Assembly: GCA_963786955.1 (NCBI GenBank)
Contig: CAWBAT010000008.1
Span: 256,001 to 320,000 of the forward strand
Direction: 5' to 3'
DNA length: 64,000 bases
DNA from: an uncultured Acidimicrobiia bacterium
GTDB lineage: Bacteria; Acidobacteriota; Terriglobia; Versatilivoradales; Versatilivoraceae
In this document: positions 1-64,000 of the stretch, in pieces
How the letters are laid out: each line of letters opens with the position of its first letter
Position numbering within the stretch: position 1 is the first letter of the stretch
The notes under the pieces: model-generated
What the model was told of the DNA's origin: nothing
Database searches by the model: none
What the model saw: the letters and a program-made list of their open reading frames with translations, nothing else
Position numbers and translations under genes: made by a program

Positions 1-1025
1 AAGCAGCACTTTTTCCCTCCGTAAGGCGAGACCGATCCTAGAAGGAACGGTTTACAAGTTTTTCGATTTTAAAATTATGGCCGATTTTGGAAATGGCCAG
101 TCGCTTGTACAGGATGCTTATGTGGGTTTCAACTATTTGCCACGAACCCAATTCCGGCTCGGCAAATTCAAGCCTCCGGTTGGCCTGGAAGCGTTTACAG
201 GCGGATGTTGACACGATCTTTGTCGAGCGAGCGCTTCCAACAGATTTGGTTCCCAATCGGGACCTTGGGGTTCAAGTGTTTGGGGAGCATCTTGGAGGTG
301 TTTTCAACTACGCCTTAGGTGTATTCAATGGGGTCGTGGACGGCGGCAATGGCGATCTGGACACGAACAACACCAAAGACTTCGCCGGGCGAGTCTTCCT
401 TAACCCCTTTCAGTCAAGCAGCATTGCATCACTCAAAGGACTGGGTATTGGCCTTGCAGGCACTTCAGGCAGTCAACAAGGGCCTCTTCCTGTCTTGAGG
501 ACACCTGCTCAGGCAATCTTCTTCAACTATTACCCGAGTACTTTAGCTGACGGGAATCGTAACCTTATTACACCCCAGGCTTATTACTATATGGGTCCTT
601 TCGGATTGTTGGGCGAGTATGTTCAAACCGCCCAAGATGTGAAGAATGGAAACACCTTTGGAGAAATCAGCATGAGTTCCTGGCAGGTGGCTGCCTCCTA
701 TGTGATCACGGGTGAGAAGGCTTCCTTCAAGAGTGTGACACCTAAAAAGCAGTTCAATCCTGGGGTTAGAAGTTTTGGCGCTGTTGAGCTGGTAGGCCGT
801 TATACCCAATTGAATATTGACAACGAGGCGTTCATCTAGAAATTTGCCAACCCGAATGTTTCTGCCAGCCGTGCCAGCACCTGGACCGCCGGTGTAAACT
901 GGTATTTCAACGAAACCTCAGGCTTCAGTTGAACTACGAGCAATCGGCCTTCAAAGGTGGCAATACTACGGGGGATCGGCAAACGGAGAAAGTAATTCTC
1001 AGCCGTTTCCAGGTGGCCTGTTTAG
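1..1025 (+). CDS. Phosphate-selective porin OprO/OprP family (5' partial, frameshifted)
   Basis: Frame from base 2 reads LRKARPILEGTVYKFFDFKIMADFG...QDAYV...GKFKPPVGLE. ORF 87..839 continues ERALPTDLVPNRDLGVQ and SWQVAASYVITGE; the tail has GVNWYFN and ends FQVA. Lies upstream of a sulfate ABC operon. Confidence 0.85.
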
Positions 1026-1083
1026 ATTACTTATATAGGAATATTCTTAGGAAGCTTATGCCACTACAGGACAGGAGAAAAGA

Positions 1084-2103
1084 ATGGTGAGAAAGTTTCT
1101 GACCGCGCTATTGATGGCCTTTATCTTTATTTTGGGGGTGGCCTGGCCGGTCCCTGCCGGCAGTACCGTAACGCTGCTCAATGTGTCCTACGACCCAACC
1201 CGGGAACTTTATCAGGAATTCAACGCGGCCTTCGCCAAGTTCTGGAAACAAAAGAACAATCAGGATGTTTCGATTAAGCAATCTCACGGAGGTTCAGGAA
1301 AGCAAGCGAGGTCAGTGATGGATGGACTGGGAGCGGATGTGGTCAGCCTCGCTCTCGCTTATGACATTGACGCCATAGCCGAGAAAGCCAGATTGCTCCC
1401 CAAAAACTGGCAATCCCGGCTTCCCAATAACAGTGCTCCTTACACCTCGACCATTGTCTTTCTCGTGCGCAAAGGCAATCCCAAGAAAATCAAGGATTGG
1501 GATGATCTCGCGAGACCCAACGTCTCCGTAATTACCCCAAACCCCAAGACCTCGGGGGGCGCCCGCTGGAATTATCTAGCCGCTTGGGGGTATGCCCTAA
1601 AGCACCAGGGAGGTGACGAGGCCAAAGCCAAGGATTTTGTGAGCCGCTTATACAAGAATGTTCCGGTGCTTGATTCCGGTGCGCGCGGATCCACAACCAC
1701 CTTCGTGGCACGGGGCATTGGGGATGTGCTCATCAATTGGGAGAACGAAGTTCTGAATGTGATCAAGGAAATAGGCAAAGACAAGTATGAGGTGATTGTC
1801 CCATCCACCAGCATTCTTGCGGAACCTCCGGTCAGTCTTGTGGATAAAGTCGCCGATAAACATGGCACTCGCGTTGTGGCTCAAGCCTATCTCGAGTATC
1901 TGTACTCTGAGGAAGGGCAGGAGATTGCTGCGAGGAATTTTTATCGACCTCGACAAAGTCAAGTAGCGGCAAAATACTCGTCTCAATTCGCGAAGGTGAA
2001 CCTCTTTACCATCGATGAACTTTTTGGAGGCTGGCAAAAAGCCCAGCAGACCCACTTTGCCGATGGCGGGAGCTTTGACCAGATTTATCAGCCATCCCGC
2101 TAG
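1084..2103 (+). CDS. sbp: Sulfate ABC transporter substrate-binding protein
   Basis: [43 protein letters not shown] and [12 protein letters not shown] motifs; signal peptide; RBS AGGAG. Confidence 0.95.
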
Positions 2104-2110
2104 CTTTATA

Positions 2111-2230
2111 ATGTTCGATCACCTTTCGGTTGGCGAAGTTTTCGGAGGCGGGAAACAAGTGCAAGAAAATCACTTTGACGATAGCGGAATTTTCGATCAC
2201 ATTTACCAGCCAAGCAGGACAATCGTCTAG
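2111..2230 (+). pseudogene. Diverged duplicate of the sbp 3' end (39-codon ORF)
   Basis: MFDHLSVGEVFGGGKQVQENHFDDSGIFDHIYQPSR aligns with the Sbp C-terminus [35 protein letters not shown]. Confidence 0.7.
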
Positions 2231-2248
2231 ATCGAATTGGAGATGTAG

Positions 2249-3091
2249 ATGGCTATCGGTTTTAAGCAGCGGAGTATTTTGCCCGGTTTTGGATTGGCGA
2301 TGGGGATCACTCTGTCTTATCTAAGCCTGATCGTTCTCATCCCTCTCTCCGCAGCTTTCCTCAAGACGGCCACCCTTAGCTGGGACCAGTTCTGGAGCAA
2401 GATTGCCGATCCCCGGGCATTAGCCTCATATCGACTCACCTTTGGGGCATCTCTGATTGCGGCAGGGGTCAATCTACTGTTTGGTTTCTTAGTGGCCTGG
2501 GTTCTGGTGCGATATGAATTTCCCGGGAGAAAGGTCATCGATTCTCTGGTCGACCTGCCTTTCGCTTTGCCAACTGCGGTGGCCGGGATCGCATTAACGG
2601 CCATCTATTCCAGCAAGGGTTGGATAGGACAATATCTCGAGCCCTTTGGCATCAAAACAGCTTATTCACCGCTCGGCGTCGTCATTGCACTCACGTTTAT
2701 TGGATTGCCGTTTGTCGTGCGGACCGTTCAACCGGTTCTCGAGGATCTGGACAGAGAGATCGAAGAGGCTGCGGCCAGCCTTGGTGCGAATCGCTGGCAG
2801 ACATTCCGAAGAATCATCTTGCCACCGGTCCTTCCAGCGGCAGTGACAGGTTTCACGATGGCCTTTTCCCGGGCCATTGGCGAGTACGGCTCCGTAGTGT
2901 TCATTTCAGGCAACCTGCCGATGCGCACTGAAATCACTCCCTTGCTGATCGTCACCAAGCTTGAAGAGTACGACTACGCGGGCGCTACGGCCATTGCGGT
3001 CGTCATGCTCGTGGTCTCATTTTCATTGTTGCTTCTTATTAATTTGCTGCAGCGATGGAGCAGCCAGCGCCTCGGGGACGTCAGCAGTTGA
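2249..3091 (+). CDS. cysT: Sulfate ABC transporter permease CysT
   Basis: [20 protein letters not shown] loop [21 protein letters not shown]. Confidence 0.95.
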
Positions 3092-3246
3092 AAATTTGTG
3101 AACAGCTTTAAAGGATTTCTTTCACGGTCCGCTCAACATAGCTCACTGCTCGTCCCAGAAAGTCAGAGAGATGGGTGGACCTTCTGACGGCCGTTCGGGG
3201 AATAGGAACCTGTTCCAAAAGTCGCCTCATTTAGGAGAGTAGCCGG

Positions 3247-4153
3247 GTGGCAGGAAACGTTTCATTGAATATCCATCGATCGTCACGATCTGTACAGCAG
3301 GCAACCCATGAACCCGCCTGGGTGCGCCGTTTGATGATTGGAACAGCCGTGGCGTTCCTGATTCTCTTTATATTCTTGCCTCTGGCGATGGTGTTTCATT
3401 TCGGCGCTTGAAAAAGGAGTGGGAGTGTATCTGCAGGCGATCAGTGAACCGGACGCCCTGTCTGCTATTTACCTGACTCTCTTGACGGCTGCGATTGCCG
3501 TGACCCTTAATTTGATGTTCGGGATTGCTGCCTCGTGGGCGATTGCCAAATTTCATTTTGTGGGCAAGAGTCTCTTGATCACTTTGATTGACCTTCCCTT
3601 TTCCGTCTCTCCCGTGGTTTCAGGGCTAATCTATGTGCTGATTTTCGGCTTGCAGGGTTTTCTGGGTCCCTGGCTGGACGAACATGACATCAAGATTATC
3701 TTTGCGGTGCCTGGTATTGTCCTGGCAACTATTTTTGTTACGTTTCCCTTTGTTGCCCGCGAATTAATTCCCTTGATGCAAGCTCAAGGCAGCGAGGAAG
3801 AAGAAGCCGCCTTGACGCTAGGGGCCAGCGGTTGGCAGACTTTCTACCGGGTCACTTTGCCGAATATCAAATGGGGTTTGTTGTATGGGGTTATCTTATG
3901 TAATGCTCGTGCCATGGGGGAGTTTGGCGCAGTATCCGTCGTTTCCGGACATATCCGCGGCTTGACCAATACGATGCCTCTTTATATTGAAATTCTTTAC
4001 AATGAATACCAATTCGTGGCGGCATTTGCAGTCGCTTCCTTATTAGCTTTGTTGGCTCTAGTCACTTTGGGGATTAAGAGTTTTGTCGAGTGGAGAGTAC
4101 GCCAGCAATTGGCACAATTAGAGGCAGACTCGTCAAGTGGCGGAAAAGCATGA
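3247..4153 (+). CDS. cysW: Sulfate ABC transporter permease CysW (frameshifted near 5' end)
   Basis: [48 protein letters not shown] at 3247 follows GGAGAG. Confidence 0.92.
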
Positions 4154-5215
4154 GTATTGAAGCAGTCAAGATCACGAAGAAATTCGGCAATTTCACGGCT
4201 CTACAAGGATGTTGACTTGGAAGTGCCTTCCGGGGAATTGGTGGCTTTGCTGGGACCGTCGGGTTCAGGCAAGACAACACTTCTGCGAATCATCGCAGGC
4301 TTGGAGATTCCCGATTCAGGGTGGGTCCGGTTTGAGGGAAATGACATCACCGATCGAAACACGCGAGAGCGCCAGGTCGGTTTTGTTTTTCAGCATTATG
4401 CCTTGTTCCGGCATATGACAGTCTTTGAGAATATTGCCTTTGGACTTCGCGTCCGGCCACGGCAATTTCGTCCCTTCGGAGGAAGAGATTCGTGCCAAAG
4501 TGCATGAGCTGTTGCGCCTCGTTCAGCTGGAACAACGGGCGGGACGCTTTCCGAATCAGCTTTCGGGGGGACAACGTCAGCGGATCGCTTTGGCAAGGGC
4601 ATTAGCGGTGGAACCGAAGGTGCTGCTTCTGGATGAACCTTTCGGTGCATTGGATGCTAAAGTTCGGCAGGAATTGCGGCGCTGGTTAAGGCGATTGCAT
4701 GACGAAATTCATATCACCAGCTTGTTTGTGACGCATGATCAGGAGGAGGCCCTGGAGGTGGCGGATCGGGTTGTCGTGATGAATGAAGGCAGGTGGAGCA
4801 GGCAGGTACTCCGAATGAAGTCTATCACCAGTCCATCAACCCCGTTTGTCTATAATTTCCTGGGGAATGTAAACTTGTTTCATGGCCGTATTGAAGACAA
4901 CAAAGCTTACATCAGCGGTGCGCCAGGCGAAGATGCTGACAACCCTCTTCTCTTCCGCAAGAAACTGTTTTTTATGTTCGTCCCCATCTCATGGATATCG
5001 ACCATAATCCCAATGGCAAGAATCACGTTCGGGCTACCGTTCGACACATCAACTCCGCGGGTCCGTTAGTAAAGGTTGAAGTGTTGACCAAGGCAGGAGA
5101 CTCCGTTCACGTGGAATTAACCCAAGAAAGATTGAAGGAATTGCGGCTTAAGAAGAATGATGAGGTCTTCGTCTTCCCTAAGGATATGAAGCTTTTCATC
5201 GACTATCAGATTTAA
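4150..5215 (+). CDS. cysA: Sulfate ABC transporter ATP-binding protein CysA (frameshifted)
   Basis: Walker A GPSGSGKT, signature LSGGQRQR, Walker [12 protein letters not shown] and a C-terminal TOBE-like segment, spread over ORFs 4157, 4425 and 4991. Confidence 0.93.
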
Positions 5216-5350
5216 AAGCTAGCTTTCCTTACATCATCAAGACGAGATCTCCCATCCATCCACCACGTCCATTCTGCATACCTCCCCCAACCTGGGAGAG
5301 GAATGCAATAATAAATCCTCGGCTCCCCTCCCCAACACAGATGAGGAGGA

Positions 5351-6356
5351 ACACTGGAAGCGATCCCGATTGGAACCAAAGGCCGACAGCAGTCGAGGTC
5401 CGAAAACGGGACCCGACCCTGGGAAACTGTGAAACAGGGTGTAATCATCGTGCTGCTGAAAGCGTTCCTTAAGCTGTTGATCAAACTGATGGATCGACTC
5501 GATCAGGGGTCGCAGCTGGCCCACCAGCGCCTGAATCATCAAGGCCGAAGCCGTCAACAGAGCGGGATCTGTGGTCAGGGGCTGGGCTTGGCGGATCTGC
5601 TCCAGACGTAACCCGATCCGGTCGGCATCCTCACGACTGTGCTTGTGATAGAATTGCCGCACCCGGGCTCGGGAGGCCTTCTGCAGAGACTGGAGGCTGG
5701 GCCATTGCTGGAGGAAAGCGCAGGCTCGCAGATGGTCCAGCGGCCCCGCCCATTCCAGAGCCTGAGGAAAGGTCTCCTTCAGCAGGCTGGTGAGTTGGTT
5801 GGTCAAAGCCGTGCGGCGATTCACCAGTTTGCGGCGATGCTCGGCCAACAGTCGCAAACAGCGAGTGCTGGCCTCATCGGGCACCCAGACCCGCAACCGG
5901 TCTCGGTGCTTTTCCAGCATCTCCAGCAGCAAGAGGGCATCTTGCGGATCATCCTTAGCACCGCTGGGGTAGAAGGCTTTGCGGTACTTAGCCAGGCTCT
6001 GAGGATTGACCGGATACAAGAGGAGGAAGTCCACATTCATTAACGCATAGAGTAAACTCCCTCGGGACTGTTCCAGGGCAATGGCGACGCGCCGGCCTTG
6101 AAAACGTTGGCGCAGTTCCTGAATCCAGGCCCGTAAACTTTCTGGTTTCTGATCCAAAACATGGGTTTCGATTGGAGGCGAACCAGCCACTCGCAGGCGG
6201 ATCACATGTTGCTGGTCGGCCCAATCTAAGCCGATGAAGGCGGCAATCTCAAGGTCGGAACTCATAGATTCCTCCGGGTCATAGAATATGGACAACTCGC
6301 AGGCTGGGGCGGGCATAACCCTTATAGTGAGTCCTCGAGGGACAACCTCTGAGTAT
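5351..6356 (-). mobile_element. IS110-family element, transposase truncated at the 3' end
   Basis: ATG at 6265 with RBS GGAGG. DEDD RuvC-like motifs IGLDWAD, IALE and AKDDPQDA, then SFPGSGPVFGPRLL...DRFQ. The C-terminal SGIAP/catalytic-Ser region expected in IS110 transposases is missing. Confidence 0.85.
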
Positions 6357-6503
6357 AGGGGTTGGGGGTGAGGGGGGGTGCTAGGCTGCGGGGGGTATTC
6401 TAACTGCTCTCTTCCTCCATTGAAGTCAAACGGCGGTGGGTTCATTGGTAACAAAGACCGTGCAAGATGCTCGCACCCAGTGGCTTTTTCCATGCATCCT
6501 TGC

Positions 6504-7884
6504 CTACTTGGGTATTACTTCAACCCGGGCAATGTACCCTTCTACGTCGACTTTCCGTTTAAGGCTTTCCCCGGACATTGAGCGGATTGTGCCGTAGACA
6601 GGGCGCGAACCCCAAGGGCGGTCGTGAAGTCCGAAGCACCATAGGATTCCTGTCCAGGAATTGGGATTCCTTCCATCCAAGCCGTATTGATTGTTCAAGA
6701 AAATCATGGTCTCCAAAGCTTCAGCATAGGTTCGGCTCCACTCGATAATCTTTTTTCCCCAATACATACGCATGTAGCCATGGATCTTTCCCACCGAGAG
6801 TAATTCCTGTTGGCAGGCGTTCCAGATGGGATCATGGGTTCGAGCCGCTTCGAATGCTTCCAGAGAGTAAAGATTAGGGTCGGCGGTCGCGAGCATGGCG
6901 GCTTAGGTTTTCCTGCACCCAGCGCGGCAAGGCCTGCAAGGATTCATAGTCACCCGAGAATCGTGTAAAGTTATAAGACAATTCGCGCCGAACGATGAGT
7001 TCTTCCAGGAAGGCCTCGGTGGACAGCTCATTTCTGCCTGCCGCTTTGGCTTTTAAGGCAACCTCCAGAGGAGAAATCATTCCAAAGTGCAAATAGGGGC
7101 TCAAGTTTGAAGTCCCGTGAACGGAAGGGTCATTTCGAATCTGGGCGTAGTTTTCCAGTTTGTGGTCTAGAAATTCTTTGAGGTGGCGGTGCGCCTCAGA
7201 ACCGCCTCCCTTAAAGAAAATGGAAGGCTTGATGGCGTGATTGATGGCACATTCTGCCACCCATTTTTCGATGGGTTGCCGGAGCAGGGGAGTGTCTTGC
7301 CAGTCGACTTTGAGTTTCGAAGAATCTTTATCAATTGAGAGTCTCTCCATGGGCTTGAGATGATCAGACAGGAGCCTCCGGATCTTGGGTCGGATTGTTC
7401 GGGCGGCATATTCTTGCTTGGTGAATTCACCAAGCGGAACGATGCCATTGGAATCGACCGCGAAGAAAGGGATGTCGATTTGTTCAGCGACTCGAGCATT
7501 ATGCCGGGGAATGATAAAGGCCGGAAAATCGTCTGTAACCAAAATTGCAGCTTCTTCAGCCAGATGCAGGACAACAGGATAGCGCTCCTTGGCTTGGCGC
7601 TCGAGATGAAAAAGGTAACGAATCCCTCTCTCTTCGAAGCGCTCTTTCAAGTCCAGGGAATTCTCAAGGATGAATTGGTGAATGCGGTCACAGGCATAGG
7701 GATAGGAATACTTCAACCCTTCGTAGACCAGAAGCGGCAGTTTCAATTCATTGGCCTGCCCAATGGCAAAGTTAAGCGCATGGTTATTTTCCACCCGTTT
7801 GAACATCTGCATCCAGTAAATCACGTAACGGGCTTTCCGCCGAACTGGAGCTGATTTCAGACTAACGATCCGTTTGTTATCCAT
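6504..7884 (-). CDS. phr: Deoxyribodipyrimidine photolyase, class II (frameshifted)
   Basis: YVIYWMQ...ENNHAL, SNLSPYLHFGMIS, FLEELIVRRELS, THDPIWNACQ, HGYMRMYWGKKI, LDGRNPNS. Confidence 0.92.
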
Positions 7885-8389
7885 AGGCGCTGGGTCCTGA
7901 AAGAATTCTTATCGGTCAATTGTGCTGGAGCCCGCGACGCAACCCTTGCGCCGTATCCCTCACCTGGAACTTCGGTTCCACTATTCTGACGCTAATTGGG
8001 TTGTTCCAATGAGTCAATTGTAAATGATCTAGCTGTAAGAGAATTCACCTCTTTTGAAACATACCACTCATCCGTCGTTGGCCCGGAGCTGCTATGAAAT
8101 AAGTAAGCGACTCTACCAGGGAGGGACTCCATTGAGATGTCCCCAATAGGACCGAATCTCCTCGGTTTTTGTTTGACGGGGAACAGTGAATATGCCAGAC
8201 TCGGCACACTGAGGCTCGCTATAAATAAGTAACTGCAGAGAATGCACATTCCGTTCGGTTGGAAAGAAAATCAGCCCCAGTGACTATTGGGGCCCACTCC
8301 TGGCCAAGAGAGAACGATTTGATTTTGGGTAAATGGATCCGCGTCAACGGAATGTGCCTGGTACAAACAAAAAAAGGAGACATCATTCC

Positions 8390-9163
8390 ATGTCCAGTAA
8401 GAAAACACGAAAGCGAGGTTTTGGTTGGGTGCCCGATCTTCCAGATCATCGGGACTTTCTGTACGGCGCCGTGCGCAAGATACCGAAGAGACTCCCTCCA
8501 AGAGCGGATTTGCGCCGGCAGTGTTCGCCGGTTGAGGATCAGGGTCAACTGGGCAGTTGCACGGGGAATGCGTTGGCTGGAGCCGTGGAGTTCCTGGAAA
8601 AAAAAGACAAAGTACCGTTCGTGGACGTGAGCCGGCTGTTTATCTACTACAATGAGCGGGCTATTGAAGGGACCATCAAATCCGACTCCGGGGCCATGAT
8701 CCGCGACGGCATCAAAACACTGGCGAAGCAAGGGGTCTGCTCGGAGAAATCATGGCCCTATGTCATCTCCAAGTTTAGCGTCAAGCCGGCTCCGACCTGC
8801 TACAAAGAGGCAGCCAACCACCAGATCACCTCATATCTCCGCATCACAACACTCAATGAAATGAGAACCTGTCTGGCCGATGGTTATCCGTTCGTCTTTG
8901 GCTTTACGGTTTACGAAAGTTTTGAGACGCAACAAGTCGCCAGAACCGGCATCGTGCCGATGCCGAAGTCGAAGGAAAGGGTCTTGGGTGGGCACGCGGT
9001 GCTGGCGGTGGGTTATGACGACGGAAAGAAGCAGTTTGTCGTGCGCAATTCATGGGGGACGGACTGGGGGCTGAAAGGCTACTTCATGATGCCGTACCCC
9101 TACCTTGCCGACCGCAATCTTTCTGATGACCTTTGGACGATTCGTTGCGGAGAGGCAATCTAG
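8390..9163 (+). CDS. Papain-like C1 cysteine peptidase
   Basis: DQGQLGSCTGNA (Gln/Cys), GGHAVLAVGYDD (His), VRNSWG (Asn); N-terminal GWVPDLPDHRD typical of xylellain-like bacterial C1A enzymes. Confidence 0.92.
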   Translation: MSSKKTRKRGFGWVPDLPDHRDFLYGAVRKIPKRLPPRADLRRQCSPVEDQGQLGSCTGNALAGAVEFLEKKDKVPFVDVSRLFIYYNERAIEGTIKSDSGAMIRDGIKTLAKQGVCSEKSWPYVISKFSVKPAPTCYKEAANHQITSYLRITTLNEMRTCLADGYPFVFGFTVYESFETQQVARTGIVPMPKSKERVLGGHAVLAVGYDDGKKQFVVRNSWGTDWGLKGYFMMPYPYLADRNLSDDLWTIRCGEAI

Positions 9164-9214
9164 TGACTGATTTGCCTACGGATTTAGGTGAAACGCGCGC
9201 TCCGCCGCGCGGTC

Positions 9215-9652
9215 CTGTCGGTACCGTCTGTGGTAGCGGGCGGGTCAACCCCTGTCAGTGCCCCCGGGCTGTCGGTACCGTCTGCGTTAGCGGGCGGGTC
9301 AACTCCTGTCAGTGCCCCCCGTGCTGTCGGTACCGCCTGCGTTAGCGGGCGGGTCAATCGTCATCAGCGCTACCTCGGGCTGTCGGTACCGCCTGCGGTA
9401 GCGGGCGGGTCAATCGTCATCAGCGCTACCTCGGGCTGTCGGTACCGTCTGTGGTAGCGGGCGGGTCAACTCCTGTCAGTGCCCCCCGTGCTGTCGGTAC
9501 CGCCTGCGGTAGCGGGCGGGTCAATCGTCATCAGCGCTACCTCGGGCTGTCGGTACCGTCTGTGGTAGCGGGCGGGTCAACTCCTGTCAGTGCCCCCCGT
9601 GCTGTCGGTACCGCCTGCGTTAGCGGGCGGGTCAATCGTCATCAGCGCTACC
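9215..9652 (+). repeat. Tandem REP array, 8 units of ~55 bp
   Basis: 34-bp core CTGTCGGTACCG(C/T)CTG(C/T)G(G/T)TAGCGGGCGGGTCAA repeated 8 times, with two linker types in the order A A B B A B A B. Confidence 0.95.
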
Positions 9653-9659
9653 TATCTCC

Positions 9660-10169
9660 TCAGTCAAACTCCGGCAGGTTATCGCCTTGCCCGTTGATGA
9701 CATAATCAATGGCGCGCTCGATGCTTCTCTCATTCCATAAATATCGCTTGCTGCCCTTGTCCGCCCAAGGAGTCTGTTGTGAAAGCCAATGGCCGTCCTG
9801 GCGCAATTGCCTCGTAGCGTTTGCCTTGAAAGCATTCAGGGCGTGCTCAGGTCGTGCTTTTCCGATAGCGACAACTACGTGCACGTGGTTTGTGCGTACG
9901 TTAATCGCATGCATGACCCAGTTGCGTAAAGTACAGGTTTCGCGCACAGCTGTCTCGACCGATTCGCGTTGGGCCGCATTCAAGGACACAGTTTCGCATT
10001 TGAGGGCCTGTGCATTATGTCGACGCCAGCGTTCGTTGGGTGGAATGGTCGGGGCCTGATATTGGTTGTGGAAACGGTCCACCGACCCCCGCCCGTCGCC
10101 ATGCAACCAGGTGCCGTAACAACGGAACGTGATGAGAAAGGCTAAGGGGAGGTTGGTGTTGTTCCACAT
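9660..10169 (-). CDS. REP-associated tyrosine transposase (RAYT, Y1 HUH family)
   Basis: N-terminal FLITFRCYG, HUH motif TNHVHVVV, C-terminal helix AIDYVINGQ with the putative catalytic Tyr; flanked by REP arrays. Confidence 0.85.
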   Translation of the reverse strand: MWNNTNLPLAFLITFRCYGTWLHGDGRGSVDRFHNQYQAPTIPPNERWRRHNAQALKCETVSLNAAQRESVETAVRETCTLRNWVMHAINVRTNHVHVVVAIGKARPEHALNAFKANATRQLRQDGHWLSQQTPWADKGSKRYLWNERSIERAIDYVINGQGDNLPEFD

Positions 10170-10189
10170 CTCTACAGTTCGGCAACACG

Positions 10190-10322
10190 GACCCGCCCGC
10201 TACCGCAAGCGGTACTGACATAGCGACAGATCGGCGACGCGACCCGCCCGCTACCGCAAGCGGTACTGACATAGCGACAGATCGGCGACCGCGACCCGCC
10301 CGCTACCGCAGGCGGTACTGAC
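10190..10322 (-). repeat. REP array, 3 units, inverted relative to 9215-9652
   Basis: GACCCGCCCGCTACCGCA(A/G)GCGGTACTGAC x3, the reverse complement of the same core, with a third linker type ATAGCGACAGATCGGCGAC. Confidence 0.95.
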
Positions 10323-10374
10323 TCGCGGGCTGCCCGGCAACAGCATTCGCATGGTCGCTGCGGCCTCACGGTGC

Positions 10375-12977
10375 TTATTGAGACTTTTTGATTTCATCGA
10401 GCAGATCCTGTGCGACCTTCTTGTCGATCGTCGCCAGCTTTCTGTACACCTGCATTGCCTGCTCCTTCTGGCCCAATCCGAGAAACGTGTGGCCGAGACC
10501 GTACTGAAGGTACGCCTCCTGGGGCTTAGCTTGGAGTAAGCGCTGATACATCATCAGCGCTTGTTGATACGCAGCGGTAGCCTTAGCACCCTTCTTTAGC
10601 TCTTTAAAAACGTCACCCATCATGCGGTAAACCGCCGCTGCCGTACTCGGTTCCGGCTTGAGCAGAAGGACGCGTCGATAAACGGGCAAAGCAGCCTCCG
10701 GATAACCCATGTCGCTGGTAATATTGGCGTACCCGAGGAGGTACTCTGGATCGTCCTTGTCGCTGGGGAAAGTTGCGTCGATTTGTTCGGCGAGCCCCTT
10801 GGCTCTGGCGCTATCGATTTTCTGTAACGTCTGCTGAACGGCGATGGCTTGCTCTTTCATCCCCATCTCAACGTAGGCTAAGCCGAGATTCGAATGGTAG
10901 ACACCTACACTGGGCTTGAGTCGAATCGCCTCCTTATACGCATCCACGGCCTCCGAAAATTGATCAAGTTCGTAATAGGCAAGTCCTGTTTCATTGAGAG
11001 TGCGAGCATCGTCGGGTCTGAGCCTGAGTGACTCACGATAGGCTTTTAGACCGTTTTCGGGCTGTTTCAGTCCAAAGAAATAGACTTCGCCGATCCAATA
11101 CTGCGTTTCGGCATCCTTGGGATTCAGACGAACTGCCTCTTGCAGCGTCGCCAGCGCGTTCTGATACTGGTCCGCAAGGTGGTAGGTCCAGCCGAGGCCA
11201 AACGTGGTATTCGCATCGTTTGGCCTCAGTCGCAGCGACTCTTTCAAGGCGGCGATTGCGTTCGGATACTGCTTCAATTCTCGATAACTGGAACCGAGCC
11301 ACGCATGGGTACTCGCCAGCGTCGGTACATCAGGCTTCAGCGTTATGGCCTTCTGGAACGACTCGACCGCTTTAGCGTACTCCTTCGCGTCGTAATACTT
11401 CTGCCCCTCATTGGAGAAATAAGCCGCAGTGCCCGGTGCGGTGCTCGCCACAGGCGAATTGACCGCGACCGGCTTATTGATTTCCGTTAGCAGCTTCTGA
11501 GCGTAGTCTTTATCAAGAGCGGCCAGCTTCCGGTAAACCCCCATCGCCTCGTCCTTCTTGCCAAGTTTTGCGTAGCTAAGGCTCAGCAAGTAAAGACTGG
11601 CCTGATCGTCCGGTTTTAGTCGAATTGCTTGCTGGAAGGCTGTCAACGCTTCTGGATATCTCCTCTGCACAAAAGTTGCATTCCCAAGCATAAAGTAGGC
11701 GTCGTAGTCGCCCGGCTTGAGCCGGAGCGCCTCTCGAGCTTCGGCTTCGGCGTTCTCGAAGGGCTTCAAATCTTTAGAATGCGAAGGTCCTAAAGCAAGT
11801 TCACTCCCTTGGCCCTGATAAGCAGTTGCGAGTCGCAGATGGACTTCGGCGTTGTTCGGCACCATCCGAATCACTTGCTTGTACGCCTCGATGGCTTCCG
11901 GATACTGCTTGAGCCGAGAATAAGCAATACCCAAGTCCATATACGCCGCACCCGAAGGAACGATCGAGTTAGATTTCTTTAGGTGTTCGATGGCTCGGGC
12001 ATAGTCCTTGGCTTCAAGAAGAGCTCTGCCTTTCTTATATTCCGCGGTCGATGCCTGCACGTCCGCGGCGCTCCCTTGCGCACGAGGCAGCTGAGACGGT
12101 GGCTGCGTCACGGGTTGATTGATCAAATCGGAGAGCGCCTGAACCAGCCCATCGACTCCTGACTGCGCCGCTGGCTGTCCATTGTTGGCTGCTGGCGGCT
12201 TTACCCGGATTGGATCAGCCTCCTGGCGCGCCTGGCGACGCGCGTTGTCGCCTCCAACAATCTTGTCAAATTCGGCATTAAGCGTTGGCGAGAGAAAGGT
12301 TTTGAACGTCTGAATTCCCTCCACGCCAAAGTTGGTGTCCCAGCGACCGTAGCGATACGGCGTCTGGTCACTAAACTTTGCCGATGTTCCGGCTGGGCCC
12401 GGGAAAGACTTGTCCGCCGCCTGGGCAACATTGTAATGGGCAACGTCGTACGCCCCGATAATGCGGCTCTCGTCTGGAGTGAAGCCTCTGAACTCGCGAC
12501 GGCCCGACAAAGTCTTGATGATTTCAATGAGCTGATAAAATGTACCGATCTGGCGCAGTGCTGTCTCCCGCGGATCTGGCGTTTCCATCGCTCGCATCAC
12601 ACGCTCCACGGAAGGCATCTCACTGAGATACGGCGGATTCAGCGCCTGCCCCGGTTGGTTGGCGCGGCAGCCGGTTTCCCGCTTGGCGCGCTCTGGACCT
12701 TGCAGACTTTCAACCAGCCATCCATCTGGCTGCGGATATTGTAGCGCTCGACGATGAGTTGACCGTTCTTCTCTTCTCGCCAGAAGCAGACCTCACCGCG
12801 AGCGTTAGACTGGCATCGCGTCACGATGTTGTCGGTCCCATCCGGACAGTGATAGGGCACGTTGAACTGCAGAGCTTCCTGCGCGGCCACAATCGAGGTA
12901 CAGATCACGACTCCCAGTAAGACGGCAAGGATCTTTCGCCAGGATAAAATACGATTCGAAGTCAACATTGGACACAC
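10375..12977 (-). CDS. Secreted TPR-repeat protein (N-terminus in ORF 12639..12977, frameshifted)
   Basis: Many TPR motifs (AYMDLGIAYSRLKQYPEAIEAYKQVIRMVP). The upstream ORF has a signal peptide and a Cys-containing domain. Confidence 0.85.
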
Positions 12978-13014
12978 TCCCTCGTCGGAAAACTTAAGTG
13001 ATCGTGGCTGGCAC

Positions 13015-13040
13015 AGACATGCTGGGGTTTGGCATGTGTG
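13015..13040. promoter_or_regulatory. Palindromic operator-like motif AGACATGC-N9-GCATGTGT
   Basis: A near-identical copy sits at 13613-13637; both lie upstream of minus-strand genes. Confidence 0.45.
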
Positions 13041-13063
13041 TGATGAGTCATACCACCTGTCTT

Positions 13064-13094
13064 GTCGGTACCGCCTGCGGTAGCAGGCTGGTCA
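13064..13094 (+). repeat. Solo copy of the RAYT-associated REP
   Basis: GTCGGTACCGCCTGCGGTAGCAGGCTGGTCA matches the array core. Confidence 0.8.
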
Positions 13095-13128
13095 GCCGAT
13101 GTCTGCACCACAATTCTTCGACAAGATC

Positions 13129-13443
13129 TTAAGACCTGGACTTTTTCATGGCTCCGATGAAACCCGGTCCGTTCAAGGAACCATCCTCATTGATCATAAA
13201 CTCAAGTTTGTCTCCCTGTAAGTCGAGCGTAAGCCTATTCCCGTCGACCTTGTAGGTACCTGTTTTTGTTTCGCCCATCATCGTCATGGACACCTTTCCG
13301 CCCGAGCTAAGATTGAGTGTGACTAGACCCGTCGTATTCGTGTACGTGCCCTCGAACTTAGACCCGCCACAGGCAACAACCGCGAGGATGAATGAGGTTA
13401 GCACCATAAAGGTAATGATTTGACGCATTGTCAAGAAATTCAT
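13129..13443 (-). CDS. Small lipoprotein
   Basis: RBS AAGGAG, hydrophobic signal with lipobox VVA-C, beta-rich body (GTYKVDGNRLTL). Confidence 0.8.
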   Translation of the reverse strand: MNFLTMRQIITFMVLTSFILAVVACGGSKFEGTYTNTTGLVTLNLSSGGKVSMTMMGETKTGTYKVDGNRLTLDLQGDKLEFMINEDGSLNGPGFIGAMKKSRS

Positions 13444-13612
13444 TGTTATCTCCTTAAATGTGCGCAGGGAAGGTCCCACGCATTGTCCGCTCAAAATAGT
13501 CTGACTCCGGAAGCCCGATTACGAATCATTGGGTATTGAACTCCATAGAGCATCGCGCGGGCAGGTAGGAAGACCATCATGCCACTCCAGAAGAAGAATC
13601 GTCGGGCGGCGT

Positions 13613-13637
13613 AGACATGCTGTGATCTGGCATGTCT
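13613..13637. promoter_or_regulatory. Palindromic operator-like motif AGACATGC-N9-GCATGTCT
   Basis: Perfect 8-bp inverted repeat; the downstream GATGA is also shared with the 13015 copy. Confidence 0.45.
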
Positions 13638-13748
13638 GCGATGAATAACCCTCCAGGGCTGGACCCAATACTAATCAAAGGATTGAATTGCACCCTATGA
13701 CACTCGCAGACATCAAGAAAACGATGTCTGAGCCACCCGCGATTTCTT

Positions 13749-14267
13749 TTACGCGAAGATCTCCTGATAGGCTTCCTGATACTCCTGGTAATCTGAATTC
13801 GAAAAGGTCACGAAGATCACACGCTCTAGGGTAGTCCCCGCCTCCAACTCTTTCTTCACCGTCTGCAGGGCCGTGCGGCAGGCCTTTTCGATGGGATAAC
13901 CGTAGGCGCCAGTTGAGATTGAGGGGAAAGCGATGGATTGAAGCCCATGCTCATTGGCAATCCGGATACAGTTTCGATAACAATTCTTGAGTAATTCCGC
14001 TTCTTCCGTGGGGTTTTTCCCACTGTAAACCGGTCCAACCGTGTGAATGACAAATTTTGCGGACAAGTTGTAGCCTTTGGTGATTTTGGCTTCTCCGGTT
14101 TTACAGCCATGAAGCGTGCGGCACTCCTCGAGAAGTTTCGGCCCCGCGGCGCGATGAATTGCACCGTCCACTCCACCTCCTCCGAGCAGACTCGAGTTTG
14201 CCGCATTCACAATGGCGTCTACCGCCTGCCTTGTAATATCGCCCATGAGGATTTCAATGTGTGTCAT
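13749..14267 (-). CDS. ymdB: Macrodomain O-acetyl-ADP-ribose deacetylase (YmdB-like)
   Basis: GDIT...DAIVNAANSSLLGGGGVDGAIHRAAG, VIHTVGPV, SIAFPSISTGAYGYP. Confidence 0.92.
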   Translation of the reverse strand: MTHIEILMGDITRQAVDAIVNAANSSLLGGGGVDGAIHRAAGPKLLEECRTLHGCKTGEAKITKGYNLSAKFVIHTVGPVYSGKNPTEEAELLKNCYRNCIRIANEHGLQSIAFPSISTGAYGYPIEKACRTALQTVKKELEAGTTLERVIFVTFSNSDYQEYQEAYQEIFA

Positions 14268-14292
14268 GAACGATGACCAACCTTTTCGTCGC

Positions 14293-14453
14293 TTAGTACT
14301 GGGTTCATAAATAAGGCCACGTATTTTTGATGGTGGAACGCGCCCTACCGCGCGTTCAAGCTTGCGGCGGGGACAGCGGTCCCACGCGCCCCCTCCACCC
14401 CGTCTGTTGGCAGCTCGTAAATACGCCAGTACATTTATGAAACCCAGTACTAA
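14293..14453. mobile_element. MITE-like element with ~20-bp terminal inverted repeats
   Basis: TTAGTACTGGGTTCATAAAT ... ATTTATGAAACCCAGTACTAA, with internal hairpins; non-coding. Confidence 0.6.
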
Positions 14454-14500
14454 GGCTAAAGAGTCAATTAACGCGGCCTTTGTTTTTGTGCTTGGGAGAT

Positions 14501-14538
14501 CATAAAGCCGCCTCCTGGTTAAGGAAGGCGGCTTTATG
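14501..14538. terminator. Intrinsic terminator-like hairpin
   Basis: CATAAAGCCGCCTCCT...AGGAAGGCGGCTTTATG, 20 bp past the stop codon of the large minus-strand gene. Confidence 0.65.
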
Positions 14539-14558
14539 CGTTACGGTTGGTTTGAGGG

Positions 14559-17500
14559 CTATTGACTGCTGCCGATAAAAGCCCCATCGCCCGTCCGTTG
14601 CCCTGGACCGGCGCCATCATTGATCACCGCATAAGTGACGAACGGGTTGTTGCCCGCTGTACGGCGCACGCGGGCGTAGCCTTGTTGTACCCCTCCCGGG
14701 GCGCTATTCAGAATCGTCCCGATCTGAGTCCAGCCATGAGCCTTGAGGACAATGGGCTCCATGGTTTTCTTTAACGTTCCTGTCGCCCCATCATAAAGAT
14801 CGATGACAAAGGTGTCATCGTTGGCATCGGTTTCGCCGGTGTTTACAATCGCCAGATTGGTCCGGTTTTCAGAATTCTGCTGCAATCCGAACACCCAGGC
14901 GCTCGTGGTCGAAGCCTGGCCATACGGCACCGCAGTATAAAAGAGTCCAAAACGGCCGCCCACGGTTCCTCCTGCCGCGGAAGTCCGTGCCCCTAAGACC
15001 ACTCCGCTGATATCTCCGCCCGTGGCCGTGGCGAACAAGAGCTCCGGCAATCGTGGTGCCCGCCGCTCCAATGCCAGCTACCGCATTGCTTCTCATGTAG
15101 GCAAAAATGTCCGGAATGATCTGCTGCCGCCCGGCTGGGATGTTAATACTAAAGTGAGCCGTCTTATCCGCAGTCGTAATGGCATCGGCCACAAAGCTGA
15201 AGTTAACAGTGCGAGCCTGGCTGGAAAAGTTGGCCAAAACCACCTCACTGATGAAGGTGGTGGTCTGAACTATGACCGGCAAAGTCAATCCAGTCACGGC
15301 TGACGTGCTGGCGGGTTGAGGAGTCAGAAATGAACCATCCGAATTGACCTGATCATTGACGACACCGTAGGCGTAGTAAGGGGCGGTGCCGCTGGTCCGC
15401 TCCACTTTCACATATCCGTTCGTCAAGGAGAGGCCATTCGATGCGAGCACGCCGCTGATCTGATTAAAGGCTCCTGGCTCCAGGACAATCAGAGGCAAGA
15501 CTTGGGAGAAGGAACTGTTGCCATCGAAGACAGTGACTCGCAAGGTAATGCTCCCGGCCCCTGCAGCTCCCGCGTTTTGGAAAGCCACATTGGAACGGTC
15601 GGTGGTATTCTGCCGCAATCCACAGATATATGAAGTAGTGGTTAGAGCCGCGCTGTATGGTGTTCGCGGATTCAGCCAGCCCGGCGCGGTTTAGTTGAAT
15701 TCCCACCACTGTCTTTCCCTTGGCTGATAGCCGCCGCGCCGCCGTTGGAGACGGTTATGCCTGGATAGGCCAGCCCGGAGCGGCCTATTAGGTTCCCACC
15801 GGTATCCTTGACCAGTGTCGTGGTTCGGGCGGTGATGCTGGCATCTGAAGCCAAACTGAGATTAGAAAAATGAGCTCGCAAGGTCCCAACCCTGCTTCCC
15901 GTGTCCGGTATCGAGAGCCCTTTGGTCTTCAGATAGTCAATGGCATTCGAAAACACAGACTGGCCTGGAGGAAGGGTTGTCGATGCGGTTCCAGTGCCTC
16001 CGCCAGCGGTCGCTGTGTAACTCAGATCAACGTTAGCCGTGGAGGTTCCCAGGATGGTGAAGGTCAGCTCCGTGGTAAAGAACGAGCCACCGACTCCACT
16101 GCTGGAAAGCACGACGGGCACGAACAGGTCAGTTGAAACGCCACCGCCGCCGCCACCCCCGCCTCCACCGCCTGAGGTTGAGATCGTGAAGTTGCCGTTG
16201 CTGGTATCGGAAACCGTTCCAGCGGCGTCGCTAACGCGTATTTTAACGGTGGTGGAAGCTGAATTGGGGACCGTCCAACTGTAGCTGCCCGTGTTCGACG
16301 TGGAAGCGACGATAGTCGAGTAACTGGTTCCGCCGTCGGTGGAAATTTCGATTTTGACGTTGCTAACCGTTCCGGTAGTCGTCCAGGTAATGTTATGGCT
16401 GGACCCGACCACCCAATTTTCACCGCCATTGGGAGAACTCACTGTAACGGTTGCAGAGCCTCCACCGCCCCCTCCTCCACCACCTCCACCACCGCCGGTG
16501 CCTGTGTAGATAAAGATGCCCTGGTTTGCTGCATACACAGTCGCGTGATCGGCATGGCTCACGTCGATTTCAGTAGCAGAGAATGGCAATCCGGACTGAG
16601 CGATGGTCCATGTCCCCGCAGCATCAGAAGTCCGCAAGACGAATCCGTCTACGATCGCAAAGAGAACAGAGGGTGTCGTGGGATCAATTGCTATGTTGTT
16701 GGCGCTGATCAAAAACGGAAAGGGACAATTGAGTGGGCTGCCCGCATAGTGGATGTTTCCGAAGCCTGGGTCTGAATAATTCTTGATCAGCTGCTCGATT
16801 CCGGAAGTGGTGTTTTGCCAGAAGCCGCTATCGTCGAGTTTGTATATACCTCCGTTGGCTGTGGAAGAAGCGACCAAAGAAGCATAGACATTGGAAGAAT
16901 CGATAGGGTCGACGGCAAGGTCGAAAACACCTAGCGTATTGGGCAATCCGGCTCCCAAAGGACTCCAACTCAATCCACTGTTGGTGCTCTTGTAGATCAA
17001 GGCCGGGACCGAGACTCCCGAGTATAAGCCTGCATAGAGAACTGCCGGGACCTTAGGGTCGACAGCTAGCGTATTAACGACCGCACCACCACCCAAAGGC
17101 AACCCTGTAACGGAAGAATTCCAGGTCGAGCCAGCATCGGTGCTGTGGTAGATCTGGGTATAGGCTACAGCATAGATCCCATTGGGATCCACCGGGTCAG
17201 GCACGAGCACCGTGGGAGCAATAAATCCAAAATTGTCCGCGGGGGTTGTAGTGAGCGTCCAACTGCTGCCCCCATTGGTGGATTTGTAAATCCCAGGCAA
17301 TGAAAACGTAAAGCCTCCACCTAAATCCTGCACCGTGGCATTCTGAATCGACACGTAAAGGATCCGATTACCCACCTGGCTCATCGCCAATCCTCTTACC
17401 ATCAGGCCCTGCAAGCCTGCATTTTTTGCGGTCCAGTTGTTTCCACCGTCGGTACTCTGAAAAACTCCCTCTCCAAACAAACCGGCGAAAATCGTGTTCT

Positions 17501-18613
17501 TGTTGGATGCATCTAGTGCCATGTATTGGACCAGGGCTTTGATTCCTGTGTTTTTGAGGGCCCAGCTCGTCCCAGAATTTGTGCTCTTCAGCACACCGTT
17601 TGCCAGGGTTCCGGTATATAACGTGGCAGAGTTGGTAGGATCGACCTCGATGACGAGAGCACCGAAATCTGAATTACCCAGGTCGACAGCGTTCCATTGA
17701 CCTCCGCCATTCGTGCTCTTGTAGAGAACACCAAGAGCGTTCGTGCTTGACGTTGCGATCACATACACATTGCTTGGTGTCAGGGGGTCGACAACCGGAT
17801 CCGTCAAATTCACTCCGCTAATGCCAGTATTCGAAAGTTGCCACTGCCCGCCGCTGTTTGTGCTCTTGTAGACGGCATCCGCCACAGTGATGTAGAGCGT
17901 AGCGGTCGTCTTCGGGTCAATCACCGGAGTTCCCAGAGCCTGCCCACCGGGCAAACCCGTACCGGCGGAGCTCCAAGTGCCGCCACCGTCCGTGCTTTTC
18001 TGGAGCCCGGTTGTCGTACTGGCGTACAGAATGCTACTGTTGGTGGGATCAACTGCCAAAGCGTAAGCTTTCCAAGTTAGTTTCGTCCAAGTCGTTCCTC
18101 CGTTGGTACTCTTGATGACGTAATAGTCCAGTGTCGTGCCGACCTTTGTAATTACGGGGGCATAGAGCGTGCTGCTGTTCTTGGGATCGATCACCAACGA
18201 CTTGGTTCCATCGCCGCAAGGGAGCTTCGTGTCCAGAATGGTCCAGTTCGCTCCTGCATCGGTACTCTTGATGACATTGCCGTTGCCAATGTAGAGCGTA
18301 TTGTGGTTGGCGGGATCGATCAGGATTTTGGAAGCGCCTAAATACACGTTCAGGTTAATCCAGTTATTTCCGCCATTGGTGGTTCTATAGATTCCCGCAT
18401 AATTTGACAGGTAAATAATGTTGTGGTCCGTGCGGTCAACGGTGATCTGAGCAACATATCCACCCTCCGGACCATTTCGGGCGGTCCAGTCAAGGGCAAC
18501 CGCTGTCTGGGAGAAACCAGCTGTAAAAATCCCCCAAAGAATCACTGCACAAGAGAGCCAAGAAATTAAGAATTCGTTGTCGCTTTTCTGATTCCAAGTG
18601 TTGTCTTCGTCAC
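14559..18613 (-). CDS. Large secreted BNR/Asp-box beta-propeller protein with Ig-like and duplicated C-terminal domains, paralog 1 (frameshifted)
   Basis: Many KST(N/D)GGxxW repeats, poly-Gly linkers, SPNGGENWVVGSSHNITW domain. ORFs 15672..18695, 14869..15618 and 14559..15071 are colinear with paralog 2. Likely GTG start at 18613 after GGAGA, by analogy with paralog 2. Confidence 0.8.
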
Positions 18614-18698
18614 GGTGATTTCTCCTGTTCATCTTTACATGGGGTACGGAATGCGACATGCTTCCACATTCCGGTGTAATCGTCTCATTGCTCATTTG

Positions 18699-19104
18699 TT
18701 GTAGCCGGGGCCGTTGGCCCCGGACAACAGGCCTGGAGGCCTGCTACTACTGTCTTGTGTGGCGACAGGGGTCCACGCCTGTCGTGCGCTGTTACCAATG
18801 TCACTTGTAGCCGGGGCCGTTGCACCCGGACGACCGGCCAGAGGTCTGCTACTACAGCCTTGTGTGGCGACAGGCGTCCACGTCTGTCGTACGTTGTTAC
18901 CAATGTCACTTGTAGCCGGGGCCGTTGGCCCCGGGATAACAGGCCAGAGGCCTGCTACTACAGTGTTGTGTGGCGACAGAGGTCCACGCCTGTCGCGCGT
19001 TGTTGCCAATGTCAGCCGCAGGCCGGGGCCGTTGGCCCCGGGATAACAGGCCAGAGGCCTGCTACTACAGTCTTGTGTGGCGACAGAGGTCCACGCCTGT
19101 CGTG
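18699..19104. repeat. BIME-like mosaic REP array, 4 units of ~105 bp
   Basis: Each unit has GTAG-CCGGGGCC-GTT-GGCCCCGG, then CAGGCC-..-GGCCTG-CTAC, then a CGACAG...CTGTCG hairpin. Confidence 0.9.
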
Positions 19105-19471
19105 AATTGTTTCAAAGGGGTACTAATACAACGCATCAAAAAGGCGTCGCAATCCCGCTTTGTTAGCCACGCTGAGCTAAGCGAGGCGTGGGTGATTCGT
19201 AAAAATCCATGATGCGGTTGTATTAGTTTCCCACCGCTCGGCAGCAACCGTCTATATCATCTGCTATCAGAACATGGCTTGCCTAGTCAGTGCTCCGCCC
19301 TCTCTCAAAGCCCAGTCCTCAAGATATGGACTGTGGGGGACGATACGACCGTGATGAGGCTTCACTATGAAGTTGCGCAAAAAGAGCTCAAAAACCGTCA
19401 GCAAATACGAGCAAGATTCATTCTCCCTTGAAAGGAAGACGGCTTCATCCGCAATACGGCTGACAGGAGGA

Positions 19472-22400
19472 TCATTGACTGCTGCCAATATAGGCGCCAT
19501 CTCCCGTCCGTTGTCCTGGACCGGCGCCATCATTGATCACCGCATAAGTGATGAACGGGTTGTTCCCCGCTGTACGCCGGACCTGGGCGTATCCTTGTTG
19601 CACTCCCGGGGCGCTATTCAGAATCGCGCCGATCTGAATCCAGCCGTGAGCCTTGAGGGTGACGGGATCCATGGTTTTGACGAGGTTTCCGGTAGCCCCA
19701 TCATAAAGATCGATGACAAAGGTATCGCTATTGGCATCGGTTTCGCCGGTATTCACAATCGCCAGATTGGTGCGGTTTTCCGCATTTTGCTGCAGTCCAA
19801 ACACCCAGGCGCTCGTGGTAGATGCCTGGACATTCGGCACGGCCGTGTAAAAGAGCCCGAAACGTCCGCCCGCACTACCGCCTGATGCAGAGGTTCGAGC
19901 GGCCAAGACCACGCCGCTCAAGTCACCACCCGTAACCGTGGCGAACAAGGCTCCGGCAATCGTGGTTCCCGCCGAGCCTATCCCGGCCACTGAATTACTT
20001 CTCAAGTAGGCAAAGATGTCCGGAATGATCTGCTGCCGCCCGGCCGGGATGTTAATGCTAAATTGGGCCGTCTTGTCCGCTGTCGTGATGGCATCGGCGA
20101 CAAAGGTAAAGTTGACGGTTCGTGCCTGACTGGAGAAGTTGGTCAAGTCCAATTCACTGATGAAGGCACTTGTCTGGACAATAACTGGCAAGGTTAATCC
20201 AGCCACGGGGGTAGTTTCGCCTGGCTGAGGGCTCACGAAAGAACCGTCGGAATTGACCTGATCATTGATGACTCCATAAGCATAGTAAGGAGCTGTGCCG
20301 GCAATTTGCTCCACTTTCACATATCCGTTCGTCAAGGATAGACCATTCGATGCGAGCACGCCGCTGATCTGATTAAAGCCGCCTGGCTCCAGGACGATTG
20401 AAGGCAAGACCTGGGAAGAGGAACTGTTTCCATCGAAAACTGTGACTTTCAAGGTAATGCTCCCCGCTCCTGCAGCCCCCGCGTTTTGGAAAGCCACGTT
20501 GGAACGATCGGTGGCATTCTGGCGCAAACCACAGATATATGAAGTAGTGGTTAGAGCCGTGCCGTATGGAGTTCCTGTTTCAGCCAGCCCGGCGCGGTTT
20601 AGTTGATTCCCACCAATGTCCTTCCCTTGGCTGATGGCCGCGGCACCGCCATTGGAGATGGATATGGCTGGATAAGCCAGCCCGGAGCGACCGATAAGGG
20701 TTCCTCCACTGTCTTTGACTTCCGTGGTGAGGCGGGCCGTGATGCTGGCGTCGCTGGCCGAGCTGAGATTAGAAAAATGAGCTCGCAAGGTCCCAACCCT
20801 GCTTCCCGTGTCGGGTATCGAGAGTCCTATGGTCTTCAGATAGTCAATGGCATTCGAAAACACAGACTGGCCACGTGGAAGGGTTGTCGATGCGGTTCCA
20901 CTTCCACCACCAGCGGTCGCCGTGTAACTTAGGTCAACATTAGCGGTTAAGGTGCCACGGTTCGTAAAAGTCAACTCCGTCGTAAAGAATGAGCCACCGA
21001 TTCCGCTGCTGGAAAGCACGACTGGTACAAACAGATCGGTTGAAACGCCACCGCCCCCACCGCCTGAGGTTGAGATCGTAAAATTGCCATTGCTGGTGTC
21101 GAAAATTGATCCATCATCGTTGCTGATGCGAATCTTAACGGTGGCAGAAGCCGAGCTGGGGACCGCCCAACTGTAGCTGCCTGTATTCGACGTGGAAGCG
21201 ACGATGGTCGAGTAACTGGTTCCGCCATCGGTGGAGATCTCGATTTTGACATTGTCAATTGTTCCGGTATTCGTCCAGGTAATGTTATGGCTGGACCCGA
21301 CCACCCAGTTTTCGCCGCCATTAGGAGAAGTCACAGTGACGGTTGCAGTGCTGCCGCCCCCCTCCTCCGCCTCCGCTCCCACCGGTGCCGGTATAGACCC
21401 AGATCCCTTGGTTAGCTACGTAAGCTGCCGTGCGATCGGCTAGGCTGATCCCAATTTGAAAGGGGGAAAACGGCAAACCGGAGTGAGCAACTGCCCAGGT
21501 GCCGGCTCCATCCGTGGTGCGGAGAACAAATCCATCCACGACCGCAAAAAGAGTAGCCGGAGTATTAGAGTCGATAGCTAAATTGGATGCGGTGGTTAAG
21601 AATGGGGTCGGGCAATTCGGTATAGCGCCAGCATAATGAATATTGTCATATTGCGTAAGAGCGTAGTCGGTAATCAGCGGTTTGATTTCGGAGGTAGTGT
21701 CTTGCCAGCTTCCGCCGCTATCGATGCTTTTGAAAACTCCGCCATTCACGGTAATCGAAGAAAGGACCGCTGCATAAATGGTCGAAGAAGTTTTGGGATC
21801 GATGGCTAGGTCATAGATACCTAGCAAGTTGGGCAGTCCCGTAGACGAAGGATACCACATGATGCCGCCATCGGTGCTCTTATAGAGAGAGTTACCGGAT
21901 GTAGAGTCATATAAACCCAAGTACAAAACCATCGGATTCTTGGGATCAATGGCGAGACTGTTCAAGAAAGCGTTGTCGGGCACGCCATTTCTAGAAGTAA
22001 ACCAAGTAGTACCTCCATCGGTGGTACGGTACACGCCGGCAATACCCAGCGCATAGATCCCATTCGGGTTGACCGGGTCTGCAACGATTTTTGTCGGAGC
22101 AGATGAAAGAAAGTTATCCGGGGGGATGATGGTGGCTGTCCAGGTTGCCCCGCCATCGTTGGATTTAAAGATGCCCGGTAGCGAACCACCCGTACTTGGA
22201 GTAACGGCGTTATTGACGGAGGCCCAGAGAGTATGGCTTCCGACCGGACTGATGGCCAGAGCCGCGACCTGTTGACTTCCCAATCCCGCATTGCGCGAAA
22301 CCCAATTGTTGCCACCGTCAGTACTTCGAAAAACACCGAAATCGGGGATGCCTATATAGATTATGTTCTTGTCGGTGGGATCCAATGCCATATATTGGAT

Positions 22401-23516
22401 CAGCGCCTTGAGGCCGCTGTTCTTGGCATCCCAGCTAGTTCCGCTATTGACGCTCTTAAACACGCCATGACGGAGGGTGCCTGCATAAAGATTAACAGGG
22501 TTGGAAGGGGCTAGAGCGACAACCTGCACATCCTCACTCGGAGAGCTAACATAGATAGGATTCCACTGCCCCCCGCCATCGATCGTTTTGTAGATGATTT
22601 CGGGGGCGTTGCTGAGAGTGACTCCTCCCCTTACAATGACATACAAATTATTGGGACTGAGCGGATCAATAATCAGATTTTCGGCCTTCAGACCGCTAAA
22701 GGTTTCCCACCCATTGCTGGAAATTTTCCATTGCCCACCGCTATTGGCACTTTTATAGACTGCACCGTCAGCGACTATATAAAGATTGCTGGGGGTCTTG
22801 GGATCGATCACCACGGCTCCGAAATTGGTAGTGTCCAGCCCGGTTCCGGAAGGATTCCACGTTACCCCACCGTCGGTACTCTTCATCAGACCTGCTGTCG
22901 TGCTGGCATACAGATTGTTGCTGTTTGTCGGATCGATCGCCAGAGCGTGCGCTTTCCAGCTTAGCTGATTCCAACTTACCTGATTCCAACTGGTGCCCCC
23001 ATTGGTGCTCTTGATCACGTAGTAATCCACCGTCGTGCCCACCTTGGTGACGATGTTGGCATAGAGGGTACTTGAATTCTTAGGATCTATGACCAAAGTT
23101 TTGGCACCATCCCCGCAAGGGAGCTTAAGATCGAGAATCGTCCAATTGGCGCCTGCATCCATGCTTTTGAAAATATTGCCACCCACTTCATAAATGGTCG
23201 TATGGTTGGTTGGATCGAGGAGGATTTTCGAAGTCCCAAAGTTGGCATGGAGATCAGTCCAGCTTGTACCGCCATCGGTGGTCTTAAAGATTCCTCCAGC
23301 GTAATTGGCCAAATACGCAGTATTGGGATCAGTATAGTCCACTGCGATCTGAGCAACATATCCGCCCTCCGGGCCGTTTCGGGCAGTCCAGTCAAGGGCA
23401 ACCGCTGCCTGCGGGGAAACAGCTGTAATAATCCCCCACAGGAGCACTGGAATAGAGAGCCAAGAAATCGAATGACTCGGTGTAGGTTTCAAGGTTCCGC
23501 CTGTGGTATTTATCAA
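19472..23516 (-). CDS. Large secreted BNR/Asp-box beta-propeller protein, paralog 2 (frameshift in the Gly linker near 21370)
   Basis: Same architecture. Shares ALDWTARNGPEGGYVAQI with paralog 1 and a near-identical C-terminal INDGAGPGQRTGDGA(F/Y)IGSSQ. Confidence 0.85.
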
Positions 23517-23602
23517 GCTAATTTCTCCCGTCTATCTTGCATGGATTGCGGAGTGCGATTCCTGCCACATTCCGGTGTAATCGTCTACTTGCGCTCAGAT
23601 GT

Positions 23603-23661
23603 TATAGCCGGGGGCGCTGCCTCGGACAACAGGCCTGGAGGCCTGTTGCTATTGTCTTGTG
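23603..23661. repeat. Degenerate single copy of the 18699 REP unit
   Basis: ATAGCCGGGGGCGCTGCCTCGGACAACAGGCCTGGAGGCCTGTTGCTATTGTCTTGTG. Confidence 0.75.
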
Positions 23662-23890
23662 TTCTGCAGCATCGCCCCGTCCTAGGACGAAATGGGCGAC
23701 GACTATCCCGACAACTCAATATCGCAATAGGGCAAAACTCCCGGCGCTTTTTCTGGACCATGGAAGGGTCTTCAGTCACGATCTTTGATGGGTATAGCGC
23801 GCCGATAAAAGGATAGCAAAATAAGGAATTTTGGGCAACCCGATCGCGACAAGTTGCGCTGAACCCTTTCGCGGTTACCCGGCACCTTGA

Positions 23891-25174
23891 TCAGGCTCCT
23901 CGAGCTTCCGGCTTCTCCGGCCAGAACCAGCCAACCATCGAGCCCAGCAAGGGGACAAAGGCGACGCACATCACGGACGGGGCAAAGGTGCCGCTCTGGT
24001 CCGCGAGACCTCCGATAATTGGGTTGAGGAAGGCCAGCACGAGCCAGGGGAGGGAACCAGCCAGTCCCACTAGTTTGGCCGTATGACGGAGTGAGGTTTC
24101 CTGTGAAAGGGCAAACATGTTGGGAAATCCTCCCATGGCTCCTGCGGCTACAATCAAGACCAATGGTATTGCTAACCAGGGTGCCGGTTTGAATGCCACT
24201 GGAATGGCCAAAAGGCAGAGCAGCGACGTCCCGGTACTGACGAGCTTACGAGAGCGAGCGACTGTGAAGCCCGCCTGCGTCAGCTTGCGCGTGCAATAAC
24301 CGGCCAGCAGGGATCCCAAGTCAGCCGCTACGAAGAATGCCGCGAGCATCCACAGCATTTCTCCCTCGCTATAATGCAAGTCTTTCCTCAGAATGCGCGG
24401 CAGCCAAGCACGAAAGAAATGCCAGCAAACATTGACGGTCAGGCTGACCATCATCATGATCCAGAACAGCCGGCTCACCAGGACCCGGCGAAAAGGGAGT
24501 TCGGGTTCGGGAAACGCAGAGACATCAGAAGAGACCTTCGGGTGCTCGATCTCCAGGGCCCGGTCTCCCCGGATGAAGATAACCCAGAGCAGGGCCCACA
24601 GGCCGCCACTCGCGCCGACCACAACGAAGAGCTTCTGCCAATTCTCCCCGCTCGGGCTGATCATCGCCCAAGCCAGGATGGGGGTAATGGCTGCGCCGAG
24701 GGAGGCCCCACTGTGGAAAATGCCGTTTGCCAGGCTTCGTGCCTCCAGCGGGATGACCCTGCGAACTACGCTCACGGCACACGGCCAGTTGAACGCTTCG
24801 GCGACTCCCAGGGTCACACGACACAAGATCATGGCCTCGATGGTGTTGACTAGACCTGTCAAGAGACCGGCCGCCGACCAGACCAGCAGTGCGCCTAAAT
24901 AGAACCAACGGACGTTAAAGCGGTCTACTAGGAAGCCTGCAGGGATCAGTGCTAGCGCGAAAGCATACTGGAACGCCGACTCCACCTCCCCATAGCCTCT
25001 CTCTTTGCCGTCAAAGAACTGGCGGATCAGGTGGCTAGATGTGGCCTGCATGGTCTGCCGATCCATGTAGTTAATCATCGTAGCCAGGAAAAGTAACCAG
25101 ACGATTCCCCATTTCCAGGATGGGATGCGGTTAGTTTTCAAGCTAGTGGTCGTCTGAGTAGAGGAAAGAGTCAT
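23891..25174 (-). CDS. MFS transporter (ExuT/ACS-like)
   Basis: LFLATMINYMDRQ, GFLVDRFNVRW, RVTLGVAEAFNWP; about 12 hydrophobic segments. Confidence 0.9.
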   Translation of the reverse strand: MTLSSTQTTTSLKTNRIPSWKWGIVWLLFLATMINYMDRQTMQATSSHLIRQFFDGKERGYGEVESAFQYAFALALIPAGFLVDRFNVRWFYLGALLVWSAAGLLTGLVNTIEAMILCRVTLGVAEAFNWPCAVSVVRRVIPLEARSLANGIFHSGASLGAAITPILAWAMISPSGENWQKLFVVVGASGGLWALLWVIFIRGDRALEIEHPKVSSDVSAFPEPELPFRRVLVSRLFWIMMMVSLTVNVCWHFFRAWLPRILRKDLHYSEGEMLWMLAAFFVAADLGSLLAGYCTRKLTQAGFTVARSRKLVSTGTSLLCLLAIPVAFKPAPWLAIPLVLIVAAGAMGGFPNMFALSQETSLRHTAKLVGLAGSLPWLVLAFLNPIIGGLADQSGTFAPSVMCVAFVPLLGSMVGWFWPEKPEARGA

Positions 25175-25310
25175 TGGGATCGTATCGGTACAGAACGAAA
25201 CACGAACGGTTCGAGTGAGTGGACTCGTGATACCAAGTTGCAATCAATTGGATACATATAGTTGAGCTAGCATCTCCAGTAGAGGCAGCTAAAACACGGA
25301 AATCTGCCAC

Positions 25311-25457
25311 TTAGTATGCCATTCGTAATTACGGTGATGTATCTTAGGATAGGCGCCGCGTGAGGTTGAGGTTTTGAGAAAGCCTCAAGCCTACAAAGTT
25401 GTAGGCCGGGTCACCGACCCGGCGTTAACGTCACCTTAATTACGAATAGCAGTACTT
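25311..25457. mobile_element. MITE-like element with terminal inverted repeats enclosing a GTAG REP
   Basis: TTAGTATGCCATTCGTAATTACGGTGA ... TCACCTTAATTACGAATAGCAGTACTTA; internal GTAG-GCCGGGTC-ACC-GACCCGGC at 25401-25423. Confidence 0.6.
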
Positions 25458-25537
25458 AGTAATAGTGAATTGAGCATAAACGAACTTCAGTAATGCCTAG
25501 AAAGGTTGCCGAGGCTTCCCAATTCTTTGCCGCTTGA

Positions 25538-26330
25538 TCAGCGGGAACGAATCGCATGACTCGCAGGATCAGCCAGCAGCGCGCCACCGTCGCAGATCAG
25601 TGTGTGTCCCGTCACCATATCGGAGCCCGTGATCAGACTCACGATCGCATCGGCTACATCTTCGGGTTGGCAGGCTCGCCCGAGCGCACTGGCCGCGGCA
25701 AAGCTCTCCCGGGATTCCAGGTACCGCTCCCCTAATCCTTCCCGCATCCAGCGGCCTTCGATGAATCCAGGCGCCACGGCGTTGACGCGGATCTTGGGAG
25801 CGAGGACACGAGCCAGCGCCTTGGTGAGATTAATGACCCCAGCCTTCGATACCGCATAAGGGATTGAGCTGCCTGCTCCATTGAGGCCCGCGATGCTGGC
25901 GACGTTAATGATCACTCCACCGTTAGTCTCCAGGGCACTCCGGCAGGCCCGGGCACAATGGAATGTTCCCTTCAAATTAACGCCCAGGATGAAATCCCAG
26001 TCTTCGTCCTTCACTTCGTCCAGGTGGTCGTGCGGGATGAAACGGGTAACGCCGGCGCAGTTCACCAAAATATCGAGACGGCCCAGCTCCCCGACGACGG
26101 CTGTAACCATCGCCCGGCAGGCATCACTGTTCCTAACGTCTGCTTCTACCGGGAACAGCGCGAACGCCAATCGCGGCCAGCTCGGCGGCCGTCTGGGCCG
26201 CTTCTGGCTTTGTGTCTGCAATGTGATTGACGGCGATGGAGCAGCCAAGCCGTGCCAACGCTAAGCTGGTGGCTCTTCCCAGCCCGGTTGCAGCCCCAGT
26301 GATCAGCGCCACTTTTCCAGCCACGTTCAT
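25538..26330 (-). CDS. SDR-family oxidoreductase (frameshifted)
   Basis: TGAATGLG, LDILVNCAG, YAVSK (YxxxK), RVNAVAPG. Confidence 0.9.
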
Positions 26331-27292
26331 GGAGAACCTCCTTGCGAAGCCGGATGGAGGAGTTTGCCGAGAGCCAGGAAGAGAGCGTCTCGCCGTGCCC
26401 GGCGCTCAACCAGGCGTCCTGGAGGGTACTCATGAAACCCTTTGCCGGTCTTGGCCCCCAAATGGCCTTGATCGACCAGCCCCTGAACCAGGGCAGGAAT
26501 CTGGCTATCGCTCTTAATCTGTGGAGCCAGGTTTCGGAACACCGTCGTTTGGATATCCAAGCCTCCAAAGTCGTGAACTTCCAGAGGCCCGACTGCAGCC
26601 AGGCGGAAGCCCACGCTATTGCGGAGAGCGTCATCAATCTCAGTTGCGCTGGCCACGCCTTGATCGAGCAGATCCCACACTTCCCGCTGGATCGCCACCT
26701 GAATGCGGTTGACGAGAAAGCCCGGCAGCTCTTTGCGCAGCCAGAGAGGCTGCTTGCCAATGTGTTTCATCAGGGCCATGGTCGTTCGTGTGGTTTGCTC
26801 ATGGGTGCCTGGTGCTGGAACGACCTCCACGAGCGGTACCAGGTGCGGGGGATTAAACCAGTGCGTCACTAACGCTCGCTCCGGATGCTGCATCCGAACG
26901 CCTGATTGTGAGATGGGGAAGGTGGATGAATTGGAGGCCAGGATTGTGTCGCGGGTGACCAGCGATTCCAGGCGCTCGAACAATTCTTGCTTTACCTTGA
27001 GGTCTTCTTTGACTGCCTCGGTAACGAAACCGACGTTAGCCACGGCCTCTGCTTCGCTTCCCACAAATCACCAGACGAGACAGGATTCTTCAACGCGACT
27101 TTGCGGAATCAGTCCGGCTTCCACAAAGGCCTGGAGATTTGTCCGCACCCGCTCATGCAGGGACGCGCTCGCACCCGGCTGTTCATCAAAGCAGTTTACC
27201 GGATATCCCGCCACGGCAAAGGTCTGGGCGATTCCGTGCCCCATCGTCCCCAGTCCGAGAACAGCCACTCTGTGAATCGTATCATTGGGCAT
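26327..27292 (-). CDS. 3-hydroxyacyl-CoA dehydrogenase family (frameshifted)
   Basis: VLGLGTMGHGIA, EAVKEDL, LASNSST, HWFNPPHLVPLVEV, PGFLVNRIQ, GAKTGKGF. Confidence 0.9.
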
Positions 27293-27301
27293 GGTCGCTT
27301 C

Positions 27302-28974
27302 TTATCCCCACGGATCCGGTGCCAGAGCCCGAATGTCACTCACCACATCGAGCACCGCCGGCCGCCCGCTTGCAAGGGCTCTGCTCGAGCGCTGGCCGGA
27401 TCTGCGCGGGCTGTTCCACCCGCTCGGCATAACAGCCGAACGCCTCTGCAATCCGAGCCAGATTCAGATCCTCGAACTGCCACATCTTGAGGCCGGAGCG
27501 CTGCTCTCCGCCATAGGCCTGGGCGAAGAGCAACGTCTCCTGGCTGAGCGAGTGATTGTTGTTGACGATCGTGACGGTGTTAATCCCATAGCGCACGGCG
27601 GTCTCCAGTTCACTGATGTGGTAATAGAATCCTCCATCTCCGCTGAAGCAAATCACAGGCCGGTTCGGGCAAGCACACTTGGCCCCCATGGCTGCGGGCA
27701 GCCCCCAGCCCAGCGATCCCGCCGCCCGCAGATACATTTGGCCGGGATGATGAAGCTCCAAGTGCGTCCCGGTCCAAATTCCCAGCATGCCCCGTTTCGG
27801 AAACAAGCACAGCGTCAGCCGGAAGAGCCTCCTGCAACTCCTTGCAGATGCGCTCGGGACGCATCGGGGTGGCCTCTGACTGACGCAGCGGTTCGACACT
27901 GGCCCGCCAATTCCACGATGAGCTGTTCCACCCGCTTCAGCCAGGTTTCGCGCGATCGGGGTTTGGACATCGCCTGCAGAATCTGCCGCAGAACTGTTTT
28001 GGCGTCCCCGCACAATGACACGGCATTGGGATAATGGCGACCCAATTCCTCTGCTTCGATATCGAGTTGGATCACCCGAGTGCCCGGGCGAGGGATGCGC
28101 CAGAAATTCGTGACCTGGCTGCCGGTCCGGCTGCCGATGAAGAAAACAAGATCCGCTTCTGCCACGGCCCGATTGGCACAGTCACGCGAATAGGTACCCG
28201 CGACGCCCACGGAAAGCCGATGGTTTTCCCGGATCGTTCCCTTCGCATTTAGGGAGGTGGCCACGGGTATCCCGAGACGTCTCGGCCAATTCGACCACTT
28301 CTTCGCAGGCGCCGGAGGATGCCACTCCACCCCCTGCCACCAGGATGGGCCTTTCTGCCGTTTGAAGTAAGTAGTGCCGCCTGATCGACGTAGCGTGACT
28401 CGGCAGCGGGACGAAGCGGAGGAACAGCAGGCGAACGATGGGACGAAGGGTTCCGTCAACTCTCCCAGGACGTCCACAGCCTGGCCGAAGTGTCCCGCGA
28501 TTTCCAGATGGACAGGGCCCGGGACAGCCGGAGGTGGCAGAGCGAAAAGCCTGCCCCAGCAGGTCGGGAAGTCTTTCAACCGTATCGATGCGGGCATTGA
28601 AGCGGGTCAGCGGTTCGAAGAGTGGGAAGTCGTCAATCTCCTGGTAGACGTGGCGGTGCCGGTACTGGGGCATCGGGCCGCCGGTGATTGCAATCACCGG
28701 CGAGCAGGCAAGAAAGGGGTCACGCAATCCGGCCGCGAGATTGGCCGCGCCAATGACCTGTGACATGCAGATGCCGGGACGGTGAGAGGCCCGGGCGTAG
28801 CCGTCTGCCATGTACACAGCCGACTTCTCGCCATGCGTCATCACGCCAATGATGCCGCGGCGGTCCATCTCGGCAAGAGCCGGGAGTCAGCACGACTGGG
28901 ACAAAAAAAACATGTGTAATGCCAGAGGCTTCGAGAGCCTCCGCCAGATATTGTGAGCCAGTCATGCTTGGCAT
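27302..28974 (-). CDS. Thiamine pyrophosphate-binding protein, acetolactate synthase-like (several frameshifts)
   Basis: HGEKSAVYMADGYARAS, GSLGWGLPAAMGA, TPP motif GDGGFYY...NN. Confidence 0.88.
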
Positions 28975-29454
28975 TCAGACAGCTCCCAATGGTCGAGCAG
29001 CAAATAGGTTGTCCATGATGTTCCTGTACAGGCGGAGCTCGCAAGATTTGTCCAAGTCGAAGAATCAGGGCCGATGAATCGCAGCCATACAAAAGATAGG
29101 CATCAACCGGTTCTGAATTGCGCAGAATTCTGGTGTGAACAATGAGGTGTAGTCAAGGAGAAAACAGAAGAGAGCCATACGGACCGGGCTATTGATAAGT
29201 CGCCCTACTAAGGCTGGTGTCAAGACGGGATGTGGTTTCTATAAATCGGGCGCTCCTGACGGAGGCGGGGGTCGGGTTTTCCACCGAGCTTTATCGGGCG
29301 ATGAAATGGAGTCCCGATGATGAGACGAGCACTATTAATAGAAACTCTTGTCGTGCAAGCATCCCCAGCTCCGTTAGTGGCGGCATATTCAAAGTCGGTG
29401 ATGAGATTGGAGGCCCGGCAGCCGATATCAAAAATTTAGATTTTGTAACGTGAA

Positions 29455-30397
29455 CTAATGGCGATAGTGGCCACCGTGGTAGCCGTGATGTAGCATAATG
29501 TGGGCGCGAATAATAGACGAAGCTCGGACCATAATAATAGGGTGAGTAGAAGCCACCATAGTAGAAGGGTCGAGCATATCCCCCGTAAACTGGCGGGGAA
29601 TAGTATCCACCATAACTCGCGCGAGGGGGTGGCCCTTGCGGCGGACCCTGCTGGACGAGTCTCGGTGGCTGGTCGTAATCTTCTTGTCGAACAGGTTGAA
29701 ACACATCTACAGAGGACCCTGTTTGGATAGTGACCGGGTTCTCGGTCCGGAAAGCGAGTATGTCTTCAGGATATACCACAGTAGGGAGGCCGCGTGTAAC
29801 GAGAACGCCAATGGTGGAAGCAGCAGCTCCGGCTATTGCCCCAATGCCCGCACCATAACCATAACCGCAACTGGCGGCAAGACCGATCATCGTGCCAACG
29901 CCTGTGGCCGTCCCGATGGCCGCAGCATCCCGACCGACTGAGGTATTCCCTCGGCGCTCCATGAGTGTTGTTTTCACCTGAACTTGCCGGCCATCGACAA
30001 GGCTTAATTCGGTGAGCTCGAGGCGAAGACTCGAAGTTCCCTTCACCCGGCCGGCTTTTGCAGCAGAGGCGACTACCCCGGCAACAGTCTGTCCTCGACG
30101 GGCAATCACGAGTCCATTGGCAACGAGCGGCTGAGAGAGCGTTGCGGTGAACGCATCGCCTGGTTGATTGCGGTCAGTCGAGAGCAATTGATCCACTCGA
30201 ACTGTGATCCATGTGCCTGGAGGTAGAGTGAGTTCCATAGGGGGTGGTGGCGGACCTTGCTGGGCAGATATCTCCGAATCGATGCCACCCGGTCGGTGGA
30301 GTTTCGTCTCCTGGGGCTGGCGTCCTTGCCCAACAGTTCTCCTCCCACCAAAAATGCCAAGACGTATGGCAGGAATCCATTTCAGTTGAGCTTACAT
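29455..30397 (-). CDS. Exported hypothetical protein with a Gly-zipper and a Tyr/Gly/Pro-rich tail (frameshifted)
   Basis: LPPGTWITVRVDQLLSTDRNQPGDAFTATL beta domain and GAGIGAIAGAAA; start position approximate. Confidence 0.7.
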
Positions 30398-30858
30398 GTT
30401 CCACCTCCTCAATTCTTCTCCCCTAAGAGTGCATGTGGAATACCAATACTAAATACTTTAGATTCAAGGGATAGAAGGGAGGGGCCTGGCTGATAATGGC
30501 CACAGTGGCTATTTTCGGCCAGCACTTCGAATTGGAACTCGGGGTTTAAATGAGTCTAAGCTCTCGAAGAAGGCTTTGATTCAGGCGAAGCTTGTGGAAA
30601 AAAGGAAGGCATTTCCGCCACATCTCTTGACTTATGTCTTTTAGAAATTTCCATGAAACCTTTTTGAAAGATTTTGCGTCTCAAATCATTAGTCAAGTCT
30701 GGTCCAAAGGCTGGGCAAAAGAGTGGGACCCGAGTGGAGAAGGGACATCTTCCGGCACCCAGTTAAGTCTTCAACGGCGATTGGAACATGCCGCGTGAGG
30801 TTTAGACTTTGATGAAAACCTGAGCCCTCAATGATTTCAAAGAGTTTGCCACCGTGTT

Positions 30859-30882
30859 GTAGGCTGGGTCCCCTGACCCGGC
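30859..30882 (+). repeat. GTAG-type REP
   Basis: GTAG-GCTGGGTC-CCCT-GACCCGGC, same family as the 25401 and 39386 copies. Confidence 0.65.
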
Positions 30883-31222
30883 GGAACTCTTTCACACCTT
30901 TTCCTTCAAAGAACGTGATTATTGAGCATCAAGAAAATTAAGGCTAAACAAGATTCGTGTCGTATTTATAAAGCAAAGTCCTCAGGAGGATGACACGATG
31001 TTTCTCGAGAGGTTGTTGAATAAGTTCTTGCGTTGGCAAATCTGCTTTGCAGCCGCCATACTGATTTGTTATGTCCTGCGCATCGGTTGGCAATGAAGTC
31101 AAAAATCAAATAAATAATGTAGTTTTCGTGTAATTCTTCACGCCGGACTAGTTCCTCTTTGACAATCGGATCATGTCCCTAATCTTTTAGCTGGACACAG
31201 GGGGCGGAGGCAGTGCTCGGGA

Positions 31223-31449
31223 GTCCCTGGGGACTAACGTGAGCCCGGGGTGGCGTGGCCGCGCCACTCGGGGGATGTAACGTAAAGGAGACCCGACCCG
31301 AAAGAGTCGAATAAGATAGCGTCTGCTGACCGTTCGAGGCGATTCAACCCTTTCAGGATTGAATGCGAAATATTCTGAGCACCGTGGGTTTCGCTTCACG
31401 TTGCTGCGCTCAACCCACGGTTGTTGATGTCGGTCCCCTTCGGGACTGC
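31223..31449. repeat. Nested palindromic intergenic element
   Basis: Hairpins GTGGCG..CGCCAC, ACCCGAAAGAGTCGAAT/ATTCAACCCTTTCAGGA, ACCGTGGGTT..AACCCACGGT and GTCCCCTTCGGGAC. Confidence 0.5.
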
Positions 31450-31660
31450 AGCCAGTTCCCCATTTGTGTCTGGCCATCGGACTTCAGGGTAATGATCACC
31501 TTGACAAAAGAGGACTTGAGGGGGTCGTGATATATTTACAAAATTATTTTTTGCGTTTGTGTTAGTTTCACTCATGTGAAACCGCCCCCTGAATCGACAG
31601 TTGGGGAAGTCTCGGTTCGAAACCCGCCGGTTCCTGTCACTTGGACAATGAAGGATCCTA

Positions 31661-33014
31661 ATGACCGTACGCAAGTTGAATTCCTGGCGTAGGCTCGCAG
31701 GGTTTATATTATTCGGTGTCGTTGGAATATGTGTCGGCGCTCCGCGGAGAGGATACGCCTACTCAGAAATTGGTGACGGCCCCGAACTTCTACCATGACG
31801 TGCTCCCCATTCTTAACGAGCACTGTCAGCGATGTCACCGCCCCGGCGAAGTGGCTCCGATGCCCTTCGTAACCTATGAACAGACGCGACCCTGGGCTCG
31901 TGCGATCCAAAAAGCAGTCCTTTCGAAGCACATGCCACCCTGGTTTGCGGACCCACGCTTTGGTCGTTTTGCAAATGATCCGTCGCTCTCCCCGGAGGAA
32001 ATTGCGAAGTTATCTCTCTGGGCAGATACAAACGCCCCACGCGGCGACCCTCACGACGCTCCGCCCACGCAACACTGGGTTAAAGGCTGGACTATCCCCA
32101 AACAGCCGGACCTGGTAATCCAAATGCCCAAGCCAATAATGATTCCGGCGCACGGCGAGATTGAATATACCTATGAAATTGTGCCCACCGGTTTAACTGA
32201 AGACAAGTGGGTGCAAATATCGGAACTCCGACCCTCGAGTCGCCAGCATGTGCATCATGCCGTGGTTTACATTCGTCCTCCGGGATCCCGCTGGTTGCGA
32301 CGTGTTCCCGTCGGCCTCCCTTTCACGGCCTCGAGTTTGGCTGATGAGCAGGATCGACGCGACGCCCACGGAACGGACAGCGACATGCTCCTGGTGTATG
32401 CGCCCGGCAGCTTGCCGGATCACCTGCCCAATGGCATGGCGAAATTTATTCCTCGCGGCTCAGATCTCGTGTTTCAGATGCATTACACCACGAATGGTCG
32501 ACGAGATTCGGACCAGACGAGCCTCGGCATCATCTTTGCAAAGGAGCCGCCGAAACAAAGAGTATTGATGTTGCAATTGACGAATTCTCATTTCACAATT
32601 CCTCCCGGCGTCGACGATTATCGTGTGGAATCGCGTGGGACGTTACCCAATGATGCCACTCTGCTTAGCTTTCTACCCCACATGCATTTGCGTGGCAAAC
32701 GATTCGAATACAACATCATTCATCCGGACGGAAATGTTGAAACGCTGTTGCGAGTCAACTACCACTTTCACTGGCAATTGAGCTACCGGCTCGCCGAACC
32801 AAGGTTTCTCAAGGCCGGCACAATACTTCAAGCCGTCGCCTGGTATGACAATTCAAAGAAGAATCCTCATAATCCGGATCCAAAGAGTGCGGTCACCTGG
32901 GGCGATCAGACTTACGATGAGATGATGGTTGGGTTTTTCGATGTCGCTGTGCCGGCAGCTCTTGGACAAGTGGCAATACTTTATTCGACCCTCAGTCGGG
33001 CACTAGAAAACTGA
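31661..33014 (+). CDS. Cytochrome c (CxxCH) fused to a copper type II monooxygenase-like domain
   Basis: CQRCH heme motif, HVHH, MHY, PHMHLRGK, DEMM. Signal peptide from ATG 31661, with a frameshift. Confidence 0.75.
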
Positions 33015-33174
33015 CAGTGCGCCTATAAAGTGAACTTAAGACCAAGTGCCAAATAGGAGGTTGGGAACCCTCGCGGTAGCTGGTTACGCATTGTCGAACT
33101 TGAACTCGACGGAAATGCCATCCGATTCCCACACTTGCTCCAACCCCGCAAGCTGATAGTTTGCCCCATTGTTT

Positions 33175-33613
33175 TCTCACGGAGACACGGAGGCACGGAG
33201 AACGCTTTGTAGGTCTCCATTGATGATTCGAGTAATTCCTTCCTTCATCAAGGCCTCTCCAAAATTCAAAAGGTATCCCAACTTCAAACCGGTCAAACGG
33301 AGGTAGGTTAGCAGTTGCTTTTTATGGGCTGGATTGACCCTCTCCACCGATTTCAGTTCCACGATCACTTTCCCCTCCACCACCAGATCGGCTCGAAATC
33401 CTTCTTCGAACTGATCATCCTCAAATTCGATCGGCACTGCAACTTGGCGTTGGACGGAGAGCCCTCGCTTTTCCAGTTGCCGGGCTAACGTCACTTCGTA
33501 CACCGTTTCCAGCAATCCAGGCCCGAGGGCTTGATGCAGATGGATTGCACAATCAACAATTACAGTCCCGATTTCGTTTTCATTCATCTCCGTGTCTCAG
33601 TGTCTCCGTGAGA
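33175..33613. mobile_element. 27-bp inverted repeats exactly bounding the GxxExxY gene
   Basis: TCTCACGGAGACACGGAGGCACGGAGA (33175-33201) against TCTCCGTGTCTCAGTGTCTCCGTGAGA (33587-33613): 25/27 complementary. Confidence 0.6.
33177..33587 (-). CDS. GxxExxY protein (PD-(D/E)XK nuclease fold)
   Basis: LGPGLLETVYE, FRADLVVEGKVIVELKSV, QLLTYLRLTG, GYLLNFG. Confidence 0.93.
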   Translation of the reverse strand: MNENEIGTVIVDCAIHLHQALGPGLLETVYEVTLARQLEKRGLSVQRQVAVPIEFEDDQFEEGFRADLVVEGKVIVELKSVERVNPAHKKQLLTYLRLTGLKLGYLLNFGEALMKEGITRIINGDLQSVLRASVSP

Positions 33614-33788
33614 GATATGGCTTTGGCTGAACCAATGATTAACAGGCAATATTGCCTTGATAATACGACAATAATTGGATTTTCGGGCAGTTTTGCCCTT
33701 TACCCATTATCAACCAAATTGTGTGCCTATTCTGGTACAACATGCTATGGCTGTCCTCTACAATTGTCAACGGAACAAACTCCTGGAG

Positions 33789-34973
33789 TTATAGAACTGG
33801 TGGTTCTTCGAACCAATCGGTTCGGTCCAACGAAACTATAGGCTCGTCGTCCTTACCATCCAGCGTATCCCGCCAATGTTGGAGCTGAGCGACTTTAGCG
33901 GGGATGGCCTGTTTGGAGGCACACACACGTTGGAAGGGAGTCTGAGGCGAATCATAGATCCGTTTTAGTTTCGAGCCGACTCGAATCTTGCGTCGCAATT
34001 TCACCGAGGGGAGGAACAAGTTTTGAAACAACCGCAGGGGGTGGGAGTAGAGATCGTTGAGAGCCTCCAAGGCGGTGGGAGAATCATAACGCTGGTAGCC
34101 TAACAGGCGACGCACGTGAGTCCAGTTCTTTTGCTCGATGTGAGCATTGTCATCTTTCTTGTAAGGACGGCCACGAGTGAATTGGATCTCGAGGGCCTGA
34201 CAATAGCGATAGAGATGAGCATTGATAAATTCCGAGCCGTTGTCGGAGTCAATGCCCAGCAGTTTAAACGGTAACGCTTGACGGATGGTTTCCATGGCGC
34301 AACGAACTCCTTCTTGCCCTTTGCCTAGCACGGCACGCGTCTCGACCCAGGTGGTGTGGATGTCGGTGAGGTTCAGCGAATGACAGCAGTCGCCGGAGGC
34401 AGCGCTGCCGGCATGCGAGACCAGATCGACTTCGGTGAAGCCGGGTTGGTGAACGTCCCAGTTGTCGGTCTTGATGGGAATGTGATGCTTTAACAACGTG
34501 CCCGGTTTGGTCCGGCCGTAGATCCTTTTTTTGAGTTGGCGCTTTTTGGGGCGGAGCCGATAATCGATGGTGCGGGGACTGAGGCAGAGCAGTTGCTGTT
34601 CCAGCCGGGGCGTCAAGTGAAAACGCTTCCGAGCCCAGGGCATCCACACCGGCAGCAGCGCCTTTAGACGGACCGACCAGGGATAGCCGGCCGCTTCCCA
34701 GATGGCACTGAGCACCGAGATTACCTGAGGCCCATAGCTCGCACGCCGTTTGCGGCGCCGCGGTGGCGACGGCCTGGGCGGAGGACCGTTGAGCAAGCGA
34801 ATGGCGTATTTGCGATGGTACCCACAATTGAGGCAGAACTCGTCGAGGATTGATTGCTTCGATCTCGACGACGCGGTGGAATATCTGTGATGAATCTTTC
34901 TCAAGTATTCCCATCTTGACTGTCGACTCATGATGTAACCCCTTTCAATTAGGGTTTTATTGATAACAATCAT
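33789..34973 (-). mobile_element. Transposase with an integrase-core (rve) DDE domain, ISNCY-like; C-terminus possibly truncated
   Basis: ILDEFCLNCGYHRKYAIRLL, PGFTEVDLVSH, IDSDNGSEFIN, FTRGRPYKKDDNAHIEQKN. Likely start ATG at 34931. Confidence 0.85.
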
Positions 34974-35198
34974 GTAGAACTGACATCATATTGAACCCCC
35001 CGTTATATTGTTGGCCTTCTGGCATTGTGTTAAGCTTTCGTGATGTCGGTTAACGGAAAGAAGTTAGCCATCGTGTACTCAATCCAAAAAATTCCGGGAT
35101 CCAATTTTGCCGCGGACTAAGCCCATTGCTGAAACCTGCTCTCGGGTTCAGCAGAACCAGCCTAATTAATAGGCAGTCCCTAAACTCCAAGGAGGTGA

Positions 35199-37478
35199 AT
35201 GATGGGCGCACCCTTATCACGTCGCAACTTCTTGTGTTCCACTGCAGGGGGTATGGGCTTCGCTTGGGGCGGTGTGAATGTTCTGGGCGGCCCAAGCCTT
35301 GTTTCTGTTGGCGCTCAGAACTTGCGAGAAACTCCAGCCGGAAAAGAATTCATATACGGTGCCGCATTTTTCCGCCCACCGAATCCACCTCGAGCCCTAC
35401 GCCGGGAGATGCTGAAAACGATTGCCCAGGAGCACAAATTCAACATCATCCGCATTTATTTAGCCTGGGTCTATTGCAACCCTCAACCCGACAAGTTCAA
35501 CTTTGAAGAATTGAATGAAGTCATGAGTTATTGTGACGAATTCGGATTGAAAGTGCTCATGGGCGTCATTACCGAAGAAGCTCCCTATTGGCTGGAGCAA
35601 GCGCATCCGGAAGCCCGCTATGTGGATGCTAAAGGGAATGCTCAGCGGCTCGGGGACAGCAGTAATAATGTGAGCGGAGGATGGCCAGGAATGTGTCTGG
35701 ATTGGGAACCGGTACGCCAGGCGGCTGGCCGCTTCATCCGCGAAATGGCCAAAGTGGTGAGTCAACACCCCTCCATGTATGCCTACGATTGCTGGAACGA
35801 ACCGCACATTGAACCGGCCTGGGCACGGAATATTTGGGCTACTCCGCAAGAGAGGCTCTATTGTTACTGTGATCGAACCATTGCGGAGTTTCAACATTGG
35901 CTCGAACAGCACTACGGCACCCTCGATCAGTTGAACGAAGCCTGGGTGCGCCAATACCCGAATTGGAAGGCGATTGATCCGCCACGATTCATGTCCACTT
36001 ATTTAGACTGGCTGGATTGGCGGCGTTTCATCATTGAGCGCAGCACCGATGAAATGCGATTCCGTGCAGGTAATGTGAGAGCGGTGGATTCCAAGCATAT
36101 AGTTGAAGGCCACGCCGGCAGGAAGCATCCGCTCGACCCGGTCACCGAAGATGGCGTAAACGACTGGCGATTGGCGGAGTTGGTCGATGTCTGGGGCTTT
36201 TCTCATTTTCCTCGATGGGAAAGCTTGCCCGTCTTCTATGGGGCGGCCGTCATGGATCTGGCGCGATCCTGTTCCGGAAAAAAAGAATTCTGGATGACCG
36301 AATTACAGGGCGGTCATGGAAGCAACGGACTGTGGCGTAGTCCGCAGATGAGGGCTCAAGACATACGGCTCTGGAACTGGTTGGCGGTAGCGGCAGGCGC
36401 TAAAGGGATCATCTATTGGGCTTATCACGCTGAAGCTACGGGATCGGAAGCCACCGGATTTGGCCTGGTGGCTCGAGATGGTTCGGCAACCGAGCGGGTG
36501 CTTGAAGCGGCTGAAAATCACCGGCTCATTCAGATGTATTGGGATGTGATCCAAAGCCACCGACCCAAACCGGAGGTTGCCATTCTTGCGGATGAAGACA
36601 ACTTCATTTTGACGTATGCAATGAGTGGAACCGAAGTTCCCGCAACGGAGTCAATCCGCGGCTACTACAAGGCAATGTGGAGTAGTGATTTGTGGGTTGA
36701 TTTTATTGAGCCGAGAAGCCTGGGCAAAGCCAATTACAAAGTTCTCATTGTCCCTTGGCATCTGGTCGGAAAGAAGGAGACCTGTGAGGCTCTGGTTCGT
36801 TTTGTCGAAGCGGGCGGAACGCTCATTCTCGAGACAGCTTTTGGTATGTTTGATGAGCGCTGTTTTTACAACCCCGTCATCCCTCCATACGGGCTGGCGG
36901 AGTCTTTTGGCTACCGCGAAAAGGAAAGCTACTACGTGAATAATGGCGCCGTGACAAACCCTCTCTCTGTCCCTAAAAACCTTCCGCCATCGGACAAGGT
37001 ATACTATGAACCAGAAATCCAATTCTTGCATCCCATCACGACGAAAGTTAAGGCCCACACCTTCTTGACTCCCATTGTATTGAAGACAGCAACGCCAATG
37101 GGCAATTATGATGGGAAGACGGTGGCTGCCACAAAAAAAATAGGGAAGGGGGAGGTCTATTATTTCGGGACAAACCTGGGAGCCAGCATCGCAGGCGGTG
37201 ACAATAGAGGTATTGATTTATTGCAAGCCATCCTCGCACGGGTCGTTTCTCCGCCGGTTCGCGGCAACACGCTTCGACCCAGGCTCATTGAGGGCACTGG
37301 GCGCAGTCTGCTCGTCGTTGTCAACGACGCGGTAGAGGATCAAACCGGGACAATCCAACTTCCTTCGCAGTACCATCGGGCCAAAGACATTCATACCCAA
37401 CGTCCCGTTCAGATCGACCAACATGCCATCCGGCTCACTTTGCCCTATCAAAGCATTTCGATCTTACTGCTCGAGTAA
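35199..37478 (+). CDS. GH42-like beta-galactosidase with a Tat signal
   Basis: SRRNFL twin-arginine motif, WNEP acid/base, WMTELQ nucleophile, CYC, trimerisation-like C-terminal domain. Confidence 0.85.
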   Translation: MMGAPLSRRNFLCSTAGGMGFAWGGVNVLGGPSLVSVGAQNLRETPAGKEFIYGAAFFRPPNPPRALRREMLKTIAQEHKFNIIRIYLAWVYCNPQPDKFNFEELNEVMSYCDEFGLKVLMGVITEEAPYWLEQAHPEARYVDAKGNAQRLGDSSNNVSGGWPGMCLDWEPVRQAAGRFIREMAKVVSQHPSMYAYDCWNEPHIEPAWARNIWATPQERLYCYCDRTIAEFQHWLEQHYGTLDQLNEAWVRQYPNWKAIDPPRFMSTYLDWLDWRRFIIERSTDEMRFRAGNVRAVDSKHIVEGHAGRKHPLDPVTEDGVNDWRLAELVDVWGFSHFPRWESLPVFYGAAVMDLARSCSGKKEFWMTELQGGHGSNGLWRSPQMRAQDIRLWNWLAVAAGAKGIIYWAYHAEATGSEATGFGLVARDGSATERVLEAAENHRLIQMYWDVIQSHRPKPEVAILADEDNFILTYAMSGTEVPATESIRGYYKAMWSSDLWVDFIEPRSLGKANYKVLIVPWHLVGKKETCEALVRFVEAGGTLILETAFGMFDERCFYNPVIPPYGLAESFGYREKESYYVNNGAVTNPLSVPKNLPPSDKVYYEPEIQFLHPITTKVKAHTFLTPIVLKTATPMGNYDGKTVAATKKIGKGEVYYFGTNLGASIAGGDNRGIDLLQAILARVVSPPVRGNTLRPRLIEGTGRSLLVVVNDAVEDQTGTIQLPSQYHRAKDIHTQRPVQIDQHAIRLTLPYQSISILLLE

Positions 37479-37569
37479 TGGGGAATGAGATACGACTGAG
37501 TCTGACTTGTGGTGCAGGCGTCCCGCCTGCATCTTTTTTGAATAAGCAGGTATTGATTGGGAGGATTTC

Positions 37570-38340
37570 ATGTCTCGACGTGCCCTTTGGTTGGTGTTAT
37601 TTCTACTCTGCTTCGTCCACTTGGCTGCATTCGCCGGGGATTCTAAGCCCAGTCCGAAGCTCAAGGCTCTGCTCGTTACGGGCGGTGGATATCATGATTA
37701 CAAGAGCCTTGTGCCTCTGGTCACTGAAAAAATCAGTGAATTCGCGAATGTCGGGTGGGAAATTCAATGGGGGCCGGATGTCCTTGCCGACCCCAAGTTT
37801 GGACAGAATGCCGATGTAGTCGTCTATGACATGTGCTTTGACGAGACCATTCATCCTTCCATAGATAATGTTCTGAAGTTAACCTACGAAGGGAAGCCCA
37901 CCGTCGTCATTCATTGCGCCGTGCACAGCTTCAAGGAATCCGATGAGTGGCGCAGACTGGTCGGTGAAGTCTCTCGTGTTCACGACAAGTATCAAGCCTT
38001 TGCGGCGCAGAAGGTAGATCCCAATCATCCCGTACTGAAAAGTTTTCCTGACAATTGGCAAACGGCGGGAGATGAGCTATACCAGACCATTCAAATGGGC
38101 CCCGATTCACATAGTTTGCTCAAGGTAATCAGTCCCGCAACCGGAGCGGAGCACATCGTGTGCTGGACGAACCAATACGGGAAAGGAGTCGTTTTTGGGA
38201 CCACGCTAGGTCATAACATGACAACCGCGCAGCAGGCGGATTATCAGCGGCTTGTAGCCTATGGACTCCTTTGGGCATGTGGCAAGCTTAACGATCAGGG
38301 GAAACCATTACCAGGGTATGAGGGCGGTACAAATCACTGA
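37570..38340 (+). CDS. ThuA-like domain protein
   Basis: LLVTGGGYHDY, IHCA, DELY, WTNQYGKG.VF.TTLGH; signal peptide. Confidence 0.85.
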   Translation: MSRRALWLVLFLLCFVHLAAFAGDSKPSPKLKALLVTGGGYHDYKSLVPLVTEKISEFANVGWEIQWGPDVLADPKFGQNADVVVYDMCFDETIHPSIDNVLKLTYEGKPTVVIHCAVHSFKESDEWRRLVGEVSRVHDKYQAFAAQKVDPNHPVLKSFPDNWQTAGDELYQTIQMGPDSHSLLKVISPATGAEHIVCWTNQYGKGVVFGTTLGHNMTTAQQADYQRLVAYGLLWACGKLNDQGKPLPGYEGGTNH

Positions 38341-38485
38341 GAAGATGACGATGGTAGGGTTTGAGATGAATCGGAAAAAGAAGGTCCAACGCAACTGAGT
38401 TGGGGTAAACTACCGCTTCCTTCTGTGCCCATTCCGGGCCAAACAGAGCTCGTCTAAATTTTACTATGTGACTGGAGAATGCTTC

Positions 38486-39332
38486 ATGCGTTTTGGCATC
38501 AACACATTTCTTTTTACTTCGCCGTTTACCAATGAAAGCACGAAGTACTTTAAAAATTTCAAAGCTTGGGGTTTTGAGTCGGTCGAGATTCCTCTCGAAC
38601 ATGAATCACACATCATTCCTTCGTATATTAAATCAGAGCTCAATCGACACGGTTTGGCATGCGGGGCTATGGGATGCGCCGTTGGCCCTGGGCGAGATCT
38701 TCGGGGCACGGTGGAGGAGCAACAAGCCTGTCTGGAATACATTCACAACATGATCGACATCGCCGTTAAACTCGACTGCCCAACCTTGGTCGGCCCGATC
38801 TATTCTTCAGTGGGCAGGGCGGAATTTGTCCCTGAGAAAGAGCGAAAGGCTCAGTGGAAGCTGGTGGTGGGGCATCTGAAGAAGATTTGCCGTTATGCGG
38901 AAAAAAAAGGAAAGAAAATGGCGCTGGAGCCTCTCAATCGCTTTGAAACTGACTTCATCAACACCTGCGATCAGGGACTTCAGATGGTAAAAGATGTGGG
39001 AAGCCCGGCTCTAGGCCTGCTTTTGGATACCTTCCATATGAATATCGAGGAGAAGAATACGGCGCGGGCCCTTCTTCGGGCAGGCAAGTCGCTCGTGCAT
39101 TTTCATGCCTGCGGCTGTGATCGGGGAACACCCGGCAGCGACCATATTGACTGGAAAAGCATCTGCAGCGGCCCTCAAGAAAATTGGCTATCAACGGGAC
39201 GTCGTCATCGAGTCCTTCACCCCCGATGTCAAAATCATCGCCAGAGCGGCTGCAATCTGGCGAACCATTGAGCCCAAAAAGAACGACATTGCCATCAAAG
39301 GGGTTCGGTTTCTCAAGAACGCCTTGAAATAA
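38486..39332 (+). CDS. Sugar phosphate isomerase/epimerase (D-psicose/D-tagatose 3-epimerase-like; frameshifted)
   Basis: LEPLNRFET, LLDTFHMNIEEK, HFHAC..DRGTPG, IESF. Confidence 0.9.
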
Positions 39333-39385
39333 AGCTTTTCCAAAGTGCAGACGAGTGCTCAGTTGCATCATTCAATGGAATTGTT

Positions 39386-39475
39386 GTAGCCGGGGTCGCT
39401 GACCCCGGTCCATCTAGCCGGGACCAACGGTCCTGGCTACAGTTGGTTGTAGCCGGGCCCAATGGGGTCAGCGAC
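39386..39475. repeat. GTAG REP cluster (REPIN-like)
   Basis: GTAG-CCGGGGTC-GCT-GACCCCGG followed by TAGCCGGGACC..GGTCCTGGCTAC. Confidence 0.75.
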
Positions 39476-39537
39476 AACACCGACTTCTGCGACTTAGCGT
39501 GAGGAGGTTTTCTTGAGCGGTCAGAGAGAAATTCAAA

Positions 39538-40748
39538 TGTCTGAGCCCCCGCCTCAAATCAATCGGAATCGTCTGTATGTTGCAAGCTGTGTTTCCATGG
39601 TGACTCTGGCTTTGACGTTCACTGTTCGTGGGGACATTTTGGAAGATCTCAGCCGTCAGTTCCAGCTCAATAAAGAACAGTTAGGCTTGATTTCAGGAGC
39701 CGCGTTTTGGGGATTTGTGCTGGCGATTTTTACAGGTGGTCAGCTCTGTGATGTGTTGGGGATGGGGAGACTGATGTCATTAGCGTTTGTGGGCCATATG
39801 ATTGGAACTCTCACGATCATCCTGGCGGGAGGGTTCTGGCCACTCTGGGTAGGAACGCTGATTCTAGGTCTTGCCAACGGGTTCGTGGAAGGTGCCATCA
39901 ATCCTCTGATTTCAAGTGCGTATCCGGAGCACAAAACTGAGAAGCTCAACGCTTTGCATGCCTGGTTCCCGGGCGGCATTCTGCTCGGGGGCGTCGTGGT
40001 CTACGGACTAACGGCAATGGACGTTAGCTGGCAGGCGAAAATGGTGCTGATCCTCATCCCAACCTTAATCTACGGGCTTATGTTACGGGGCCAGCGTTTC
40101 CCGCTCACAGAGAGAGTTCAACATGGGATCCCAGTCCGGGAAATGTATAAACAGGCCCTTCGCCCTCAGTTTCTGGTTTGGGTATTTTGTATGTTCTTGA
40201 CGGCTTCCACTGAGTTGGGGCCGAACCAATGGATACCCAATATTTTGACAACTACTGCTCATCTGCCCGGAATACTGGTATTAGCTTGGATCAATGGAAT
40301 CATGACTGCAGGTCGCCTGTTTGCTGGCTCAGTTGTGAAACGGTTGTCACCCATCGCACTCTTGATTGCAGCAGCCTGCTTATCCGCCATAGGTCTGCTT
40401 GGGCTAAGCGTCTCCAGATCGCCTGCGCCTACCTTTATCACGGCGACTGTCTTTGCCATTGGTATCTGTTATTTCTGGCCGACGATGCTTGGAGTGACCT
40501 CGGAACGATTCCCGGCAGGCGGTGCTCTATTACTGGCAATTATTGGAGGCGCTGGAAATCTTTCGGTAGCGGTTGTCCTGCCAATCATGGGCCGGATTTA
40601 TGATGCGCAGGGACCGGAGGTTGTGCTCAGAGACGTCGTACTACTGCCCCTCATTCTGATTGCTGTTTTCAGCGCAATTTGGTTGCACGACCGGTCTCTA
40701 GGCGGTTACCGGATCATGAAACTTTCACCAAAAATTTCCGAAGAGTAA
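39538..40748 (+). CDS. MFS sugar transporter
   Basis: About 12 hydrophobic segments, GQLCDVLGMG, LHAWFPGGI, FWPTMLGVTSERFP. Confidence 0.9.
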
Positions 40749-40805
40749 ATCCACCTCGTCATCTGCTAGCCTTGTGCTAAGTTGCACAAATTCACGATAA
40801 CTGTT

Positions 40806-40858
40806 GTAACCGGGGTCGTGGACCCCGGCCCAGGGCCGGCCTCACCGAGGCCGGCTAC
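40806..40858. repeat. Inverted REP doublet
   Basis: GTAACCGGGGTC-GTG-GACCCCGG ... CCGGCCTC-ACC-GAGGCCGG-CTAC. Confidence 0.75.
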
Positions 40859-41068
40859 AGCAGCAACGCCGACGGCGCGAGACAAACGATTTCCATGGAT
40901 AGAGCTTTCACGAATTGCAAAGCAAGAACCGGAGTGCATCTGAGAATCAGACGGTTTAGAGTGGCGGCTGATTTGAGATTCTTGGATTGCATTTTTTGGA
41001 GTTAGACTGTGGGAGGATTGGTTATGAGAACTGGATGGATTGGTCACCGTGACACCGCGTTGGACCTT

Positions 41069-42130
41069 ATGGATTCTTTATTCACAACCGACGAGGCGAG
41101 ATGGGAGGCGGTTCGCCGACACGACCCGTCAGCCGACGGACATTTTTTTTATGCCGTGAGTACCACGGGCGTCTATTGCCGCCCATCGTGTGCATCCCGT
41201 CCGGCCCGGCGGGAGAACGTGAGCTTTCACCAGACTGCCGCTGCGGCAGAACGCGCCGGATTTCGGCCCTGCAAACGGTGTCAGCCTACCCAGCCATCTC
41301 GCGCCGAGCGTGAGGCGGTGCTGGTTACGGCTGCCTGCCGGACAATTGAATCGGCGGAAGAAATGCCCAACGCTTTCCGAATTGGCTGACCCAGGCCGGT
41401 GTCAGCCTCTATCATTTTCATCGCTTGTTTAAGCGGATCGTGGGGGTCACACCGAGGGCCTATGCCGCTGCTCACCGCCATAGCCGGGTGCAAGATCAGC
41501 TCCGTTCCGGCTTAGGAGTTACGGAGTCAATCTATGCAGCGGGCTTTAATGCGTCCTCTCGCTTTTACGAAGTGGCGCCAGAAATACTTGGCATGAAGCC
41601 GTCCGCTTATCGAAAGGGCGGCCAAGGTGAGGAGTTATGGCATGCAATTGATCACTGCTCACTGGGTTGTGTCCTGGTTGCAGCCACAGAGCGCGGGGTG
41701 TGTGCCATTCTGCTGGGAGACGATCCGGCCACTCTTCTTACTGATCTCAAGACTCGTTTCCCAAAGGGGAGACTTATCAAACCCAAAGCCGGGTTCTCCG
41801 ACTGGGTAGAAGAAGTGGTCCGGTTTGTCGATAATCCTGCCCGGGTAGAGGGGCTTCGGTTGCCTCTCGATATTCAAGGCACGGCCTTCCAGCACCGGGT
41901 GTGGGAAGTATTACGCGAGATTCCTGCCGGCAAGACGGTGAGCTATGCAGCAATCGCCAATCGTTTGGGTAAGCCCGAGCGCCGTGCGCGCTGTGGCCGG
42001 CGCCTGCGCCGCCAATACTCTGGCGGTCGCCATCCCCTGCCATCGGGTCGTGGCCTCGAACGGAAAGTTGTCCGGTTACCGCTGGGGCGTCGAACGTAAG
42101 CAGCGTCTCTTGGAACGCGAGCGAGAATGA
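41069..42130 (+). CDS. ada: Bifunctional Ada regulator / O6-methylguanine-DNA methyltransferase (frameshifted)
   Basis: TTGVYCRPSC, GFRPCKRC, AraC-type HTH, GTAFQ..VW, IPCHRV, GYRWG. Confidence 0.95.
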
Positions 42131-42647
42131 AGCGGGAAAATCGAGACCCAAGCCAACAGATGGAGCGGGTGCGTAGGACCTCTAAAAAAGACTCATTTGT
42201 CATTGTTGACTGTTCATTTCCTTTCCATTGAGAAGCTTAAATGAAAAATGGTAATTGACCACTGGCAAATAGGATCGGTACGAAGAAAACATCCCCCGGC
42301 GCCATACTGTATCCCCCCTTCCAAGGGGGACTTTTTCAATTGGAGGAGTGCAGGAGTGGGTCGTCAAAACTGGGTTGGCACTCTATCTAACAAAAGCCCA
42401 CGATGAATGGAGCAAGCACATTCATCGTGGCTACCAATACGCCTGCGACGCCGCGTCAGGAGGAGCGTGCGCGTGAGACCGCTGTCCCCCCGTGCACGCT
42501 TATTGAACGGGGGAGGAGCGATGCGTTTCACCATTGATTTCCGGCCTCGTCGAACTCGGCCCTTATAGGTACTCCAACTCAATGGTGTGGTGTTCTTGAA
42601 CCGGATCGATTATCCTATTCGAAAACTAAACAAAAAGGGGAGAGGTC

Positions 42648-43314
42648 ATGACAGAAACGTTGGCACGAATTTCCAGGACTTGGGAACTCATCCGGATCCC
42701 CGCCATGATCACGCTCGTGGTTACTGTTCTGCGGCTATTAGGCGAATTGCTGCATTGGTCGCCTTTTTGGTTCAACTCGCAGCCAGGTGGCGGAGCCGCA
42801 TTGATCGGCATTGTCTGGCTTGCACCGATCTTCGGCATCTATTTTGCATTGAAACTGAAAGGTATGGGAGAGACTCCCAAAGATGGCCGTGCAATCGGGT
42901 TCGCTTTCATTGGACTGCTGGTCATCGTGGGTGGAATGATTCTTGCTAATGCGATCTTCCACGCGGGACCTGCTTTTTATTATCACCGCCAATCTCATTG
43001 CTGCAGTGGGAGGTCTTATCCAGCTTTATGGCTGGCCAAGCCTCTCAAGAATACTTTTGGCCTATGGTTTCGCTGCACGTATACCGGTCGTCATCGTCAT
43101 GTTCTTTGCAATAAAAGGAAACTGGGGTACCCATTACGATGGCCCACCTCCGGGATTTCCGGAGATGGGGTGGTTCCCCAAATTTCTGATCATCGGGGTC
43201 CTCCCCCAGCTTCTCTTCTGGGTCACCTTTACAATGATTACCGGCGCGCTGGCTGGGGCGATCGCTGTTGCGATCGCGAGGAAACGAAATCCCGCCCTTC
43301 AGCCTGCTTCTTGA
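42648..43314 (+). CDS. Integral membrane protein (frameshifted)
   Basis: Several hydrophobic helices across ORFs 42648 and 42943; WGTHYDG motif. Confidence 0.65.
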
Positions 43315-43542
43315 CTCTTAGGCCAAGACGTTGCGGTGACGCGGGCGAGAAGGCATCTTTTTGCTGTTGCCCCAACGGATGCCATGGCGCCGAACCTTAA
43401 GACTTCACGACACCTCAATTTTCGCATAGGCATTGGCGTTTCACCGAATACTTGCAATCCTCAAGTGAGCAAACATATCCTACGTCTCCACAAAAAATTC
43501 AGCATTCTGAATCAACTCAATCCAACTAACAAGGAGAACCCC

Positions 43543-44020
43543 ATGAAAGGAAAAACCTTTCTCTCGATTCTGCTAGCACATGTCGTGGCTGGCCATTTCT
43601 TTAGATTTACGCGCGGCGAGGACACCATTGTGGCGCCTGGAAATTAAACGTCGCAAAATCAAAGTTTGATCCGGGTCCGCCGCCGAAGAGCGGGACAGTG
43701 AAATACGAGGCAACTGACGGAGGATATAAGCGGAGCAGGAGAAACCATTGAGGCCGACGGAAAGAAGACTTCGTTTCAATACACGGCCAAGTACGACGGA
43801 AAGGATTACCCGGTGACTGGATCGGAACTCTTTGATAGTATTGCGGTTAAGAAGCATTAATGACCATACCGCCGAAGCCACCCTAAAGAAAGGGGGAAAA
43901 GCGGTCCGGAGTGCGAAGCGGGAGATCTCTCATGATGGCAAGGTCATGACCATCATCATGACCGGCACGAATGAAAAAGGAGAGAAGGTCCACAACAAAG
44001 CGGTATATGACAAGCAGTAG
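43543..44020 (+). CDS. Secreted beta-barrel-like hypothetical protein (frameshifted)
   Basis: RBS AAGGAG, signal peptide, WKLNVAKSKFDPGPPPKS, YDGKDYPVTG, ISHDGKVMT...VYDKQ. Confidence 0.7.
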
Positions 44021-44061
44021 CACCTTAGTGGACACCTCAAGTTTTGCGGGGAAAGCCTGGA

Positions 44062-45047
44062 TTACCAATGGTCGTCGGTACGATGCCAAGTCTTGTCCGG
44101 GTTGTACAGTTCCATGTTCTTGGCGATATTCAAGGAGTCCGGCCCAAGATCCTTCTGGTAGACGATTCCCTCGTAACTGACGATAAAAGTTTGCACTCCT
44201 GTGACGCGATAGTCTGCCGGCACAGCGACAAGTGCAAACCCTCCAATCATGACACCCTCTACCATGAAGTTCATTTCTCCCAGCGGCGCTGCGGGGCCTT
44301 GCCCTTTCAATATCTTAAAGTAGTAGCCGTGATAGGGTTCAGACTTGCTCGTGTAACCCTCTTCCAAAGCTTTGGCGATACTTTCGCCGATCGGGCCGAC
44401 CTGGACTGCCGTCCGCATTTTCCAGCATAGGCCATCCGCTTTCCGGGCTGGCTGATGATTCGCTGCGCGTACTGGTTTATTCCACTGTTGTCGTGTACTT
44501 CCAACGCATATTCCTGCTGAGCCTCCACATAACCACGGCAGATTGCGATTGCGTCCAATTCGTTGGCTCCGATGCGCCGGTCAAGAATCTCCTGACGGCC
44601 CGCCTTGGCGTCGAAATACCACTTTCCGCTTCTCTTCACGATAGGGATCGGAAGCGGCCAGTCGTCTTTGCCTACCGAAAGGACGGCGCGATTGGGGTTT
44701 TTCGGGTCCTTCGTGATCGATGTTTGATCGTGAGCCTTAGTGGCAAACCAAGTCGCCTTCTCTTTGTCCTGTACGTGGTCCTTGGTAACTATAAAGTCTA
44801 CGTTATCCGGCCCGAAAATCTCCTCGAGCCTGGGCACATCAAATTGGGCCAATGCCTGAATCAGCGCATCGGCAGCCTGTTTTGGTGTGTCGAACGCTTC
44901 TTGCTTCTTCGGCTGTGAGGTCTCGGTAGCCTTTGGTTTTTCTTGCGGCGCCGCGTGCAGGGCAAACGCCAGAACACAGGAAAGGCCGATCCCGCAAACG
45001 GACAGGAAGATCTTCATCGGGAATAAGTTGTTTGATTTTGATTTCAT
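44062..45047 (-). CDS. DUF2950 family protein (frameshifted)
   Basis: WPLPIPIVK, RRIGANEL, YVEAQQEY, PYHGYYFKIL, GGFALVA.PA.Y..TGV.TF. Confidence 0.88.
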
Positions 45048-45068
45048 TTGTTTTCCCTTAAACATCGC

Positions 45069-46398
45069 TTATTTACCTCCGGCGACCGCCGCCGCCCCCC
45101 CGTGACCCGCCTCCTCCACCACTTCGACCTCCAGAGGACCCCATGCTCGAAGCGCCTCGTGAGCTGCTGGCGCGGGCACTGGCTCCATTTGAAGAGCCTC
45201 CAAAGGCGCTGGTATTGCGGGAACCGGAACTTTTCGGAATCTGCTGACTACCGATGCGGTCTGCGCCTCCTCCACTGCTCCCACGGTTTGCACTCATGTT
45301 GCTCGGACTCCCGCTGCCGCGATTTGCTGCGCCCACGTTGCTCGCTCCCCCACTGCCACGGTTTGCAGCCATGTTGCTCGAACTTCCGCTACCGCGGTTT
45401 TGACCAGAATTTTGCCCTGCCGCGTGGACATCGAATCCCCGCGAGCCGAGCCACCGTATTTATTTGCGGTTGCCTTGTTCGAATAGGGAGCGCCTCCGCG
45501 ATGTTGCGGATTGTGCTGCCAGTTGTTGCTCCCGCCCCGATTGACATTGTTTACGTTGTTGCGATTGACATTAGTATTTCGGTTAAAGTTATTATTGACG
45601 TTGACGTTGACGTCGTTGTGCCCCCATCCACAGCCATAGCCCCAACCCCCACCCCCCCAGGCTGCTCCGATCGCAATGCCAACGCCGAAAGAGATCGCGC
45701 TCGCGGCCACTACGGCTCCCGCCGAGTACGGTGGGTAATAGATCGGCGGATAAGGATAGATGGGCGGGCCGTAAACCACCGTCGGGTTGTACGAGGGCAC
45801 GTAAACTACCTGCGGGTTGGCCTGCTGAATCACCACGACGGTTTTACTCTCCACCGTCTTACTCTCCACCTTATCTGTTCATTGGACTTCAACTTCCCGC
45901 GTTTTTCGCCTTCACTCGCATGCGTTGCACCGCGTCCATCACATCCGCCTGCTGCGCGAGGAAGGCATTGCCAAGGTCGGTGGTCCACTTAATGTTATCT
46001 GCCATTTGTTTGACGACATCCGGGAGCGCCGCCATCGACTGAATGCTTGGGTCCCAATCCTGCTTCATCACCGCATCCGTCAGAGCTTTGTCTTTCAGAT
46101 TCTTGTTTTTCGCCAACCACTGCTGAAGCTGGACGATCTCCAGCGGATAAGTGGAAGCCACCAATACCTGGCTCAAGAGTGGATCTGGATAAAGCGCGAT
46201 CGGCGCAACCAGCGAATCCAATTGATCATTCGGAATCTTTGGCGCCTCTTGTTCAGGCGATCCGCCCGCCTGCTGCTGCGAAAACACCACTAGCTCGCCA
46301 GGCATCAGCAGGACACAAAGGAAAAGGGTCAGCCCACTTCTGATTGCTCTGCCCCAGGAGCTTGTTCCATTTAGTTCAGGGATCATAATTTTTTCCAC
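45069..46398 (-). CDS. DUF3300 domain protein (frameshifted)
   Basis: LDSLVAPIALYPDPLLSQVL, WDPSI, WTTDLGNAFLAQ, VYVPSYNPTVVYG, Gly/Ser-rich tail; the usual partner of DUF2950. Confidence 0.9.
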
Positions 46399-46761
46399 CT
46401 TCCTGTAGCATGTGACGAAAGAAGCTTCAACCCGTTACTCACATCGAAAAGATTAGAATCCTTTCACGATCGCAGCGGAAAAGCTATCACACCCCCAAAA
46501 ATCTGGCAATCCAGATTCTTTACTTTGGGCCTTGGCAAAGCATGGCCAGCGCGAAGAAAATGGTGTGGGATGCGTGAAGCGAACGCCGGGAAAAGGAGCC
46601 GAATATTTACCAGTCCCCCTCGGGGCGACCAATCCACAATTTCCCTAATTTCCTACTCACAACCGGGGAGAGGGATCAAGGGCAAGGGGCCCACAATCCG
46701 ACAAAACTCACACTTGAAAATTGGGATCGGCGGGCATAGGGAAAACGGGGTCTATAAATCA

Positions 46762-46789
46762 TGGCATCCCTAGCGGGGTTTCAATCCGT
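46762..46789 (-). other. Degenerate tRNA 3'-end fragment (possible att scar)
   Basis: Minus strand ACGGATTGAAACCCCGCTAGGGATGCCA resembles a T-arm, acceptor 3' strand and CCA of tRNA-Glu/Asp type; no 5' half is visible. Confidence 0.35.
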
Positions 46790-47012
46790 ACTGAGCGGCA
46801 AATCGTGAATGTGCAACGGATTCCCCTTTTGTTGCAGGAATTTCTAAGGTAATTTAAGCGTTGTTTTAACCCCAGGCCAATGCTGAAAGCCAAACCGGCT
46901 CACTGCCGTCGAGATCGAGAAAAACAGGAGGCAGTGGGCTCAATCGTTTTGCAACAAACGGCGAGTCGAACAGTGGCCGTAACTATCTTCAAACTGACGG
47001 AGGATCCTACCC

Positions 47013-48005
47013 TTGAAGTCTTTCATCTCTGCTTGTCTCGTCATCTTATTGGCCACTTATAGCATTTCGGCTGCCGAGTATCCACAGGCCGAAATTTCGA
47101 ATTCAGTCATTCAGGCTAAAGTCTATCTGCCGGATGCGCGTGAGGGATTTTACCGGGGAACTCGCTTCGATTGGTCCGGCGTCGTCTCGACCCTCATTTG
47201 GAACGGCCACAATTATTTCGGGAATTGGTTTGAGAAGCATGATCCGACGCTGCACGATTCCATCAGCGGACCGGTGGAGGAATTCCTTACGGATAAGGCT
47301 GCGTTGGGCTATATGGAAGCAAAGCCGGGGGAACCGTTCGTTAAAATCGGCGTGGGGGCTCTCCGCAAACCGAACGAGGCAAGCTACAGCTCGTTTACGA
47401 CTTACGAGATATTAAATCCGGGGAAGTGGAGCACCAAGAAGGGGTCCACTTGGGTTGAATTTATTCAGGAATTCCCGGATACATCAGGCTACGCCTACAT
47501 CTATCGCAAGAAGATATGGCTCAAAAAGGGTAAACCCCTGCTCGTCTTGGAACACACGCTCAAGAACACCGGACGGAAGGTCATCGACACAAGTGTCTAT
47601 GACCATAATTTCTTCATGCTGGACGCACAACCTTCCGGTCCGGATTTCGTCTTGAAGTTTCCATTTGATCTGCATGCAACCGAAGACTTGAAAGGCCTGG
47701 CTGAAATCCGCGGCAAGGAACTGGTCTATCTTCAGGAGTTGCAGAAAAATCAATATGTCTATACTCACCTGGAGGGATTTGGGTCGAGCCCCGCGGATAA
47801 CGATATCCGGGTCGAGAACCGCAAGACGAAAGCCGGCGTGCACGTGAACGGAAACCGCCCGCTCTCGAAATTGGCGTTCTGGTCCAACCCGAAGCTCGTA
47901 TGCCCGGAGCCTTTCATCAACATGCGCATCGAACCCGGGAAGCAGTCGACCTGGCGAATCACCTATGAGTTTTACTCCGTTCCGACAGCAGGTCAGAGTC
48001 AATAA
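47013..48005 (+). CDS. Secreted hypothetical protein (possibly galactose mutarotase-like fold)
   Basis: Signal peptide, GFYRGTRFDWSG, YDHNFF, CPEPF; RBS GGAGG. Confidence 0.75.
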   Translation: MKSFISACLVILLATYSISAAEYPQAEISNSVIQAKVYLPDAREGFYRGTRFDWSGVVSTLIWNGHNYFGNWFEKHDPTLHDSISGPVEEFLTDKAALGYMEAKPGEPFVKIGVGALRKPNEASYSSFTTYEILNPGKWSTKKGSTWVEFIQEFPDTSGYAYIYRKKIWLKKGKPLLVLEHTLKNTGRKVIDTSVYDHNFFMLDAQPSGPDFVLKFPFDLHATEDLKGLAEIRGKELVYLQELQKNQYVYTHLEGFGSSPADNDIRVENRKTKAGVHVNGNRPLSKLAFWSNPKLVCPEPFINMRIEPGKQSTWRITYEFYSVPTAGQSQ

Positions 48006-48151
48006 GGTTTACATTGTTATGGAGCCCCCTCTTGGAAAAGGGGGGACTTGAGGGGGGTCGTCCCGGATTTGTAATTTTATTAATTGACTTTGTATTAATC
48101 GGAACCGTCGTCAATTCATGCTCAATGGATGAGTTTGCAAAAATGAGTAGT

Positions 48152-48197
48152 CCCCCCTCACCTCTGTCCCCTCTCCCGCGTTGGGGCGAAGGGAGCC
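48152..48197 (+). repeat. Dispersed CCCCTCACC...CCCCTCTCCC..GGGG..GGGAGC repeat
   Basis: CCCCCCTCACCTCTGTCCCCTCTCCCGCGTTGGGGCGAAGGGAGC resembles the joined flanks of the IS110. Confidence 0.5.
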
Positions 48198-48239
48198 GAT
48201 AATACTTTTGTTCTGTTTGTGGCCCGAAGGATCGTGAAC

Positions 48240-49170
48240 ATGACCCAGAACGCGATAGGCGAATTTCAGACAGCCAATCATCTATTGAACGATCTTGAAA
48301 AGCTGAATGCGACATTCGAGGAAGAAGGCTACCTTTTCTTTAGGAATGTTTTGGATTCGGCTGCAATCCTTAAAGTGAAGCAAGACTTTGTCCACGTGCT
48401 GCAGCAACAAGGAGTCGTCAAAGCCGGTGTGTCAGAACCGATCTGGACGGGTGCGGGGCTAGACCAGATTGATGATGACGCCCTCTATGCCCTGGATTCC
48501 TATCAGGAGCTACTCGATCGGAAATCAAGCCGGCTCTTGTTCGAACAGATCTTCGGCGAGCCGGTATTCATGTATCGCAACACCGACATCCGTTTCGCAC
48601 TACCTAAAGATGAGAAACATCTGACGCCATCCCATCAGGATCATTTTTTCATCCGACAAACCAACCATTTTCGAACGGCCTGGATACCCCTGATGAATAT
48701 TGAATCGAACGTAGGTGGTTTGACCCTGGCGGCACGTAGCCATCAGTCGGGGCTGCTGGAGCACGTGGAGCACGAGACGGCATACTCCTATATCTTTCGG
48801 GGAAGAAAACAGCGCGGAGTTCCTTTGGAGCGTATTCAGCAAAACTGGTTGACGGCGGACTATCGCCCCGGAGATCTCCTGATCTTTCATAGCCTGATGA
48901 TTCATCGAGCACTCCCGAACACTTCCGACAAGATACGGCTTTCGCTGGATGCCCGGTATCAGCCGATTTCTGAGCCAAGAACTTGGCAAGCAGGGAAGAC
49001 CATACTGGAGCTGCGCCAATACCGGCGGCAGGTTCGAGAGATTGCGCTTGCAGAAGGAGCCAGTGAGGAGCTTGTTTGAAACACTCTTGATCGAGATGAT
49101 GAAACAAGGCCTTGAGGCGCGGAAGGAGAATATCAGATCCCTCATGGAACAATTGAAGGTCAATGCCTAA
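48240..49170 (+). CDS. Phytanoyl-CoA dioxygenase (PhyH) family 2OG-Fe(II) oxygenase (frameshift near 3' end)
   Basis: FEEEGYLFFRNVL, HQD (HxD), WIPL, PGDLLIFHSLMIHRA..N...IRLSLDARYQP. Confidence 0.88.
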
Positions 49171-49241
49171 ACCCGCTGGAGAGGAGTTGCTGCAACAGAA
49201 AACAAATAGATCCCTGGCTGCTACCGAGGACCGTTTCTCTA

Positions 49242-51362
49242 TCATTTTTTCCCCGTGTTCTCCTCACTAACTGATTTCCCGGTGATATTGCGAATGGCGG
49301 CATTGGCGGACCAGCGGATGCGGGGATGCGCTTGAAGTTTTTGCAATACCGGCAATGCGGGAGACGCTTCTGGCCCGATGGCGCCCAATGCCACTGCAAG
49401 GCTTCTTAAGACATGCACCTGCTCACCCTCCACCTGGCAGGCCGTTATCAATGCCGGGAGCGCTACAATCGCTGCCTTTCCCTGCCGCTCAATTGCTTGG
49501 GCGGCCATCATTCGCACGTTGGGGTTTTCATCTTTTAATTTCACAATCAACTTACTCAGTGCCGACTCTGAACTCGTACCTGCGTTTCGCAGTGCAATGG
49601 CCGCCAATCCCCGGACAACGTGATCCGGATCATCTAAGGCAAGAACGAGTTGCGAGATTGCCTTCGAGGCTTGGTCTCCCAGCTGCGTCAATCCCCAAGC
49701 CGCTGCCTCGCGCACAGAGTCATCTCTGTCTGCCAAAGCCGTCGAGAATTGATCGATACTGGAAATGGCATCCAAACCTTGTTCTCCAATTCGGCGCAGT
49801 TCGTCAGCCCGCGGGTTATCTTCGCGTGGAAAAGAAGCTACTTTGGAAAGAATTAAGGTGTCGATCCCCAGGTAGTAATTAGAAGACCGGCTGTCTTTCC
49901 CAGTGCATACAAATGTGATGATATGAGGGCCTTTGCTGAGTTGTTCCCAGCCCAGGAGATGATTCTCGGCCACATAAAGTTCGGTATGGTAAAGATTCAA
50001 CCGGCTTTCTTCAACCATGTTGGCTCCCGGTTCGTGCTCCAAATTCAACGCCCCTAGAGGCTTTCCATCCAGAAGCGTTGTAAACTCTCCGTAGTCAGAT
50101 GAATGAGCCACCTGGGCAAGAATCTCATAAAGTCCATCTTCCTCAATATCAATAGGAATAAGAATCTTTGATCCAATTCCCTTGGCCCGAAAGAGAAGCA
50201 GGTCTCGGGACCAGAAAGCTTCCTTAAGGACTTCTGCCGATCCTCCTTCCATTTTCGTTCTGTCAAGGGACCGTTCGACTTCAACCTGACGGGCATTCCC
50301 ATGGGGCACCCTTGCCGCTCCATAGGGAAGCTGCGGCAGGCCCTGAGCGATTCCTTGCTGATACCAGAAGGCAACACTGCTAAAGAGATCACTCCTCCCC
50401 TCAAAGCCAGAACGTACGGTTCCATCAGCGTTATATGTCCAACCGGCAGTTTCAATTTCAAAGCGGAGAGAATGCTCAAAAGGAATAGGGTCGAGCAGAT
50501 GCCAGCGATAAGCAGTCAACCGTGCCCCGGTCCTGGTTCCATCTTCGGCAACAGGCACACCAGTATAAGGACCTTCGGAAATACGCAATCCCCAGGCATC
50601 ATTGAAATAATCTTCCGTTCCAGTGCCCTCAATGCTTGGTTTTTGATTGCCATCCACATAGAAGAACTCATCCCCTTCTCCAAACCAACCCGGCTCGGTC
50701 TGAACGACACTGAGTACTGTCCCCACGTAATGACCTTTTCCCTGGACAGACAAAAATTCATAAGGTCTCCCCTTCGGTTCTGGCCGCTTCTGCCGATAAC
50801 GGGCATGAAAATAGCCGATATTGGGAGGTAATGACTTTCGTTTCTGCCAATCGATGTGATAGTAGAAGTTGGAAACCCTCTCACGGCCTTCGTTGGTGAG
50901 AGTGATCTTGCAGGATTTGAGAAAGGGCATGGGCCAGTAGCCGTTTCTCGATCGGCCGTCCGAACTGTTACGGACCATCAATGAATTGAGAGGGCGCTCC
51001 ATGCCATGGCCAACAGCGAAAAAATCTCCCAAAGGACTATCGACGCTTGGCGTCGAGCTGCCATCATAGTAGACACGGAGACGCAAGAGGCGAGGCCAGC
51101 CATACTCAAAGGCCGCAACTGTGATCCAGATGTGGGTAATCATTCCGGGGCCCGTCAGGTCTGCCAACACGATGGTTTCCCCGGGGATGGGTCTCTTGCT
51201 ATCGTCATTGCTCTCAGGATCTGGGTTGTTGCTCGAAACCCGCAATGCCTGGAAATCTTTGCTTTCAGCCAATTGTGAGAAATCGGAAAAGACTTGTCCT
51301 TCGGCCGCTATGGATGAAAAAAGCAGAGTCAACAGGACTTTACCAGCCAGGCTAATCTTCAT
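49242..51362 (-). CDS. DUF2961 (GH172-like) protein with C-terminal HEAT repeats
   Basis: GPGMITHIWIT, PLGDFF, YWPMPF, GWFGEGDE, GTGTEDYFNDAWG, then VREAAAWGL-type HEAT repeats. Confidence 0.85.
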   Translation of the reverse strand: MKISLAGKVLLTLLFSSIAAEGQVFSDFSQLAESKDFQALRVSSNNPDPESNDDSKRPIPGETIVLADLTGPGMITHIWITVAAFEYGWPRLLRLRVYYDGSSTPSVDSPLGDFFAVGHGMERPLNSLMVRNSSDGRSRNGYWPMPFLKSCKITLTNEGRERVSNFYYHIDWQKRKSLPPNIGYFHARYRQKRPEPKGRPYEFLSVQGKGHYVGTVLSVVQTEPGWFGEGDEFFYVDGNQKPSIEGTGTEDYFNDAWGLRISEGPYTGVPVAEDGTRTGARLTAYRWHLLDPIPFEHSLRFEIETAGWTYNADGTVRSGFEGRSDLFSSVAFWYQQGIAQGLPQLPYGAARVPHGNARQVEVERSLDRTKMEGGSAEVLKEAFWSRDLLLFRAKGIGSKILIPIDIEEDGLYEILAQVAHSSDYGEFTTLLDGKPLGALNLEHEPGANMVEESRLNLYHTELYVAENHLLGWEQLSKGPHIITFVCTGKDSRSSNYYLGIDTLILSKVASFPREDNPRADELRRIGEQGLDAISSIDQFSTALADRDDSVREAAAWGLTQLGDQASKAISQLVLALDDPDHVVRGLAAIALRNAGTSSESALSKLIVKLKDENPNVRMMAAQAIERQGKAAIVALPALITACQVEGEQVHVLRSLAVALGAIGPEASPALPVLQKLQAHPRIRWSANAAIRNITGKSVSEENTGKK

Positions 51363-51865
51363 AGAGCCCTCGCAAAATGAGAAAAAGTACTGACAACCCT
51401 ATCCGATGGGGCATGGTTCGACCAGAGGTACCGCATCGGGTCTCGGGACTTTGTCAGAGTCGAATCACACACCCACTCAGATGGTGTACAACCGATATCG
51501 TGAGAACCCAATTCTATGCTGTTCTACATGAGTATGCCTATGAAAACCCAACTGCAATGAAGCAAATCTCGACCACACGTTGTTGAGGATTTTGGTCAAA
51601 CTGTTGAGAGAAGGGAAGCTCGGATTCGGTTGTCCTGAATTTGATTAAATGGACACAAGTTCGGAAAATATCTAGCCTGCATGTGGGAGAGGGAGCGTGG
51701 ATTAGGATGCCGCTTTTCTTGGCATTCTTAGCAGCCACATTTGATGGCGGATCCACCGCCGGGTGGCGAAGCCATGCCTTGTTGGCATGTCCTCATGTCA
51801 TGGAATTCGACTATGTCGGTTAGTTTAGCTGCGAGGTGAAGGATTCTGTCTGCGCTTGCTGAGTT

Positions 51866-53512
51866 CTAGGCTTTCGATGAGCGGACCTTTTCTTTTATGC
51901 GTTGAATGTGCCCACGGCCGAGGGCCTTTACTTCGCATCCAAGCTCGAAGTAACGGCTAATATCCGTATCTTCGAGGATTCCGAAGCAATCGACCACGGC
52001 GATGGGGCCCCCGGCCCATTTGACCACGTCGTCCGGTTTCAACTGCAAGTAGGGCGCATGGCGCACTGCCAGAATCAAGGCCTCTACCCCTTTGAGAGCC
52101 GCCGGCAGATCTTTCTGCACCCGCATGTTGACCAGGTCTTGCTGATTGCGGAAGAACCGGGACCAGGAATGGCCTGGTGCGGGGTAGGTGTCTTGGCTCT
52201 CCAGTTCGTACCAATGACTGACATACGGATCGTGGACAGACATCTCTGCACCCATTTCGGCGAGCTTGCGCAAAACCAGTTCGCTGCCGCTGTAACGCGT
52301 ATCCCCGACATCCTCGCGGTAACTTGCTCCGGCGAGGAGGACCCGCGCGCCGGCAATATACCTGCCCATGTTGCGTAGCGAGTCCCGTGTGAGCTCAGCA
52401 ACATGCAATCCACGGGTATCATTGATATCGATTGCAGCGGTGCTCATCTTGAAGACGCTATCACCGTCTTCAAAGCCCAGGATGTGCCGGTAGGCCCAAT
52501 AACCCAGTCCGCCGTCTTTGGGGAGACAATACCCGCCAATCCCGGGGCCGGGAAAGATGATGTTGCTGTGCGTCGGCCTCGTTTTGACAGCCCGGATGAC
52601 TTTCATGAGATCCACGCCATTCCGTTCAGAGAATATTGACCACTCGTTCAGGAATGCCAGAATGGTTGCGCGGTAGGAGTTCTCAACGATCTTGGTGGTC
52701 TCGGACTCAATCGGGCGATCCATCACCGTCAGCGGGAACTTTTCGACATTAAGCACTTCGTTTAGAAACTTAACGACCCGCTTTCTTGCCTCACTGTTGC
52801 AGCCCGAACAGACTCGCCAGAAATCGCGGATGCTGCTGACGTAATCCTTGCCCGGCATGACGCGCTCGAAGCTGTGGGCCAGCAGCGGCACTGCCTTGAT
52901 CCCGCGGGCATGGAACGCCTTTTTGAGAATTGGCCAAGCCACGAACTCCGTGGTGCCGGGAGCGACGGTTGTCTCGATAAGGACCAGGCATTTGGGTTGG
53001 ATCTTTTCACCAATGGTCTTTAGGGTGGCCTCAAGCGCTGCCATCTCGGCCTCCCCGGTTTTCATGGAGCCCAGGTGATGCTTGGTGTAATCACACTGAA
53101 CGTCCACCACGACGCAATCTGCCAAGGCCAGGCAGTCAGGATTATACGTAGCAACGAGTGTCTTCTTCTCCTGGACGCAGCGGGAGATCATCGGGTCAAC
53201 CTCAGGATCTTCGGACTTTACCGGTGACTCCCCGCGGTTGAGCAGCGGCGTCTTCCAGTAACTACGCGTACTGGGCCGCTGGCAGCCGATAACGAATTTC
53301 GTCGGATGGCCCTTCTTCTTGTGGACCGTGTCGGCCACAATCGCCGCCATCACTGCCCCGACAAAACCCAAACCCATCACGACCACAACTTCTTTGCCTT
53401 CCTTATGGGCGGCGGCGGCAAGCTTCTGGAGTCGCCTATACTCGACCGCGTAATCTTCCTTGGTTGGCAAGGCAAACTTTTCACCGCTCGGACTGATGGA
53501 ATATTCTGGCAT
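51866..53512 (-). CDS. UDP-glucose/GDP-mannose dehydrogenase family protein
   Basis: VMGLGFVG, IETTVAPGTT, TKIVENSYR, PGPGIGGYCLPKD, GASYREDVGDTRYS, HDPY. Confidence 0.92.
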   Translation of the reverse strand: MPEYSISPSGEKFALPTKEDYAVEYRRLQKLAAAAHKEGKEVVVVMGLGFVGAVMAAIVADTVHKKKGHPTKFVIGCQRPSTRSYWKTPLLNRGESPVKSEDPEVDPMISRCVQEKKTLVATYNPDCLALADCVVVDVQCDYTKHHLGSMKTGEAEMAALEATLKTIGEKIQPKCLVLIETTVAPGTTEFVAWPILKKAFHARGIKAVPLLAHSFERVMPGKDYVSSIRDFWRVCSGCNSEARKRVVKFLNEVLNVEKFPLTVMDRPIESETTKIVENSYRATILAFLNEWSIFSERNGVDLMKVIRAVKTRPTHSNIIFPGPGIGGYCLPKDGGLGYWAYRHILGFEDGDSVFKMSTAAIDINDTRGLHVAELTRDSLRNMGRYIAGARVLLAGASYREDVGDTRYSGSELVLRKLAEMGAEMSVHDPYVSHWYELESQDTYPAPGHSWSRFFRNQQDLVNMRVQKDLPAALKGVEALILAVRHAPYLQLKPDDVVKWAGGPIAVVDCFGILEDTDISRYFELGCEVKALGRGHIQRIKEKVRSSKA

Positions 53513-53830
53513 GATGGTCCTTTCTTAAGAAGATGCGTGAACGCTGCCCCCGGATGTAGTTGCGTTCCGAAACCGATACTTGAACACCCACGATGGGTGA
53601 CCATCGCTAGATCTAAAGTCTAGTGTGTTTGCCAATTCCGCGGGTGGAGCAGACATGCGCCGTTTGCATGTCTTTGTGTCCTTGCACTGTTGTACAGTCT
53701 TCCCATTCACGAGCCATTCGGTTGGGTGTCTCGCCGAAGCCACCGCACATTCGGCGTGCTCGGCGAGACACCCAACATTGACGAAATATTTGACGATCTC
53801 ATTGGGGGCAAAGGGGGTAGGAACTTGGCT

Positions 53831-54385
53831 CTATGCAGTTCTTCGACCCGGCCGGGAATCTGCATTTGCCTTGCTCTCATTAGAAGCGGAGTTAGAAACC
53901 CTATTTGTTTCGTGATGAAAATTTGATTCTGCCTCGACGCCAGTTCTGCCGGAACCTTTCGACTCTTGCGATGGATCCGGATCGGTTGACTCACTCGTGT
54001 TCTCATCCGGAGTGATTGACAAAGGCCCTTTTTTCTTGGCCCTATTTTTCCTTCTTCTTTCCTTAATCAAATCATTCTCAATCAGAACATCAATCACCTG
54101 GTGCAAATTGGTGTCCAGAACGACGCAAATATCTTTGATAGAGAGACCCTGATTTGCAAAGAGGTTACAGATGGTGCACTCGCGCTTCACCTGTGGATCC
54201 AACTCCCTGAGGTTCTCAGGCAAATTAAACTTGGTCTTCGTCTTCTCAAAGCCTTCTTTGGTGTAATCATCGGCGAAGGCAATGAGCATGTGCATCCAAA
54301 ATTTCCTGAAGATCTTGACGAACATCTTATCCATCTCCCCCAACAATCTACAGGCTATCAGTTTAACCCGGTCAATCAAGTCATT
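53831..54385 (-). CDS. Hypothetical protein, HTH-like (paralog of 63821)
   Basis: KRECTICNLFANQGLSIKDICVVLD is shared with the ORF at 63821. Confidence 0.7.
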   Translation of the reverse strand, partial: NDLIDRVKLIACRLLGEMDKMFVKIFRKFWMHMLIAFADDYTKEGFEKTKTKFNLPENLRELDPQVKRECTICNLFANQGLSIKDICVVLDTNLHQVIDVLIENDLIKERRRKNRAKKKGPLSITPDENTSESTDPDPSQESKGSGRTGVEAESNFHHETNRVSNSASNESKANADSRPGRRTA

Positions 54386-54881
54386 GAACGATAAAGCTGA
54401 GTGATTAAATCCGGTCCAGACACGGGTCCCGTATAATATATCAGCATGCCGGTCACCAAATTTTCGGAGCTACTTCGTATTTGTCTCAATTTCGAAATTG
54501 TTACATTGTTTCGATCTTTTTGCAAGCTCCATTCATCTTAAATACGCTTTTACTTCAATGACTTACAGAAAATCAGTCCCGACATTTTGGGAAAATAAAA
54601 GCAATAGGGAAAGACTTTTCCATTTTTGTCAGCGAGTATGCATAAACCTAAATATATCTTAATTTCTGCAAATTAATGGGAAAACGCGGAAATAAATTTC
54701 CATAATGTAATCGGCCGGGAAATGCCCTGACCATAGGGTTTTGGAGTCCTCGACGGGGTGGACATATCCTTCCTGAAGTTGCCGAGAGACAAAAACGCAC
54801 AAGAGACAGTGCGCCCACGCCCCCGCTCCACCTGAAAACCCTAAATGCTCCTGTTCATCAATACCCAAACGCATGATGCAC

Positions 54882-54977
54882 GGTAGGTACAGGCATCCTT
54901 GCCTGTCGAGCGATAGTTAGATTGAGGATTTGGCCTGCATTTGCGACCAGGTACAGGCAAGAATGCCTGTACCTACC
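54882..54977. repeat. REPIN-like inverted REP pair
   Basis: GGTAGGTACAGGCATCCTTGCCTGT ... ACAGGCAAGAATGCCTGTACCTACC. Confidence 0.8.
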
Positions 54978-55044
54978 TCTAACCTCGATTTGTTAGTGGA
55001 TGGTCGGCCGGAGTACGAACTGGTGCAAGTTGGTGTTATGGAGG

Positions 55045-55250
55045 TTAGGGCACAGGCACGCCCAACCCTTCTACGGGCAGGGTAGTTGTGAAAGGCGGAA
55101 GAGTCATGCTCCCGCCAGAGAGGGGAACGATAAAATCGAAGGTATAACCGGATATGCCAACCGGAACCATATCCGAGTTGTAACGGTTTGCGGACATGTC
55201 AGTCCCGTCATTCTTCTTGAAGGTAACGTTTACATGGGTCGTGGATAGCA
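55045..55250 (-). pseudogene. Orphan 3' fragment of tadE
   Basis: GYTFDFIVPLSGGSMTLPPFTTTLPVEGLGVPVP is nearly identical to the C-terminus of the 58988 TadE; no N-terminal pilin helix. Confidence 0.85.
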
Positions 55251-55488
55251 AATTGATAAGGTAATCACACGGGACGCTCCCTTGGAAAACAAAGTAGTGA
55301 ACATGTGGCATAGCCCGGTTCTTTCGGTGTAGGGATAATTCGGCACGAGTGACCGTGAAAAGCGAGTATAAAAATGTTCTGCTTGGGGGAGTAGCAGAAA
55401 ACTAATTAGGAAGCCTATGAAACTGTTGTTGAGGATAGCAACGTCGTGGGGGTCAGCAAAATTTCAGGACCCGGGCGGACATGACCGC

Positions 55489-55980
55489 CTAACTCGGAAT
55501 GACACCCATGCTTTCTGTATAAAGAGTAGTCTCGTAGGCTGGAACTGAAATGTTAGGGACAATAGGCACAATAAACTGGAATTGGTATCCATTAACGCTG
55601 ACAGAAACTTTTTGGTTTATGGCAACGCCGCTGCTGTCTGAATCGACAGTTACGATAGATACGTTCACCATTGACTTATCCAAACCTGGGACCGTTGGAA
55701 TCCCAGTGCTGATAAGAGGTGAACCATAGACAACCATATTCTTGGTTCGATCGATATTTGTTGCGTCACCATTGCTGCCTACATTAACGACTGCCCATCG
55801 AGCCCCGGCTCGGGTGGACTGTACGATGGAATTATAGGTCCATAAAGCCCGCCCAAATTCAATGATAGAGAATAGCAGGGTGAAGAAAAGCACAACCGCA
55901 AAGGCCATTTCGACCAGAGACTGTCCACGCTCACTTCGCAACCCCGAATTTTTGATTCCCCAGTTCATAACATACCTCAT
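55489..55980 (-). CDS. tadE: TadE-like minor pilin (cassette A)
   Basis: ERGQSLVEMAFAV prepilin motif, IIEFGR, RAGARWA. Confidence 0.9.
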   Translation of the reverse strand: MRYVMNWGIKNSGLRSERGQSLVEMAFAVVLFFTLLFSIIEFGRALWTYNSIVQSTRAGARWAVVNVGSNGDATNIDRTKNMVVYGSPLISTGIPTVPGLDKSMVNVSIVTVDSDSSGVAINQKVSVSVNGYQFQFIVPIVPNISVPAYETTLYTESMGVIPS

Positions 55981-55989
55981 TCCAAAACC

Positions 55990-56451
55990 TTAAGAAGTTG
56001 GAAATACAATTCGCCCCACAAACTGCATTCGAACACTCGGTCTCATGGTGATTGTGGCAGGCAATATCAGAGAAAACAAAGGCTGATATGGATAGGCCAC
56101 AATCACGTTTGTATACTGCTCAAATGCACTGACGAAAGTCTGCGTCACAGTCACCTGACTAGTTTGAAGATCTAGAATTTTCTTGGTTCCTGTGCCAGTG
56201 GAGTTTCCAAATACCACAACATTCTTGCTTTTGGTTAGTGCGGTTGCGTCCAACGTACCCGTAGAGCTAACCTCTGTCGTGGCAGCATACCGGGCGCCAT
56301 CTCTAACAGCTTTGGCCAAAATGTTGTAGGTGAAATAAGCCCTTCCAAATTCGATCGCTCCGAGCACTAGAAGGAGAAGCAACGGCAAGACTAAGGCGAA
56401 TTCGAGGAGTTCCGCTCCTCGTTCATTCTTGGAATTAACTTTTAGAGACAC
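55990..56451 (-). CDS. tadE: TadE-like minor pilin (cassette A)
   Basis: ERGAELLEFALVLPLLLLL, IEFGR, RDGARYA. Confidence 0.9.
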   Translation of the reverse strand: MSLKVNSKNERGAELLEFALVLPLLLLLVLGAIEFGRAYFTYNILAKAVRDGARYAATTEVSSTGTLDATALTKSKNVVVFGNSTGTGTKKILDLQTSQVTVTQTFVSAFEQYTNVIVAYPYQPLFSLILPATITMRPSVRMQFVGRIVFPTS

Positions 56452-56485
56452 GTTCCACCCTCCATCTGTCAGCCTTCTGATGAAG

Positions 56486-57676
56486 CTATCTGAACAGAAC
56501 TAATTTTGTAATACTACTTGATGTGCTAGTACTGCCCGGACCAGGAGGAGGAGTTGGAACTCCATTTACATCGCATGAACCCACAAATTGCATACAAATC
56601 GCTGCTGACGGCCCACTTGAACCACCAGGGTCCATTACAGGCCTATTTACCATGTAAAAGCACCCCGTACCTTTTACAACATAGTCGGATGAGGAGCCTG
56701 TGGGTATCGTCCCATCATTGATAGGCACGCGAAGAATTCTCCTATAGTTTGCGGTCCTAGGATTCTGTGACATGTATGTATCGTAATCCAAAGGGTTGGT
56801 TGTGACGTAGTCCTGGTCAAATCTGGTTTGGAGAGCTCTTGGAATGTTAGCCCCCCGATCACCTGTAATTGCTGGAAGAGTGGGGCCAGGTCCAACGCAA
56901 TTATTGCTAGAGCCATTAATAATAGTGTCTTTCAGGCATGGAGTGCCATTGCCACAACCACCCGTGTCAGCGAAATTAAAATTGCCCGTCGTACTGTTCG
57001 TGTGACCAATGTCAGCACAGACACTTCCGCTCGAGCTATCTCCTGGGTCTGTTCTCATTGCGTAGAAGGCTTTATAGATGTAACCGTAATTGCCGGTTGG
57101 GTCGGGATCTGGTAGAAGCCTTGGCGGACTGAAAGGGTCGAGCCCGTTGCAAACCGGTTTTTCCAGGCCGGATGCAAGAATCTGAGGAGACTGGCCGGCA
57201 ACAGCCTCCGCTCCAAAGTTTAAGAAGGCAGGAATTCCCGGAACCAACTTTGCAAAGACAATATCGGTTTGTTGTGGTGGAATCACTACTCTTACAAATC
57301 TTATGTTTGCTGCATTGCCTTGCGCAGTGGCCTTATCCACGTAGGTGCCGTTGAGTTGATCCGCAAATGTAATATTGGATTCCGCCAAGGTAATGTTTTG
57401 AGTATTAAACTCGGTCTTGTTATTGAGGCGGCTATTCAAATCTCTAGCTCGATCCACCGCAAGCTGGATACCACCAGATGTGCCATTCAACGCCGTTGCT
57501 CCGGACAGGGCACCGGCGTCCGCCATATTTTGAAGCTGGCCCTTGTTGTTGTACATGTGTCCTAAATCGATAGCGAGACCTAGAAATCCAACCAGTACAA
57601 ATAGGCTTGCTGCAACCAAATAAAGAATTGCACCGCGCTCTTTCTGACGGTCACTTCCAGACGAATTTCCGCTCAT
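56486..57676 (-). CDS. tadG: TadG-like pilus assembly/tip protein (cassette A)
   Basis: ERGAILYLVA, GLAIDLG, LQNMADAGALSGA Tad domain; Cys-rich C-terminal domain. Confidence 0.88.
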   Translation of the reverse strand: MSGNSSGSDRQKERGAILYLVAASLFVLVGFLGLAIDLGHMYNNKGQLQNMADAGALSGATALNGTSGGIQLAVDRARDLNSRLNNKTEFNTQNITLAESNITFADQLNGTYVDKATAQGNAANIRFVRVVIPPQQTDIVFAKLVPGIPAFLNFGAEAVAGQSPQILASGLEKPVCNGLDPFSPPRLLPDPDPTGNYGYIYKAFYAMRTDPGDSSSGSVCADIGHTNSTTGNFNFADTGGCGNGTPCLKDTIINGSSNNCVGPGPTLPAITGDRGANIPRALQTRFDQDYVTTNPLDYDTYMSQNPRTANYRRILRVPINDGTIPTGSSSDYVVKGTGCFYMVNRPVMDPGGSSGPSAAICMQFVGSCDVNGVPTPPPGPGSTSTSSSITKLVLFR

Positions 57677-58987
57677 CTCCCCCCCCAATAATTCTCCAGT
57701 AGTACATATTCCATTAAAATAATTTGCCAGCTTGTAACTATATTCCATCAGGAAAATTATTCCCTTAATTCTACAACTAAAAATGCAAGTCGAAAATAAG
57801 TTCAATGATGAAAACGAAGAATCCTGACGCCGAGACGCTCTAAGGCAATGTAATACCGGACTCCAATTTCGGAATTCCTCGTAACATGTGCAATCGCCCG
57901 GCCATTGATTCCCAACTAAGCCGCTCCGTCAGGACCCTTTATAAGAGACTGCTTGGATGTCACTATACCTCAACTAGATAGAATCAATTGCAAGCCCACC
58001 GCATGAAGCCGAATCTCAGAGGAAACCGAAAATGACCTTATGCGCAAAGGAAAGAAGTTGCCCAAGCTGAGCAGATGAATTCCATTCGCACCCTCACTAA
58101 GAAGGCAAGCAGACAAACTATCTTTAAACTTTCAAGTGAGCGTGCTGGGTTCTTAGTTTCAATTCTAGGAGGAATTTTCGGAAAGTGTAAGCAATATTTC
58201 ACTTGTCAAGCTGACCGATTTGGGATCAAGCCTCAAAAGATGCATATCTTATTTATATAGAATTACTTACGAGGCTGGCAAAGATCTTTTCTTCTCCTAC
58301 CTTCGCCGGAAGTAGGGATCGAAATTAGAAGTATGCTCCCGTAAGATTCCCATTAACCCTGGCTGGGAGAGACGCTGAAATGTCTTGATCGAGACCCTTG
58401 CCGGCAATCGTTTGGGGATGAGTTCTGGCGCGAAAGAGGCTTTCTCTTCTACTCCTGTAGGTCCGGTGAATTCGGGAACGATCAGACAGCCAGAAGAGGC
58501 TGACAGGAATCCTCGATCAGTTTGGCTGGGAAGCCGCCCACAAGGGCAAGGTTGAAGCAACCCGTGCCATCGAGCCCTTTTGAATGCTCTGGTATATCCC
58601 GGATTTTCTCCGAAACGATCGGAGTCATGTGTTCGAGTTACTGAAGAACTGAAACCGGAAAACCTAGTTCAGAACCTGAACAAGAAAGGAAACGCCGGAG
58701 AGAGCATGCCAGACAAGACGGGAATGGTGGTCGCGTATTTTTGAGCGGGTATGGAAGTCGGCAAGTTCACGGCCGCCATTGCTATAGATAAACAAATTGA
58801 AGCGAGGGTTTATTTCGAAACGATTCGGACCTTAAGCCCAATGCAAGCTATTTCAATACCAAGAAGTTATTGGATAGTTCATTGGAGGGAGAATCAGTAT
58901 TCCCTGAAGCGCGACCAAGAACTCGAGTTGCAAAGTGAGAGGTGGCCGCCGTCGGGGGTAAAGAAACACGAGCGAGCGGCTGGGTGG

Positions 58988-59485
58988 TCAGGGCACAGGG
59001 ACGCCCAACCCTTCTACGGGCAGGGTGGTTGTGAAAGGCGGTAGGGTCATGCTCCCACCAAAGAGGGGAACGATAAAATTGAAGGTATAACCGGTTACGC
59101 CAACCTGAACCACATCGGATTTGTATCGGGTTGCTGACATGTCGGTCCCGGTATTCGTTTTGAATATAACCGCTACATTACTAGTCGTCAGATCGCTGAG
59201 GACAGGAGATCCAGTGCCCGCCGCATTATGGTAAACCACCCAATTCTTAATGGCAGTATCGTTGGTAGGATCTGCGGTAACCGCATACCGCGCCCCAGCG
59301 CGCGTAGCCTGCACAATAGTGTTCCAGGTCCAAAGCCCTCGACCGAATTCAATAATCCCAAAGAGAAGGGTTAAAAACAAAATTGCAGCCAGGGCAAATT
59401 CAACCAAGGTCTGCCCTTTCTGAGAATTTTTTCCCAAGGAATCAAAACGATTATGGGTTCGCAGAAGTCGCATTGAGGTCAACAT
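58988..59485 (-). CDS. tadE: TadE-like minor pilin (cassette B)
   Basis: KGQTLVEFALAA, IIEFGR, RAGARYA; true start uncertain. Confidence 0.9.
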   Translation of the reverse strand: MLTSMRLLRTHNRFDSLGKNSQKGQTLVEFALAAILFLTLLFGIIEFGRGLWTWNTIVQATRAGARYAVTADPTNDTAIKNWVVYHNAAGTGSPVLSDLTTSNVAVIFKTNTGTDMSATRYKSDVVQVGVTGYTFNFIVPLFGGSMTLPPFTTTLPVEGLGVPVP

Positions 59486-60002
59486 AGCGCATCTCTACCC
59501 CCGGAGTGAAATTCAAATTCAAAGTAATCAGTCCCGCGATCACTGAAGTGTAAGGATAAGACGCGGAAACCTTTACCCATTCAGGGGGGGTCGTCCGGCT
59601 TGTTCCCCCACCACGCGGGGTAATCGTAACCATGGCCGTTGTCAATCCCGGTAGAATTGGGCTGCCACTTCCTCCGGTGTTCCCGTATACCACCATGTTC
59701 TGGACATTAGGAAACTCAAGAGCGGAGTCATAAGCATGTCCGCTCATGTAACGGGCGCCTTCGCGAACGGCCTTACTGAGCGTATTGTAGTGATAATAGG
59801 CTCTGCCAATCTCGATGGTTCCTACGACCACGAGAAGCAAAAAAGGGACAACCAGTGCGAATTCGACGAGACTCTGACCCTTCTGCTTCCGGTTCTGGTT
59901 GTACGTCGATGGTGGATGCTGAGCCCCGCCAATTTGGCAGGTGCCTCCGGGTTGTTTGAATTCATCAGCTCTTAACATGGCTAGACCTTGACTACTTTCC
60001 AA
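59451..60002 (-). CDS. tadE: TadE-like minor pilin (cassette B)
   Basis: KGQSLVEFALVVP, IEIGR, REGARY. Confidence 0.9.
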   Translation of the reverse strand: MESSQGLAMLRADEFKQPGGTCQIGGAQHPPSTYNQNRKQKGQSLVEFALVVPFLLLVVVGTIEIGRAYYHYNTLSKAVREGARYMSGHAYDSALEFPNVQNMVVYGNTGGSGSPILPGLTTAMVTITPRGGGTSRTTPPEWVKVSASYPYTSVIAGLITLNLNFTPGVEMRYVDLNATSANP

Positions 60003-60017
60003 AAATTTCTTATCGCT

Positions 60018-61181
60018 TCAACGCTGAATCACCAACTTAGTGATGCTTGGAAGTCCTATATCTGGAGGAGGGGGCGCGCTGGGATCGAAATAACCGCTCG
60101 CGGTGCACCTCCCGATAAATTCCCCATTGATATCCCCTCCATTGCCTCCAGGAACTTGCTCTCGCAAGAAGAAGCAGCCGTAAGTAAAAATGTAAGCGGG
60201 ACAATTCTTTCCAGAGGTAAATGGCGCCCAAACATATGGCTGAGTCGAAACAAATGGAAGAATGAATCGTCTCTTGTCATTGCCTCCCGCATCCTTATAA
60301 AGGGAGTACTGGTTAGTACAGCCTATGCCACACGTGTATTCGGTTTGAACGGTATCCTGCGTGAAGCGTGCATTCAATCCCTGCTGGACGGGACCCGCAG
60401 AAACTCCTGGTTTAGTGCAGATGGGAGTATTGAGCGTAATGCACCCTTCGGTGGACCCAGAAAGCAAGTCCCGGACGGTAGAGCCGCCGTGATTGCAATC
60501 AACCGGCGGGTCATTTGCCGCCAAAGCATCGCAGAAATCCAGGATCAAGTAATTTCCTGACCCTACGTTTGTAATATCGTTGTTCGGAGCCATACGAATA
60601 GTGTAATACTGTCCAGGTATGTACCGTTCGATGGTTCCATCAGCCTTTTGTGGGATAGGGGAGAGGGGGACAATCGCATCACAGATAGTGTTCAACGGAG
60701 GGCTTTGACCTGCCACCGCACTAGCAGCCACATTCTGGGTGGATCCTATGCCAGGGATAATCTTGATTAAAGCAAGATCCATGGTACGTGTCTTGGTGAC
60801 TTTAATGAACTTGATCGTAGGCGCTACAGCCGGATCACTAGCAGCTGCTGAACTCATGTATCCCGAATCCATTTGTGTGCTAAAGGTCACGTCAGCATCA
60901 ACCACTCCAACGGGGTTGTTGTTAAAGTAATATTTGTTAGCCGCGTTTATGGCGCTAGTCACCGCCCTATTAATCCCTGTTGGGGTCCCGCTCAACTGCC
61001 AGGCACCAGCCAAAGCTGCCGCATCCGTTGCATTTTGCAGGTCAGTTTTCACGTTGTATAACATTCCCATGTCGATGGCGAGACCTGCGAATCCGAGCAA
61101 AACAACCAGACTCGCCGCCACTACGTAAAGAATAGCACCACGCTCTTCTTTTCGATCAGTTCCAGACGAATCTTGACTCAT
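60018..61181 (-). CDS. tadG: TadG-like pilus assembly/tip protein (cassette B)
   Basis: ERGAILYVVA, GLAIDMG, LQNATDAAALAGA; divergent Cys-rich C-terminal domain. Confidence 0.88.
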   Translation of the reverse strand: MSQDSSGTDRKEERGAILYVVAASLVVLLGFAGLAIDMGMLYNVKTDLQNATDAAALAGAWQLSGTPTGINRAVTSAINAANKYYFNNNPVGVVDADVTFSTQMDSGYMSSAAASDPAVAPTIKFIKVTKTRTMDLALIKIIPGIGSTQNVAASAVAGQSPPLNTICDAIVPLSPIPQKADGTIERYIPGQYYTIRMAPNNDITNVGSGNYLILDFCDALAANDPPVDCNHGGSTVRDLLSGSTEGCITLNTPICTKPGVSAGPVQQGLNARFTQDTVQTEYTCGIGCTNQYSLYKDAGGNDKRRFILPFVSTQPYVWAPFTSGKNCPAYIFTYGCFFLREQVPGGNGGDINGEFIGRCTASGYFDPSAPPPPDIGLPSITKLVIQR

Positions 61182-62078
61182 CTTCCCCCCCAGAATTCTC
61201 ATAGTGCACCCATCTCCATTAAAATAAATCGTCAGCCTCTAACAAAATCTATAGGAAAATCTTTTCCTCGTTCTACTGCTTTGAATCCAAGTCGAGAAGA
61301 AGGTCAATCCTGAAGTTCGTAATCTTCAAATTGGTACACATCGACGCTTCTCCGTCACTGGGCCATGCATTTCCGACTTTATCTAGGCAATTGCCCAGCC
61401 AGTGAAAGGCACTAATCAGCTTAATTGATCCCGGCTAAAAAGGTTATTTGGATGTCAAAGTATATCAACCCGATGGGTTCATCTTACACAGCTTGAAAGC
61501 CAGGGTAACCATGGATAAGGTTGAGGAATTTCAGAAAGTTGCTCTAGTTTTGTTTCAATCCTGTTTGCCATTGACGGAAAGTGTAATCAGGCTTAGGCGG
61601 AGAAATGAGAGCTTTTCCTGCCGGCTCACTGAACAAATATCTGATTGATAAGAATAATCTTATTTGATTAGAGATAGTGCCTTCCAAAGGGGTTGTTCGA
61701 GGGTACAGATAAACGCAGGAATGACATAGATGCGAATCTGATTCGGTTGTTATCGCTAGAGATGGGTGAGCGTCTTCCCGGGTGGAGGGAACCAGGACTT
61801 TCTATAGCGATGTTAGCTCGGATTGTTGGCTTAGAAGGGGTGATCAGCTTTGTCATTTCGGGAGTGGATTATCAAGTACGCTTCATGGTCATAACAGCCT
61901 CCTAGAACCTGACCCTCAAAGAAGACAGCCTGCCTGGAGGGCGTAGTTCCACGACACCTTGCTTTCCAGCGAGCGCGGAGGGGACAAGGTCTCGCAGGAT
62001 TTCAACCCTCCAACTGCCATGCCAGGAGGTGAGTTTTTTCATGAAAGTGAGGCCCTGTAATCGACGCAAAGGAATTGG

Positions 62079-62837
62079 TTAACGGTTACCGTTTTTGGCA
62101 TTCAAAGTCGAGCCTGGATTGCGCGAACTTGCTGGTATTGCAGCGAAATCTTGCGTGATGTAAAGGTTGCCATCGGGTCCTTGCGCAATCCCGATTCCTA
62201 CGTCTGTGAATTTCTCGTATAAGATGGTGGCCCGGTGATTCTGTTGGAAACGGGCCTCCGCCATAAATCCGGCTTCCGCGTCCCGGACGCTTGGGTTGAG
62301 GGCAATGTTCTCTCCCGTTACCTGCCAAGGTATACCGGCTGCGGTTATTCGTGCCGAAGGGGTCCTTCCTTTCGGGTCGACATGGGCAATGAACTGTTGC
62401 TCAATCATGTGGCGAGAATGAGCTCGTGCAACCGCAGCTAGTTTTTCGTTCCAGCGGAGGGGTTTAGCACGGCCGCCAGTCTCAGCGAAATTTTTGCGAT
62501 CCACGCGGTCGCGGTTGACGAGTGCCCACATTTGTTTTTCCAAGTCGGCTATGCGATTCGCGCTGCTGCTTTGCCGGGGAGCTGTTCTACTGGGACCAGC
62601 CATCGGGGGAGTACTAAGGCTCGGACCGAAGTGAGGCGGCGCACCCGGTTTGCCGGGCTTCTTCTCTGTTGTGTTTCGGGGTGTCTGAACTTTCTGATCA
62701 GAGGGTCTGGCGATGTCTGACTTGGCAGGCGTTTGAGTTTGGTCTGAACTAACACAGGATATGGAGGCAGACCACATGAACCCAGCTACAAAAACCTCTA
62801 GCCAACAAAGAGGAATAGCTTTCATTCTCAACATCAT
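62079..62837 (-). CDS. CAP/SCP domain exported protein
   Basis: LVNRDR, LRWNEKLAAVARAHSRHM, GENIA, HRATIL, VGIG. Confidence 0.88.
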   Translation of the reverse strand: MMLRMKAIPLCWLEVFVAGFMWSASISCVSSDQTQTPAKSDIARPSDQKVQTPRNTTEKKPGKPGAPPHFGPSLSTPPMAGPSRTAPRQSSSANRIADLEKQMWALVNRDRVDRKNFAETGGRAKPLRWNEKLAAVARAHSRHMIEQQFIAHVDPKGRTPSARITAAGIPWQVTGENIALNPSVRDAEAGFMAEARFQQNHRATILYEKFTDVGIGIAQGPDGNLYITQDFAAIPASSRNPGSTLNAKNGNR

Positions 62838-62893
62838 TTTGAATCAGAGAAAGTCTTTAAAGGAGCGACGAAGGCGGGCCGCCGGTCGTGCGC

Positions 62894-63280
62894 TTAGTGG
62901 TCGTGGTCCTTGTCATGGTCCTTTTTATGGCCCTTGTAATAGTCCCGGTCGTGGTCCTTGTCCCAATGGTGGTCATGTTCAACCTGGCCCCGATTGCTCT
63001 TCCAGTACCCCGCAAAGTATCGTTCTCCGTCGTAATGAGGCGACATCCATCTAGCCCCTGCGTACGGTGGCCGAGTCCAATAACCTTCATGCCACTTGTA
63101 ATGCTTTTTCCCCGGATACCAATAACCGGCTACCCATACGAACTCGGGGCTTGGGCATGGAGGTAGAACGTGGACCACATAGGGAGGCGGTGGCGGGCCA
63201 ATCATGATTCCAATGGAGATGTCAGCGCCGAATGCCGATCCGCTGACCAGTAGCATCGCAGCAATCAATGTTGTCCTCAT
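62894..63280 (-). CDS. YXWGXW-repeat secreted protein
   Basis: Signal peptide, PPPP, FVWVAGYW, YKWHEGYW, FAGYW, His/Asp-rich tail. Confidence 0.85.
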   Translation of the reverse strand: MRTTLIAAMLLVSGSAFGADISIGIMIGPPPPPYVVHVLPPCPSPEFVWVAGYWYPGKKHYKWHEGYWTRPPYAGARWMSPHYDGERYFAGYWKSNRGQVEHDHHWDKDHDRDYYKGHKKDHDKDHDH

Positions 63281-63820
63281 GAAGCACCTCATGTTGTTTT
63301 AACCTCCTTTTATATGGCTGATGAAGCATAGCCCACCCAGAAGGTTTGCCGCTTTGCAAAACAAGACAGTTCTCAGCCAGCCGTATAACTTCAGATCATC
63401 TTTTCGGTTCATTTCTTCTAATACTTTACTTTCTCTCGCAAGGACTCGGAAGGTTATGATTTCTGCTTTCTTTTGAACTCACCAACTGTTCCCGCCTTCA
63501 CGGCACTTGGAGCAAAATCGTAATTCCCCTGGGTATCGTTTCCCACTTTTGTGAATGAAAGTTCATACCTTGATTAACTTCGTCCTCGTAAGTTGTTGTT
63601 TTTTCGTGACTGCCGTTTTGGGTGGTACCGTGCAGTCCAAGCGGGAAGAGGTGCTATGAAAATCCTCTTGAGGATACTGTTCTTCGCTGTGGCCTTTGGC
63701 TTCGACTCTAACCTATTTCCCGAATGCCAGCGCGGGGTCGATAGCAGAGAATATTGCTAGCTAATCAACCCGACAATTGCAGACAATTCCAACGTTCTTC
63801 AAGGGAGAGGAAAGCTTCCG

Positions 63821-64000
63821 ATGAGCCAATCGATATCTCAGGATCGAGATGGTTTTCATGTCCTGGAAGGGGAATTCACCTTCCAGGAAGAAACCTGGAA
63901 ACTTGCTCCCCAGAGTAAAAGAGCTGTGACGATCTGTAACCTATTCGTTAACCATCATTACAGTATCCCGGATGTCGCTCGCGTGCTCGATGAAAGCCGT
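63821..64000 (+). CDS. Hypothetical HTH-like protein, 3' partial (paralog of 53831)
   Basis: Manual translation MSQSISQDRDGFHVLEGEFTFQEETWKLAPQSKRAVTICNLFVNHHYSIPDVARVLDESR; RBS GGAGAGG; absent from the ORF track because it has no stop in the window. Confidence 0.75.
   Translation, partial: MSQSISQDRDGFHVLEGEFTFQEETWKLAPQSKRAVTICNLFVNHHYSIPDVARVLDESR

Follow-up and report, generated by a model that had tools for sequence, protein, structure and literature searches.

The window, that is, the whole stretch of 64,000 nucleotides analysed here, carries on its minus strand a small gene for a GxxExxY protein that is enclosed on both sides by an inverted repeat (IR), the arms of which are 27 nt long, complementary at 25 of 27 positions (93%) and separated by 385 nt. 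The features of the locus and of its upstream side are the following:

33175..33613, minus strand: whole cassette, arm-ORF-arm, 439 bp
33587..33613, minus strand: 5' arm (gene strand), TCTCAC cap followed by CACGGAGA, CACTGAGA and CACGGAG
33177-33587, minus strand: GxxExxY / PD-(D/E)XK gene, 136 aa
33210..33587, minus strand: GxxExxY / PD-(D/E)XK core, residues 1-126, according to Pfam and NCBIfam
33180..33209, minus strand: read-through tail, residues 127-136 (QSVLRASVSP), translated spacer and arm
33175..33201, minus strand: 3' arm (gene strand), the units as reverse complement followed by GTGAGA
33742..33770, minus strand, outside the cassette: promoter-like TTGACA-17-TAGCAT some 155 nt upstream of the start codon, a weak lead
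33789..34973, minus strand: upstream neighbour outside the cassette, co-oriented ORF of 394 aa, weakly similar to rve / IS481

The initial annotation had described a 439-bp unit in which 27-bp inverted repeats, complementary at 25 of 27 positions, bracket the gene; arms and coordinates are confirmed, as is its observation that one IR runs into the start codon, the A of the ATG being the final base of the 5' arm. The subunits that it had put at about 9 bp have in reality a period of 8 bp, and each arm is built of one TCTCAC cap and three 8-bp CACGGAGR units, in the order CACGGAGA/CACGGAGG/CACGGAGA behind the cap. The stop codon (TGA, 33177-33179) does lie inside the 3' arm, as had been stated, and there in the cap, albeit as a property of this copy, because it reads 10 codons beyond the usual end; relatives end earlier, the closest ones (P0005-P0014, 86-91% identity) consisting of 126 aa and ending in ...INGDL. 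With up to two mismatches allowed, CACGGAGNCACGGAG has four matches in the 64-kb window, every one of them within the two arms, versus a mean of 0.48 in shuffled sequences, of which 0 out of 100 reached four matches. The IR has a score of 21, and a score of 14 or more was found at only 1 of 395 random places of equal geometry; a chance origin of the IR is excluded. An assembly artefact or chance was also ruled out because the architecture recurs in independent assemblies. Neither the arm nor the gene has a further copy in the 64-kb window, and the count of further repeat copies that had been proposed at the outset thus came to zero within it. The GC content of the cassette (0.49 versus 0.51-0.56 nearby) is no clear anomaly, a search of Rfam at E≤1 over positions 32000-35500 gave no match, and a terminator scan found nothing at the arms. 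The neighbours of the cassette are protein ORFs. The similarity of the 394-aa ORF to rve (E 1.2e-4) is below the cutoff and that to IS481 (E 5.8e-10) reaches 39 bits versus a cutoff of 224, and no convincing IS-type inverted repeats flank this ORF. A promoter consensus scan of the region returned 6 sites versus 1.6 expected.

What does the enclosed gene encode? The protein matches PF13366 (PDDEXK_3; E 5e-41, 140.1 bits, cutoff 22) and TIGR04256 (GxxExxY; E 3e-41, 140.3 bits, cutoff 35), and G24, E27, Y30, D67, E77 and K79 are present in it and invariant across a 46-sequence alignment (A1). Residues of the E27/D67/E77/K79 type are, in our reading of the superfamily motif, the putative catalytic ones. 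An AlphaFold2 model (pLDDT 74.3, pTM 0.74) has pLDDT values below 50 for residues 126-136, and its best match in the PDB according to Foldseek is Cas4 (4ic1, E 8.8e-4, TMq 0.52), followed by matches to a second Cas4 (4r5q), TT1808, lambda exonuclease and Hjc; these are modest scores, and the fold class is a generic one. The catalytic domain of I-Bth0305I is also among the matches (3r3p, E 0.11, rank 36). The initial assignment as a GxxExxY protein with a PD-(D/E)XK fold agrees with the profile scores, which are above the cutoffs, and with the AlphaFold2 and Foldseek results, and the window protein is accordingly modelled with this fold. A search of PDB chain sequences gave no solved relative, the sole match being a centrosomal protein with E 0.38. 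Stops or frameshifts split only 4 of 81 genes (the window gene and 80 loci, the best 80 of 591 relatives). PADLOC defence models gave nothing beyond weak Cas4-like matches (E 0.0026 and 0.0053), which do not support assignment to a known anti-phage defence system; the PHROGs match is Cas-associated (E 1.3e-4). GxxExxY/PDDEXK_3 proteins are very numerous, all 8000 of 8000 scored hits having passed, and the function of PDDEXK_3 is listed as unknown in a published survey (PMC3424549).

Flanking IRs are a general trait of the family. A scan of genome contigs matched at least 601 stretches, and of the 591 relatives that were confirmed the best 80 were kept; together with the window gene this gave 81 genes, of which three were dropped for short flanks or flanks with N, leaving 78 homologues from 16 named phyla (best 80 of 591). 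Among these 78, 57 have an IR score of 14 or more versus 1 of 395 random controls, and 21 are without a clear IR (both counts from the best 80 of 591); the same score is also reached by 3 of 5 more distant homologues on plasmids. The flank comparison suggested earlier thus came out positive, as homologues generally do carry periodic IRs (57/78 genomic, 3/5 plasmid). In the 57 IR carriers (best 80 of 591) the arms have medians of 27 nt in length and 93% in complementarity, 30 carriers have three units per arm, and 34 have a TCAC and 15 a TCGC cap. The length of 439 bp recurs in four other cassettes (L001, L003, L014 and L043), and many others have 442-449 bp. Tracts with a period of 8 are found 189 times in 1.15 Mb, as compared to 57 with period 7 and 49 with period 9, and 113 of the 189 lie within 150 nt of the gene. 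In 16 of the 57 cassettes (best 80 of 591) the polarity is reversed, with the cap beside the gene (type 2); such cassettes resemble a gene placed between two hairpins or two half hairpins, and their polarity does not fit a simple transposon-end model with outward-facing ends. By eye, no target-site duplication is visible beside the arms in the window, in line with the initial annotation, nor beside 41 type-1-like elements. A classical IS or MITE was ruled out, there being no transposase domain in the ORF and no duplication at these 41 elements.

The arms are conserved beyond what their surroundings would predict. Within the clade of the window protein (6 members, 15 pairs) the arms have a median identity of 0.81 (0.70-0.93), third codon positions are 0.44 identical and thus near saturation, and the 27 nt just beyond the arm are 0.33 identical, that is, unrelated; judged from these alignments, the arms are evidently under selection. 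Moreover, the class of the repeat unit needs 23 changes on the protein tree versus 30.3 after shuffling, with 0 of 1000 shuffles as low as observed (57 rows), and several unit classes occur within one phylum. The co-variation with protein phylogeny that had been put forward for checking is therefore seen: unit class follows the protein tree, and gene and arms may well be inherited or transferred together. Could this nevertheless be a resident gene, a vertically inherited housekeeping or repair nuclease that has never been mobile and whose palindromic arms serve as operators or as a bidirectional terminator? Four loci of one acidobacterial clade (L054, L058, L072 and L076) have the cassette at a syntenic site, and since the flanking genes are common to all four, inheritance in this clade looks vertical; the single copy in the 64-kb window and the near saturation of synonymous sites in relatives also fit a resident gene. 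Because this saturation holds among the closest genome relatives, no transfer is demonstrably recent. The phylum label is likewise non-random on the protein tree, requiring 32 changes as compared to 50.4 in shuffles, but the minimum would be 15, so phyla are interleaved, and a phylogeny of PDDEXK_3 describes multiple transfers and mixed clades (PMC3424549). The initial annotation had held synteny and vertical descent in relatives against a mobile unit; this is indeed what one acidobacterial clade looks like, whereas elsewhere the cassettes are scattered across phyla. Since a resident gene is also at odds with the terminator scan, which found nothing at the arms, with cassettes lying inside otherwise contiguous operons that are empty elsewhere, and with the deletion derivatives and hairpin arrays described below, we consider it a rather improbable explanation.

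Sites with and without a cassette can be compared in two cases. In Sphingomonas parapaucimobilis a cassette lies between fabD and fabG, where S. paeninsulae has a gap of about 31 nt, and in B. finegoldii one lies between radA and a FAD gene, where Parabacteroides distasonis has a gap of 13 nt. Empty sites, which the initial annotation had proposed to look for, are hence seen in other species for two homologous cassettes, with the proviso that they belong to other species or genera with flanks 70-77% identical and define no exact insertion junction. The radA site of Phocaeicola massiliensis holds an unrelated 215-aa ORF and is uninformative as a third comparison. Insertion next to tRNA genes was rejected as a targeting rule because, in 60 of 80 loci scanned, only L008 has an adjacent tRNA. 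According to crude ORF calls (best 80 of 591), the upstream neighbour is co-oriented with the cassette gene in 58 of 70 cases versus 505 of 781 in the background, and by the same calls (best 80 of 591) 34 cassettes are co-oriented with both neighbours and 7 are opposite to both. Of 39 type-1 arms (best 80 of 591) 13 end at the ATG, and in this minimal form the cassette is promoter-less, because the arm abuts the ATG and leaves no room. A promoter-less ORF bracketed exactly by IRs, found in both orientations relative to its neighbours (the 34 and the 7), is what would be expected of an inverton, in which the IRs flip the gene relative to an outside promoter as a phase-variable on/off switch. 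However, no recombinase gene is consistently adjacent and the neighbours vary by locus, and inversion leaves ORF-less arrays, deletion minis and type-2 polarity unaccounted for; we regard it as highly improbable.

Many ORF-less hairpins and arrays lie beside cassettes. One locus (L018) has a 443-bp element together with four minis of about 107 bp that all have the same 335-bp internal deletion. Of 20 ORF-less hairpins, 3 have loops that match the local gene and 17 are without a gene remnant. In addition, arms are dispersed at more than 500 nt from the gene, amounting to 32 oriented tracts in 15 of 81 loci (the window and the best 80 of 591), and their unit class agrees with that of the local gene in 9 of 24 cases versus 4.1 expected, a value that 32 of 2000 shuffles reach; the match is a modest signal.

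Do the arms act as DNA or as RNA? In the predicted minimum free energy fold of the RNA the arms pair as a closing stem (-164.7 kcal/mol, z -4.9, 0 of 100 shuffles equal), which is consistent with an element resembling the intervening sequences (IVSs) of 23S rRNA. Such an element would need its arms only in RNA, where they would enclose the ORF in a stem of about 27 bp that RNase III cuts, releasing or stabilising the cassette mRNA or controlling its translation while the host operon works on; the nuclease would have a job unrelated to the arms, and the cassette would spread by ordinary horizontal transfer and recombination. The IVS of Coxiella is similar in size and shape: it has 428-444 nt, is closed by a terminal stem of 28 bp, carries an ORF in its loop and is excised by RNase III (PMC4990558). 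A promoter-less minimal form and the co-orientation bias with the upstream gene would also suit an RNA element, type-1 and type-2 polarity enclose the ORF equally well in RNA, and in 4 of 6 cases examined PF05635 IVS protein genes outside rRNA have analogous periodic brackets. However, a selected RNA stem should be enriched in G.U pairs, and the arm mismatches on the transcribed strand (28 G.U, 29 A.C, 56 other) reveal no such preference or asymmetry; constraint at the level of DNA is therefore favoured over constraint at the level of RNA. Neither the conservation of the arm sequence (0.81 versus 0.44) nor its 8-bp period is needed by a plain RNase III stem, the ORF-less hairpin arrays and the co-variation of unit and protein are left unexplained, and no Rfam family matches. 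An element acting through RNA alone thus appears unlikely.

The reading that we prefer, and to which we give about an even chance, is that the unit in the window belongs, as one copy, to a widespread family of selfish IR-gene-IR mini-cassettes. Such a cassette would consist of a promoter-less gene for a small PD-(D/E)XK nuclease, catalytically intact as far as its residues tell, within a stem about 27 bp long whose arms each comprise a TCTC(A/G)C cap and about three 8-bp units. Gene and arms would move and be passed down jointly, with selection keeping the arms, and cassettes would insert between host genes, the upstream one of which supplies transcription. They would further give rise to ORF-less hairpins, part of them minis formed by internal deletion. 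It could be imagined that the nuclease acts on the DNA of its own arms, recognising either the repeated 8-bp sites or an extruded hairpin or cruciform, and thereby copies the cassette and its ORF-less derivatives or maintains them; that the nuclease acts on its own arms at all is inferred. Because the transcript must hold both arms, the stem would also form in RNA, and RNase III would probably cleave it there, as it does in the rRNA intervening sequences; this would be a side effect or provide extra insulation of the host operon. In its logic this would parallel a RAYT acting with its REPs or REPINs, or a homing nuclease acting with its target, though with an unrelated enzyme and with arms that are periodic rather than self-palindromic.

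How far do these parallels go? As described in the RAYT literature (PMC3337134; 10.1101/2022.05.22.493013; PMC5581495), REP/RAYT systems share with the cassettes 1) a single small nuclease-type gene between short inverted repeats; 2) ORF-less paired, hairpin-forming (REPIN-like) repeats that are found nearby and dispersed; 3) the lack of a target-site duplication and a gene that in some clades stays at one site. The differences are that the cassette enzyme is of the PD-(D/E)XK type and not a HUH/Y1 transposase, PF13366 being the only Pfam match; that the cassette arms abut start and stop codons; and that the GxxExxY family is scattered over phyla whereas RAYTs are mostly inherited vertically. 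REPs are self-palindromic and carry a GTAG motif, whereas the cassette arms consist of a cap followed by tandem 8-bp units, have no self-complementarity and are thus not palindromic REPs. The statement of the initial annotation that the unit mirrors RAYT/REP organisation with an unrelated nuclease is hence a fair analogy of layout, with inverted repeats around a gene for a PD-(D/E)XK enzyme, whereas membership in that group does not hold, as there is no HUH/Y1 domain and the arms are not self-palindromic. The window itself provides a comparator, a RAYT with a Y1_Tnp gene (9660-10169) and five REP cores around it. Within the 64 kb this REP core is confined to the RAYT flanks, and it is common to two Acidobacteriota loci.

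Insertion sequences and MITEs resemble the cassettes in having terminal inverted repeats, one ORF, miniatures derived by internal deletion (as in L018) and intergenic insertion, and differ from them in that the cassettes are without a DDE, HUH or serine/tyrosine transposase, without target-site duplication and without an identical multi-copy set in the window, and that type-2 polarity exists. Free-standing homing endonucleases of the PD-(D/E)XK type are likewise encoded by a small nuclease gene that has conserved host genes on both sides and is missing from such sites elsewhere; in contrast, the host sites of the cassettes vary by locus, and the fold match is generic. As the host sites differ by locus, only the repeat or the hairpin itself could serve as a target. 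The intervening sequences in the 23S rRNA of Coxiella, Leptospira and Salmonella come close in size (about 430-445 nt), in their terminal stem of about 28 bp and in a small loop ORF of unknown function, and the same source (PMC4990558) mentions that they are distributed sporadically and transferred horizontally, and that their ORF was proposed long ago to serve mobility. Unlike them, the cassettes lie between protein genes and not in rRNA, their ORF is of another family, and their arms are periodic and conserved in sequence.

These likenesses permit a wider and more speculative reading, which we consider possible at best and somewhat doubtful: GxxExxY cassettes and cassettes for the four-helix-bundle 'IVS protein' might belong to a single, as yet undescribed class of bacterial mobile elements as its two types of cargo, and paired short-period inverted arms would be the hallmark of this class. 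The IVSs of 23S rRNA would then be members that landed in rRNA helices, the GxxExxY nuclease would drive copying by cutting the hairpin or cruciform of its own arms, and a lifestyle like that of REP/RAYT would have been invented independently. We found no description of an association of GxxExxY/PDDEXK_3 genes with IRs in the open-access literature, no occurrence of the arm sequences in it and no paper there on what GxxExxY proteins do. The conserved, co-varying DNA partner is the first concrete and testable candidate substrate for GxxExxY/PDDEXK_3 proteins; if the proposal is true, the cassettes would be a nuclease-based counterpart to REP/RAYT and would offer an origin for the rRNA IVSs, a question that has been open since the 1990s (PMC4990558). 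Furthermore, the 8-bp periodic arms explain odd annotated C-terminal tails such as LRASVSP or SQRHKGTEG and mark insertions inside operons.

The cyanobacterial STRRs (short tandemly repeated repetitive sequences) are heptamers. They share with the arms the short-period tandem repeats in intergenic DNA and differ in that the cassette units are of 8 bp and are set as inverted arms around a gene. No open-access paper linking STRRs to PF05635 or GxxExxY genes was found. In Pseudanabaena (L090), arrays of AAAGCTA/AAAGCCA flank a PF05635 gene.

The inverted-repeat (IR) bracket that the initial annotation had described around the GxxExxY gene of the window is real, and a repeat search delimits its arms.

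33177-33587, minus strand: GxxExxY gene, 136 aa
33175-33201 and 33587-33613: IR arms, 27 nt each, 93% complementary

One arm abuts the ATG and the other contains the stop codon, as had been noted, but the arms have a measured period of 8 bp instead of the claimed subunit of about 9 bp. On the gene strand the unit opens with TCTCAC-CACGGAGA-CACTGAGA-CACGGAG, the ATG coming immediately after, and beyond the open reading frame (ORF) come reverse-complement units closing in GTGAGA, inside which the TGA is the stop codon. The final 10 residues of the protein (QSVLRASVSP) are spacer and arm translated in frame, with a pLDDT below 50 in the AF2 model; its closest relatives, of 126 aa, end at ...INGDL. 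As reported, no target-site duplication is visible by eye beside the arms. A CACGGAGNCACGGAG pattern with up to two mismatches has four matches in 64 kb, all four inside arms, against 0.48 expected, and the 64-kb window holds no second GxxExxY ORF.

How general is this arrangement? All 8000 candidates from a protein search are significant. The best 120 have 76-100% identity and group by length at 126, 136 and 158 aa; tails and N-terminal extensions among these 120 (LRVSVTL, PLSPRDSVRG...SQRHKGTEG, SQSHKGTEM) are translated repeat of the same kind. A genome scan with an alignment of 46 of the 120 matched at least 601 stretches, of which at least 591 were confirmed, and the best 80 confirmed relatives (loci L001-L080; 53-80% identity) come from 16 named phyla by NCBI ranks. 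Nearly all genes of these loci and the window are adjoined by 8-nt periodic repeats of the general form C-R-C-N-N-A-G-N, most frequently CGCAAAG, other units being CGCAGAG, CACGGAG, CGCCAAG, CGCGAAG, CGCGGAG, CACAAAG and CGCAACG, with TCTCAC or TCTCGC as cap. The best ungapped IR between 150-nt flanks (match +1, mismatch -2) was scored for 78 of the 81 genes, three with short or N-filled flanks being left out; it reaches at least 14 in 57 of the 78, as compared to 1 of 395 random positions of identical geometry in the same loci. The 57 bracketed genes have arms of median 27 nt and 93% complementarity, most commonly of three units (30/57). Moreover, 1.15 Mb contain 189 period-8 tracts versus 57 of period 7 and 49 of period 9, and 113 of the 189 are at most 150 nt from the gene. 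The original observation is confirmed and generalises strongly. For five remoter homologues from PLSDB records (33-54% identity), IR scores are 19 in Sphingomonas, 16 in Bernardetia, 21 in Bacteroides finegoldii, where the arm unit has a period of 9 bp, and 11 in Treponema; in a Fusobacteria plasmid homologue (L084, 1380-1960) a 25-nt direct repeat (cagatttaatccgtgtacctat...) flanks the gene and an IR is absent. This direct repeat and the window arms have a TCCGTG core in common.

The arms occur in two polarities. In type 1, found in 39 of the 57 cassettes including that of the window, a purine-type arm with its cap lies upstream, and this arm terminates at the start codon in 13 of the 39. Many type-1 elements measure 439-449 bp, with 439 bp in the window, L001, L003, L014 and L043. 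Type 2 (16/57) has the reverse polarity with the caps adjoining the gene; two further cassettes with CGCAACG units lie outside the classifying pattern and are type-1-like in appearance. Inspection of 11 type-2 loci revealed genes flanked by two ORF-less hairpins (arm, loop of about 70-130 nt, arm) in L074, L076, L078, L040 and L052, and two inward-facing arms alone in L054, L058, L070 and L075.

That the repeat co-varies with protein phylogeny, as the initial annotation anticipated, is borne out by a quick maximum-likelihood tree of 81 proteins and 124 columns, in which many forks are unresolved, as unit class follows this tree.

Label changes on the protein tree, with 1000 shuffles of each label
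Unit class (57 rows): 23 changes, shuffle mean 30.3, observed count or fewer in 0/1000
CAC vs CGC units (57 rows): 5 changes, shuffle mean 10.3, observed count or fewer in 0/1000
Type 1 vs type 2 (55 rows): 11 changes, shuffle mean 14.1, observed count or fewer in 33/1000
Phylum (76 rows): 32 changes (minimum 15), shuffle mean 50.4, observed count or fewer in 0/1000

Since kin have labels in common, these counts indicate linkage and not recognition. Single phyla contain many unit classes, Verrucomicrobiota at least seven, and the window clade (window, L001-L007, L009, L015) spans Sumerlaeota, Planctomycetota, Verrucomicrobiota and KSB1, with CACGGAG or CACAGAG units in all members with classified arms. 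In 15 pairs among six members of this clade, identity over the 27 nt 5' of the ATG is 0.70-0.93 (median 0.81), as against 0.36-0.52 (median 0.44) for third codon positions and a median of 0.33 for the 27 nt directly outside the arm, indicating a level of arm conservation similar to that of first and second codon positions. The arms are under selection, and transfers among the phyla of this clade are old. A stop or frameshift interrupts the frame in four of the 81 genes (L003, L053, L064, L073); of these, L003 still has 26-nt arms of perfect complementarity.

Several loci are informative on insertion. Sphingomonas parapaucimobilis carries the cassette between fabD and fabG, co-oriented with both, and the fabD-fabG gap of S. 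paeninsulae is about 31 nt without a cassette. Similarly, the cassette of Bacteroides finegoldii begins directly after the radA stop and precedes a FAD-dependent protein gene, a site with 13 nt in Parabacteroides distasonis. The suggested empty sites are found in other species, albeit the flanks of filled and empty sites are just 70-77% identical, so that exact junctions are unreadable. Vertical inheritance, which was to count against mobility, is seen in one Acidobacteriota clade, where four type-2 cassettes sit between a common pair of flanking genes, implying a vertically inherited site; the fabD-fabG and radA cassettes are inserted between conserved neighbours.

Approximate positions of the syntenic cassettes
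L054: 4786-5157
L058: 10001-10372
L072: 10001-10369
L076: 5043-5408

ORF-less arm pairs are frequent (loops of 9-124 nt) and form arrays in L031, L056, L066, L044 and L027. In L018 (2200-3230), a full-length element of 443 bp and four minis, each about 107 bp long, form a tandem array with a recurring spacer of some 40 nt between units; each mini fuses positions 1-37 of the full element to 373-441, and all four carry one common 335-bp internal deletion. Of 20 ORF-less hairpins whose loops measure 25-250 nt, 3 match the local gene and 17 do not. Farther than 500 nt from the gene there are 32 oriented period-8 tracts, spread over 15 of 81 loci; their unit class agrees with that of the local gene in 9 of 24 cases versus 4.1 expected, 9 being reached in 32 of 2000 shuffles. 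At 16632-17011 of L001, 6 kb from its cassette, lies what may be a decayed cassette copy: a type-1 arm pair with the CACGGAG unit of the window around 334 nt that contain no clean ORF. In L006 (10517-12931), arms of its cassette's unit type bracket or separate two larger downstream ORFs, of 491 and 223 aa.

A linked, selected gene-plus-arms cassette that was inserted and left ORF-less derivatives is well supported, and to this extent the proposal of a selfish unit stands. What speaks against a simple mobile unit is that some cassettes have type-2 polarity, that one acidobacterial clade keeps the cassette at a syntenic site, that neither duplications nor recent copies were seen, and that the 64-kb window contains one copy. 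The GxxExxY nuclease may, as a reasonable inference, recognise and spread its own repeat. The window protein matches PF13366 (PDDEXK_3, E 5e-41) and TIGR04256 (GxxExxY, E 3e-41) far over cutoff in profile searches, and G24, E27, Y30, D67, E77 and K79 are invariant in the 46-sequence alignment. The secondary structure of the AF2 model (pLDDT 74.3) runs helix-helix-strands-helix, as in PD-(D/E)XK enzymes, with Cas4, TT1808, lambda exonuclease, Hjc resolvases and a homing endonuclease domain as best PDB matches; every score is modest (E 8.8e-4 at best, TM 0.3-0.5), hence the fold is generic. Defence and phage libraries gave weak Cas4-like matches alone. The PDDEXK_3 entry in PMC3424549 lists the function as 'Unknown' with multiple transfers, and GxxExxY appears in PMC8934634 as an incidental annotation.

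As the minimal type-1 element leaves no promoter space, transcription must come in via the 5' arm. By crude ORF calls, the upstream neighbour is co-oriented with the cassette gene in 58 of 70 loci, against a background of 505 of 781 neighbouring gene pairs from these loci, and the downstream neighbour in 47 of 72; 34 cassettes are co-oriented with both neighbours and 7 opposed to both. In the window the downstream neighbour is convergent, there is a promoter-like site 155 nt upstream of the gene, and the upstream neighbour is co-oriented.

33789-34973, minus strand: 394-aa ORF, 202 nt from the cassette gene

This ORF has weak rve (integrase-core)/IS481-like similarity under curated cutoffs, and its flanks yielded no terminal inverted repeats. 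In the predicted RNA fold of 33165-33625 the arms form the closing stem (z -4.9). Mismatches between arms on the transcribed strand (28 G.U, 29 A.C, 56 other) display no wobble preference, which is read as pointing to a constraint at the DNA level.

The family is placed as REP/RAYT-like and IVS-like selfish cassettes, a member of neither. The proposed RAYT/REP parallel holds for the layout, a gene flanked by inverted repeats, but membership fails because the cassette has no Y1 transposase and its arms are not self-palindromic. The window provides its own comparator.

9660-10169, minus strand: 169-aa Y1_Tnp ORF (E 5.5e-7) with HVHVVV stretch, bracketed by a 31-nt IR

Five REP cores of one type are confined to 9395-10309, the remainder of the 64 kb having none; as genuine REP cores are also local to one site here, the lack of dispersed CACGGAG arms in the window is weak evidence. 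The same REP core recurs as inverted pairs in the acidobacterial loci L058 and L072, a weak hint at the phylum of the window. The Coxiella 23S rRNA intervening sequence (IVS) is described in PMC4990558 as 428-444 nt with a 28-bp terminal stem and a PF05635-family ORF, excised by RNase III, its mobile-element origin being a proposal that is not settled. The cassette equals it in size and shape but sits between protein genes and encodes an ORF of another family. Six genes of PF05635, the four-helix-bundle '23S rRNA intervening sequence protein' family, were examined, one in L008 and five in plasmid records (L089-L093): four have IR scores of 14-25 with short-period units, and in one the periodic repeats form no clear IR. 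The L008 gene (3420-3779), 300 nt from the L008 cassette, is bracketed by period-7 arms, and that of L090 (Pseudanabaena) has long direct heptamer arrays (AAAGCTA/AAAGCCA) on both sides. The L090 gene and its arrays are located between cas6 and cas4.
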